Source of the DNA: Anaeramoeba ignava BMAN | Lineage: Eukaryota; Protista; Anaeramoebae | NCBI GenBank assembly: GCA_028826165.1 | Contig: JAPDFW010000091.1 | Coordinates: 124,001-188,000 of the forward strand | Reading direction: 5' to 3' | DNA length: 64,000 nt | Part shown: positions 1-64,000 of the stretch, one piece after another | Layout of the letters: every line of letters starts with the position of its first letter | How positions within the stretch are numbered: the first letter of the stretch is position 1 | Translations under genes and position numbers: made by a program | The notes under the pieces: model-generated | Database searches by the model: none | What the model saw: only the letters and a program-made list of their open reading frames with translations | What the model was told of the DNA's origin: nothing

Positions 1-184
1 CGTTGGGGTTCGCTCCTTTTTCTAAAAGCATCTTAATCACTTCGTTTTTTCCTTCTTGTACTGCAATGTGTAATGGCGTTTTTCCATCCATCTCGTTCTT
101 CGTGTTTACATCATATCCTTCGTCAAGTAACTTCTTGATTGCTAGATTGTCGTTCCTCCAAATCGCTTCGAAAAATTCATCCAT
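1..184 (-). CDS. Ankyrin-repeat protein, 5' part (runs off the window start)
   Basis: Manual translation from ATG at 184: MDEFFEAIWRNDNLAIKKLLDEGYDVNTKNEMDGKTPLHIAVQEGKNEVIKMLLEKGANPN, with a canonical GxTPLHxA...LLxxGAxxN ankyrin motif; no intron in the visible part. Confidence 0.9.
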   Translation of the reverse strand, partial: MDEFFEAIWRNDNLAIKKLLDEGYDVNTKNEMDGKTPLHIAVQEGKNEVIKMLLEKGANPN

Positions 185-284
185 TTAATTCCCTTTTTGT
201 TTTGATTATTGATTTTTAAAATTGTTGAAAAAAAAATGATTTGGAATTTTGGAAAATAAAAAATTTCTTTCAAAAATTTTGAAA

Positions 285-2255
285 ATTAATTATTAAAATT
301 AATTCTATTTTAATTTATAGTATTTAAATAAATCATTTCTAAATATAATTTTAAAACAAAATATTAATAAATATTAAATTAAAATTAATTTAAAAATTAA
401 TAAAAAATAAATCAAATATTTTCTAAAATAAATTATTAAAATTAATTCTATTTTAATTTATAGTATTTAAATAAATCATCTTTAAATATAATTTTAAAAC
501 AAATTATTAATAAATATTAAATTAAAAATTAATTTAAAAATTAATAAAAAATAAATCAAAATATTTTGAAAATTAATTATTAAAAATAATTCTATTTTAA
601 TTTATAGTATTTAAATAAATCATCTTTAAATATAATTTTAAAAACAAATCATTAATAAATAATAAATTAAAATTAATTTATAAATTAATAAAAATAAATC
701 AAATATTTTCTAAAAGTAAATTAATAAAATTAATTCTATTTTAATTTATAGTATTTCAATAAAACATCTTTAAATATAATTTTAAAACAAATTATTTATA
801 AATAATAAATTAAAATTAATTTAAAAATTAATAAAAATAAATAAAATATTTTCTAAAATAAATTAATAAAATTAATTATATTTTAATTTATAGTATTTAA
901 ATAAATCATTTCTAAATATAATTTTAAAATAAATTATTAATAAATATTAAATTAAAATTAATTTAAAAATTAATAAAAATTAAATCAAATATTTTCTAAA
1001 ATAAATTAATAAAAATAATTCTATTTTTAATTTATATTATTTAAATAAATCATCTTTAAATATAATTTTAAAACAAATTATTAATAAATATTAAATTAAA
1101 ATTAATTTAAAAATTAATAAAAAATAAATAAAATATTTCCTAAAATTAATTATTAAAATTAATTCTATTTTAATTTATAGTATTTAAATAAATCATCTTT
1201 AAATATAATTTTAAAACAAATTATTTATAAATAATAAATTAAAATTAATTTAAAAATTAATAAAAAATAAATCAAATATTTTTGAAAATTAATTATTAAA
1301 AATAATTCTATTTTAATTTATAGTATTTAAATAAATCATCTTTAAATATAATTTTAAAACAAATTATTAATAAATATTAAATTAAAATTAATTTAAAAAT
1401 TAATAAAAAATAAATAAAATATTTTCTAAAAATTAATTAATAAAATTAATTCTATTTTAATTTATAGTATTTAAATAAATCATTTCTAAATATAATTTTA
1501 AAACAAATTATTTATAAATATTAAATTAAAATTAATTTAAAAATTAATAAAAATTAAATCAAATATTTTCTAAAATAAATTAATAAAAATAATTCTATTT
1601 TAATTTTATAGTATTTAAATAAATCATTTCTAAATATAATTTTAAAACAAAATATTTATAAATAATAAATTAAAATTAATTTAAAAATTAATAAAAAATA
1701 AATCAAATATTTTGAAAGTAAATTAATAAAAATAATTCTATTTTAATTTATAGTATTTAAATAAATCATTTCTAAATATAATTTTAAAACAAATTATTAA
1801 TAAATATTAAATTAAAATTAATTTAAAAATTAATAAAAATAAATAAAATATTTCCTAAAATTAATTAATAAAAATAATTCTATTTTAATTTATATTATTT
1901 AAATAAATCATCTTTAAATATAATTTTAAAAAACAAATTATTAATAAATATTAAATTAAAATTAATTTATAAATTAATAAAAAATAAATCAAATATTTTG
2001 AAAATTAATTAATAAAAATAATTCTATTTTAATTTATAGTATTTAAATAAATCATCTTTAAATATAATTTTAAAACAAATTATTTATAAATATTAAATTA
2101 AAATTAATTTAAAAATTAATAAAAAATAAATCAAATATTTTCTAAAATTAATTATTAAAAATAATTATATTTTAATTTATAGTATTTAAATAAATCATCT
2201 TTAAATATAATTTTAAAATAAATTATTTATAAATATTAAATTAAAATTAATTTTT
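285..2255. repeat. AT-rich tandem satellite, ~143-bp unit, ~14 copies
   Basis: Anchor TTTATAGTATTTAAATAAATCAT (or near variant) recurs near 318, 461, 605, 749, 891, 1036, 1178, 1321, 1465, 1609, 1751, 1894, 2037 and 2180. Confidence 0.95.
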
Positions 2256-2283
2256 TTAAATTCATTTTTTTCATTTTTTTTAA

Positions 2284-3843
2284 ATGTCGAAATTCTTTCA
2301 AGATACAAAAGAATTAGGAGAAAATATAATAGAACTTCTTCACAAAAAAACACACTTATCAGATTTTATAATTGAAATAGAAAAAGGAATAAAATTTTAT
2401 TGTCATAAATCAATACTTTATACAAGATCACCATATTTTCAAGGATTATTTGAAACAAACTTAAAAGAAAATCAAGAAGGAATTTTAAAATTAGAAAATG
2501 TGACTCAAAAAGCAATGGAAAAAGTTCTTGAATATATTTATTCAGGTTCAGTTACAATTAATCCAAAAACAGCTTTAGAAGTTATGCTTTTAGCTGATAA
2601 ATTATTAATTATGACTCTTAAAGAATTTGCTCAAAATTTTATTTATAAATCTATTAGTTTGGATAATGTTCTTCAACTTTATGATATTTCTATTCGTTAT
2701 AATTGTGATTTAATTACTCAAAAATCAACTGAATTTATTATTGATAATTTTGATAAAATTGCAATTGAAAGTAAATGTGAAGATTTATCAAAAGTAGGAA
2801 TGAAATCTTTTTTGAAAAGTTCTAGTTTTTCATTTTTGAAAGAAACTGAAATATTAAAATTTTTGATTCGATGGAATAAAAATCAAGAAAATCAAGAAAA
2901 TCAAGAAAATATTCAAAATATTCAAGATATTCAAAATATTCAAGATATTCAAAATATTCAAAATATTCAAAATAATCAAAATATTCAAGATATTCAAAAT
3001 ATTCAAAATGAAAAAAATATTCAAAAAAATGTTAAATCATTTAAACTTTTTCATTATATAAGATTCATAGATTTCAATCCTGATGAACTCTATATATTTA
3101 AAAACTTCATCCCTCATCAATTCTCTTTTGATTTAATGTCTCTTCATTCAGTTTCTCCTTCAATTCAAAAACAAATCTTTCAAACATTTTCAGAAAATCA
3201 AAATCAAAATCCAAAAATCAAAAACTCACTCATTTTCACACCAAGAGTTTTCTTTGAAAAATCAAAAATTTTCACAGATGAAGAAAACAAACATACTAAA
3301 AACTTCTTCATTTACAAACTTCGTGAGTTCGTTCAGAATGATGCCTTTCTAGAAAACTGTGAAATTTGTTTCAGAGGAACAGAGAGTGATTTCTCATCTG
3401 AAAAATTTCATCAAGAATGTGATGGAGTTGGACCAGCTTTGGTCATATATCAAACACCACATAATTTTGTTTATGGAGGATTTACGAGCGTCGGTTGGAA
3501 TAAACCTACTGATTCTTTATTTATCACTGACGAACATTCGTTCCTCTTTTCACTTCAAAACAAAGAAACAAATTTTCCTCCTCAAAAATTTCCTGTTTTC
3601 GAACCTTATCATGCTCTTTTTTATATGGAAAACAGAGGCCCTACTTTCGGTGATTCTAATGGTAAAATTTATAAGAAAATGGCTGAACATTTTACTGGTT
3701 TTGGATATAGTTATTCTACTCCAAAAAATTTTAATTTTGATGTCAAAATTGATTCAGTTTTTTTTGCTGGTTTTGATACTAATTTGCCACTTAAAGAAAT
3801 TGAAGTTTTTGCAATTAAAAACAAAAATGACGACAAGAATTGA
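2284..3843 (+). CDS. BTB/POZ-BACK-TLDc domain protein (519 aa, intronless)
   Basis: BTB (SDFIIEI..FYCHKSILYTRSPYFQGLF..LEYIYSG), BACK-like helices, a QNI repeat, then C-terminal TLDc (FRGTESDFSSEKFHQECDGVGPALVI..YGGFTSVGW..SFLFSL..GPTFG..EIEVF). Confidence 0.92.
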   Translation: MSKFFQDTKELGENIIELLHKKTHLSDFIIEIEKGIKFYCHKSILYTRSPYFQGLFETNLKENQEGILKLENVTQKAMEKVLEYIYSGSVTINPKTALEVMLLADKLLIMTLKEFAQNFIYKSISLDNVLQLYDISIRYNCDLITQKSTEFIIDNFDKIAIESKCEDLSKVGMKSFLKSSSFSFLKETEILKFLIRWNKNQENQENQENIQNIQDIQNIQDIQNIQNIQNNQNIQDIQNIQNEKNIQKNVKSFKLFHYIRFIDFNPDELYIFKNFIPHQFSFDLMSLHSVSPSIQKQIFQTFSENQNQNPKIKNSLIFTPRVFFEKSKIFTDEENKHTKNFFIYKLREFVQNDAFLENCEICFRGTESDFSSEKFHQECDGVGPALVIYQTPHNFVYGGFTSVGWNKPTDSLFITDEHSFLFSLQNKETNFPPQKFPVFEPYHALFYMENRGPTFGDSNGKIYKKMAEHFTGFGYSYSTPKNFNFDVKIDSVFFAGFDTNLPLKEIEVFAIKNKNDDKN

Positions 3844-4019
3844 TTTTCGGTTGAAATTTCACTTTTGGTTTTAATTTGGTTTTAAATGATATTTTTTTTT
3901 ATGAAAGAAAAAAAAGAATTAAAAAGAAAAAATCAAATTTTTTTTTTCATTTTTCATTTTTTTTTTCATTTTTTTCATTTTTCTTCTTTAAAAAAAACCA
4001 AAAAGAAATAAAATAAGGA

Positions 4020-4919
4020 ATGTCAATTAAACAAAATTTATCTGAATCTAAAATTGAATTAGCTTTTCATTTTTTAAATATTGTAAAAAAAAAAACAAAA
4101 TAAATTTCACAAATCAAAAATTAATAAAAAAATAAAAATATATATTTTTTTGCAATAATAAAAATTAAAATGGGAAGTTTGCTTGGTTTTTTCAAATTGG
4201 AGGATTAGGTTTATATTTAAAATGAAAAAATTAAATTGAAAAATTTTAATTTAAATTCTTTTTATCAAATTCAGGTTCTTTTTCATCAAGCATTTCAAAG
4301 CATATTGTTTTGTATTTTTTTTCAACTATTTTTTCTCTACTTATTTCAGTTTCAATGATTATTCTTCGTGCTTTTGATAAACTAACTCCTCAAATCAGAA
4401 AATTATTTAGTTATTTTATTTCAATTATTATAGTATGGACTCTTTATGGAGCTCAAAATATTTATACTTCTTATTGTATTGCTTATCGTGATTCAAATTT
4501 AAAATGTCAAACTTCAAGTCCTGTTTTTGTTTTTGGTGCTACTTTTTCTTTTATTGCTCTTGTTAGTTTTAATTTAGAATCAAAATCAAAATCTAAAATA
4601 ATATTTAAAAATTAAAAATTAAAAATTAAAAATTTAAATTAAATTAAAGATGGGAGTTTTAATTGAAAATGTTCGTATTCAACATGAAGGAATTTATCAA
4701 GGATTTACAACAATTCAACCAACAACTCAAAAAAATGAATCAATTACAGCACAAACTGGACAATATGTTGATGTTTCAAAACAAGAAGATTCACAAATCC
4801 AAAAATTAGATTCACAAACTTCTGATGATGATAATACTTCAGATTCAAAATCAAATGAAAATCAACAAAAAGGTTATCAATCTCAAAACACAGAAATTAA
4901 TCCAGAAAAAAAAGATTAA
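4020..4919 (+). CDS. Hypothetical ~4-TM membrane protein with acidic C-terminal tail (4 exons)
   Basis: Exons 4020-4082, 4178-4208, 4275-4561 and 4650-4919 join in frame through GT-AG introns (MSIKQNLSESKIELAFHFLNI|FAWFFQIGGLG|SFSS...FIAL|MGVLIENV...). Confidence 0.7.
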
Positions 4920-5076
4920 CTTAAATTTCTTTTTTTCTTTTGAAATATTTCTTTTACCAAAAAAAATTTTTCAAAATAAAATCAAATCAAATCAATTTTC
5001 CTTTTGAAATTTTAATTTTGAAATTTGAAATTGAAATGTGAATTTGAATTTTGAAATGTGAATTTTGAAATTTGAA

Positions 5077-8053
5077 TTATTTAATTAATTTTTCGTCTTC
5101 ATGTTGATTTGGATTTGGATTTGGATTTGTTTTGGGATTCGGATTTAAATGTAAATCATCTGAATCAAGGAAATCATCAAAAATTGGTTCTTTAACATTT
5201 TTAAGATTAAGTTCTTTATATCCTCTTCTTTTTAATTCTCTTTTTTTAATATAAACGAAAATTCCAATGAAAATACCAATAACAAAAAGAGGAACAATTA
5301 TTGAAGCTGCAATAATTCCTCCTTTATTCTTACTACTATTACTAACTGTTTTCTTTTGTGTTGTAACTTTAATTGTTGTTATTGGTCCTGAATATTCATC
5401 TGGAAAACAATCTGTTGTTGTTACTGCTTGAATACTAACTGAATATTCAACTCCTCCTTCTAAATCATCATCAACATCAAAATAAGTTGTATCATTTGCT
5501 AAACATTCTTTTGATATATAATATGATATTGAATATCCATTTAATCCTGATGCTAAATTTAATTCATTCCAATTACATTCAAATCCTTCAATTATTCCTA
5601 CACAATTAAATTCTTCTACATATCCTAATCTAGCTTTCATTGTTATATTATTACTTGGTTTTCCTGATAGAATTGAATTACAACTTGTTTCAGAACATGC
5701 TCGAACTTCAACATTATATTCAATATTTCCTGCTATATTGTTGATTTCTCCATATATATTATTTCCACTTGAATTAATTTGACTGAAATTTTTCCATTCA
5801 TTTCCTTCATTAAGTGTTATTTGATATCCTTTCGCAAATTCAACTGAACTTATGTTTAATTTAATTTGTTCAATTCCTGTTTCCCATGAATTAATATTTG
5901 ATGCATTTAATTGTGTTGTTTTGAGTTCGATTGTTGAAATAATTCCACAACCTGTTTCATTATTACATCCTTTAATTGTAATTGTGTAATCCATATTTGA
6001 ATATAATAATGCTGTATTAAGAATTGTTGAATTAATTGAATAATTTTGATAATCATTAAGTTGTGATGATTGTATTGTGAAATTATAATAATTTGGTAGT
6101 TGTGAATTTGTTGGTGGTTTCCATGAACATGAAAGATTGTAAATATTAGAAGTTGAACATGTAAAGTTTGTAACTGGTCCAAATACAGTTGAAGTTGTTT
6201 GTGAAATAATTTCTCCTTGTTCATTTCCTGAACAATTTTCTGTTTGGCATGCCCATATTGAAATTGTATAAAGTGTAAGTGATTCTAAATTACTAAGTTG
6301 ATATGATGTTGAAGAATTGGATACAGAAATATTATTAATCAAATTTGTTTGTGATTGATTGAAATATGAAATAACATAGTGATCTAATTTTGGAATTAAA
6401 TTAATAACAGGAACATCTGGTTGAGACCATGATATATTGATATAATATTGATTTGGATTTAATTGTAAATCTTTAACTGAATCAATTCTTGTTGTAAGAT
6501 TCCAATGTGATGAAGCTGCACCACAAAAATTAGTTGAAATATTACATGCTCTAATTTGAATTGAATATTCAACATTTCCAATTATATTTGGATAATTCGA
6601 AGAATCAAAAATTTCATATAAAATTGAATCATTTAAAGAAGGAGAATTAATATCAATCCAATTTTCTTCATAATAATGATAATTAATCTGATAAGATATT
6701 GTTGATAAATCACCAATTTGATCCCAATAACATTCAAAAGAAGAATATAAAGAAGTACAATTCTCAATATTAACTTGATTTGGCCCAGGAAATCCTTGGA
6801 AAATATAAGCTTTACCAACATCAGAAGTATTCTCAACGGTTGCGCCAATTGCTCCAACAACAATATAATTTTCTGAAATTGAAACACTTGTTCCAAAATA
6901 ATATCCTTGGTTCCCATCACTTGATGTTAAAATTTCAATTTGATTCCAATAGTTACCATCAGATTGGAAAATATAAGCTTTTCCTTGAGAATAATTATTT
7001 CCTACTTTGCTATTATCTGCACTAACAATAACAACACCATTTGATATTGCACTACTTACTCCAAAATTATCTTCTTCGTTTCCATCACTTGCAATTAAAA
7101 TTTGTTGTTGATTCCAATAAGTTCCGTTATTTTGGAAAATATAAGCTTTTCCTTGTGCAAAATTCTCACCAATTGTTGCTTGAGAAGCACCAATTATTGA
7201 ATAATTTTTTTCAATTCCAACACTTGATCCAAAAGTATCATCCTGTTGCCCATCACTTGAGATTAAAATTTGTTGTTGATTCCAATAACTTCCGTTATTT
7301 TTAAAAACATAAACTTTTCCTTGTGTGTAATTATTCCCAACTGCTGATTGAGGAGAACCAACAATTAAAACATCATTATAAACAGCAATACTTAATCCAA
7401 AATTATCATTCGATTTTCCATCACTTGCAATTAAAATTTGTTGTTGATTCCAATAAGTTCCATTATTTTTAAAAACATAAACTTTTCCTTGTGTGTAATT
7501 ATTCCCAACTGCTGCTTGAGGAGAACCAACAATTAAAACATCATTATAAATCGCAACAGTTGCTCCAAAATTATCTTCTTGATTTTCCATCACTTGCAAT
7601 TAAAATTTGTTGTTGATTCCAATAACTTCCGTTATTTTTAAAAACATAAACTTCTCCTTGAAACGTGTTATTATTAACATCAGCTAAAGAAGATCCAAAA
7701 AAAGCAAAATCATTATTAATTGCAACACTTCCTTGGAAAATTGTTCCATTTTGATTGATTTCAATAATTTGTTGTTGATTCCAATTTGTTCTGTTGTTTT
7801 GATAGATATAAGCTTTTCCTGTTACTTGTAAAATTCCTTCTCCATTTTGATGCGATTTATCTTGAGCTGAAAGAATGATTGAATAATTTTCACAAATTTC
7901 AACTTCTCTTCCAAAATAATCACGTGATTCTCCACTTGTTTCTTCCAAAATTTGTTCTTGAGTCCAATCATAATAAATTATATTGGTTTTGATTAAGTTT
8001 AATTGAATTATTAAAAGTAAAAATAGTAAAAGAATTTGCTTATTTTTTTTCAT
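5077..8053 (-). CDS. FG-GAP beta-propeller + fibronectin type III type-I membrane receptor, copy 1 (one apparent frameshift near 7585)
   Basis: ORFs 7571-8053 and 5077-7599 join if one A is removed from GATGGAAAATCAAGAAGAT. Signal peptide, ASDG..DNFG.SVAI....LIVG repeats, FN3-like Cys/Trp modules, TM (IIAASIIVPLFVIGIFIGIFVYI) and short cytoplasmic tail. Confidence 0.85.
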
Positions 8054-8153
8054 TTTCTTTCTTTTTTTTTTTTAATTTTTTTTTTGAGAATGAAGAAAAA
8101 AATGAAATTGAGAAAAAAAAAATTTTATTTGGAAAATTTCTTTCTTTTAAGAT

Positions 8154-11060
8154 TTAAACTAATTTTTGATTTTCAGTTGCATCATTTGAATCAAGGAAAT
8201 CATCAAAAATTGGTTCTTTAACATTTTTAAGATTAAGTTCTTTATATCCTCTTCTTTTTGATTCTCTTTTTTTAATATAGAAAACAATTCCAATTACTAA
8301 TGCAATAACAAAAAGAGGAACAATTATTGAAGCTGCAATAATTCCTCCTTTATTTTTACTACTATTACTAACTGTTTTCTTTTGTGTTGTAACTTTAATT
8401 GTTGTTATTGGTCCTGAATATTCATCTGGAAAACAATCTGTTGTTGTTACTGCTTGAATACTAACTGAATATTCAACTCCTCCTTCTAAATCATCATCAA
8501 CTTCAAAATAAGTTGTATCATTTGCTAAACATTCTTTTGACATATAATATGATAATGAATATCCATTTAATCCTGATGCTAAATTTAATTCATTCCAATT
8601 ACATTCAAATCCTTCAATTATTCCTACACAATTAAATTCTTCTACATATCCTAATCTAGCTTTCATTGTTATATTATTACTTGGTTTTCCTGATAGAATT
8701 GAATTACAACTTGTTTCGGAACATGCTCGAACTTCAACATTATATTCAATATTTCCTGCTATATTGTTGATTTCTCCATATATATTATTTCCACTTGAAT
8801 TAATTTGACTGAAATTTTTCCATTCATTTCCTTCATTAAGTGTTATTTGATATCCTTTCGCAAATTCAACTGAACTTATGTTTAATTTAATTTGTTCAAT
8901 TCCTGTTTCCCATGAATTAATATTTGATGCATTTAATTGTGTTGTTTTGAGTTCGATTGTTGAAATAATTCCACAACCTGTTTCATTATTACATCCTTTA
9001 ATTGTAATTGTGTAATCAATATTCGAATATAATAATGTTGTGTTAAGAATTGTTGAATTAATTGAATAATTTTGATAATCATTAAGTTGTGATGATTGTA
9101 TTGTGAAATTATAATAATTTGGTAATTGTGAATTTGTTGGTGGTTTCCATGAACATGAAAGATTGTAAATATTAGAAGTTGAACATGTAAAGTTTGTAAC
9201 TGGTCCAAATACAGTTGAAGTTGTTTGTGAAATAATTTCTCCTTGTTCATTTCCTGAACAATTTTCTGTTTGGCATGCCCATATTGAAATTGAATAAAGT
9301 GTAAGTGATTCTAAATTGTTAAGTTGATATGATGTTGAAGAATTGGATACAGAAATATTATTAATCAAATTTGTTTGTGATTGATTGAAATATGAAATAA
9401 CATAGTGATCTAATTTTGGAATTAAATTAATAACAGGAACATCTGGTTGAGACCATGATATATTGATATAATATTGATTTGGATTTAATTGTAAATCTTT
9501 AACTGAATCAATTCTTGTTGTAAGATTCCAAGGTAATGAAGCTGCACCACAAAAATTAGTTGAAATATTACATGCTCTAATTTGAATTGAATATTCAACA
9601 TTTCCAATTATATTTGGATAATTCAAAGAATCAAAAATTTCATATAAAATTGAACCATTTAAAGAAGGAGAATTAATATCAATCCAATTTTCTTCATAAT
9701 AATGATAATTAATCTGATAAGATATTGTTGATAAATCACCAATTTGATCCCAATAACATTCAAAAGAAGAATATAAAGAAGTACAATTCTCAATATTAAC
9801 TTGATTTGGTTCAGGAAATCCTTGGAAAATATAAGCTTTACCAACATAAAGAGTATTTCCAAGACTTGCATCAGGAGCACCAACAACAATATAATTTTCT
9901 GAAATTGAAACACTTGTTCCAAAAAGCTCTCCGTATAAAGTGTCATTAGGACTTATAATTTGGAGTTGATTCCAATAGATACCATCAGATTGGAAAATAT
10001 AAGCTTTTCCTTGACTCATATATTTTCCGACTGCAGCATTATAAGCACCAATAATAACAACACCATTTGATATTGCACTACTTACTCCAAAATTATCACT
10101 AGATTCGCCATCACTTGCAATTAAAATTTGTTGTTGATTCCAATAAGTTCCGTTATTTTGGAAAATATAAGCTTTTCCTTGTGCAAAATTCTCATCAACT
10201 GTTGCCCCAAAAGCACCAATTATTGAATAATTTTTTTCAATTCCAACACTTGTGCCAAAAGTATCATCCTGTTGCCCATCACTTGAGACTAAAATTTGTT
10301 GTTGATTCCAATAAGTTCCGTTATTTTTAAAAACATAGACTTTTCCCTGTTCGGAATTATTCCCAACTGCTGCTTGAGGAGAACCAACAATTAAAACATC
10401 ATTATAAATTGCAACACTTGCTCCAAAATTATCATTTGGATTTCCATCACTTGCAATTAAAATTTGTAATTCGTTCCAATAAGTTCCGTTATTTTTAAAA
10501 ACATAAACTTTTCCTTGCTCTGAATTATTCCCAACTGTTGATTGAGGAGAACCAACAATTAAAACATCATTATAAACAGCAATACTTAATCCAAAATTAT
10601 CATTTGATTTTCCATCACTAGCAATTAAATTTTGGGATTGGTTCCAATAACTTCCGTTATTTTTAAAAACATAAACTTTTCCTTGAAACGTATTATTATT
10701 CACAGTTGCCTGAGAGGCTCCAACAAAAGCAAAATCATTATTAATTGCAACACAAGAAGCAAAAAATTCTGAAACATTTGAATTTTGAGGAGAAATTTCT
10801 TGTAAATAATTCCAATTTGTTCCGTTGTTTTGATAGATATAAGCTTTTCCTTGATCGGATATGTTGTTAATTGTTGCTTTGTAGGCTCCAATAATGCAGT
10901 AATTTTTGGCTAAATAAGAACTGAATCCAAAATAGTAAAATTCATTCCCATCCGTTGGTATTAATTCAACTTGTTTTTCCCATTCATAATATGTAGCTTT
11001 TGCAGAAAAAAACAAGAGTGTTAAAAATATTAAGATTGATTTGGGAAAAATTGAAATCAT
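8154..11060 (-). CDS. FG-GAP beta-propeller + fibronectin type III type-I membrane receptor, copy 2 (968 aa, intronless)
   Basis: Signal peptide, about 7 FG-GAP-type repeats, several FN3-like domains, TM helix, tail KKRESKRRGYKEL...DDFL. Tandem paralogue of 5077-8053. Confidence 0.9.
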   Translation of the reverse strand: MISIFPKSILIFLTLLFFSAKATYYEWEKQVELIPTDGNEFYYFGFSSYLAKNYCIIGAYKATINNISDQGKAYIYQNNGTNWNYLQEISPQNSNVSEFFASCVAINNDFAFVGASQATVNNNTFQGKVYVFKNNGSYWNQSQNLIASDGKSNDNFGLSIAVYNDVLIVGSPQSTVGNNSEQGKVYVFKNNGTYWNELQILIASDGNPNDNFGASVAIYNDVLIVGSPQAAVGNNSEQGKVYVFKNNGTYWNQQQILVSSDGQQDDTFGTSVGIEKNYSIIGAFGATVDENFAQGKAYIFQNNGTYWNQQQILIASDGESSDNFGVSSAISNGVVIIGAYNAAVGKYMSQGKAYIFQSDGIYWNQLQIISPNDTLYGELFGTSVSISENYIVVGAPDASLGNTLYVGKAYIFQGFPEPNQVNIENCTSLYSSFECYWDQIGDLSTISYQINYHYYEENWIDINSPSLNGSILYEIFDSLNYPNIIGNVEYSIQIRACNISTNFCGAASLPWNLTTRIDSVKDLQLNPNQYYINISWSQPDVPVINLIPKLDHYVISYFNQSQTNLINNISVSNSSTSYQLNNLESLTLYSISIWACQTENCSGNEQGEIISQTTSTVFGPVTNFTCSTSNIYNLSCSWKPPTNSQLPNYYNFTIQSSQLNDYQNYSINSTILNTTLLYSNIDYTITIKGCNNETGCGIISTIELKTTQLNASNINSWETGIEQIKLNISSVEFAKGYQITLNEGNEWKNFSQINSSGNNIYGEINNIAGNIEYNVEVRACSETSCNSILSGKPSNNITMKARLGYVEEFNCVGIIEGFECNWNELNLASGLNGYSLSYYMSKECLANDTTYFEVDDDLEGGVEYSVSIQAVTTTDCFPDEYSGPITTIKVTTQKKTVSNSSKNKGGIIAASIIVPLFVIALVIGIVFYIKKRESKRRGYKELNLKNVKEPIFDDFLDSNDATENQKLV

Positions 11061-11162
11061 TTTATTTATTTTTATTAAAAGAAAAAAATGAAAATGAAAA
11101 AAAAAATTATTTTTTTAAAATAAAAATTAATCATTTTTTTTCTTTTATTTAAAATAAATAAA

Positions 11163-13973
11163 ATGAATAATAACAGAAAACATTTAAAAGATAATCAACA
11201 AATAAATTCTGAATCTCAATCCAATTTAAATAATCAAATAATAACAAATTCTCCTCCAGAAAAGGATCAAGAATTTGAATCCAAACGAAAAAATGTTTCA
11301 AATAAATCTCAACAAAAAGAAAAAAAGCAAAAAAAAGAAAGGAAATTTGATTTTGGAAAATTTCATAAAAGGCATATTGCTTTTAAATTAGCTTATTTGG
11401 GTTGGAAATATCAAGGATTTGCTTTGAATGGTCCTGAAGATGAAACAACTGTTGAAGCTCATTTATTTAAAGCTTTGAAAAAAACTTGTTTAGTTGATGA
11501 TATTAAAAATGCAAATTATACTCGATGTTTGTTTTATTTCCCAAATCAAATTAAATTCAATTAAAAAATGAAAATGAAAATGAAAATGAAAATGAAAATG
11601 AAAATGAAAATGAAAATGAAAATGAAAATGAAAATGAAAATGAAAATGAAAATGAAAATGAAAATGAAAATTAAAATTCAAATCAAAATTCAAATTCAAA
11701 TTCAAATTTAAATTAAATTCAAAATTAAATTCAAAATCAAATTCAAAATTAAATTCAAATTTAAATTCAAATTCAAATCAAAATTAAATTCAAAATCAAA
11801 TTCAAAATCAAATTTCAAAATGAAAATTAAATTAAATTCAATTAAAAAATGAAAATGAAAATGAAAATGAAAATGAAAATGAAAATGAAAATGAAAATGA
11901 AAATGAAAATGAAAATTAAAATTCAAATCAAAATTCAAATCCAAAATCAAATTTAAATTAAATTCAAAATTAAATTCAAATTCAAATTTCAAAATCAAAA
12001 TTAAATTCAAATTCAAATTTAAATTCAAATTTAAATCAAAATTAAAATTCAAAATCAAATTTAAATTAAATTCAAATTCAAATCCAAAATTCAAATCAAA
12101 ATTTAAATTCAAAATTCAAAATTCAAATTGAAAACCAAAATCAAAATCAAAATCAAAATCAAAATCAAAATCAAATTCAAATTCAAATTCAAAATTCAAA
12201 ATTAAATTAAAAATCAAAATCAAATTCAAATTAAAAATCAAAATTCAAAATCAAAATTAAATTCAAAATCAAAATTAAAAATCAAATTCAAATTCAAATT
12301 CAAATTCAAATTCAAATTCAAATTCAAATTCAAATTCAAATTCAAATTCAAATTCAAAATGAAATTCAAATTCAAATTCAAATTCAAATTCAAATTCAAA
12401 TTCAAATTCAAATCCAAATTCAAAATCAAATTTCAAAATGAAAATTAAAATGAAAATTCAAATTCAAATTTAAATTCAAAATTAAATTCAAATTCAAATT
12501 TAAATTCAAAATTAAAATTCAAATTCAAATTCAAAATTAAATTCAAATTCAAATTCAAATTCAAAATTAAAATCCAAATCCAAATTCAAAATCAAATTTC
12601 AAAATGAAAATGAAATTAAAATTCAAATTCAAATTAAAATTAAATTGAAAATGAAATTCAAATTCAAATTAAAATTCAAAATCAAATTAAATTCAAAATC
12701 AAAATCAAAATTCAAATTCAAATTCAAAATTAAATTAAAATTCAAAATCAAAATTCAAAATTAAATTCAAAATCAAATTAAAATTTAAATTAAAAATTTA
12801 ATATATATAAGCTGGAAGAACAGATAAAGGTGTAAGTGCATTTGGACAAGTAATTTGTTTAGATGTTAGATCTAATTTATCTGATGGTATTGGTATTCTT
12901 CCAGTTGAAGAAAATACTACAAAAATTGTTAGACCAAAAGAACTTGAATATATAAAAATGCTTAATTCAGTTCTTCCAAAAGATATAAAAATACTTTCTT
13001 GGTCTCCTGTTAATATTGGATATAATGCTCGTTTTAATTGCAAATCAAGAACTTATAAATATTTCTTTTTAAAAAAAAATTTAGATATTGAAGTATTTTT
13101 AAAATATTTAGATTATTATTTGAATTATTTAAAATATTTGGATTATTTTAAATATTTTGATTTATTTTAAATATTTAAATTATTTTAAATATTTGGATTA
13201 TTTGAAATTTTTGAATTATTATTTTAAATAATTGAATTATTTGTAAATTTTCTTTCAAAAAAAAAAATCAAGTTAATGAATCAATCAGCTCAAAAATTTA
13301 TAGGCGAACATGATTTTAGAAACTTTTGTAAAATTGATCCAGAAAAAAAACATTTCAATCGAAGAATTTTAGAATGCTCAATTGAAAAAGTATTTTCACA
13401 AGAAACAAATGGGATCAATTCATCTTCATTTGAAATGTATGTATTTAATATTAAAGGATGGGCATTTTTATGGCATCAAATTAGAATGATGGTAGCAATT
13501 TTATTTATGATTGGAAATCATCAAGAAAAACCAGAAATCATTGATTATTTATTTGATGTTGAAAATGTTCCTTTAAGACCTCAATATGATATGGCTCCAG
13601 ATAATCCTTTAGTTCTTTATGATTGTGAATACGATGATCTTGATTTCAAATCAAATACTCAAGAAACTTATAGAGTTTTTTCATCTTTTAATTCCATTTT
13701 TGAAAAATTAATTTTTCAATCTTCAATGGCAAATTCTTTTAGCGTTTTTTTAAATATATCAGAAGAAGAAAAAGCTTTATATTCTAAAGAAAGAGTGCAT
13801 GTTCCACTTAAAGAAAGGAAAAAATGTGGTAAAAAAAATAATGAATAAAAATAAAATTTTTTTGTTCCACTTTTTTTAATTTATAATTTTATTTTTATTT
13901 TATTTTTTTAGATCCTCTTAAAAATAGTTCTTTTTCTTTAAAAACTAAATCAAATCAAAAAACAAATTTTTAA
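11163..13973 (+). CDS. PUS3: tRNA pseudouridine(38/39) synthase, TruA family (4 exons)
   Basis: Exons 11163-11526, 12812-13092, 13273-13828, 13912-13973. Motifs KRHIAFKLAYLGWKYQGFA, R-S|GRTDKGVSA (catalytic Asp), ARFNCKSRTYKYFF, GEHDFRNFCK, AFLWHQIR, PLVLYDC. Confidence 0.93.
11563..12795. repeat. Intronic compound microsatellite (AAAATG)n/(AAATTC)n/(AAAATC)n in PUS3 intron 1
   Basis: Directly visible; includes an internal duplicated block starting near 11549 and 11830. Confidence 0.95.
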
Positions 13974-13987
13974 TTTATTCATTTAAT

Positions 13988-14567
13988 TTAATTCATTAAG
14001 AAAATAATTAAAAAAAACATAATCACAAAAATAATCACAAAAATAAAAAAACGATTTGATAATTTGCAAAATTTTTCATGATAAATAAATTCTTGTTTTG
14101 ATTGAAAATAATCATAATCAACACCTAAAGTTTCAAATTCAAAAAACTTGAGAAAAGAATCATCGTTTTGTTTTTTTTTAAGGAAATGATTTTCTAATTG
14201 AGAAATTTGAATTTGTTTTGATTGTATTTGTTTTTGTTGATTTTTTTCTGTTTCTCTTAAAAAATCTAAAGTTGTAACAAATTTTTGATATTTTTCAACA
14301 ATTTCTTTTAAATCTTGAAGTAATTTCATAAATTCATTTATTTCTGGATTTTTATTTGTTATTAAATGAATATTTTTGGGATTTTTTTTATTAAAAGTAT
14401 CTGTAAAATTTTGTATTTTTATTAAAATTGAATTTCTAAAAATTAAATTATAAAAAATTAAATTATAAAATTTATTTTGAATTTTAATTTATTTTTTACA
14501 TTTCTGTTCTATATTCTTGAAATGAACTTGAAAAAGAAGAAAATTTTGAAAATAATTCAGTTGACAT
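13988..14567 (-). CDS. Small tail-anchored helical/coiled-coil protein (possibly a degenerate SNARE), 2 exons
   Basis: Exons 14567-14500 and 14435-13988 splice in frame (MSTELFSKFSSFSSSFQEYRTEI NSILIKIQ...MKLLQDLKE...), with a single C-terminal hydrophobic helix. Confidence 0.6.
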
Positions 14568-14702
14568 TTTTAAAGAAAAAAAAAGAGAAAAAAATGAAAA
14601 AATGAAAAAAGAAGAAAAAAAAAATTTTTAACGATTTAAAAAATAATTTTTTAATAATTTAATAATTTAATTTTTTTCTTTCTTCTTTTTTCTTTTATTT
14701 TA

Positions 14703-16178
14703 ATGATAAATCCAAGTAATTTTATTAATTTAGAAAATTTAGAAAACAAAGAAAATGAAAATCAATTAAGTTTAAATCAAAGATTCAAAAGAAGAAAAGA
14801 GAAAAAAGGAAAAAGGAAAGCTTTAAAGAATATTACAAGTTTAGTTGAGAATATTCAACCTCAAAATTTTGTTTCATTAAAAGAAAAAACTAAATCAAGT
14901 AAAAATTTAAATATGAATTTAAATATGAATATGAATATGAATATGAATATAGAAGAAAAAGAAAATCAATTTATTAAAATTTATCAAGATGAATCAAATT
15001 CAAAAAAAAGAAAATGGAAAAATTCTCAAATAAATGAAGAAGAAAGTAAATCAATTAAAGAAAGTAAATCAAATAACCAACAAATTAATCAAATTCAACA
15101 AATTCATCAAAATCATCAAATTAATCAAATTAATCAAATCCAACAAAATCAAGAAGAAATTAACCAAATTAATCAACAAAATCAAGAAGAAATTAACCAA
15201 ATTAATCAACAAAATCAAGAAGAAATTAACCAAATTCAACAAATTCAACAAATTCATCAAAATCATCAAATTAATCAAATTAATCAAATTAATCAAATTA
15301 ATCAAATTAATCAAATTAATCAAATTCAACAAATTAATCAAGTTAATCAAATTAATCAAAATCAAGAAGAAATTAATCAAATTAATCAAATTCAAGAAAA
15401 CCAAGAAAATATTTCCAAATTAATTTTCGAAAATTGGATATTAAGTGAAGAAAAATTCCGACCAAACCCAAACTATATGAAAGAAAAACAAAATAAAATC
15501 ACTAACAGAAAAAGAGAAATTCTAATTGATTGGCTAAACAGTGTTATAGACGAAACAGGACTAATGTCACAAACATTATATCTAACAGTAAACTACATTG
15601 ATAGATTCTTAAGCATTTATTCAGTCAAACAAGAACAATTCCAACTTTTGGGAATAACATGCATGATAATAGCAGCAAAATATGAAGAAGTTGAAACACC
15701 CAAAATTAACACTTTTGTAGATCTTTGTGATAATATTTATACAAAGGAACAATGCTTGATTACTGAAAGAAGAATTTGTAATACTCTTGAATTCCAATTT
15801 TGTATTCCAACTCCAAAGAATTTTCTTAGAATTTTTCTTAAAGATTCAAAATCATCAAAAATTGTTGTAATTCTCGCTAATTATCTTTGCCAATTACAAC
15901 TTCAACACTTTCATTTCCTTAAATATAAACCTTCTTTAATTAGTGCAGCCTGTGTTGCACTTGCTCGCTTTATGGTTAATGAATCGGTTATTTGGAATGC
16001 TGATTGGGGTGAATGTTCAAGGTATAAAATTGATGATTTAGAAGAATGTTTTAATGATTTAAAACAAATTTTCATTCTCGCTCCTTTTGATAATTGTAAC
16101 TCAGTTTATTCCAAATATTCTGATCCTTCATTTGGTTCTGTAAGCAAACTAAATTTGCCTACTAACGATTTTAAATGA
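14703..16178 (+). CDS. Mitotic cyclin, cyclin A-like (491 aa)
   Basis: Destruction box RKALKNITS; cyclin box REILIDWL..TLYLTVNYIDRFLS..QLLGITCMIIAAKYEE; C-terminal YKPSLISAAC..VYSKYS; Q/N-rich linker. Confidence 0.92.
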   Translation: MINPSNFINLENLENKENENQLSLNQRFKRRKEKKGKRKALKNITSLVENIQPQNFVSLKEKTKSSKNLNMNLNMNMNMNMNIEEKENQFIKIYQDESNSKKRKWKNSQINEEESKSIKESKSNNQQINQIQQIHQNHQINQINQIQQNQEEINQINQQNQEEINQINQQNQEEINQIQQIQQIHQNHQINQINQINQINQINQINQIQQINQVNQINQNQEEINQINQIQENQENISKLIFENWILSEEKFRPNPNYMKEKQNKITNRKREILIDWLNSVIDETGLMSQTLYLTVNYIDRFLSIYSVKQEQFQLLGITCMIIAAKYEEVETPKINTFVDLCDNIYTKEQCLITERRICNTLEFQFCIPTPKNFLRIFLKDSKSSKIVVILANYLCQLQLQHFHFLKYKPSLISAACVALARFMVNESVIWNADWGECSRYKIDDLEECFNDLKQIFILAPFDNCNSVYSKYSDPSFGSVSKLNLPTNDFK

Positions 16179-16250
16179 TTTTAAAAAGAAAAATTTGATT
16201 TGATTTGATTTGATTTGATTTTTATTTCTTTTTTTTTCTAATTCATTTTT

Positions 16251-18187
16251 TTAAATATTCATTTTTTTGGATGTTTTCTCTTTCATTTCTTCAATGAAAG
16301 TTTGAATATCTTTCAGTAAATTTGAATTCAAATAATTTAATGGAATTTCTTCCTTTATGAAAAATTAAAATTAAAATTAAAATTAAAATTAAAATTAAAA
16401 ATTATTAATAAAAAAAAAATACTTTCTAAATTTAAAAAAAATAGAATTAAAAAAAAAATAATAATGAAACTATTTTATATTTTTTACATTCTAAAATTTT
16501 TTCATTTTTAATTTTAATTCTTTTAATAAATTAAATTAAATCAACATTTTTATAATTAATATCAGCTCCATTTTTTATTAATAATTTAATAGAATCTGTA
16601 TTATTATCATTATAAAAACATGCAAAATGTAAAGGAGTCCAACCCTATAAATAAATAAATAAATTAATTAATAAATTAATAAATTAAAATCTAAGTTGAA
16701 ATTTTACATTCTAAATAATCATTTTTTTTAATTTTTTAATTTGAATTTTTGAAATTTGAATTAAATTACTTCCTAAATATAAATTAAAAAATTAAAAAGA
16801 AATTTTATTATTTTATATTTTTGAAAAAAATTTAGAACAAAAAAAAATATTTACATTTGGTTCATTAATTAATGAACCTTCATCAATTAATAATTGAATA
16901 AATTTTTTATCTCTATTATAACGACAACAAAAATGAAGAGCTGTCATTCCCTAAAAATATAATTAATAAATGAAAGAAATTTTTTGATTTTAAATTTTAA
17001 ATTTTAACTAACTTTTTTCTATATTAAAAAATTATTAAAATTAAAATAACATTTTAGTAAACTAATTTATTGAAAAATATTCAAACCTTTTTAACATGAA
17101 TATCTGCATTATAAGAAAATAATAATTTAAAAACATCTTCATTTGCTTTTTTTCTACAAGCATAATGAAGAGGAGTTTCATTCTAAATTTTTATCCGATT
17201 AAAAATATTAAAAATATTAAAAATATTAAAAGATATTAAAAATATTAAAAAATATTAAAAGATACTTTCTAAAAAGAAAGAAAAGAGAAAAGAAAAATAT
17301 TAAATGGAATGATTTGGCATTTTTTATTCAATAATTTATTACATTCTAAAATAATATTTAAAATAATATTTAAAATAAAAGAATTAAAACTAATATTATT
17401 TTTGTTTACTGTTTTGCAATTTACGTCTGCTCCAGAAGAAAGTAATAATGAAAGTATTTCAATATTATTAGTTTGATATTTTATTGCGATATGTAGAGGA
17501 GTTCTTTGCTATTTTTAGAATAAAAAATTTTAGTTTATTATTAAAACTAACAAATTAAAATAAAAAGTTAATTTTACTTTCTAAATATTAATTAAAGATT
17601 AAAACATTTTAAAGCATTTTAAAAATATTTAGAAAACTATTTTACTTTCTATTTTACTTTCTATTTTAATTTTAATTTTAATTTTAATTTTAATTTTAAT
17701 TTTAATTTTAATTTTAATTTTAATTTTAATTTTAATTTTAATTTTAATTTTAATTTTAATTTTAATTTTAATTTTATAAATGAATTTTAATTTTAATTTT
17801 ATATACATTGCTTTGGTTTATATTAATACCACAAGCAATTAAGAATTCAATAACATCAATTTTAATACCAACTAAACAAGCGCAATGAAGTAAATTATTT
17901 CCCTTTAACATAATAATTTCTTTATATAAATTTCTTTTGGAAAAACTTTTTTCAAAAGATTTTTACTTTCTAAATTAAATTATTTTTTTAAAATCATTTC
18001 AAAAAAAAATAATAATTATTAATTTACATCCTTAAAAAAAAATAATAAAATAAAATAAATTTTAAATTAAATAAAATAAATAAAAAGCAATAAAAACATC
18101 AATAACAGAAAAATCTATATTTGAATTTAAATTAGATTTAAAAATTGATAAAGGTTTTTTATCTTGAATAAATTGAAAAAAATTCAT
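16251..18187 (-). CDS. Ankyrin-repeat protein (~237 aa) encoded by 7 normal exons and 11 micro-exons
   Basis: Main exons 18187-18098, 17902-17807, 17508-17410, 17182-17087, 16950-16855, 16644-16546, 16352-16251. The five internal ones each encode one ankyrin repeat (GNNLLHCAC, QRTPLHIAI, NETPLHYAC, GMTALHFCC, GWTPLHFAC). AG|NNN|GT micro-exons lie between them. Confidence 0.9.
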
Positions 18188-18277
18188 TTAAAAAAAAAAA
18201 TGAAAAAAAAATTTTTTTTAAATTTTATTTTTTCATTTTTTTTCATTCTTTCTTTTTTTGATTTTATTAAATAAAAT

Positions 18278-20599
18278 ATGATTTCAAAATTCTTTTTAAA
18301 TTCTTTGATAATTTTATTATATCTTACTTTAGTTCAAGGATACATATTTGAATTAGAAAATAGTGGAAAAAAATGTTTTCTAGAAGACTTACCACCAAAT
18401 ACACTTGTTAAAGGATCATATCAAAATTATCAACCTTTTTTTGCAATTGAATTTGCTGTAAAACAATTTTTTTTTTCTTTTAATTTTTTAATTTTTTTTA
18501 TCAATTATTTTTCTTTTTTTTTTGTTTAGATTTTTGATCCAAAAAATCAACTTATGTATCAAAAAGGTTCAATTACTTCAGGAAAATTTTCTTTTTCTTC
18601 AGAAACTCCTGGACTTTATCGTTTTTGTTTTACTTCTCAAAATTATAAAAAAACTTTTGGATCTTGTATGTTATTTTGTTCATAATTTATCAACAATTTT
18701 ATCTATTATATTTATAATTAAATTTATAATTAAATTTATAATTAAATTTATAATTAAATTTATAATTAAATTTATAATAAAATTTATAATAAAATTTATA
18801 ATTAAATTTATAATTAAATTTATAATTAAATTTATAATTAAATTTATAATAAAATTTATAATAAAATTTATAATTAAATTTATAATTAAATTTATAATTA
18901 TATTTTTAATTAAATTTATAATTAAATTTATAATAAAAATTTATAATTAAATTTTTAATTAATTTTATCAATTAAATTTGTTTAAATTTTGATATAAAAA
19001 ATCAAAATTTATATCAAAAATTTATATCAAAATTTATAATAATTAAATTTATAATTAAATTTATAATTAAATTTATAATAATTAAATTTATAATTAAATT
19101 TATAATTAAATTTATAATTAAATTTATAATTAAATTTATAATTAAATTTATAATTAAATTTATAATTAAATTTATAATTAAATTTATAATTAAATTTATA
19201 ATTATATTTATATCAAAATTTATAATTAAATTTATAATTAAATTTATAATTAAATTTATAATTAATTTTATAATTAATTTTATAATTAAATTTATAATTA
19301 AATTTATAATTAAATTTATATCAAAATTTATAATTAAATTTATAATTAAATTTATATCAAAATTTATAATTAAATTTATAATTAAATTTATAATTAAATT
19401 TATAATTAAATTTATAATTAAATTTATATCAAAATTTATAATTAAATTTATAATAAAATTTATATCAAAATTTATAATTAAATTTATAATTAAATTTATA
19501 ATTATATTTATAATTAAATTTATAATTAAATTTATTTTTATAATTAAATTTTATATCAAAATTTATAATAAAATTTATAATTAAATTTATAATTAAATTT
19601 ATAATTAAATTTATAATTAAATTTATAATTAAATTTATAATTAAATTTATAATTAAATTTATAATTAAATTTATAATTAAATTTATAATTAAATTTATAA
19701 TTAAATTTATAATTAAATTTATAATTAAATTTATAATTAAATTTATAATTAAATTTATAATTAAATTTATATCAAAATTTATAATTAAATTTATAATTAA
19801 ATTTATAATTAAATTTATATCAAAATTTATAATTAAATTTATATCAAAATTTATATCAAAATTTATAATTAAATTTATAATTAAATTTATAATTAAATTT
19901 ATAATTAAATTTATAATTAAATTTATAATTAAATTTATAATTAAATTTATAATTAAATTTATATCAAAATTTATAATTAAATTTATAATTATATTTATAA
20001 TTATATTTATATCAAAATTTATAATTAAATTTATATCAAAATTTATAATTAAATTTATAATTAAATTTATAATTAAATTTATATCAAAATTTATAATTAA
20101 ATTTATAATTAAAATTTATAATTAAATTTATAATTAAATTTATAATTAAATTTATAATTAAATTTATAATTAAATTTATATCAAAATTTATATCAAAATT
20201 TATAATTAATTAGCAACTGCTCGTATAAATTTTATATATTCATATGGAAAATTCTCTGTTGATTATGATTATTTATCAAAAGAAGACAATTTTAATCCTA
20301 TTGAAGCAGAATTTAGAAGAATGTCAGATTTAATTAGTGATATTTCATCAACAATGTCATATATGAAAGAAAGAGAAGAAACAATGAGAGATACAAATGG
20401 TAAAAACAAAAAAAAAATTATTATAATTCTTAAAAATAAATTAATTTCGAAAATGAATTTTTCAATTTTTTATTTTTTAGAATCAACAAATTCAAGAGTT
20501 TTATGGTTTAGTTTATTATCAATTTTCATTTTAATTAGTGTTAGTCTTTGGCAAATAGTTTATTTAAATCAATATTTACGTAAAAAGAAGATCATTTAA
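18278..20599 (+). CDS. TMED10: p24/emp24 GOLD-domain cargo receptor, delta (TMED10/Erv25-like), 4 exons
   Basis: Exons 18278-18457, 18530-18665, 20214-20399, 20481-20599. Signal peptide, KKCFLEDL, G.Y.FCF, YMKEREETMRDTNESTNSRVLWFS, TM and C-terminal KKKII dilysine motif. Confidence 0.88.
18710..20210. repeat. 12-bp minisatellite (TTATAATTAAAT)n with TTATATCAAAAT variants filling p24 intron 2
   Basis: Directly visible; intron 18666-20213. Confidence 0.95.
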
Positions 20600-20815
20600 A
20601 AACAAAGATTAAAAAATTAAAATTAAAAAATTAAAACAAAAATCTTTTTCAATTCAAAAACAAAAACAAAAACAAAAACAAAAACAAAAACAATTTTTTT
20701 TTTTCAATTTTCAAAAATAAAAAGATAAAAAGATAAAAAGATAAATTTGTTTTTATTTAAAATCAAATCAAATCAAATTCAAATCAAATTCAAATTTAAA
20801 TTTTTAAATAAATTT

Positions 20816-22331
20816 TTAAATAATATTTCTGTTTCCTCGAATTAAGGAGAAACGTTTATTTTGAACAGATGGAAAACGTCGAGAATCATGTCTAATAATT
20901 TGAATAGGATAACCTGAATTATCACTTTCAATTTCACAATGATTCTCGTTTTCATTTACATTTTCATTTACATTTACATTTTCATTTACATTCTCATTAT
21001 AATTCTCATTTAGATCACCATTTACGATTGAATTTTCAATTTGGCTTTCAAAAAGAGAATTTTTATAATTTGGAGAATTTTTTGACATTTTTTTTGCATT
21101 TGAACTAACACTTTCAGGATTTACAATAAATGTATTGAAAGGTTGTTCGTTTTCATGAAGAACATGTTGAGGCATCTGTCCAATATCTCCTTGATTAGAA
21201 GCACTGTTATTTAAATAAATTTTTTATAAAAAAGAAAACAAAATTTTTAATAACAAATTTTTTTTTTAATATAAAATTAATTAGAATGAAAAAAAAATTG
21301 AAAATTTGAATTGAAAATTTGATTTGAATTGAATTGATTTGAATTGAATTGAATTAAATTAAATATTGAATTAAATATGATTTTAATTAATTTTTTTGCT
21401 CATCAAACATTTCATGTTAATAAATTTTTATATTAAGAAATTTTTCTTTGAAGAAAATGATTAATTACATGAAATTTGAAGTTGAAGAAAATTTGAGGAA
21501 AAATCCAAAACATAAAATAATAACAAATAATCCACCAGTTCTGAGAAAAGTTTTTTTGTGTCTTGCTTGAATAGAATCTTGCTTCAATTTTGGAAGAAAG
21601 GAAATTTGATTCAAAAGATCATTATTTGTATCTTGATAAAAACCAACTAAAAGATTTTCCTTTTGATTTTGATTTTCTTTTTGGATTTCTTGTTTTTGAT
21701 TTTGTTTTTGATTTTGTTTTTGATTTTGTTTTTGATTTGATAATTTCTCAACTAAATTCTCCAAATGAGTGCATTTTGAATTGACATTATCTAAGTTACT
21801 TTTTAATTCTTTGTTTTGAGTTCTTAATTTTTTCACTTCTTCTTCAAGATTTTGGAGATATTTCTTCTTTTTCTCTCTTGCTTTCTTTGCATTGAATCTA
21901 TTCAACTCTTTTTTTCTTTCTTGTTTTTCTTCTTCAGTTAATTTAGCATATTCTTTTTTGCTTTTACGTTTAGCTTTTCCAGTTTGAGTATCAATTTCAA
22001 CCATTTGTTTTCTTTTTTTCAAATTTTTTTCTTTTTTTAAATTTTCTTTTAAATTTTCTTCTTTTAAATTTTCTTCTTTTAAATTTTCTTCTTTTAAATT
22101 TTCTTCTTTTAAATTTTCTTTTTGGTTCTCAATATAAGTTAATGAATTAATTCCTTTTGTTTCTTGATTTTTTTGTTTCATTTCTTTTTCAAACTGTAAA
22201 TTTTCTTCTCTTGCTAAATTGAATTGTTCAGTTGTTAAATCTGCAAAGAAATCATCTGTAAATCTTGGTTCTGATTCAAAATCATATTCAAAATCAAAAG
22301 TTTCTGGAAATAAAAAAGGAAAAGAAGTCAT
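20816..22331 (-). CDS. Membrane-tethered bZIP transcription factor (ATF6/CREB3/bZIP28-like architecture), 2 exons
   Basis: Exons 22331-21469 and 21203-20816. Acidic N-terminus, basic region RKKELNRFNAKKAREKKKKY, leucine zipper, hydrophobic segment GGLFVIILCFGFFL, then a C-terminal (luminal) tail. Confidence 0.85.
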
Positions 22332-22599
22332 TTAAAAAAAAATTAATAAAAATAATAAAAATAATAATAATAATAATAATAAAATGTAAATAGAAAAATA
22401 AAAAAACAAAATTTTTTTTATATTTTTTTTTTTTTATTTTTTGATCAGAATGATGTATTTATTTAAAATTAAAATAAAAAATTTAAAAAATAAAAAATAA
22501 AAATTTTTTTGATTTTTAATAAGGTTTGCACATGTTTTTGTTATTAATTTTAATTTTTCTTTTGAATTAAATTTTAATTTTAATTTGATTTATATTTTA

Positions 22600-23360
22600 A
22601 TTTTTGGATTTGATAGAGAAGAAAAAGTGGATGATGGATATTTCAAGAGAGAAGAAAAATTACAAGAAATGAGAGAAACACTTCATTTAGAAAAAAGAAA
22701 TAAGGAACAAGAGACATTTTTGATCACTAGATTCGCTAGAACTTTAGTCGATGCTTTTTCACATCATTCTTAAAATTTGATTAAGTTAACAAATCTCAAG
22801 TTCACTTCTTATTTGGGAAAGCCTCATCAATAATGGTGGAGATAATTTTTTCTCATTTGAGGTGCTTGATGGATAAAAATTCTCAAACACGAGATCTGCT
22901 TATTGATTCGCAACTTAAATTACAAAAATTGAGGGAAGATATGAAAAATCCTTTTCTCAAAAAACTTTATGAGTTTGTCAAAAACAAAGTTCCGCTAAAA
23001 GAAGTAAGAAGAAGATTTCGAACAAAAAGAAAAGAGTGTTTGATGGATCAATTTAATAAGAAAGATAAAACATTGCAAAAAGATCACCAAACTCTGGAAG
23101 AAAGTATGAGATTCATGACAATTTCTAATTGTAAGATCAAATCAATTATTGTGAATCAAATTCCTTTGGGGTTGAATTTGTCTCAATTCATCAAATCATC
23201 TAATTAAGCTTGGAAAGAGTTAATACAATCACACACTTTAATTGAGTATGCTAAAACAAAATTGAAGATTAATGAAACACCAAAGGAGATTCCTGATACG
23301 AATCAAGAAAAGAATTTAACTGAGTCAACAGAAAAAAAGAACAAAAAACTTTCTATTCAC
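22600..23360 (+). pseudogene. Disrupted coding remnant of unknown protein
   Basis: Coding-like composition; reading frames continue past TAA at 22771-22773 and 23205-23207 (…FIKSSN*AWKELIQSHTLIEYAKTKLKINETPKEIP…), with a frame change near 22800 and no clear start or splice sites. Confidence 0.55.
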
Positions 23361-23551
23361 TTTTTTTTTCTCATTTCTTTTTCTTTCATCAGATTCAACA
23401 ACTCTTGCTTTTAATTTTGATTTTGATTTTGATTTTGATTTAGATTTTAATTTTGATTTTAAATTTGATTTTGATTTTAATTTGATTTGATTTGATTTTA
23501 ATTTTGATTTTGATTTTGATTTTGATTTTGATTTTGATTTTAATTTTAATT

Positions 23552-25498
23552 TTAATTATCTGAATAAAGAAAATCTTGTAAGATAATTCTTGATCCAAGA
23601 AATGATAAAATTTCTTCTTCTGAATTTGGATTGATTGAATTTAAATTAAATAATAAAGGTGATCTTGAATATTGAAAAACAGGTTTTTGATTGGAAATGA
23701 AATGATAAAAATTGGGAAGGATAACTCTTGAATTAAAAATAGGTGATGCAAAATCAATACATTCAAAAAGATCAATTGAATTTGGAATCACATTAAATGG
23801 AATTGTTCTAGGATTTGAATATATTTGTGTTTTTTGTGTATAATAATTTGTGAATGAACCTCCTAAAATAATAGGTTGTTTTTTAAAAATATTCTTCAAT
23901 ATTTCACAATATTTTGATAAATGTTTTTGACAAGAAATGGAATTTGAATAAAAATTTGCAAAAACAAATTCTCTAAATTGAATCGTTTCAAATTGATAAA
24001 GAAATTTGTCATTCTCTATTTGTTTTGGAAGATATTGATTCGAAATGTGATTAAATAATATTTCATTTTTTTCCAAATTAGTTTTGTTTGTTAAATTAGA
24101 TGATATAAGGAAATCTAAATTAATTTTGTTGATTTTTGTATTTTTAGAATTTTCTTTCTTTTGATTTGTTTGAAGTTTCGATTCATTTAATGAGAAAAAA
24201 TTGTTGAATTTGATTTGTGTTTTGATATTAGAATTTTGAAGAAATAAAATATCAATATTGAATTTGGAAAGAGAATCTTGTAATTTATCCAAAAGTTCTA
24301 TTTCTTTCACTTTTTCTAAATTGAGTATTCCAATTCTGATATATTTTGATTGTGAATTTAGAGAATTAATTGAAGGAGATTTAAATTCTTTATATTTTTG
24401 GTTAATAAAATCAATATTTAATTCCAACATTTCAATCAACTTTAGAAGGAAAGTAATAATTTTTGGATTATTTATATTGATTTTGATTTGATTATTATTT
24501 TCATTTTGGACAAAATTGATAAAATCTTGAAGTAAATCAAACATTGTATCATTAATTTGAGAAATAAATTCTTTTAGAATTTGTTGATGTTTATCATCTG
24601 TTTTCTTTTCAATTTTTGTTGAAATATTCTGGGAAAATATGAGAAAATGAAAAAAATTGTGAAGAAAAAAAGAGATTTGAGGGAAATTTGAAAATTGGAA
24701 CAATTCCAAATGGAGTTTTTGTAAATTTTTGATTAATAATTTTGTAGATTTTTGTGCTTTTAACAATTCTCTCAAAGATTCATCTTCATCTTCATATTCA
24801 TTTTGAGATTCATTTTGAGATTCATTTTGAGATTCATTTTGAGATTCATTTTGAGATTCATTTTGAGATTCAGATTTAGATTCAGATTCAGATTCAGATT
24901 CAGATTCAGATTCAGGTTTAGATTCAAATTTAGATTCAGATTCAAACTGTTGAATTGATTTTTTGATTTTTTTTTTAAAATCGTAAATTTCATCCAATAA
25001 TTTGTGAAATTGCTTTTTCATTGTTTCTAAATTATTTTTTTCTAAATCATTCAATAAAGAATTATCAAGTAGAATTTGTTTAAAAAATTCTCCTATATCA
25101 TTAAAGAATTTGGAAATTTGTTTCAATTTTTCAATTTGATCTTCTTTTCTTTGATTTTGATAAGTATAAATTGAAAGTCTAAGGAAAAGAAGAAAAAAGA
25201 TAATTAAATAAATTGAAATAAATCAAAAACAAAGAATTGATAAATTTTGAGATTACTTTTTAAATGAATTAGCAAGTGAATCTTGAGATAAATCTGAAAA
25301 ATTTTTCAAAATAGTTTTAAAAGTGTCAAATAAGGAATTTATTCTTTCTGTAAGTAAATTCATAAAAGAAGAATTTCCAATTTTGTGTGAATCTTTTTCA
25401 AATTGATAAAATTCTTTCCAAATATTATCTTTTCTTGATTCAAACTCTTTAATTTTGGATTTTAAAGAAGAAGAAAAAGAATAATTGAGAGAAATCAT
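23552..25498 (-). CDS. Hypothetical protein: helical N-terminus plus degenerate endonuclease/exonuclease/phosphatase (EEP)-like C-terminal domain, 2 exons
   Basis: Exons 25498-25257 and 25178-23552 in frame. IRIGILNL..NIDILFLQN..FVFANFYS..PIILGGSF follows the EEP strand order. Confidence 0.6.
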
Positions 25499-25813
25499 TT
25501 AAACAAATGAAAGAAAATGAAAAAAATAATTTTTGATTTTTTTGATTTTTTTAATTGAAAAATTAATCGTTAAAATCAAATTTGTTTTAACAAAAAAATA
25601 TTTGATTTTAAATTGATTTTAAATTGATTTTGATTTTAATTTTAATTTTAATTTTGATTTTAAATTGATTTTGATTTTAATTTTCATTTTGATTTTGATT
25701 TTGATTTTAATTTTAATTTTAATTTTGAATTTTAATTTGATTTAGATTTTGAATTAAATTTTAATTTTAATTTTGATTTTAATTTTGATTTTAATTTTCT
25801 AATTGATTTTGAA

Positions 25814-27241
25814 TTAATTTTCATCAAATTCAAGAAGTCTTTCAAAAATTCCAAGTTCACGATCCAAACTTTCATCACCAATCTCTTTCATTTCTTGAGA
25901 AAAATATTCCATAAATTCCTTAATTTGTTTCTTTGATTCTTGATCAACATTTCCTTTATCCAAAATATGATGAACAAAAGAAACATAATGAACCAATAAA
26001 ATGGACTTTCTAGCCATTAAATCCTCAAAGGAATCTTTATCTTGGTCATTTTTGATGATATCGATAAAATTGACAGTTTGTTGATCTGAAAATGAATTTC
26101 CTTTAGTATCTTTGTAAGAAGTGGTAATTTTAAAAGGAATTCCATCAGCAACTGATTTATCCAATTTGAGGATAACAGCACCACCTTCAGTTTCATTTTT
26201 CTCGTTGCGATTTCCGGGCATGACAGTTGAAATATCAATCAAATTGTCATCTGACTTGATCAAAGTGTCTTCATGATCAGGCGAACCATAAACATTGAGT
26301 ATTTTCGCACCTTCCACTTTGATTTGGAGATCGAAGGCGATTGGCGTGACAATAAAATCGAAATCCTCCTTGACTTTTCTTCTGAATTCAGATGCGGAAT
26401 TGACACTCAAATAGTTAGCGCCTTTTGTTTTTGTGATGATGTTGCACAAATCGGTGTTAAAATCGACTCCAATACCGACAAGAGTAAGATATATCTTTTT
26501 CTCAGAGTATTTCTTAGTGAGACCCAGCAATCCTGTTGATGAATATTCACCTGTATTCGGATGTGCGTCTGTCAAGAAGATTATCCTATTTTGACGATCA
26601 TCTTGATTTTCTTTTGTTTTTTTCAGGTAAATTTCGAGCATTTCAACTCCCATTTTGAAACCTAAAGACATGTCTGTTCCTCCTCTTGGTTGAAGTTTAT
26701 CTATTGCTTGGTACATTTTATCCTTGTTGATTGATTTCCAATTTGAGAATTCTTGAACCAAATCAGTTTCGTTGTCAAAAACAATCATTCCAAAATTATC
26801 AGTTTCCTTCAATTGTTCCGTCAATCCTTTTAAAGCTCTTTTTGCGATTTCAAGTTTATTGAGTGATTTTTCTGTCTCATTTGATTTTGTGTTTCGATAT
26901 GAGCTATCTACAAAGGAAGAACTCATTGATCCAGAAATATCAAGAACAATAACAAGATTTAATTTGGGTCTTCCAAGTTTTTTTATATTATCTCCGTCAT
27001 ATTTGGAAGTTACAAGAATTGAAGTGAAATATTCTTTTTCTTTTTGATTTTTTGGATCTTTTGATATTGAACTTTTTGCTGTTATTGTTAGTGGGTTTTC
27101 TGTTTCTTTTTTGCTTGTTGGGAAATAATATTCGTTGATTAATCCGTTGTAAGTTATTGAAGATTTTGGTGGTAAATAATTGTGCGAAATGTTTGATCGG
27201 AAATTTGAAACATCTATTGCTCCTCCAAATAAGTCCATCAT
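25814..27241 (-). CDS. von Willebrand factor A (MIDAS) domain protein, intronless
   Basis: LNLVIVLDISGSM (DxSxS), LQPRGGTDM, RIIFLTDA, LVGIGVDFN. Probable start MMDLFGG at 27241/27238; the ORF-track extension upstream is low-complexity. Confidence 0.9.
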   Translation of the reverse strand: MMDLFGGAIDVSNFRSNISHNYLPPKSSITYNGLINEYYFPTSKKETENPLTITAKSSISKDPKNQKEKEYFTSILVTSKYDGDNIKKLGRPKLNLVIVLDISGSMSSSFVDSSYRNTKSNETEKSLNKLEIAKRALKGLTEQLKETDNFGMIVFDNETDLVQEFSNWKSINKDKMYQAIDKLQPRGGTDMSLGFKMGVEMLEIYLKKTKENQDDRQNRIIFLTDAHPNTGEYSSTGLLGLTKKYSEKKIYLTLVGIGVDFNTDLCNIITKTKGANYLSVNSASEFRRKVKEDFDFIVTPIAFDLQIKVEGAKILNVYGSPDHEDTLIKSDDNLIDISTVMPGNRNEKNETEGGAVILKLDKSVADGIPFKITTSYKDTKGNSFSDQQTVNFIDIIKNDQDKDSFEDLMARKSILLVHYVSFVHHILDKGNVDQESKKQIKEFMEYFSQEMKEIGDESLDRELGIFERLLEFDEN

Positions 27242-27439
27242 AAAATAAGAAAATGAAATGAAAAAAATGAAAAAAATGAAAAAAAAAGATTTAATCAAAA
27301 AAAAGAATTTTGTTTTGGTTCTCAATTTAAGCTCTTTTCTTTTAACAAAAAAAATTATTAAAAAAACACGTTTTTCAATCTTCCTTTCATTTTAAATTAA
27401 TTTAAAAAAGCAAAAAATATTAAATAAAAAAGCAAAAAA

Positions 27440-28545
27440 TAATAAATAAAAAAGTGGAATAAAAATTTAATTTAATTTCCAAATCAAAAATAAATAAATA
27501 AAAAGTGGAATAAAAATTAATTTAATTTCTAAATAAAAAATAAATAAATAAAAAAGTGGAATAAAAATTTAAATTAATTTCCAAATCAAAAATAAATGGA
27601 ATAAAAAAGTGGAATAAAAAATTAATTTAATTTCTAAATAAAAAATAAATAAATAAAAAGTGGAATAAAAATTTAAATTAATTTCCAAATAATAAATAAA
27701 TAAATGGAATAAAAATTAAATTAATTTCCAAATCAAAAATAATAAATAAAAAAGTGGAATAAAAAATTAATTTAATTTCCAAATAAAAAATAAAAAAATA
27801 AATAAAATAAAAATTTAATTTAATTTCCAAATAAATATTAAATAAATAAGTGGAATAAAAATTAAATTTAATTTTCAAATCAAAAATAAATAAATAAGTG
27901 GAATAAAAATTAATTTAATTTCCAAATAAATAATAAATAAAAAATAAATAAATAAATGGAATAAAAATTTAATTTAATTTCTAAATCAAAAATAAATAAA
28001 AAAGTGGAATAAAAATTTAATTTAATTTCTAAATCAAAAATAAATAAATAAAAAAGTGGAATAAAAAATTAATTTAATTTCTAAATAAAAAATAAATAAA
28101 TAAAAAGTGGAATAAAAATTTAATTTAATTTAATTTCTAAATCAAAAATAAATAAATAAAAAAGTGGAATAAAAATTAATTTAATTTCTAAATCAAAAAT
28201 AAATAAATAAATAAAATAAAAATTTAATTTAATTTCCAAATAAATATTAAATAAATAAGTGGAATAAAAATTTAATTTAATTTTCAAATCAAAAATAAAT
28301 AAATAAGTGGAATAAAAATTAATTTAATTTCCAAATAAAAAATAAATAAAAAATAAATAAATAAATGGAATAAAAATTTAATTTAATTTCTAAATAAAAA
28401 ATAAATAAATAAATGGAATAAAAATTAATTTAATTTCTAAATCAAAAATAAATAAGTAAATGGAATAAAAATTTAATTTAATTTCTAAATCAAAAATAAA
28501 TGGAATAAAAATTAAATTAATTTCCAAATCAATAATAAATAAATA
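27440..28545. repeat. Tandem minisatellite, ~45-60 bp variable unit (AAGTGGAATAAAAATTTAATTTAATTTC(C/T)AAAT(C/A)AAAAATAAAT)
   Basis: About 20 visible copies between the divergent vWA and CCDC22 starts. Confidence 0.9.
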
Positions 28546-28624
28546 ATTTTTCATTTTTCATTTTTAATTTTTCATTTTTCATTTTTCATTTTTCATTTTT
28601 CATTTTTCATTTTTCTATTTAAAA

Positions 28625-31600
28625 ATGGAACAAGTTGATGAAATTATTTTACTTTCTTTAAATCAAATTGGATTGTATTTAATTTATTAATTCAAAAAAA
28701 AAAAGAAAAAAAAAATTTTTTTTAAAACAAAAACAAAATTAAAATTAAAAAAATAAAAACAGAGAAATTCCTGATGTTTCTTCAATAACAGAAGAAGTAT
28801 TTACATCTGATTTAGTAATTTATATCACAGCAAGTTGCATGAATTTAATTGATAAATCACTTAAAATTCCTTTAAAATTCTCTAATGAAATGTCACAAAG
28901 ATTTCGAGCTTGCACAAATTTATCAAAAACAATAAAAGTAAATTAAAAATTCAAATTAAAAATTCAAATTAAAAATTAAATTAAAAATTAAATTAAAAAA
29001 TTCAAATTAAAAATTCAAATAAAAATTCAAATAAAAATTCAAATAAAAATTCAATTTAAAAATTTAAATTATTTTTATTAGGATCATGGATATCAAAAGC
29101 AAATTAGTTACTCTTTTTTTCTTTATCCAAATGTTGACCAAATGCGTGATTTATTTTTATGGATGGTTGAATTACTTCCAAAACAAGAAGATGAAGAAGT
29201 AATGGCAACAACAGGAGTTAGTATTCTTCGTCAAATTAAGATTTCTATTTTTGAATGGTCGGAATCAAAAGAAAAAACTATTTTAAAACCAAAAGTAAAA
29301 ATTAAAATTAAATTTAATTTTTAATTTTTAATTTAACTTTTAATTTAATTTTTAATTTAATTTTCTTTATTAGATATCAACAGTTAGACTTGTAACTCCT
29401 TTAAGTTTTGATTTACAAAAGAATTCTAAATCAAAAAGATATTGTCAAAGATTATTACCTTTAATATCTTCTCAAACAAGAAGAATAAGTTTATCAGATT
29501 CTGTTATTGAAACAAATGATATTGGTTGTGTTTTAAAAAGAGAAGAAGAAAATGAATGGAATAATGAAGTATTAGATTCTGGATTATCATTACAAGTAAT
29601 TCATTTAATTAAAATTCATTTTAAAATTAAAATTAATATTAAAATTAAAAATTAAAAATTAAAATTAAAATTAAAATCAAAATTAAAATTAAAAATTAAA
29701 ATTAAAATTAAAATTAAAATTAAAATTTAAATTCATTTTAAAATTAAAATTTAAATTAAAATAAAAATTAAAATTAAAATTAATATTAAAATTAAAATTA
29801 AAATTAAAATTAAAATTAAAATTAAAATTAAAATTAAAATTAAAATTTAAAATTAAAATTAAAATTAAAAATTAAAATTAAAATTAAAATTAAAATTAAA
29901 ATTAAAATTAAAATTAAAATTAAAATTAAAATTAAAATTAAAATTTAAATTTAAAATTAAAATTAAAATTAAAATTAAAATTAAAATTAAAATTAAAATT
30001 AAAATTAAAATTAAAATTAAAATTTAAAATTAAAATTAAAATTAAAATAAAATTTAAAATTAAAATTAAAATAAAAATTAAAATTAAAATTAAAATTAAA
30101 ATTAAAAATTAAAATTAAAATTAAAATTTAAAATTAATATTAAAATTAAAATTAAAATTAAAATTAAAAATTTAGGAATTCCAATTAAGAAAAAAAAAAA
30201 AAGCAATGGGTATTGTTTCAAAAGCTTTACAAAGTTCAATTACACAAATGAATCAGAAATACAGTCTTTCATCATTTTTCGAACAAGAAAGACAAAACAA
30301 TTTCAAGAACAAAATGTTCCAAGGATCTAGATTTGCAAATCTAGCCAAATATGGATTAGATCGAAAAGATAAATTCAAATTTTCAGAAAATGAAAGACCA
30401 AAAAATGAAAAAGAAAACATTGAAAATAAAGAAAAAGAAAAGGCAAAAACTGGACCAATTATTGAAGAAATGGATCCAGAAAAAATGATGCAAAAACTAA
30501 AAGAAAAACATCAAGAAGAAGTTTCAGAAATTCAAACCAAAATCAAAGATTACACGGATAAAACAGCACAAATAGAGAACGAAACACGGAATTATTTAGA
30601 CATGTTAATTCGGTTTGAGAAACAATTGGAAGAAATGAACAAAACAATTGAAGATTTAGAAAAAGAGTATCAAGTGCGAAAAAGAATTCAAGATTTTCTT
30701 CCAAATCATGAAGAAAATATCCAAATTTTACAACAGAATATCCAATCTTCACAATCCAAAATTCTCAATTTAGCAGGTCAATGGGAAAAGCACAGGCTCC
30801 AATTACTTGAGAAATATCGTAATCGCAAAAAACTTGCTTCAAGTCAAAATGAAATGTGGAAAGGAAGATTGGAAGAAATTAAAGAATTAAGAGAAGATTC
30901 AAAAACTCTTAGTCAAACAATTCAACAGAGAAATACTTTTTATACTCAATTACTTACAGAGTTTAAAAAATTGCCAAAGAAATCTTATAGAACAAATTAT
31001 ACAAAACAAATTTTTGATATTGTTAAAAATGTTAAGAAACAAAAAGGTGATATTGATAAAGTTCTTCTTGAGACTCATGATCTTCGAAAAGAAATTAATA
31101 GACTAAATGGAGCACTTTCTCGTTCTCATTTATTAGCAGATGAAATGATTTATCCTGTAATATATTTAAAATTTATATAAAATTTATATTTAAAATTTAT
31201 TTAAAATTTATTTAAAATTGATTTAAAATTGATTTAAAATTTATTTAAAATTTATTTAAAATTGATTTAAAATTTATTTAAAATTGATTTAAAATTGATT
31301 TAATATTTATTTAAAATTGATTTAAAATTGATATAAAATTGATATTTAAAATTTAAAAATTTTATTTATTTAAAAATTTAAAATATATTTAAAAATATTG
31401 ATATTTAAAATTGATTTAATATTGGTATTTAAAATTGATATTTAAAATTGATATATAATTGATTTAAAATTGATTTAAAATTAATATTTATATTTAATAT
31501 TAATATTTAAAATTTATATAAAAATTGATATTTAATATTAATATAATATTTATATATAAAAATTAATTTAAAATTAATATTTAAAATTTATTTAAAATTG

Positions 31601-31987
31601 ATTTAAAATTAATATTTAATATTTATTTAAAATTGATTTAAAATTTATATAAAATTAATTTAAAATTGATTTAAAATTAATATTTAAAATTGATATTTAA
31701 AAAAGATGGCTGAAAAAGATGATCTTGGAACTGGAGCAAAACAAGTTTATTTCTTGTTTGATAAGATGCATAAACTTTTCGAAACTATTATCCAAGATAT
31801 TCAACAAAGAGGTAAAACTTCAAATGAAATTCGAAATTTAGAAATTGAAGTAGATAATCTTAAAAGAAAAGATGCAACAACAAGTCTAAAAAAGATTTCA
31901 AAAGATTTATCACAAATGCAATCAGGAAACACAGAACTTCAAAATCAACTTAAAAAATTAAAGAAATCAAAAGATTCCAAAAAATAA
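28625..31987 (+). CDS. CCDC22: Coiled-coil domain-containing protein 22 (Commander/CCC complex), 6 exons
   Basis: MEQVDEIILLSLNQIG start, ..MSQRFRACTNLS.., GYQKQISYSFFLYPN..RDLFLWMVELLPK, LAGQWEKHR, RTNYTKQIFDIVKNVKKQKGDIDKVL. Introns near 28675, 28938, 29295, 29596 and 31157. Confidence 0.92.
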
Positions 31988-32235
31988 TCAATTTTTTGAT
32001 TAATTTTCCTTTTTGATTTTCTTTTTGATTTTCCTTTTGATTTTCTTTTTAATTTTCTTTTTGATTTTCTTTTTGATTTTCTTTTTAATTTTCTTTTTGA
32101 TTTTCTTTTTGATTTTCTTTTTGATTTTCTTTTTAATTTTCTTTTTAATTTTCCAAAAAAAAAAGAGAAAATTAAACAAAATTTTAATTTCATTTTTTTC
32201 TTTTTCTTTTTCTTTTTCTTTTTTTTTAAAATATT

Positions 32236-33599
32236 ATGCAAGTAAATATTGAAGAACTTAAATGTCCAATTTGTATGCAAATATTTGAAAATTGTACTCA
32301 AACAAATTGTGGTCATGCTTTTTGTGGTAAAATTATTAATTTTTTTGTTTAAATTTTTTTTTTATTGTTAATAAAAATAATTTTCCTTTTTATTTTCCAA
32401 AATAAAATAAGCTGAATGTATTTTAACATCAATTAATCATAATAAATATTGTCCAATTTGTAGATCTGAAATATTTTCACTTTATCCTTCATATAATTTA
32501 AGAAAAATTGCAGAACAAGCAAAAAATACACATCAAGAATTACATCCAAAAGAAAATTCACAACCACCAGTAAATTAAAATTAAAATTATAATAATAATT
32601 AAAATTAAAATTAAAATTAAAATTAAAATTATAATTAAAATTAAAATTATAATTATAATTATTATAGAAATTTTGGGATGAGAAAATTAAAGAATTTAAT
32701 CAAAAGAATCATCGACCAAATTTAGGACTTGCAGGAATTGTAAATTTGAATTTAATTGAATAATAAATATTTTATAAAAAAAAGTGGAATAAAAATATTA
32801 AATATTGAATTGAATTAAATATTGAATATCAAATATTGATTTGAATATTGAATTGAATTAAATATTGAATTGAATTGAATATTATTGAATATTGAATTGA
32901 ATTGAATTGAATATTGAATATTGAATATTGAATATTGAATATTGAATTGAATATTGAATATTGAATATTGAATATTGAATTAAATATTAAATAATAAATC
33001 TTTTATAAAAAAAAGTGGAATAAAAATATTGAATTAAATATTTAATTGAATATTGAATTGAATTGAATATTGAATATTGAATATTGAATTAAATATTGAA
33101 TATTGAATATTGAATATTAAATTGAATATTGAATATTGAATTGAATTAAATATTGAATATTGAATATTGAATTGAATATTGAATTGAATATTGAATTGAA
33201 TTGAAAATATTTAATTGAATATTAATTGAATTGAATTTATTTGGATTTAATTGAATTTTTATAAAAAAATAATAGAGATATGATTATAATATTCTAACAA
33301 GAGTAATGACTCAAAGATGTAATTCATATTCATTTGCAGCTTGGTTTGTTTTTTTATTAGTTCTTGCTTATTTAGTTTGGCCTTATGATTTAATTCCAAA
33401 TACTGAAGGATTATTTGGATTTCTTGATGATTTTTTGATTCTTATTTGGGGTATTTGGGCTCTTCATAAAATTGTTAGTTATTTTGAAGAATCTCAAAGA
33501 AATAGACCAAATAGAGTAAATGAAATTAGACAAAGAATGAGGGAATTAAGAGAAAGAAATCAAAATAATCAAAATGATCGAAATAATCAAAATAATTGA
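32236..33599 (+). CDS. RNF170: RING-finger E3 ligase with DUF1232 membrane domain (RNF170-like), 4 exons
   Basis: C3HC4 RING: CPIC..TNCGHAFC|AEC..CPICR; last exon YLVWPYDLIPNTEGLFGFLDD (DUF1232). Confidence 0.85.
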
Positions 33600-33821
33600 A
33601 TCAAAGTCAATTCAAAAAAGAAATAATCAAATTTATTTAATCAAAATAATCAAAATGATCGAAACAATCAAAATAATTGAATCAAAGTCAATTAAAAAAA
33701 GAAATAATCAAAATAATTGAATCAAAGTCAATAAAAAAAAAAACAAAAATGATTTAAAAAAAAAATTTAAATAAAATTTGTTCCATTTTTATCTTTAAAT
33801 TTCTTTTTAAAATAAAATAAA

Positions 33822-35184
33822 ATGTCAAATGAAATTGAATTATCAGATTTTGAAAAAGAAAATCAAAATCAAAATAAAAAAGAAAAAAAATCCATTTCGA
33901 GAATAAAATCATTTTCTAAAAAATTCAAAGGAAATTTTGGATTTTTAAACAAAAATGAACAAAAACAACACGATATTCTTTGGAAAGCAGTTTCATTTTA
34001 TAAACAAAAACCACGAAAATTAATGCCATATTCAAAAACAATATTAAAATTTGCAGATGATTCACAAATACATTATTCAATCGACACAAATTCATGGTTG
34101 TATCCAAATCAAGGATTGCAAAATATTGATTTAGAAAAAGTGGAACAAAATGAAAATTTTCAAAATATAGCCAATAAAGAAGAAGAAGACGAAAGCATTG
34201 AAGAAAAAGAATATCTAGAAATGATGGGAACTCATTTTCCTTATTTTACTTGGATTGTTTCCTTGGCTGATCTAGTTGTATTGATTGCAGGAATTTTGAA
34301 ATATGGATTAGCATCTCCGAAACAAAATATCTGGATCGGACCACCTTTTCAAGCTCTTATCGACATGGGAGCAAAAGACGGAGAATTAATGAAGCAGGGT
34401 CAATGGTATCGATTTTTTGTTCCAATGTTTCTTCATGCTGGATTTGTCCATTTGCTATCTAATTTACTTTTTCAACTTACTACTGCTAGACTTATTGAGA
34501 AAATGATTGGCACTATTCGTTTTGCAATTATCTATCTTCTTAGTGGCGTTGGCTCTGTTCTTATGTCTGTTCTTTTTCTTCCCGAACTTGCAGGTGTTGG
34601 AGCAAGTGGTTCTCTTTTTGGAATTCTTGGAGTTCTTCTTTGCGAACTTGCCCAAAATTGGAATGATGTTTATCGTCCTAAAACTTCTTTATTCCTCATT
34701 TTATTAACTATTCTTCTTTCTTTGGGTGTAGGTTTATTGCCTTCTATTGATAATTTTGCTCATCTTGGAGGTTTGATAACTGGAAGTTTGGCTGGAGTTG
34801 TTCTTTTACCTTATTTGAATTTCGGAACTACAAGAAAAATTTTAGTTGTAATCTGTTTTCCTCTTCTTTTATTTCTTTTTGTGATTGGTTTTATTCTTTT
34901 TTATCATAATGTTGATGTTAATGTAAATCAAATCAAAAATAATCAAATTTAAAAAATAATCAAATTTATTCAAAAAAAAAAAACAAAAAATCAAATCAAA
35001 ATTAAAATTAAAATTCTTTTTAGGGTTGGTGTAGATTTTGTAAATATTGTAATTGTCTTCCTTTAAATAATGGTGTAAGTTTTTCTTTTTCTTTTTCTTT
35101 TTCTTAAAATGATTTTAAATTTAAAATTTTTTCCTTTTTTTAAAAAAAAAATTTTAAAAGTGTAAATCAATTGGTCAAGATTAG
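33822..35184 (+). CDS. Rhomboid intramembrane serine protease, 3 exons
   Basis: WYR..PMFLHAGFVHL.SN, catalytic GASG and AHLGG. Exons 33822-34922, 35024-35074 (GWCRFCKYCNCLPLNNG), 35161-35184. Confidence 0.92.
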
Positions 35185-35348
35185 AATTTGATTTAGAATT
35201 TGATTTAAGTAATCCAACAAGAAATTCATTTTTAGATAATTTTTGTTTATAATATTCGTTTTTGATATAAAAAGAAAGATAAAAGAAAGAAACAAAAAAA
35301 AACAAAAATTTGAGAACAAAATATTTTTGAAACACAATTTTCTTTCTT

Positions 35349-37202
35349 TCAAATCATATCATCAACGAATGGGTTAAATTCAAAATTATGGAAAAATTTT
35401 TGATCTTTTTTGCTTATAATAGAAAGAAGTATAAGTTCTTCAAGTTGATTTTTATGATCTGAAAAAATATGTTTTGGCTAAATTATTATTATAATATTTA
35501 AGAAAAAGAAAGTAATGATTAGAATATAAATTTGTTTTTGTTTTTAAAATATAGAATTTAAATATTAAGAAATTTTGCAAAAACTTACACCAGGAACTAA
35601 AACAGGATTTGTTTCTTTTTTTGCAACTTTATTCCAATTTATATTTTCGAAAAATGGATGATTTTTAATTTCATCAATTCCATTATAACCTAATCTATTT
35701 TCTGGTTTTTTTTGTAATAACTAAAATTAAACAAAAAAGAAGAGATTAGTTTTAAAATTAAAATCAAAATTAAAATCAAAACTAAAACTAAAACTAACCC
35801 CAGTTAATAAAGATTTTAGTTGGTCCGAAATTTGTGGTTTAAATTCAAGTTCTTCATTTAAAATATTATCAATAGTTTGTTGTTGTGTTTCAGCATAATG
35901 GGGAGGCTAATTAATTTATAAATTAAAAATTAATATTTTTATAAATTTAAAACATCAAAAAAATAATTTACTCTTCCATGAACCATTTCATATAAAATTG
36001 CACCTAAACTCCATAAATCAACAGCAAATCCTGGTTTTCCTAATTTTAAAGCTTCTGGAGCTATTTATATATATACATAAATAAATTTATTTTCAAAAGT
36101 AAGTTATTTAAAAAAAATTATTTTTATTCCAAAAAAAAAATTTACCCATATATTGATAAGAACCAAAAACTGGAATATCTCCATTTAATCCAATTTTTTC
36201 AATTGAGATTGATGATCCAAAATCGATTAAACAAATGTGGCCAGTTGGATCTATTAAAATATTTTCTGGTTTTAGATCACTATTTTTAATTTTTAATTTG
36301 GAATTTTAATTTAATTTAAATTTAATTTTAAATTTTAATTTAATATTTAATTTAATTTTTTAATTTAATTTAATTGATTTTTAATTTAAATTTAATTTAA
36401 TTTTTAATTGTGATTTTTTAATTAAATTTAATTTAATTTTAATTTAATTTTAATTTAATTTTGTAATTTAATTTTTAATTGTGATTTTTTAATTAGATTT
36501 AAATTGATTTTTAATTTGGAATTTTAATTTAATTTTGTAATTTAATTTTAAATTGATATTGACTATTCCAATCATTTAAGAATTTTGACTTGTAAATTGA
36601 TTATTTCAAATAAAAAAAACCAAAAAGAAGAATAAGAAAAAAAAATAATTTTAAAAATGACTCATAAAAATGAAAAGAAAAATGAGTAATTAAAAATTTT
36701 TGAAATGAGAAAATTAAAAGGAATTATAATAATCATAAATAGAAAAATAAATAGAAAAATAAATAAAAAATAAATAAAATTAAATTTACCCATGAATAAA
36801 ACCTTTATTATGAATATCTTGTAAAGCTAAAATCAATTCAGCAGCATAAAACTGAGTAATATTTTCAGGGAAAGTTGTAAAATTAATTAAATGATCGAAG
36901 AGATCATTCCCATTAATCCAATCTAAGACAAAATATAAATTATCTTCATCTTGAAAACAGTGTTTCATTTTTATAACAAAAGGGCTTGAAATTAAAGAAA
37001 GTGCATTTCTTTCTTGAAAAGCATGTTCAACCATTTTATTTTCTAAAAGCTTGCTTTTTGGGATCATTTTAATTGCATATTTTTGTTTAGTACTTTTTTG
37101 AGTTGCTACATATATTCTTCCATATTTTCCTTCGCCTATAAGGAAATGTATTTCAAAACTATTTAAATTTAATCTTTTTCTTTTAGAACTGCATAGTCCC
37201 AT
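35349..37202 (-). CDS. AGC-family Ser/Thr protein kinase with N-terminal acylation motif, 6 exons
   Basis: MGLCSSK; GEGKYG, YAIK, HG|DLKPEN, DFG, YM|APE, VDLWSLG, NRLGYNGIDEIKNHPFF; C-terminal hydrophobic motif FHNFEF. Confidence 0.92.
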
Positions 37203-37335
37203 TGGATTATATTTAAAAATTAATTAAATCCAAAAAAAAAAAATTTTTTTATTTCAAAAAAAAAAAAAATAAAGAAAATTTAAAATAATAATAATAAAAA
37301 AATGAAAATAAAAAAATTAAAAAAAAATGATAAAC

Positions 37336-38039
37336 GATCGGTTGATCTTTTTTATTTAAAATTTGTTTTTTTTTTTTATTTTTATTTTATTTATTTTTAT
37401 TTAAATTTTCAATTAAAAAAAATTTTTTTTTTCTTTTTTTTATTTTTATTTTTAATTTTAAAAATCAATTTAAATTTTCTTTTTATTCTTTTTTAGGTGG
37501 AATTGATCTTAAATTCCAATTTATTTTCTTTATTAAAATTTTAATTAGTTTTTTTCCTTTTTTTTTTATTACTCATTATTTTTTTTCATTATTCATAATT
37601 TTTATTTTAACTTATATTTCCACTTATTTTAAACAATTTTTTGTTTTGATCTTATTTTAAAAAATTATTTGGATTTTGATCTTATTGAGTAAATTGATAA
37701 TTCTAATTTAAAAATTAATTAAAAAAATTTTTTTACACTTTTATTCCGATAAAAGGAAAACTTACAAATCCCCCCAATTTCCAATTTAAAACTTTAATTT
37801 CTCTTTAAATTTCTTTTTAAATTTCTTTTTAAATTTCTTTTTAAATTTCTTTTTCGATTTTTTATTTTTAAAAAGAGGGATAAATTTTTTAATTAAAATT
37901 TTTTTATTTTAATTTTTCTAAAGAGATCATAAACAGATCAAATTTGAAGTCTTTTTATTCAAACAAAATTTCAATAATTTATTTTAAAACTTTAATCAAA
38001 TTCAATTTTAATTTGATCATTGATAATTTTTGTTTGATC
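37336..38039. promoter_or_regulatory. Cluster of GATC and AP-1-like motifs upstream of the AGC kinase
   Basis: GATC at 37336, 37344, 37505, 37648, 37678, 37925, 37936, 38015 and 38036; ATTACTCAT at 37568 and TGAGTAA at 37686, all in very GC-poor DNA. Confidence 0.5.
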
Positions 38040-38254
38040 AAATTACAATATAAATAAAAATAATTTTGGATTAAAAATAATTGTGGATTAAAAAGAATTT
38101 AAATTGAATAATTGAAAATTTTAATTGGATTTTAATTGGATTTTAATTGGATTTTTTAAAAGGATTTTAATTGGATTTTAAAAGGATTTTAATTGGATTT
38201 GATTTTGATAAGAAAAAAAATTTTTTTTATTTTGTGGAAAATTAAAATTCATTT

Positions 38255-40960
38255 TTAGAAAAATTGAGTAATATTTGGATCTGTTGTTAATTCATGAATT
38301 TTTTGAAGTTTTGAAATTGCTAAATCAAATCCTAATTTGGTTTTTTCTGATTTTTCAAGATTCTTTTGTAAATGTGATTCTAATTGATTATATTTCTCTT
38401 TGTTTTGTTGTTTTTCTTTTTCTAATCTTTCAACCAATTTTGCAATTTGAGTGTGATTTGATTTATTGCATTCTTCAAAAATTGATTTGATTCTATTGAG
38501 TTTATCAATAACTTTTTTTTCTAATTTTGGATTTTCATTAGCTCTAATAATAGATTTAATTGTATCAATTTGATCATCTAATTCCAATTCAAATTCATCA
38601 TTAGAAAGAAAAAAAACATTAGGAATTGATTGAGATTTTGTTGTTGTTGTTGTTGTTTTTGTTTCTTGTTTTGAGTCAAGATCTGAAAATTCAGTTGTTG
38701 ATTTTGATTCATCAATAACCGAATCTTTATCTTTTTGAGAACTTTTATCCTTTTGAGAACTTTCAGATTCATTCTTGCCAACAAATTGTGGATTAACCAA
38801 ATAAAGTGTTTGATCCAAAGGTGCTTCTTGGACTTTATTTTCTAATGGATTTGGGATTGGTCTGGAAATACATTGAACACAAGATTTTCCTTTTAATATA
38901 ATCAAAGTAAGATATGAATGAACCCAAACATCTCGATTTTGTGTATCTTTATGCAACCAATAAAGATCATGAGTACCTGTTGAGCTTCTATTTATTTTTG
39001 AATTTAATTTAATATTCAATTCAATATTCAATTCAATATTCAATTCAATATTCAATTCAATATTCAATTCAATTTTCAATTCAATATTCAATTCAATATT
39101 CAATATTCAATATTCAATATTTAATTCAATATTCAATATTCAATTCAATATTTAATATTCAATATTCAATATTCAATATTTAATTCAATACAATTCAATA
39201 CAATTCAATTCAATATTTAATTCAATATTCAATATTCAATATTCAATTCAATATTCAATTCAATTCAATATTCAATATTCAATATTCAATTCAATATTCA
39301 ATTCAATTCAATATTCAATTCAATTCAATATTCAATATTCAAATTCAAATCTAATATTTAATTCAATATTCAATATTCAATTCATTATTTTAATATTTAA
39401 TTCAATTCAATATTCAATATTCAATATTCGATTCAATATTCAATATTTATTCCAATATTTTTCGTATTTTACCATTCAATATTCAATATTTAATATTTAT
39501 TATTCAATATTTAATATTCAATATTTTATTCAATTCAATATTTATTTAATATTTAATTCCAATTTCAATATTTAAATTCATTCAATATTCATTCAATATT
39601 CAATATTTTCAATATTCAATATTTCAATATCAAATATTCAATATTCAATTCAATATTCAATATTCAATATTCAATTCAATATTTAATAATATTCAATATT
39701 CCAATATTTACCCAATATTCAATTCCAATATTCAATATTCAATATTCATTCAATTCATTCAATTTCAATATTCAATATTCAATATTTCAATATATTCAAA
39801 TTTCAATATTCAATATTCATATATTCAATATTATTCAATATTCAATATTTATTTAATTCAATATTCAATATTCAATTCAATATTCAATTCAATATTCAAT
39901 ATTCAATTCAATATTCAATATTCAATATTCAATATTTTCAAATTCAATATTCATTCAATATTCAATATTCAATATTCAATATTTATTCAATATTCAATTC
40001 AATATTCAATATTCAATATTCAATATTCAATATTCAATATTCAATATTCAATATTCAATTCAATATTCAATATTCAATTTATTTAATTTCAATTTATTCA
40101 ATTCAATATTTTCAATTCAATTATTATTTAATTCAATATTTATTATTCAATATTTAATATTCAATATTCAATATTCAATATTCAATATTCAATTCAATAT
40201 TCAATATTCAATATTCAATATTCAATTCAATTTAATATTTAATATTCAATATTCAATATTCAATATTTAATTCAATTCAATATTTAATTCAATATTTAAT
40301 ATTCAATTCAATATTTAATTCAATATTTAATATTCAATTTAATATTCAACTCAATATTCAATATTCAATATTTAATTCAATATTTAATCCAATTTATATT
40401 CAATCCAATTTAATTAAAAAATTAATTGAAAAAAATTTTTTGATCAAATTAATTAAATTAAAAATAAGAATCAAAATCAAAATAAAAATTAAAATTAAAT
40501 AATGAAAATGAAATTAAATGATTAAATTAATTTAAATTAAAACAGAATAAAAATGTAAATATATGAGTGTAATTAAAAAATAATATGATCTCTTTTAAAA
40601 GAAAAAAAATTTTTTTTCTTTCTTTTTTTCTTTTTGTTTCTTTTTTTTTTTAATTTAATTTAATTTAATTTAATTTAATTTAATTTACTTTAAAACTTTG
40701 CCAATTTCTTGTTCAGCTGCTTCTCTGCTATTTTTATTGAACTGAGGTTGAAAAGAAGGAGAGAAGTTAGGATCCATTTGTTTATTAAGTAAATCATTTC
40801 TACTTCTTAATCCTAATAATTTTGCATAGAGATCGTTTGTTTCAATACAAAAATCACTTGCATCAACGACAACAATTGGTTCTTTTGCTTCTCTAACTGT
40901 TTTTAAGTAACTTTTAACTTTACTCTTTTTAATAATTTTTGCTGATTTTGAATTTCCCAT
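38255..40960 (-). CDS. Myristoylated PAS-domain/coiled-coil protein, paralogue A
   Basis: Exons 40960-40689 and 38987-38255 (1701-nt phase-2 intron). MGNSKS; PAS core (EPIVVVD..ETNDLYAKLLG..FSPSFQP); PAC (LYWLH..VWVHSYLT..QCISRPI); coiled-coil tail. Confidence 0.85.
39010..40385. repeat. (TTCAATA)/(TTCAA) microsatellite filling the intron of PAS paralogue A
   Basis: Directly visible; the same unit, in sense orientation, fills RNF170 intron 3 (32800-33240). Confidence 0.93.
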
Positions 40961-41317
40961 TGTTTAATAATCTGCTTTAATTAAATTGAAAGGAGAAAAA
41001 AAATAAATTCTTAGATCACAAAAAAAAATTTAAAAAAAAAAAAAACCAAAAAAAAATAAAAATTAAAATTTAAATAAAACCAAACTAAAAAAAACAGCTA
41101 AGATTATACAATTATTTTCTTTGTTCAAAATTCATTAAAATCAAAATTAAAAATCAAAATCAAAATTAAAATCAAAATTAAAATCAAAATCAAAATTAAA
41201 ATTAAAATTAAAATTAAAATTAAAATTAAAATTAAAATTAAAATTAAAATAAAAATAAAAATTAAAATAAAAAGCAAAAAAAGCAAAATCATTTTTTCAT
41301 TTTTTTGCTTTTCAAAA

Positions 41318-43092
41318 ATGAATGATTGTTTATTTTTTGGAAGAAATGACGAACCAAAGTTTATCAAAAATGAATCAGATACAATAACAAAACCAATTCA
41401 ATTTAAATTTGAAAATGAAAAAGAAAATGAAAATGAAAATGAAAAACAAATTAAACAAATTTCATTGGGTGCTTTTGGAACAATTTTCCTTTTTAAAAAC
41501 GGAAAAGCAATAGAATATTTAAATGAAAGATGAATTAAATCAAAATCCTCAAAAAATCCAAATTGAAGAAAATATTCAAAAAGTAACTGTTGGTTATGCA
41601 AATGAAGCAATTTTAACAAAAGAAGGAAATGTATTTGCCAAAGGAAGAAATATTAATCCAAAAAATCCAAATGAATTTATCAATATTTCATCATTAATTG
41701 AAGATACAAATGATAGAATAATTCAAGATATTGTTTCTGGATACAAGTCAATTTACTTATTAACTTCAAATCAAAATGCTTATGGAATTGGTTCAAATAA
41801 ATATGGTCAACTTGGTTTTGATTATAAAACACTTGAAGAAACAGAAAAACCAATTTTAATGATGAAAAATGTTTCTAAAATATTTTCAGGAAATTCTTCA
41901 AGACATGTTTTTCTTTTGAATTCAAATCAAGAATTATTTGGATGTGGTGATAATAAATATGGTCAACTTGGATTAGGAGAATCAAGAAAAAAAGAAGAAA
42001 CAATCCAAAAATTAACCAAAATACAAAGTATTCCAAAAGGCAAAATAATTGATACTAAGTCTGGATCTTGTCATTCAATAATGTTTATTGAAAAAGAAGA
42101 TGAAAATCCAAAAAGAAAACTTTATTCAACTGGAGATTATCAATTAAATGGACTTGGCAAAAATAAAGATACTTATGAATTTACTGAAATTGAATCATCT
42201 TTATTTGAAAATGATAATATTCTTGAATTTTCTGTTGATGATGAACATACTTTGATTTTAGTTTCCAATTCAAAATTAATTGTATTTGGAAATAATGAAT
42301 ATGGTGAATTAGGAACTGGAGATACAAATGAACAATCAATTCCAATTCAAATTGAACTTCCTAAATTAAGATTTAATAAAGAAATTTCCAATTATCATAT
42401 TTCTTGTGGAGTTTATCAATCATTTCTTTATTATTCTCCTTCTTTTTCCAATCTTGAAGAAGATTTGATAAAATTATTTAGAAGAAAAGAATTTTGCAAT
42501 ATTTCATTTAAAACAGAAAATGGAGAAATAATTTGAAGCTCATAAATTAATATTGAAATATAGATTAAATCAAAATCAAAATCAAATTGAAAAACTTCAA
42601 GAAATTATTTCAAAAAAATCAATTAAAGAATCAAATCAAATATTTGAAATGATTTATTCAAACCGAATAATAAATCCAATATTATATTTTGAAATTAAAG
42701 AAATTATAAATTTAAATGAAAAAATTGAAGAAACAATTAAAAGAATTTATTTAAATAAAAATGAAAATATAAAAGATTTTATAATTGAAAGAAAAGAAAA
42801 ACAATATAAATTTCCTAAATTAATATTAATAATGAGAAGTGAATTATATCGAGGAATGTTTTTATCTGTAACTGAAGATACTTCTAATAAAGTTACAGAT
42901 TATAGTGAATTAAGTGAAGAATCATTTCAAATATTTGAATATTGGATTTATTCAAATCAAATCAAAGATGAAATTGAAATTACACAAGAAATCATTAATG
43001 AAATTAAAAAAGGAATTGATTATTTTCAATTAAATCAAACATATCCAAATTTATTTGATTTATTAATTAACAAATTTAATAATCAAAATTAA
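41318..43092 (+). CDS. RCC1-repeat + BTB protein, copy 1 (two apparent +1 frameshifts near 41527 and 42533)
   Basis: ORFs 41318-41533, 41523-42536 and 42553-43092 are colinear with copy 2. G.N.YGQLG RCC1 repeats; C-terminal BTB-like parts (AHKLILKYR; LILIMRSELYRGMFLSV..FEYWIYS). Confidence 0.85.
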
Positions 43093-43615
43093 AATTAAAA
43101 TCAAAAATTAAAATCAAAAATTAAAATTAAAATTAAAATTAAAATTAAAATTAAAATCAAAATTAAAAATTAAAATTAAAATCAAAATCAAAATTAAAAT
43201 CAAAATCAAAATTAAAATCAAAATTAAAATTAAAATTTAAATAAAAATTAAAATCAAAATCAAAATTAAAATTCATTTTAAAATTAAAAATAAAAATCAA
43301 AATTAAAATGAAAATTAAAATCAAAATTAAAATTAAAATTAAAATTAAAATTAAAATTAAAATCAAAATTAAAATTAAAATCAAAATTAAAATTAAAATT
43401 AAAATTAAAATTAAAATTAAAATTAAAATTAAAATTAAAAATTAAAATTAAAATTAAAATTAAAATCAAAATTAAAATTAAAATTAAAATTCAAATCAAA
43501 ATTAAAAATTAAAATTAAAATTAAAATTAAAATTAAAATTAAAATTTAAATTAAAATTAAAAAAATAAAAAGCAAAAAAAGCAAAATTATTTTTTTCATT
43601 TTTTTCTTTTCAAAA

Positions 43616-45377
43616 ATGAATGAAATTATATTTTTTGGTTCAAATGAAAAACCAACAATAATAAAAAATGAAACAGAAATAATAACAAAACCAATTCAAT
43701 TTAAATTTGAAAATGAAAATGAAAATGAAAAACAAATTAAACAAATTTCTTCATCAGGAGATTTTTCAACAATTTTCCTTTTTAAAAATGGAAAAGCAAT
43801 AGAATATTTAAGTGAAAATGATTCAAATCCAAATCCTTCAAAAATCCAAATTGAAGAAAATATTCAAAAAGTAACTGTTGGTTATGAAAATGAAGCAATT
43901 TTAACAAAAGAAGGAAATGTATTTGCAAAAGGAGAAGATATTAATCCAAAAAACCCAAAAGAATTTATCAATATTTCATCATTAATTGAAGATAAAAATG
44001 ATAGAATAATTGAAGATATTGTTTCTGGAGCTAGTTTAATTTATTTATTAACTTCAAATCAAAATGCTTATGGAATTGGTTTAGATGATTATGGTCAACT
44101 TGGTTTTGATTATAAAACACTCGAAAAAACAGAAAAACCAATTTTAATGATGAAAAATGTTTCTAAAATATTTTCAGGAATTACATCAAATAATGTTTTT
44201 CTTTTAAATTCAAATCAAGAATTATTTGGATGTGGTGATAATTTTTGGAGTCAACTTGGATTAGGAGAATCAAGAAAAGAAGATTGGCAAATCCCTAAAT
44301 TAACCAAAATCCAAAATATTCCAAAAGGTAAAATAATTGATATTCAATGTGGATCTTGGCATTCAATAATGTTGATTAAAAATGAAGATGAAAATCCAAA
44401 AATGAAACTTTATTCATGTGGAAATTCCCAATTTAATGGGCTTGGCAAAAATACTTATGAATTTACTGAAGTTAAATCATCTTTATTTGAAAATGATATT
44501 ATTCTTGATTTTTCTGTTGGATTCGATCATACTTTGATTTTAACTTCTAATTCAAAATTAATTGGATTTGGAAGTAATTTATATGGTCAATTAGGAGCTG
44601 GAGATACAAACCATCAATCAATTCCAATTCAAATTGAACTTTCTAAATTAAGATTTAATGAAGAAGTTTATAATTATCATGTTTATTGTGGATATCGAAG
44701 ATCATTTCTTTATTATTCTCCTTTTCTTTCTTCTTTTTCCAATCTTGAAGAAGATTTGATAAAATTATTTAAAAGAAAAGAATTTTGCAATATTTCATTT
44801 AAAACCAGAAAATGGAGAAATAATTTCAGCTCATAAATTAATATTGAAATATAGATTAAATCAAAATCAAAATCAAATTGAAAAACTTAAAGAAATTATT
44901 TCAAAAAAATCAATTAAAGAATCAAATCAAATATTTGAAATGATTTATTCAAACAGAATAATAAATCCAAAATTATATTCTGAAATTAAAGAAATTATAA
45001 ATTCAAATGAAAAAATTGAAGAAACAATCAAAAGAATTTATTTAAATGAAAATGAAAATGATTTCATAATTGAAAGAAAAGAAAAACAATATAAATTTCC
45101 CAAATTAATATTAATAATGAGAAGTGAATTATATCGAGGAATGTTTTTATCTGTAACTGAAGATAAATCAAATAAAGTTACAGATTATAGTGAATTAAGT
45201 GAAGAATCATTTCAAATATTTGAATATTGGATTTATTCAAATCAAATCAAAGATGGAATTCGAAATTACAAAGAAATCATTGATGAAATTGAAAAAGGAA
45301 TTGATTATTTTCAATTAAATCAAACAAATCCAAATTTATTTGATTTATTAATTAACAAATTTAATAATCAAAATTAA
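43616..45377 (+). CDS. RCC1-repeat + BTB protein, copy 2 (apparent +1 frameshift near 44806)
   Basis: ORFs 43616-44836 and 44844-45377; AAAACCAGAAAATGG versus AAAACAGAAAATGG in copy 1. Confidence 0.85.
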
Positions 45378-45392
45378 AATTAAAATCAAAAA

Positions 45393-46593
45393 TTAAATTT
45401 TTTTTTCTTCTTGTAAATCCTGTGCAAGAAATTCAATTATTTTTGGATCTGTTACAATTTCTTGAATTTTCTCAAGTTTTGAATTTACCAAATTAAATTC
45501 CAATTCCCTTTTTTTAGATTTTTCAATATTTTTTTGGAAATGACATTCTAATTCGTTATATCTTGCTTTATGTTTTTCTCTTTCTATTCCCAATTTATCA
45601 ACCAATTTAGAAATATGATTTTGATTGATCTCATCACACTTTTCAAAAATTAACTTGATTTTGTTGAGCTCATCAATAATTTCCTTTTCCAATTTTGGAT
45701 TTTGATGAATTCTTATATGAAACTTGATTTTATTAATAATATAATCCAATTTCATTTCAAATTCATCATTTAAAATAAGGAAAATATTATAGGCTGATTG
45801 ATATTTTTTTGGAGATGATATTATTTGCTCTGCTTGTGATTCAAGATCCGAAAATTCAGTTGTTGATTTGGATTCATCTTCTTCTAATGAATCTTTTTCT
45901 TTTGGAGAACTGTCAGATTCACTTTTTCCAATAAATTGAGGATTAACCAAATAAAGTGATTGATCCAAAGGTGTTTCTATGATTTCATTTTCTAATGGAT
46001 TAAGAATTGGAATTGAAACACATTGAAAACATATTTTTCCTTTTAATTGAATAATTGTAACATATAAATGAACCCAAACATCTTGGTTTTGAGTATTTTT
46101 ATGAAGCCAATAAAAATCAATATTTGCTGTTGTATTTCTAATTATTTTAGTTTTATTTTTTTTTTGAAAAAAAGAAGATGAATAAATATTTTTTTTTGCT
46201 TTTTTTTTTTTTTGCTTTTTTTTTTTTGGAAAAACCAAATTATTTTCTCATTTCTATAAAATTATCAATTTTCATTACAATTATAATTAAAAATAATGGG
46301 AGTTTTGGATTTATTTACTTAAGTATTCTTTGAGTTTGTTCTTCAATTGCTTCTTTTAAGGGTTTATTAAGTTGGGGTTGAAAAGGAGCTGAAAAATTAG
46401 GATCAACAATTTTATTTACTAATTCTTCTCTACATGTTAAACCTAATAATTTTGCACAAGAATCATTTACTTCAATACAAAAATGATCTTCTAAACTAAT
46501 GAGAATCATTGCTTCTTTGGCTTCTCTAATTGATTTTAGATAAGTTTCTGTTTCTTTTCTTTTAATAATTTTTGCAGATTTTGAATTTCCCAT
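45393..46593 (-). CDS. Myristoylated PAS-domain/coiled-coil protein, paralogue B
   Basis: Exons 46593-46319 and 46137-45393; same intron position and motifs as paralogue A. Confidence 0.87.
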
Positions 46594-46758
46594 TTTTAAT
46601 TTTTTATTATTTATTTTTTATTTTTCAAAAAATGGAAAGAAAAATGAAAAATTTTTAATTCCAAAATTCATTCTTTTTTTCTGAATTTGAATTTCAATTA
46701 AAATTAAAAATTCAAAGTTGTTTTTATTCCCTTTTTTCTTTTTGTAAATTAAATTAAA

Positions 46759-48165
46759 TTAAAATTTTTTTTCTTCTTGAAAATCAAATTGGAAAAATTG
46801 AGTAATATTTGGATCTGTTGTTAATTCTTGAATTTTTTGAAGTTTTGAAATTGCCAATTCAAATCCTAATTGAGTTTTTTCTGATTTTTCAAGGTTTTTT
46901 TGTAAATGAGATTCTAATTCATTATATTTATCTTTATTTCTTTCTCTTTCAATTTTTAATCTATCAGCTAATTTTGAAATTTGAGTTTGATTTGATTTAT
47001 TACATTCTTCAAAAATTGATTTGATTTCATTTAATTCATCAATAACTTTCTTTTCTAATTTTGGATTTTCATTAGCTCTAATAATAGATTTAATTGTATC
47101 AATTTTATCATCTAATTGCATTTCAAATTCATCACTATCAAGAAGTAAAATATTAGAAGTTGATTGGGGTTTTTTGTTTTTGTTGTTGATCTTGTTGTTT
47201 TTGATCTTGTTGTTGAATTTGATGTTGTAAATGTTGTTGAATCTGTTTCAATTTTTGCTTCAAGATCTGAAAAATCAGTTGTTGATTTTGATTCATCAGC
47301 AAAAAAATTTTTTTCTTTTTGGGAACTTTCAGATTCATTCATTGCAATAAATTGAGGATTAACCAAATAAAGTGATTGATCCAAAGGTGTTTCTCTGATT
47401 TCATTTTCTAATGGATTAAGAATTGGTCTTGAAATGCATTGAAAACCTTGTTTGCCTTTTATTTTGATAGGTGTAATATATAAATGAATCCAAACATCCT
47501 CATTTTTAATATTTTTACTTAACCAATAAAAATCAATACTTCCTGTTGTATCTCTATTTAAATTTATTTTTGTTAAAAAGTTTGAAGAAATTTGAAAGGT
47601 GAATAAAAAGGTGAATAAAAAATATTTTCCTTTTTTCTTTTAAATTGATAATAAAATTAATAATCTATTAAATAATTTAATTATTTTATGACTCAGCATT
47701 AAATTTATTATTAATTAAAATCTTTTTATTATTTTTTTTAATTGTGATTTTATTTTTAAAATAATAAATAAGATCAAAAAATCGAATTAAAAAAAGTGAT
47801 CAAATTAAGAGAAATAATTCTTTAAAAATTCGAAAAGCAAAAAAAAAACAAATTATAAAAAAAGAAATAAAGTGTTTTTTATTAACTTACTTTAACAACT
47901 TTTCACTTAATTCTTGAATAGCTTCATTTGTTGGTTTATTAAATTGAGGTTGAAAAGGAGCTGAAAAATTAGGATCAATTGGTTTATTTATTATGTCTTT
48001 TCTACTTTTTAAACCTAATAATTTTGCATAAAGATCATTCGCTTCAATACAAAAATGATTTTCTACTACGATAACCATTGCAGGTTCTTTGGCTTCTCTA
48101 ATTGATTTTAGATAAGTTTCTGTTTCTTTTCTTTTAATAATTTTTGATGATTTTGAATTTCCCAT
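46759..48165 (-). CDS. Myristoylated PAS-domain/coiled-coil protein, paralogue C (apparent frameshift near 47170)
   Basis: Exons 48165-47891 and 47553-46759; G4T6 homopolymers at 47166-47175 versus G3T5 in paralogue D. Confidence 0.82.
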
Positions 48166-48551
48166 TTCAAGTTTTGGAATTTAAGAATAATTTCAATTCT
48201 GAATTATAAAACCTTTTTTTTAAAAAAATAAATTGAAAAAATGAAAATAATGGATTAGTTAAATTAATTGAAAAATTTTAAAATAAAAAAAGACAAAAAA
48301 ATTTTTCTTTTCTCTTTTTTATTTTAAATTTTTAATTTAAAAAAAATTGCCACTTCAAAAAGACATTTTATTGTTTTTTATTTGTTTAAAAAAGTTAAAA
48401 TGATATTTTCTGATAATTTCCTAAATTAATTATAATTATTTACTTATTTTTTTAATATAGATCTTTTTTATTTTTTTTTAAATTGAAAAATTAAAAAATT
48501 TGAATCAAAAATTCAAAGTTGTTTTTATTCTCCTCTTTCTTTCTTTTTAAA

Positions 48552-49989
48552 TTAAAATTTTTTTTCTTCTTGAAAATCAAATTGGAAAAATTGAGTAATA
48601 TTTGGATCTGTTGTTAATTCTTGAATTTTTTGAATTTTTGAAATTGCCAATTCAAATCCTAATTGAGTTTTTTCTGATTTTTCAAGATTTTTTTGTAAAT
48701 GAGATTCTAATTCATTATATTTATCTTTATTTCTTTCTCTTTCAATTTTTAATCTATCAGCTAATTTTGAAATTTGAGTTTGATTTGATTTATTACATTC
48801 TTCAAAAATTGATTTGATTTCATTTAATTCATCAATAACTTTCTTTTCTAATTTTGGATTTTCATTAGCTCTAATAATAGATTTAATTGTATCAATTTTA
48901 TCATCTAATCTCATTTCAAATTCATCACTATCAAGAAGTAAAATATTAGAAGTTGATTGGGTTTTTGTTGTTGATGTTTTTGATCTTGTTGTTGAATTTG
49001 ATGTTGTAAATGTTGTTGAATCTGTTTCAATTTTTGCTTCAAGATCTGAAAAATCAGTTGTTGATTTTGAATCATCAATAAAAGAATCTTTTTCTTTTTG
49101 GGAACTTTCAGATTCATTCAAACCAATAAATCGAGGATTAACCAAATAAAGTGATTGATCCAAAGGCTTTTCTTTGATTTCATTTTCTAATGGATTAAGA
49201 ATTTTTCTAACAATACATTGGAAACACATTTTTCCTTTTATTTTTACAAACGTTAGATAAACATGAACCCAAACATCTTCATTTTTAATATCTTTTTGAA
49301 GCCAATAAAAATCAACACTTCCTGTTGTATCTCTATTTAAATTTATTTTTGTTAAAAAATTTGAAGAAATTTGAAAGGTGAATAAAAAATAATAAAAAGG
49401 TGAATAAAAAATATTTTTCTTTTTTCTTTTAAATTGATAATAAAATTAATAATCTATTAAATAATTTAATTATTTTATGACTCAGCATTAAATTTATTAT
49501 TAATTAAAATCTTTTTATTATTATTTTTAATTGTGATTTTATTTTTAAAATAATAAATAAGATCAAAAAATTGAATTAAAAAAAGTGATCAAATTAAGAA
49601 ATATAATTCAAAATTTATTCCCTTTTTTAAAATCAAATTATTATTTCGAAAATAAAAACAACAAACAAAAGTTAATTTATTTATTTATTGAATGATTTGT
49701 TTGTCGAAAATAAAAATTACTTTAAAATAGTTTTATTTAATTCTTCCATTGCTTCATTTAAAGGTTTATTAAGTTGAGGTTGAAAAGGAGCTAAAAGTTT
49801 CATATTAAGAGGTTTATTTACTATATCTTCTCTACTTTTTAAACCAAATAATTTTGCATAGAGATCATTCGCTTCTAATACTGTATTTTCTGAAGTAACA
49901 AGAGTCATTGCTTCTTTTGCTTCTCTAATTGTTTTCAAATAACTTTTTATTTCTTTCTTTTTAATAATTTTTGATTTTGAACTTCCCAT
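48552..49989 (-). CDS. Myristoylated PAS-domain/coiled-coil protein, paralogue D
   Basis: Exons 49989-49721 and 49332-48552; MGSSKSK start. Confidence 0.87.
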
Positions 49990-50329
49990 TTTGTTTTGCT
50001 TTTTCAGAAATAAGAAATTAAAATTTGTTTGTTTTTTTTTGAAAGGTAAAAAAAAAATGAATTGGTTTTGTTTTTGTAATTTTTTTTTCTTTTTTGTTTT
50101 TAAGTGAGAAATTATTTGTAAAATTTTAATTAAAAAAAATTTTTCTTTTCTTATTTTAATTAAAAAAAAAATTTTTCAATAAAGACAAAAAAATTTTTTT
50201 TTCTTTTTCTTTTTCTTTTTTAATAAATAAAAATATTGAAAATAAACAAAAATAAGTTAAAAAAAATTAATAATTTGGATTTAGGATCAAAATTATAAAT
50301 TTATTTAAAAAATTTATTTTAATTATTTT

Positions 50330-52722
50330 AATAAATTTATAATAAAAATATTTAATAAATAAATTATAATTTAATTATAGATCTTTTTTATATTTAAGAA
50401 ATTAAATTATTTTCTATTTCTATTTTTGAATATTTTTTAATTAATTAATTAGATTTAATATCAAATTCAAAAATTATTTTAATAGATTTATAATAAAAAT
50501 ATTTAATAAATAAATTATAATTTAATTATAGATCTTTTTAAATTTAAGAAATTAAATTATTTTTATTCCTATTTTTGAATATTTTTAATTAATTAATTAG
50601 ATTTAATATCAAATCCAAAAATTATTTTAATAAATTTATAATAAAAATATTTAATAAATAAATTATAATTTAATTATAGATCTTTTTATATTTAAGAAAT
50701 TAAATTATTTTTATTCCTATTTTTGATTATTTTTAATTAATAATTTAGATTTAATATCAAATCCAAAAATAATTTTAATAAATTTATTTTAAATTATTTT
50801 AATAAATAAATTATAATTTAATTATAGATCTTTTTAAATTTAAGAAATTAAGTTATTTTCTATTTCTATTTTTGATTATTTTTGATTAATTATTTAAATA
50901 AAATTAATAATTTAGATTTAATATCAAATTCAAAAATAATTTTAATAAATTTATTTTAAATTATTTAATAAATAAATTATAATTTAATTATAGATCTTTT
51001 TAAATTTAAGAAATTAAGTTATTTCTTATTCCTATTTTTGATTATTTTTAATTAATTATTTAGATTTAATATCAAATCCAAAAATTATTTTAATAAATTT
51101 ATTTTAAATTATTTAATAAATAAATTAAAATTTAATTATAGATCTTTTTAAATTTAAGAAATTAAGTTATTTTTATTCCTATTTTTGATTATTTTTAATT
51201 AATTATTTAGATTTAATATCAAATCCAAAAATTATTTTTAATAAATTTATAATAAAAATATTTAATAAATAAATTAAAATTTAATTATAGATCTTTTTAT
51301 ATTTAAGAAATTAAATTATTTTTATTTCTATTTTTGATTATTTTTAATTAATAATTTAGATTTAATATCAAATTCAAAAATTATTTTAATAGATTTTATA
51401 ATAAAAATATTTAATAAATAAATTATAATTTAATTATAGATCTTTTTAAATTTAAGAAATTAAATCATTTCTATTTCTATTTTTGATTATTTTTAATTAA
51501 TAATTTAGATTTAATATCAAATTCAAAAATAATTTTAATAAATTTATAATAAAAATATTTAATAAATAAATTATAATTTAATTATAGATCTTTTTAAATT
51601 TAAGAAATTAAATTATTTTTATTCCTATTTTTGATTATTTTTAATTAATTATTTAGATTTAATATCAAATCCAAAAATTATTTTAATAAATTTATTTTAA
51701 ATTATTTAATAAATAAATTAAAATTTAATTATAGATCTTTTTAAATTTAAGAAATTAAGTTATTTTTATTCCTATTTTTGATTATTTTTAATTAATTATT
51801 TAGATTTAATATCAAATCCAAAAATTATTTTAATAAATTTATAATAAAAATATTTAATAAATAAATTAAAATTTAATTATAGATCTTTTTATATTTAAGA
51901 AATTAAATTATTTTTATTTCTATTTTTGATTATTTTTAATTAATAATTTAGATTTAATATCAAATTCAAAAATAATTTTAATAAATTTATAATAAAAATA
52001 TTTAATAAATAAATTATAATTTAATTATAGATCTTTTTAAATTTAAGAAATTAAGTTATTTTTATTCCTTTTTGATTATTTTTAATTAATTATTTAAATA
52101 AAATTAATAATTTAGATTTAATATCAAATTCAAAAATAATTTTAATAAATTTATAATAAATTATTTAATAAATAAATTAAAATTTAATTATAGATCTTTT
52201 TAAATTTAAGAAATTAAATTATTTTCTATTTCTATTTTTGATTATTTTTAATTAATTATTTAAATAAAATTAATTATTTAGATTTAATTTCAAATTCAAA
52301 AATAATTTTAATAAATTTATAATAAAAATATTTAATAAATAAATTATAATTTAATTATAGATCTTTTTAAATTTAAGAAATTAAGTTATTTTCTATTTCT
52401 ATTTTTGAATATTTTTAATTAATTATTTAAATAAAATTAATAATTTAGATTTAATTTCAAATTCAAAAATAATTTTAATAAATTTATTTTAAATTATTTA
52501 ATAAATAAATTATAATTTAATTATAGATCTTTTTTAAATTTAAGAAATTAAATTATTTTTTATTCCTATTTTTGATTATTTTTTAATTAATTATTTAGAT
52601 TTAATATCAAATCCAAAAATTATTTTAATAAATTTATTTTAAATTATTTAATAAATAAATTAAAATTTAATTATAGATCTTTTTTGAATTTAAGAAATTA
52701 AGTTATTTTTTATTCCTATTTT
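50330..52722. repeat. AT-rich tandem satellite, ~148-bp unit (some units ~157-176 bp), ~16 copies, each with AGATCT
   Basis: Anchor AATTATAGATCTTTTT recurs near 50378, 50528, 50676, 50824, 50991, 51138, 51288, 51436, 51584, 51733, 51880, 52028, 52191, 52348, 52524 and 52674. Confidence 0.95.
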
Positions 52723-52789
52723 AAAAATTTGCTTTATTAAAAGAAAATTGAATTTAATTGAAAAAAAAAAGTGGAATGAAAAATTAAAT

Positions 52790-54440
52790 TTAGAAAAATT
52801 GAGTAAGATTTGGATCTGTTGTTAATTCTTGAATTGATTTAAGTTTTAAAATTGCCAATTCAAATCCTAATTGAGTTTTTTGAGATTTTTCAAGATTTTT
52901 TTGTAAATGAGATTCTAATTCATTATATTTATCTTTATTCCTTTCTCTTTCAGTTTTTAATCTATCAGCTAATTTTGAAATATGAGTTTGATTTGATTTA
53001 TTACATTCTTCAAAAACTCTTTTGATTTTATTCAGTTCTTCAACAATTTTTTTTTCCAATTTAGGATTCTCTTGTGATCTTATAATGGACTTAATTTTAT
53101 CAATGCTGTCATCCAAATCCATTTCAAATTCATCATTCGAAATGAGCAAAACACTTGACATTTGTGTTGATGTATCTTTTATTGGAATGTCTTGTATGTC
53201 TTGTTTTTCTTGCTTGTCTTGTTTGTCTTTTTTTTCTTGTTTTATCTCAATGTCTGAATTTTCAGTTGTTGATTTAAAGTCATCAACTGCAAAAGTGTCA
53301 AAGTCTTGTTGTGAATTTTCTGATTCATCTTTTGATAGTGTTTTTGCTTTATCTGCTACTGGTTTAATAAAAAAAGATGCTTCTTCTCCAAGATCAAATG
53401 TTTTTACAATATTTGGTCCAGAAACTGGTCTTGTATAACCTTGAAGAACAAATTTTCCGGCCCAATTTATTGGCGTTAACCAAACCTAAAAAAAAAACAA
53501 TCAAATTTTATTTTTTTTTTAATATTTTTTTTTTGGATTTTTTTTTGATCTTTTTTTATTTTTATTTAAATTATTTTTATCCCTTTATTTAATTTTTATT
53601 TTATTTTTATTTTATTTTTATTTTATTTGATCTTATTTGTTAATTTAATCCCCCTTTTATTTTTCAATTAAATTTTTCAATTAAATTTTTCAATTAGAGT
53701 TTTTAATTGTTTTTGATCATTGTATTTAATTTTTTGAAATTAAATTAAATTGAAATAATAGTTTTGAATAAAAAATTATTAGAATTAAAAAATAAAAAAA
53801 AAGTCAAAAAACAAACGTGACACCAAAACTCTTTTCCATTTAAATCAACATGAAGAAAGTCAAAATCATAAAAACCTTCAGGTGATCTTTGATCAAAAAA
53901 AAAAAAATGAAATGATTTAAAAAAATTAAAAAGAAGAGTGAGTTGTTTTTATGTTTTTATGTTTTTATGTTTTTATGTTTTTATGTTTTTATGTTTTTAT
54001 GTTTTTATGTTTTTATGTTTTTGTTTTTGTTTTGTTTTTGTTTTTATATTATTTTTGTTTTTGTTTTTGTTTTTGTTTTTGTTTTTAGATTTTTATGTTT
54101 TTGTTTTTTTAGATTAAAAGAAAAAAAAATTTTTCACTTTTCTTTTTTTAAAGTTCCACAAAACTTACTCAAAAGCAGTTTTAACAATAATAGGAGCAAC
54201 TTCTTTTGTGGGCATTTTAAAAAAAGGTTGATATTCAGCAGATAAACCAGGAGGGCCTCTTGAAACAATATCTTTCATATTTTTTGCTTTAAATGCTTTG
54301 ATCGCTGCTTTATTTGCAAATACAAAATTTGCTTTATCATTTGCTAATATAATCGGTTCAGAACATTCATTTATTAATCTTTTGTACTCTTTTGTTTGCT
54401 TTTTTGCTAGTTTTTTTTTTGCTGCATTTGCTTGTCCCAT
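52790..54440 (-). CDS. Myristoylated PAS-domain/coiled-coil protein, divergent paralogue E, 3 exons
   Basis: Exons 54440-54169, 53886-53817, 53485-52790: MGQANA..EPIILANDKANFVFANKAAIKAF..PPGLSAEYQP..FE|SPEGFYDFDFLHVDLNGKEFWCH|VWLTPINWAGKFVLQGYTRPV, followed by the shared coiled-coil tail. Confidence 0.88.
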
Positions 54441-54889
54441 TTTTTTTTATTTTAAAATTTTTAAATAAATTTTTTGGATCGAAAAAAAAAAAATGAAAAA
54501 AAAAAAAAAAAAAATAAAAATAAAATAATGTTTGAAAAGTCAAAAAAAAAAAAACAAATCATTCTTGTTTCTTCTTTAAAAAATATTATAAATTTTCTAT
54601 TTATCTTTTTATTAAATTGATCATTAGATCTAATAATTGAATTTTTAATTAAAATTTAAATGAAAAATAAAAAAAAGAAAATTTTACTTATTTTTTTTTT
54701 TAATCCCTTTTACACGTAATAATCCTATTTTTTCTTTTTTTTAATTAATAAAAAAAGAATCTAAATTAAATTTTTTAATTGAAAAAAAATTTTGAGTTTT
54801 TTTTTTTTCTCCATTTTTTTTTCTCCATTTTTTCTTTTAATTTGTTTTTTTAAAATTCATTTTTTTTCTTTCTTATATATTTTGTCTAT

Positions 54890-57800
54890 ATGTCTTTTCA
54901 AGAAATAAATGAGTAAAATTTAAATTAAAATCAATTCAAAAAATTAAAATTAAAATTAAAATTTTAAATTAAAATTTAAAGTGAAAATGAATTATTAATT
55001 CGAAATATCAAACAACTTTATAAAAGATGGGAAGATCTTTATTCTTTTTCAAATACAAAAAATACAGAAGAATTAAATTATATTAAACATCAAATTGATA
55101 CTGAATTAAATAGTTTAGAAGAAAATTTAACGCAAAAAAATGATTTTATTTTAAGTTTAGAAATGAATTTTGAAAATTATACTTTAAATTCACAAGAATT
55201 ACAACCTCAAAAAAAAGTATATTTAATAACCAATATTATTTTAAATTTCAAAATAAATTTCAAAACAAATTTAATAATAAATTAATAATAAATTTAATAA
55301 CAAATTTCAAAACACATTTCAAAACAAATTTAAAAACAATTTTAACAACAAATTTAAAAACAATTTTAACAACAAATTTAAAAACAAATTTCATAATAAA
55401 TTTAATAACAAATTTAATAATAAATTTAATAATAAATTTAATAATAAATTTAACAATAAATTTAATAACAAATTTAAAAATAATTTTAATAATAAATTTA
55501 AAAACAAATTTAACAACAAATTTAATAATAAATTTAATAATAAATTTAATAATAAATTTAATAACAAATTTAATAATAAATTTAACAGTAAATTTAAAAA
55601 CAATTTTAATAATAAATTTAATAATAAATTTAACAATAAATTTAATAATAAATTTAATAATAAATTTAATAATAAATTTCAAAAACAAATTTCAAAACAA
55701 ATTTCAAAACAATTTTCAAAAACAAATTTAATAATAAATTTAAAATAAATTTAATAATAAATTTAAAAATAAATTTAATAATAAATTTAAAAATAAATTT
55801 AATAATAAATTTAATAATAAATTTAATAATAAATTTAACAACAAATTTAATAATAAATTTAACAACAAATTTCAAAACAAATTTAATAACAAATTTAACA
55901 ATAAATTTAACAATAAATTTAAAAACACGTTTAATAACAAATTTAATAATAAATTTAACAATAAATTTAACAATAATTTTAATAACAAATTTAATAATAA
56001 ATTTAATAATAAATTTAATAATAAATTTAATAACAAATTTAATAATAAATTTAACAATAAATTTAATAACAAATTTAATAATAAATTTAATAACAAATTT
56101 AATAATAAATTTAACAATAAATTTAATAACAAATTTAATAATAAATTTAACAATAAATTTAACAATAATTTTAATAACAAATTTAATAATAAATTTAATA
56201 ATAAATTTAATAATAAATTTAAAAACAAATTTCAAAAACAAATTTAACAACAAATTTAATAACAAATTTAATAATAAATTTAACAACAATTTTCAAAACA
56301 AATTTAATAATAAATTTAAAAATAAATTTAAAAACAAATTTAAAAACAAATTTAAAAACAATTTTAATAATAAATTTAATAATAAATTTAAAAACAAATT
56401 TAATAATAAATTTAAAAATAAATTTAATAATAAATTTAAAAACAAATTTCAAAAACAAATTTCAAAACAAATTTAATAATAAATTTAAAAATAATTTTAA
56501 TAATAAATTTAACAACAAATTTAATAACAAATTTAATAACAATTTTAAAAACAAATTTAATAACAAATTTAAAAACAAATTTAATAATAAATTTAATAAT
56601 AAATTTAATAACAAATTTAAAAGAAATTTAAAAACAAATTTAATAACAAATTTAATAACAATTTTAATAATAAATTTAATAATAATTTTAATAACAAATT
56701 TTGAAATAATTTTAATAATTTTAATAATAAATTTAATAACAAATTTAAAAACAATTTTCAAAACAAATTTCAAAACAAATTTAATAATAAATTAAATAAT
56801 AAATTTAATAACAAATTTTAACAATAAATTTAATAATAAATTTAATAATAAATTTAATAATAAATTTAATAACAATTTTAATAATAAATTTAATAATAAA
56901 TTTAAAAACAAATTTCAAAACAAATTTAATAATAAATTTCATAATAAATTTAATAATAATTTTAATAATAAATTTAAAAACAAATTTAATAATAAATTTC
57001 AAAACAAATTTAAAAATAAATTTAACAACAAATTTCAAAACAAATTTAATAACAAATTTATTAACAAATTTAAAAACAAATTTCAAAACAAATTTAAAAA
57101 CAATTTTAACAACAAATTTAAAAACAAATTTCAAAACAATTTTAATAATAAATTTAACAACAAATTTATAAATAAATTTAATAACAAATTTAATAATAAA
57201 TTTAACAACAAATTTAATAACAAATTTAATAAATTTTGAAATAATTTTAATAATAAATTTAATAATAAATTTATAAATAAATTTAACAACAATTTTCAAA
57301 ATAAATTTAACAACAATTTTCAAAACAAATTTAATAATAATTTTCAAAATAAATTTAATAATAAATTTAATAACAAATTTAATAATAAATTTAATAATAA
57401 ATTTAATAATAAATTTAAAAACAAATTTATAAATAAATTTAACAATAAATTTAATAACAAATTTCAAAACAAATTTAAAAACAAATTTAATAACAAATTT
57501 AAAAACACGTTTTTTCTTCCAAAAGTTTATTCAAAATGGTTTTGAGTTTATTCATAAAATTCAACATAAAATGAGCAACCAAATTACAAATAAAATAAGA
57601 GATGAAAACAAAAAGAACAAAATACTTTCTATTCAAGATAAACCTGCTTTAGTAAAATTTAGACTGAAAATTTTAATTGAAATAATTTTAATTTTAATTT
57701 TAATTTTAATTTCAATTTTAATTTTAATTTCAAATTCAAATTGGAATTTTTTAGATGAATGGAAAAAAAGTAAAAATAATTGGTTTTGAAGAAGAAATAA

Positions 57801-58427
57801 TTCAAAAACAAAACCAAAATCAAAATGAAAATGAAAATCAAACAGGAAATCAAGTTCAAGAAAAAGTATTAAATGAAAAAATTTTAATCAAAAAAAAAAT
57901 ATAATTTTTGAATTAAAATTTTGAATTCAAAAAAAAAAATGAATAGATTTTATTAGAACAACAAAATAAAACATTAGAAGATTTATCACAAAGAATTCAA
58001 AATATTGGAGATCGAGGATTACAAATTTCTGATGAATTATCTCAACAAATTTCACTTATAAATGATTATGATAATGAAACTGCTGCTGTAAATGAAAAAA
58101 TGATTCGAGTAAACAAAACTTTATCAAAATTTATTTATGGCAATCCTTGTAATTAATTCATTTTAAATTTTTTATCCGATTTTTAAATTTTAATTTTAAT
58201 TTTAAAATGAATTTTAATTATAATTTTAATTTTAATTTTAATTATAATTTTAATTTTAATTTTAATTTTAATTTTAATTTTAATTTAATTTTAATTTCAA
58301 TTTTAAAATTAATTTCAAAATGAATTTTAATTTTAATTTTAATTTAGGTTGTTGTAAATTCTGCTTGATTTCTTTTTTGTTAATACTTTTAGGATTGTTT
58401 CTTTTACTTATTTTTTTATTTAAATAG
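54890..58427 (+). CDS. STX6: Syntaxin-6/Tlg1/SYP61-like Qc-SNARE, 6 exons (not in the ORF track as a unit)
   Basis: Exons begin at 54890, 54982, 57526, 57755, 57947 and 58348. Syntaxin-6 N domain (QLYKRWEDL..ELNSLEENL..ELQPQKK|FI), SNARE motif (EQQNKTLEDLSQRIQNIGDRGLQISDELSQQISLI), Cys cluster and C-terminal TM. Confidence 0.85.
55250..57505. repeat. 12-bp minisatellite (AAATTTAATAAT / AAATTTAA(T/A)AAC variants) filling the 2.3-kb STX6 intron 2
   Basis: Directly visible; intron 55217-57525. Confidence 0.95.
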
Positions 58428-58552
58428 ATTAAAATCAAAACAAAATCAAAAGAAAATTTTTTTTTTGATTTTTCATTTTTGAAATTATTTTTAAAAAAAG
58501 TGAAAAAAAAAGAACAACAAAAAAAATATCTTTTCAAATTTCAAAAGAAAAT

Positions 58553-59395
58553 TTAATTCGTTTCATTTTGATTTTGAAAAAAAGATTGATAACGATCTCT
58601 ATCTTTTATAGAAGGTGAATGTTCAAAATCAATTTCAGAAACTGGAATTTTGCGACCAGATTTAAGTCTCATTTGATGAGTTAATGGACTTTCTTTATTT
58701 TTTTCTTCTTCTTGAATAGCTTCAACAATTGGTCTTAAAATTCTTCTCTATTTTAATATTAATTTTGATTTTAATTTTATAAATGAATTTTATAAATGAA
58801 TTTTAATTTTAATTTTAATTTTAATTTTGATTTTAATTTTAATTTTAATTTTAATTTTAATTTTAATTTTAATTTTAATTTTAATTTTAATTTTAATTTT
58901 AATTTTAATTTTAATTTTAATTTTAATTTTAAATTTTAATTTTAATTTTGATTTTAATTATAATTTTAAATTTTAATTTTAATTTTAATTTTAATTTTAA
59001 TTTAAATTTTAATTTTAATTTTAATTTTAATTTTAATCTTAATTTTAATTTTAATTTTAATTTTAATTTAAATTTAAATTTTAATTTTAATTTTAATTTT
59101 AATTTTAATTTTAATTTTAATTTTAATTTTAATTTAAATTGAAATAAAGAAAATTTACTCTTGCGTTAATAAAAAAATGATTAACTTGATCAAGATTCAT
59201 ATTCGCTTTTTCACAAAGTTCTTGTTTTTCTTTCTTTGAAGGATAAGGATTTTGAATGTTATAAAAAAGCCAAATTAAAAGTATTCTTTTACTTTCAGTT
59301 GGAAGAAGAAGTGCTTGTGGATCTTTTTCAAGTTTATATGTTTCAATTTTTCTTTTAGATTTTGAACGTGTTGTAATTTTTTCTTTGTTAGACAT
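58553..59395 (-). CDS. TALE-class homeodomain transcription factor, 2 exons
   Basis: Exons 59395-59159 and 58747-58553: LPTESKRILLIWLFYNIQNPYPSKKEKQELCEKANMNLDQVNHFFINAR|RRILRP (PYP loop, Ile50). Confidence 0.92.
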
Positions 59396-59911
59396 TACAA
59401 AAATAATATTAAAAAAATGAAAAAAAATGAAAAATGAAAAATAAAAAATAATTTTTTTTAATTAAAAAGTTTTTGTTTTTCTTTGTTGTTTTTTTTTTTT
59501 TTGACTTGATCAGAATTTTGTTTTTAATCAAATTGTTTATAAATTTTGTTTTGTTTTTATTTTTTTGTTTTTCTTTTATTAAAATTTATTTGATTTATAA
59601 TATAAAAAAAAAGTGTTGAAAAAAGCAAAATAATTTTAAATTGAAATTGATTTAGAAATTGATTTATAAATTGAAATTGATTTAGAAATTGATTTAGAAA
59701 TTGATTTAGAAATTGATTTATAAATTGATTTATAAATTGATTTATAAATTGATTTAGAAATTGATTTAGAAATTGATTTAGAAATTGATTTAGAAATTGA
59801 AATTGATTTATAAATTGATTTATAAATTGATTTTGATTTATAAATTGATTTAGAAATTGATTTTGAAATTGATTTTGAAATTGATTTTGAAATTGATTTT
59901 GAAATTGATTT

Positions 59912-62708
59912 TTAATTTGAATCTTCATTATCATCTTCATAATTATCATTTCCATTATCATCTTCATAATTATCATTTCCATTATCATCTTCATAATTAT
60001 CATTTTCATTTTCATTTTCATTTCCATTATCATCTTCATAATTTTCATTTTCATTCCCATTTCCAATTTCAATTAGATTATCATTTTCATTTTCATTTTC
60101 ATTTCCATTTTCATTATTTTCATCATTTCCAATTTCAATTAGATTATCATTTTCATTTTGATTTTCATTTTCATTTTGGTTTTGATTTTCATTTTCATTT
60201 TGATTTTCTTTTGAATTTTGATTTTGATTTTGATTTTGATTTTCATTTAAATTTTCTTCAATTCCAAATAATCGATCTGGATCTAGAACTGATCCACGAT
60301 TATCATCATCTAAATCATCTAATTTACCAAATCTTTTCATGAAAGGAATTTTTGATTTATTTTTTTTGACAGGAATTTTCAAATAATTTTGAGTTTCATT
60401 TGAAGAAATTGTACTATAACTAAATAAACTAAAAGCAAGAAAATCACAAATAAACACCATAATTGTAACCATTTTCTGACGAGAAAAAGGAGAAACCAAA
60501 GTTCCAAGAAGAACAAAAAAAGGAAGTGATAAAAACCAAATCGAATATATAATTCTGAAAGTGGAAAAAAATTTTTTCTTTTGTGGATCATTTGTTGATT
60601 GAATTGTTTTTTGAAACGAAGTAAGAAACCAAATGAATATTAAAATGTGAATCAATATCACAATTGCTCCTGCAGTTGTTTCAAAGTAATAAATAGAATT
60701 TTCAGGTTTAAATGTAACAAAAGCAAAACATTGTGAAATGATATAAATAATTGATGAAATGAAAAATATTATGAATATTTTTCCTCTATTTTGTAAAATT
60801 ATTTGTGAAATTGTCCATCCTTTTGAAACAAGAATTAAAATAAATGCAAATATCAAAATTCCTGCTGTTTGTGTAACTAAGGGTATATAAAATAGTATAA
60901 AAGTTACTTTAATTTTTGAATTTGGATTGTTTTTTTTTTTTGTATAATAAATACCTTCTCCAAAAATCTAAAATTGAATAAAAATATTAAATAAAAATAA
61001 TTGAATAAAAAGTGGAACAAAATTTTTTTGAATTGATTAAAAAAAAATTCTTACACTTATTCCAACTAAACTTTTTCCTTGTGATGCGAAATTAATCAAA
61101 TAAACTGTTACAAAAAGTATTCCAAGAGTTTTTAAAATAAGAGCAAGAAGAAAGAATCGATTTAACTTTTTTAAATAAACAAACAAGAATAGAAATAAAA
61201 TCTAAAAATCTTTTTTAAGAAATAAATTTACTGGATAAAATGTTTGAATTGAAATCATTTTTCCTGATTGAAAAATTTGAAATCCAGTTAAAATTATAAA
61301 AAAACATAAAAAAACCATATTCAAAGGTAATAATCCTAAAGCAAAAAAAAAAAGTGGAACAAATATAAAATTTTAAATAAATATTTTAAATAAAAATAAA
61401 TATAAAGGTTATATTTGAAATTTAAGAAGAAAAACCTTGTTCCTCGCATGAAAATTCTCTAATCCATGGAGATGAACCAGTATTCCAAATGTGAAAATTT
61501 TGAATAAAAGCATCAATATTATTATGATCACAATCAGAAATTGTCAAATAAAAGAAATATTGTTTTTCTTGTTTTGGAATAACTGAAAAATTTTGTTTTG
61601 AATTAGTTATTATACTATTTGAATATGATTGAGAGATTTTTTGGGAACAAGAAGGATTTTTTTGATTATTAAAAATCTATTTTTATTTTTTATCCGATTT
61701 TGATTTTAATTTTATAAATGAATTTTGATTTTGATTTTGATTTTGATTTTGATTTTGATTTTGATTTTGATTTTATAAATGAATTTTAATTTTCATTTTA
61801 ATTTTAATTTTCATTTTGATTTTGATTTTAATTTTGATTTTAATTTTCATTTTGATTTTGATTTTGATTTTGATTTTGATTTTTAATTTTAATTTTGATT
61901 TTAATTTTCATTTTGATTTTGATTTTGATTTTGATTTTGATTTTTAATTTTAATTTTGATTTTAATTTTGATTTTGATTTTATAAATGAATTTTAATTTT
62001 GATTTTTAATTTTAATTTTTGTTTAAAATTTTTTTGACTTTCAAAACAAAATCTTTTGATATAAAATTTTATTTTAATTTTAATTTTAATTTTGATTTTG
62101 ATTTTAATTTTAATTTTGATTTTGTTTTTGTTTTTCATTTTGATTTTGATTTTAATTTTAATTTTGATTTTAATTTTAATTTTAATTTGGATTTTAATTT
62201 TAATTTTGATTTTAATTTTAATTTTTATTTTTTATCCGATTTTAATTTTGATTTTAATTTTTAATTTTAATTTTGATTTTAATTTTGATTTTAATTTTGA
62301 TTTTAATTTTAATTTTAATTTTAATTTTAATTTTGATTTTAATTTTGATTTTGATTTTGATTTTGATTTTGATTTTAATTTTGTAATTTTTCTTCTACTT
62401 GTGAAAAATATTTTCCAGAACTTTGATAAAATGAAAGTGTTAAATTATTTTCTGTATCTAAATTCCAAGTAACATTTCCTTGATCTTAATTAAAAAAAAT
62501 AAGCAAAAAATTGTGAAAAAATTTGTTAAAAAATCAATAACAAATTTCTAATTTTCTATTTAAAATTTTTTTAGTTTTTACTTTCAAAACAAAATCTTGT
62601 TAAAAATACAAAATTATTATCATTATTAATTTGTCCAATAAATTTAACTGAAGAAACTTTAAAAAAAAGAAGAAAAAAAATAAGAAAAAAAGAAGTAAAC
62701 CGGATCAT
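59912..62708 (-). CDS. TMEM145/GPR180-like 7-TM protein with acidic Asn-rich tail, 7 exons including a 13-nt exon
   Basis: Signal peptide, FVFLTRFCF, YLTISDC, REFSCEEQ|G, LILVSKGWTI, IWFLSLP..RQKMV. 13-nt exon at 60967-60955; the last exon starts at 60876. Confidence 0.85.
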
Positions 62709-62843
62709 AAAATGAAAAAGATGAAAAATGAAAAATGAAAAATGAAAAATGAAAGAAAAAAAAATTTATTTCAATCTATTTTTTCATTTAAATTCTAATT
62801 TGGAAATTGGATTTAAATTTTAATTTTAATTTTGATTTTGATT

Positions 62844-63845
62844 TTAATTTTGATTTTGATTTTGATTTTTATTTTGATTTTGATTTTGATTTTGATTTTC
62901 ATTTTCATTTTCATTTTCATTTTCATTTAAATTTTCATTTTGATTTTGTTTTAAATTTTGATTCTCTTTTAAATTTTGATCTTTTTTGACTTTTGCTCCT
63001 TTTCTTAACGGAATAGCTTTAATCAAAGCTTGAGACCAATCTTTACAATTAATATAATTCAAAATAATAGAAAAAACTTGGTCGACAGTTAAAACTTTCC
63101 TTGATCTCATTGAAAGATATTGATCAATAGGTAATTTAGCAGTTTTTATTCCAATTTTTTTAGCTTCTTCATAAGTTAAACCTTTTAGCCTATTATGATC
63201 AACTAATCCACCAATAATATACACTTTGTCTTCATAAATTTCATCCAAAACTTCTTCTGATTCTGATGTTAAATAAATAATTTCATCTTTCTTAAATATT
63301 TCTTGATATTTTTTTTCATCATAAAAAATTCGCCAATTTAAAAATCCATTTGTTGATTCAAGTTTTGCTTTTGTCCTCCCAATTAACCCCGCGAGATATA
63401 ATTTTATTGGCTTTTCCGCTTTGTTGTTTGCTCCATAACACATGTTGATTTGATTTGTTAATTTCTTAATTTCAAAAACACTCATCAATTCGTCAAAACT
63501 GCAATCAATTACAATTCGGAAATTTGAAAGTGGAATTTTTTTCCGATTTTTTCTGGATATTTTACGAGGTAATTTTTCATCCTCAATTTGACTCCCTTTT
63601 TCTTCGTGATCTTGTTTGTCTTTTTTTGTGGGAGTTGTTGTATTTTGTTGTTCTTTTTGTTGATTTTCATTTTGGATTTTTTTGGATTGATTTTTTTTTC
63701 TTTTTTTCTTTTCTTTTTGTTTTTGTTTTTGAAATTGAATTTTTTCTAACTTTTTAATTGCATGTTTTGATAAAGATTTACTATCATTTGAAGATAACCA
63801 ATTTGGAAGAGAAAAATTATTATTATTTTTATTATTATTTTGCAT
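62844..63845 (-). CDS. TRMT10A: tRNA (guanine-N1, m1G9) methyltransferase Trm10
   Basis: IVIDCSFDELM, IIYLTSES, VYIIGGLVDHNRLKG, TAKLPI..RKVLTVDQV, DW..A...IP.RK. Confidence 0.95.
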   Translation of the reverse strand: MQNNNKNNNNFSLPNWLSSNDSKSLSKHAIKKLEKIQFQKQKQKEKKKRKKNQSKKIQNENQQKEQQNTTTPTKKDKQDHEEKGSQIEDEKLPRKISRKNRKKIPLSNFRIVIDCSFDELMSVFEIKKLTNQINMCYGANNKAEKPIKLYLAGLIGRTKAKLESTNGFLNWRIFYDEKKYQEIFKKDEIIYLTSESEEVLDEIYEDKVYIIGGLVDHNRLKGLTYEEAKKIGIKTAKLPIDQYLSMRSRKVLTVDQVFSIILNYINCKDWSQALIKAIPLRKGAKVKKDQNLKENQNLKQNQNENLNENENENENENQNQNQNQNKNQNQNQN

Positions 63846-64000
63846 TATTTTAAATTAAAAATGAAAAAAAAAATGAAAAAAAAAATAATTAGTAATTCTT
63901 ATGAAAAAAGCAAAAAAAAAAAATAAAAAAATTTTGATTTAATTTTTTTGATTTAATTTGATTTATTTTTCCCTTATGCTTTGTGCTTTAAATCCTTTTA

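Follow-up and report, generated by a model that had tools for sequence, protein, structure and literature searches.

Single-codon exons at the inter-repeat hairpins of ankyrin genes in Anaeramoeba ignava

Exons of three bases are usually rare curiosities. Codon-sized micro-exons with extensive alternative splicing are described, in papers that cite the original work, for the nank (NACHT-ANK) genes of Tuber melanosporum (Iotti et al. 2012, via PMC4986451, PMC3689799, PMC13449251). The Schistosoma micro-exon genes (MEG) contain runs of very short exons of 3-81 bp, most of which preserve the frame (bioRxiv 10.1101/2023.06.21.545858). Ultra-short micro-exons of 1-15 nt in plants and animals are as a rule included, and their mis-annotation is widespread (PMC8831610, PMC4317164). 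Tetrahymena LRR genes consist of 90-bp exons with one repeat each (PMC6564038), and brown algal LRR/TPR receptors are cited as one-repeat-one-exon arrays (in PMC13449251). A literature search returned no paper connecting Anaeramoeba with micro-exons. The Tuber nank genes, as presented by the citing papers, are the closest precedent, and codon-sized exons are thus a known kind. The new elements are the transcript evidence from paralogs for the inclusion of codon exons and an example in A. flamelloides.

The window, which denotes the whole 64-kb stretch of A. ignava DNA that was analysed, contains an ankyrin gene on the minus strand at 18187-16251 (Table 1). The open frame comprised 237 codons once the codon exons were joined, giving a product of 237 aa. 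Seven large phase-0 exons were separated by gaps of 136-298 nt, and ten micro-exons of 3 nt and one of 6 nt were used, which together accounted for 36 of the 711 coding nt. These exons are micro-exons in the usual sense, that is, internal, no longer than 15 nt, bounded by canonical AG/GT and flanked on both sides by introns of normal size. The 17 introns measured 55-83 nt, apart from a single intron of 146 nt in which an ATTAAA microsatellite lies. If retained, 16 of the 17 would introduce an in-frame stop and the remaining one a frameshift. Each of the five middle repeat exons exceeded the PF00023 cut-off separately, and relative to the 33 positions of the Pfam Ank model they started at 2 or 3 and ended at 31 or 32. 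A preliminary description of the gene had named the triplets with their AG and GT flanks, given the intron sizes and asserted phase 0 throughout; the measurements agreed with it for all triplets, all introns, and the large exons and codon exons alike. A cyclin gene in a single open frame (14703-16178, plus strand) lies tail-to-tail with the ankyrin gene, the stops being about 70 nt apart. Two FG-GAP/fn3 genes (5077-11060, minus strand) and RCC1-like genes (41523-46238) are arranged in tandem in the same window. The start of an intronless ankyrin gene, whose open frame is long and uninterrupted, was located at 1-175 on the minus strand (G000:C92:123768-124172), so the same contig carries both intronless and codon-exon ankyrin genes.

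Table 1. Positions in the window of the exons and related elements of the ankyrin gene.
Feature	Position	Strand	Remarks
Exon 1 (ATG, N-terminal cap, end ...SVID)	18098..18187	-	90 nt, phase 0
3-nt exon GAT (Asp)	18028..18030	-	AG/GT flanks
3-nt exon AAA (Lys)	17967..17969	-	AG/GT flanks
Ankyrin repeat exon 1	17807..17902	-	96 nt; PF00023 positions 2-32
ATTAAA microsatellite within the 146-nt intron	17663..17776	-	
3-nt exon AAA (Lys), the first of two copies from a 12-nt tandem duplication	17658..17660	-	
Second AG-AAA-GT copy, 9 nt off the first	17646..17648	-	usable only as a substitute, same codon
3-nt exon AAA (Lys)	17578..17580	-	AG/GT flanks
Ankyrin repeat exon 2	17410..17508	-	99 nt, Pfam
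3-nt exon AAT (Asn)	17343..17345	-	AG/GT flanks
3-nt exon AAA (Lys)	17266..17268	-	AG/GT flanks
Ankyrin repeat exon 3	17087..17182	-	96 nt, Pfam
6-nt exon AAAAAA (Lys-Lys)	17013..17018	-	AG/GT flanks
Overlapping AG-TTA-GT	17011-17009	-	junction 4: alternative parse with one codon
Ankyrin repeat exon 4	16855..16950	-	96 nt, Pfam
3-nt exon GAA (Glu)	16770..16772	-	AG/GT flanks
3-nt exon AAT (Asn)	16708..16710	-	AG/GT flanks
Ankyrin repeat exon 5	16546..16644	-	99 nt, Pfam
3-nt exon AAT (Asn)	16488..16490	-	AG/GT flanks
3-nt exon AAA (Lys)	16423..16425	-	AG/GT flanks
Last exon (C-terminal cap, EEIPL start)	16251..16352	-	stop 16253-16251

The occurrence of AG-N3-GT in the six gaps was evaluated against 1000 dinucleotide shuffles. 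Twelve matches were observed, whereas 0.57 were expected and the shuffled maximum was 3. They corresponded to the ten used codons, the AAA duplicate and the overlapping TTA triplet. Spacers of 0, 1, 2, 4, 5, 8 and 9 nt between AG and GT gave no match in the six gaps, and no spacer length apart from 3 nt exceeded background. The joint probability that all six gaps could supply exactly 6 nt was about 1.5e-8, and the improbability that had been asserted for this regularity was thereby quantified. This value argues against the reading in which the triplets are not exons at all, being chance motifs, recursive sites or intron remnants, and the hairpin residues are missing from the mRNA. That reading is in line with the NCBI models, in which the large exons are directly joined. 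Recursive splice sites were rejected, since the six gaps contained no internal zero-length AG-GT site and three bases were kept in paralog transcripts. The genome-wide counts and transcript-derived proteins described below also oppose the reading of the triplets as non-exons, which is considered highly improbable. No comparable codon-exon signal was found in the other genes of the window. AG-GAA-GT at 47542 is located within coding sequence and hence is no codon exon.

The linker between the conserved N/D and TPLH was measured in ankyrin repeats of the same genome and of other organisms. Its length was 7 residues in 112 of 124 linkers from intronless A. ignava paralogs and in 502 of 627 from an outside set of 150 unrelated ankyrin proteins. 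Positions -4 and -3 were the most variable in the own-genome linkers and shared this rank with -1 in the outside set. The codon exons encode exactly linker positions -4 and -3, whose counterparts in designed ankyrin libraries are positions 2 and 3, both randomised (PMC4308713). The earlier remark that these hairpin positions are randomised in designed ankyrins was therefore correct.

The A. ignava assembly (42.8 Mb, 147 contigs) belongs to a metamonad genome with an A+T content of 80.65%, and a long exon taken from it matched A. ignava proteins at 100% identity. Paired AG-NNN-GT, for which a genome scan had been suggested, were searched as double TTAG-NNN-GTA with a spacing of 40-80 nt. The scan gave 208 matches, compared with 10 for a 4-nt spacer and 31 for a 2-nt spacer, and almost all of these control matches were within simple repeats. 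A reversed-pattern control gave 154 matches and was judged unfair, the reversed motif probably being frequent in coding and repeat DNA; the spacer-length controls were preferred. Directly upstream of an x-x-T-P-L-H exon, YAG-N3-GT occurred 172 times genome-wide and the 4-nt control twice, which is difficult to reconcile with triplets that are not exons. All 16 inspected match loci were ankyrin genes, many with a terminal BTB domain, and the domains found in the paralogs were BTB or kinase. Given how often a BTB domain closes the paralog proteins, substrate-adaptor-type proteins are probably numerous in the family. Hundreds of intronless ankyrin repeats were present alongside the codon-exon genes.

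The codon-exon layout is family-wide. Family statistics were collected from 17 loci picked by the double-exon pattern and are biased toward two-codon junctions. One repeat was carried per exon of 93-99 nt in these loci, in uniform phase, with all boundaries of the 18187-16251 gene in phase 0. In 32 of the 38 cleanly parsed junctions, the codons supplied equalled the codons needed (30 with two and 2 with one). Among the six mismatched junctions, one conceals a large exon that had gone unrecognised and another exceeds the need by one codon; the remaining four belong to two genes and contain 7-10 codon exons where three are needed. Across the family, junctions contained 0, 1, 2 or up to 10 codon exons, and the median intron length was 69 nt. 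The splice sites of codon exons were near-uniform, more so than those of large exons. A GTA donor followed 77 of 81 codon exons and 29 of 42 large exons, a difference that is partly biased by the discovery pattern.

Inclusion of the codon exons was assessed from transcriptome-derived EukProt proteins. P0151 contains ...MKNF-Q-KFTPL... and ...VKNI-E-GNSS..., and its Q and E coincide with the AG/GT-flanked 3-nt exons CAA (L044 1562-60) and GAA (L044 1307-05). A donor or acceptor shift of the neighbouring exons at these gaps would yield V or K/stop, unlike the Q and E. A decoy AG-AAT-GT in the same gene, 22 nt before the next acceptor, was unused. The NCBI model of this gene, KAJ5079660.1, is without Q and E. 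P0309 (EP01156 P002548) contains ...ISD-K-T-GKKP.... The pattern AG-AAR-GT, AG-ACN-GT and then the GKKP exon start had a single genome match, on contig C66, where AG-AAA-GT...AG-ACA-GT...AG-GGN immediately precedes the exon for the C-terminal part of P0309. As K-T matches the paired AG-AAA-GT and AG-ACA-GT, back-to-back codon exons were spliced in, and K-T is absent from the NCBI model of this C66 gene. The F of P0309 probably derives, by coordinates, from a TTT codon exon in the gene on C57/C76. In that gene, T-C lies by coordinates within a large exon, and pattern searches that treated T+C and K+F as codon-exon pairs gave nothing. P0309 is probably a chimera, in which the assembly fused two genes inside the TPLH motif, the sources being C76:413.5-414.7 kb and C57:614.3-615.4 kb for the N-terminal part and C66:113-114.6 kb for the C-terminal part. 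Near-identical copies of its first gene are present on C57 and C76. The repeats missing from this chimera are therefore uninformative on skipping and were dismissed as evidence for it.

Transcripts confirmed five codons, distributed over three genes and each taken from a single assembled isoform, so that minor skipping is undetectable at this level; for one codon the match is by arithmetic only. The few transcript-derived paralog junctions all include the codons, and none showed a skipped isoform. The codon exons of the sister genes are truly spliced in and have been missed by genome annotation. The transcript-derived residues refute for the paralogs the view that the triplets are not exons, and the preliminary claim that gene finders overlook such exons is upheld, the residues being absent from NCBI models and present in transcript-derived proteins. 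The protein of the 18187-16251 gene was not returned by a single-exon HMMER search or by a stacked-exon profile, in which generic ankyrins dominated the matches. By analogy with its paralogs, splicing almost certainly includes its codon exons as well. In the ANK-BTB family, the EukProt ORFs P0275, P0308 and P0317 were called "complete" and begin within the last exon. These starts may reflect incomplete splicing or retained introns, or broken upstream assemblies, and are a possible sign of slow splicing near codon exons.

We consider it probable that inclusion of the codon exons is the normal state and that they act as loop modules over evolution, the 18187-16251 gene being predicted to encode a small, spliceosomally assembled, ankyrin-only protein-binding module. 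The unit consists of a repeat exon of 96-99 nt, an intron, a one-codon exon, an intron, a second one-codon exon and an intron, and inclusion of both codons would yield the standard 7-residue linker. The short and very AT-rich introns could be recognised by intron definition and excised successively. Because of this stepwise removal, the 3-nt exon would never have to be recognised alone. The layout may have spread by tandem duplication of entire repeat units. Since every boundary is in phase 0, the hypervariable codons of the hairpin tip would be detachable, and they could be gained, lost, duplicated or recombined with no change to the framework. Loop diversification would then occur chiefly between paralogs over evolution rather than per transcript, with a presumed benefit. 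The 12-nt duplicate, the fused 6-nt exon and the varying number of codon exons per junction resemble snapshots of such turnover.

The preliminary description had gone further and proposed an alternative-splicing diversifier, in which codon exons are skipped or chosen combinatorially to give many hairpin variants per gene. The codon-by-codon assembly that it described stood, given the residues in the transcript-derived paralog proteins. For the diversifier, this gene leaves little scope, since each gap needs two codons and offers two. As the only duplicate is synonymous (AAA/AAA), skipping could only shorten the hairpin. Surplus codons were likewise lacking in 32 of 38 junctions of the family, and every transcript-derived junction seen includes its codons. 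The phase-0 exons, their position at the tips of binding loops, the Tuber nank precedent and the Trinity isoform number i5 of one paralog speak for such a diversifier, which is nevertheless rather unlikely overall. It is weak for the 18187-16251 gene and most plausible for the paralogs with long chains, namely the genes at C2:5.7-10 kb and C20:70-73 kb, whose loops offer 10, 10, 9 and 7 codons against a need of three. The C2 paralog has more than 20 codon exons. These chain-gene loci are L036-L038 (G000:C2:5732-10186) and L053 (G000:C20:70452-73545), and a kinase-like segment lies upstream in the former gene. Linkers of more than 8 residues were rare in the intronless set of the same genome (1 of 124), which favours splice choice in the chains. 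Linkers of at least 9 residues were not rare in the outside ankyrins (47 of 627), and therefore the chains may simply encode long loops; constitutive inclusion accounts for them only in this form. Room for combinatorial splice choice is thus possible chiefly in the chain genes. A per-transcript combinatorial code, with chain genes picking subsets and ordinary genes skipping at regulated rates, is doubtful. If it were true, BTB- and kinase-linked ankyrin proteins would carry natural DARPin-like libraries of binding loops, possibly for recognition of proteins from bacterial symbionts or pathogens.

The layout was also examined in a second species. In the ANK-BTB gene KAJ3443821.1 of A. flamelloides, AG-AAA-GT and AG-GGA-GT lie between the ...DSRN exon and the EYTPL exon (L184:1786-2132 and L185). 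With the codon exons AAA and GGA, which the annotation omits, the linker regains its 7 residues. Both are present in a second A. flamelloides strain, which is weak evidence given the near-identity of the strains. Codon exons were absent from three further ANK-BTB genes of A. flamelloides, two having ordinary introns and one being intronless. The average ortholog identity of the two Anaeramoeba species is 37%. A metagenome pattern scan gave no ankyrin-linked match among the 78 loci screened, two contigs with a human-gut metagenome label aside. The contig L088 (Ga0209737_10036046) carries at 2277-2764 a dense AG-NNN-GT run, 18-30 per ~900 nt, with no ankyrin match, which is probably a tandem repeat.

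The sharing of the layout by two species at this level of identity bears on whether the codon exons bring any benefit. Passive spread, with the repeat, of a single intron gain in an intron-rich and AT-rich lineage is a real rival to the evolutionary-benefit reading. The exons would then be a splicing burden or neutral by-product that affects expression through slow splicing and intron retention and does not affect binding diversity. The in-frame stops and the frameshift expected from retained introns, the hundreds of intronless ankyrin repeats in the same genome and some assembled transcripts with no open frame across the ankyrin part are consistent with such a burden. Besides the occurrence in two species, it is opposed by the introns bracketing exactly the two linker positions of highest entropy and by the failure to find such exons in the other window genes. 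This alternative is possible, and the balance is against it. It is compatible with the preferred explanation of normally included loop modules as regards splicing and differs only on the reason for the persistence of the layout.

Taken as loop modules or not, hundreds of 3-nt exons occupy the tip of the ankyrin hairpin, the site that protein engineers randomise, in this deep-branching metamonad, and such exons are also present in a congeneric species. They provide a large natural test set for the spliceosomal processing of exons whose length rules out exon definition, and for whether protein evolvability can shape intron position. In practical terms, the public A. ignava ankyrin models that were checked are without the codon-exon residues.

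Compared with the known systems, the Anaeramoeba genes resemble Tuber nank, as far as the citing descriptions of the latter go: both belong to an enlarged family of ankyrin-containing genes in a microbial eukaryote, and both have numerous one-codon exons. The nank genes combine NACHT and ankyrin, whereas the 18187-16251 gene is ankyrin-only and its paralogs carry BTB or kinase domains; its assignment to the nank type was rejected on this architecture. In Anaeramoeba there are typically exactly two codon exons per repeat junction, and they encode the hairpin tip. Extensive alternative splicing is reported for Tuber in the citing papers; the single assembled isoforms of Anaeramoeba all include the codons, a level at which minor skipping would escape notice. 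Because the supergroups differ (Metamonada and Fungi), the codon exons of the two lineages are likely convergent. Anaeramoeba shares with the MEG genes runs of micro-exons that automatic annotation overlooks. The MEG products are secreted proteins built mostly from micro-exons, with introns of 0.1-5 kb and many splice variants, whereas the Anaeramoeba product is a folded repeat protein with micro-exons at loop tips only. The gene was not regarded as a MEG, given the small micro-exon share of its coding sequence (36/711 nt) and its introns of 55-146 nt. Plant ultra-short micro-exons are scattered over many families, with about 70-240 coding ones per genome, whereas in Anaeramoeba hundreds cluster at a single structural site in a single repeat family, often in direct succession. 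The Tetrahymena LRR genes and brown algal arrays are similar in their single-repeat exons of fixed length and uniform phase and in an expanded family suited to shuffling. Anaeramoeba differs from them in using ankyrin rather than LRR/TPR repeats, phase 0 rather than phase 2, and additional single-codon exons between the repeat exons.
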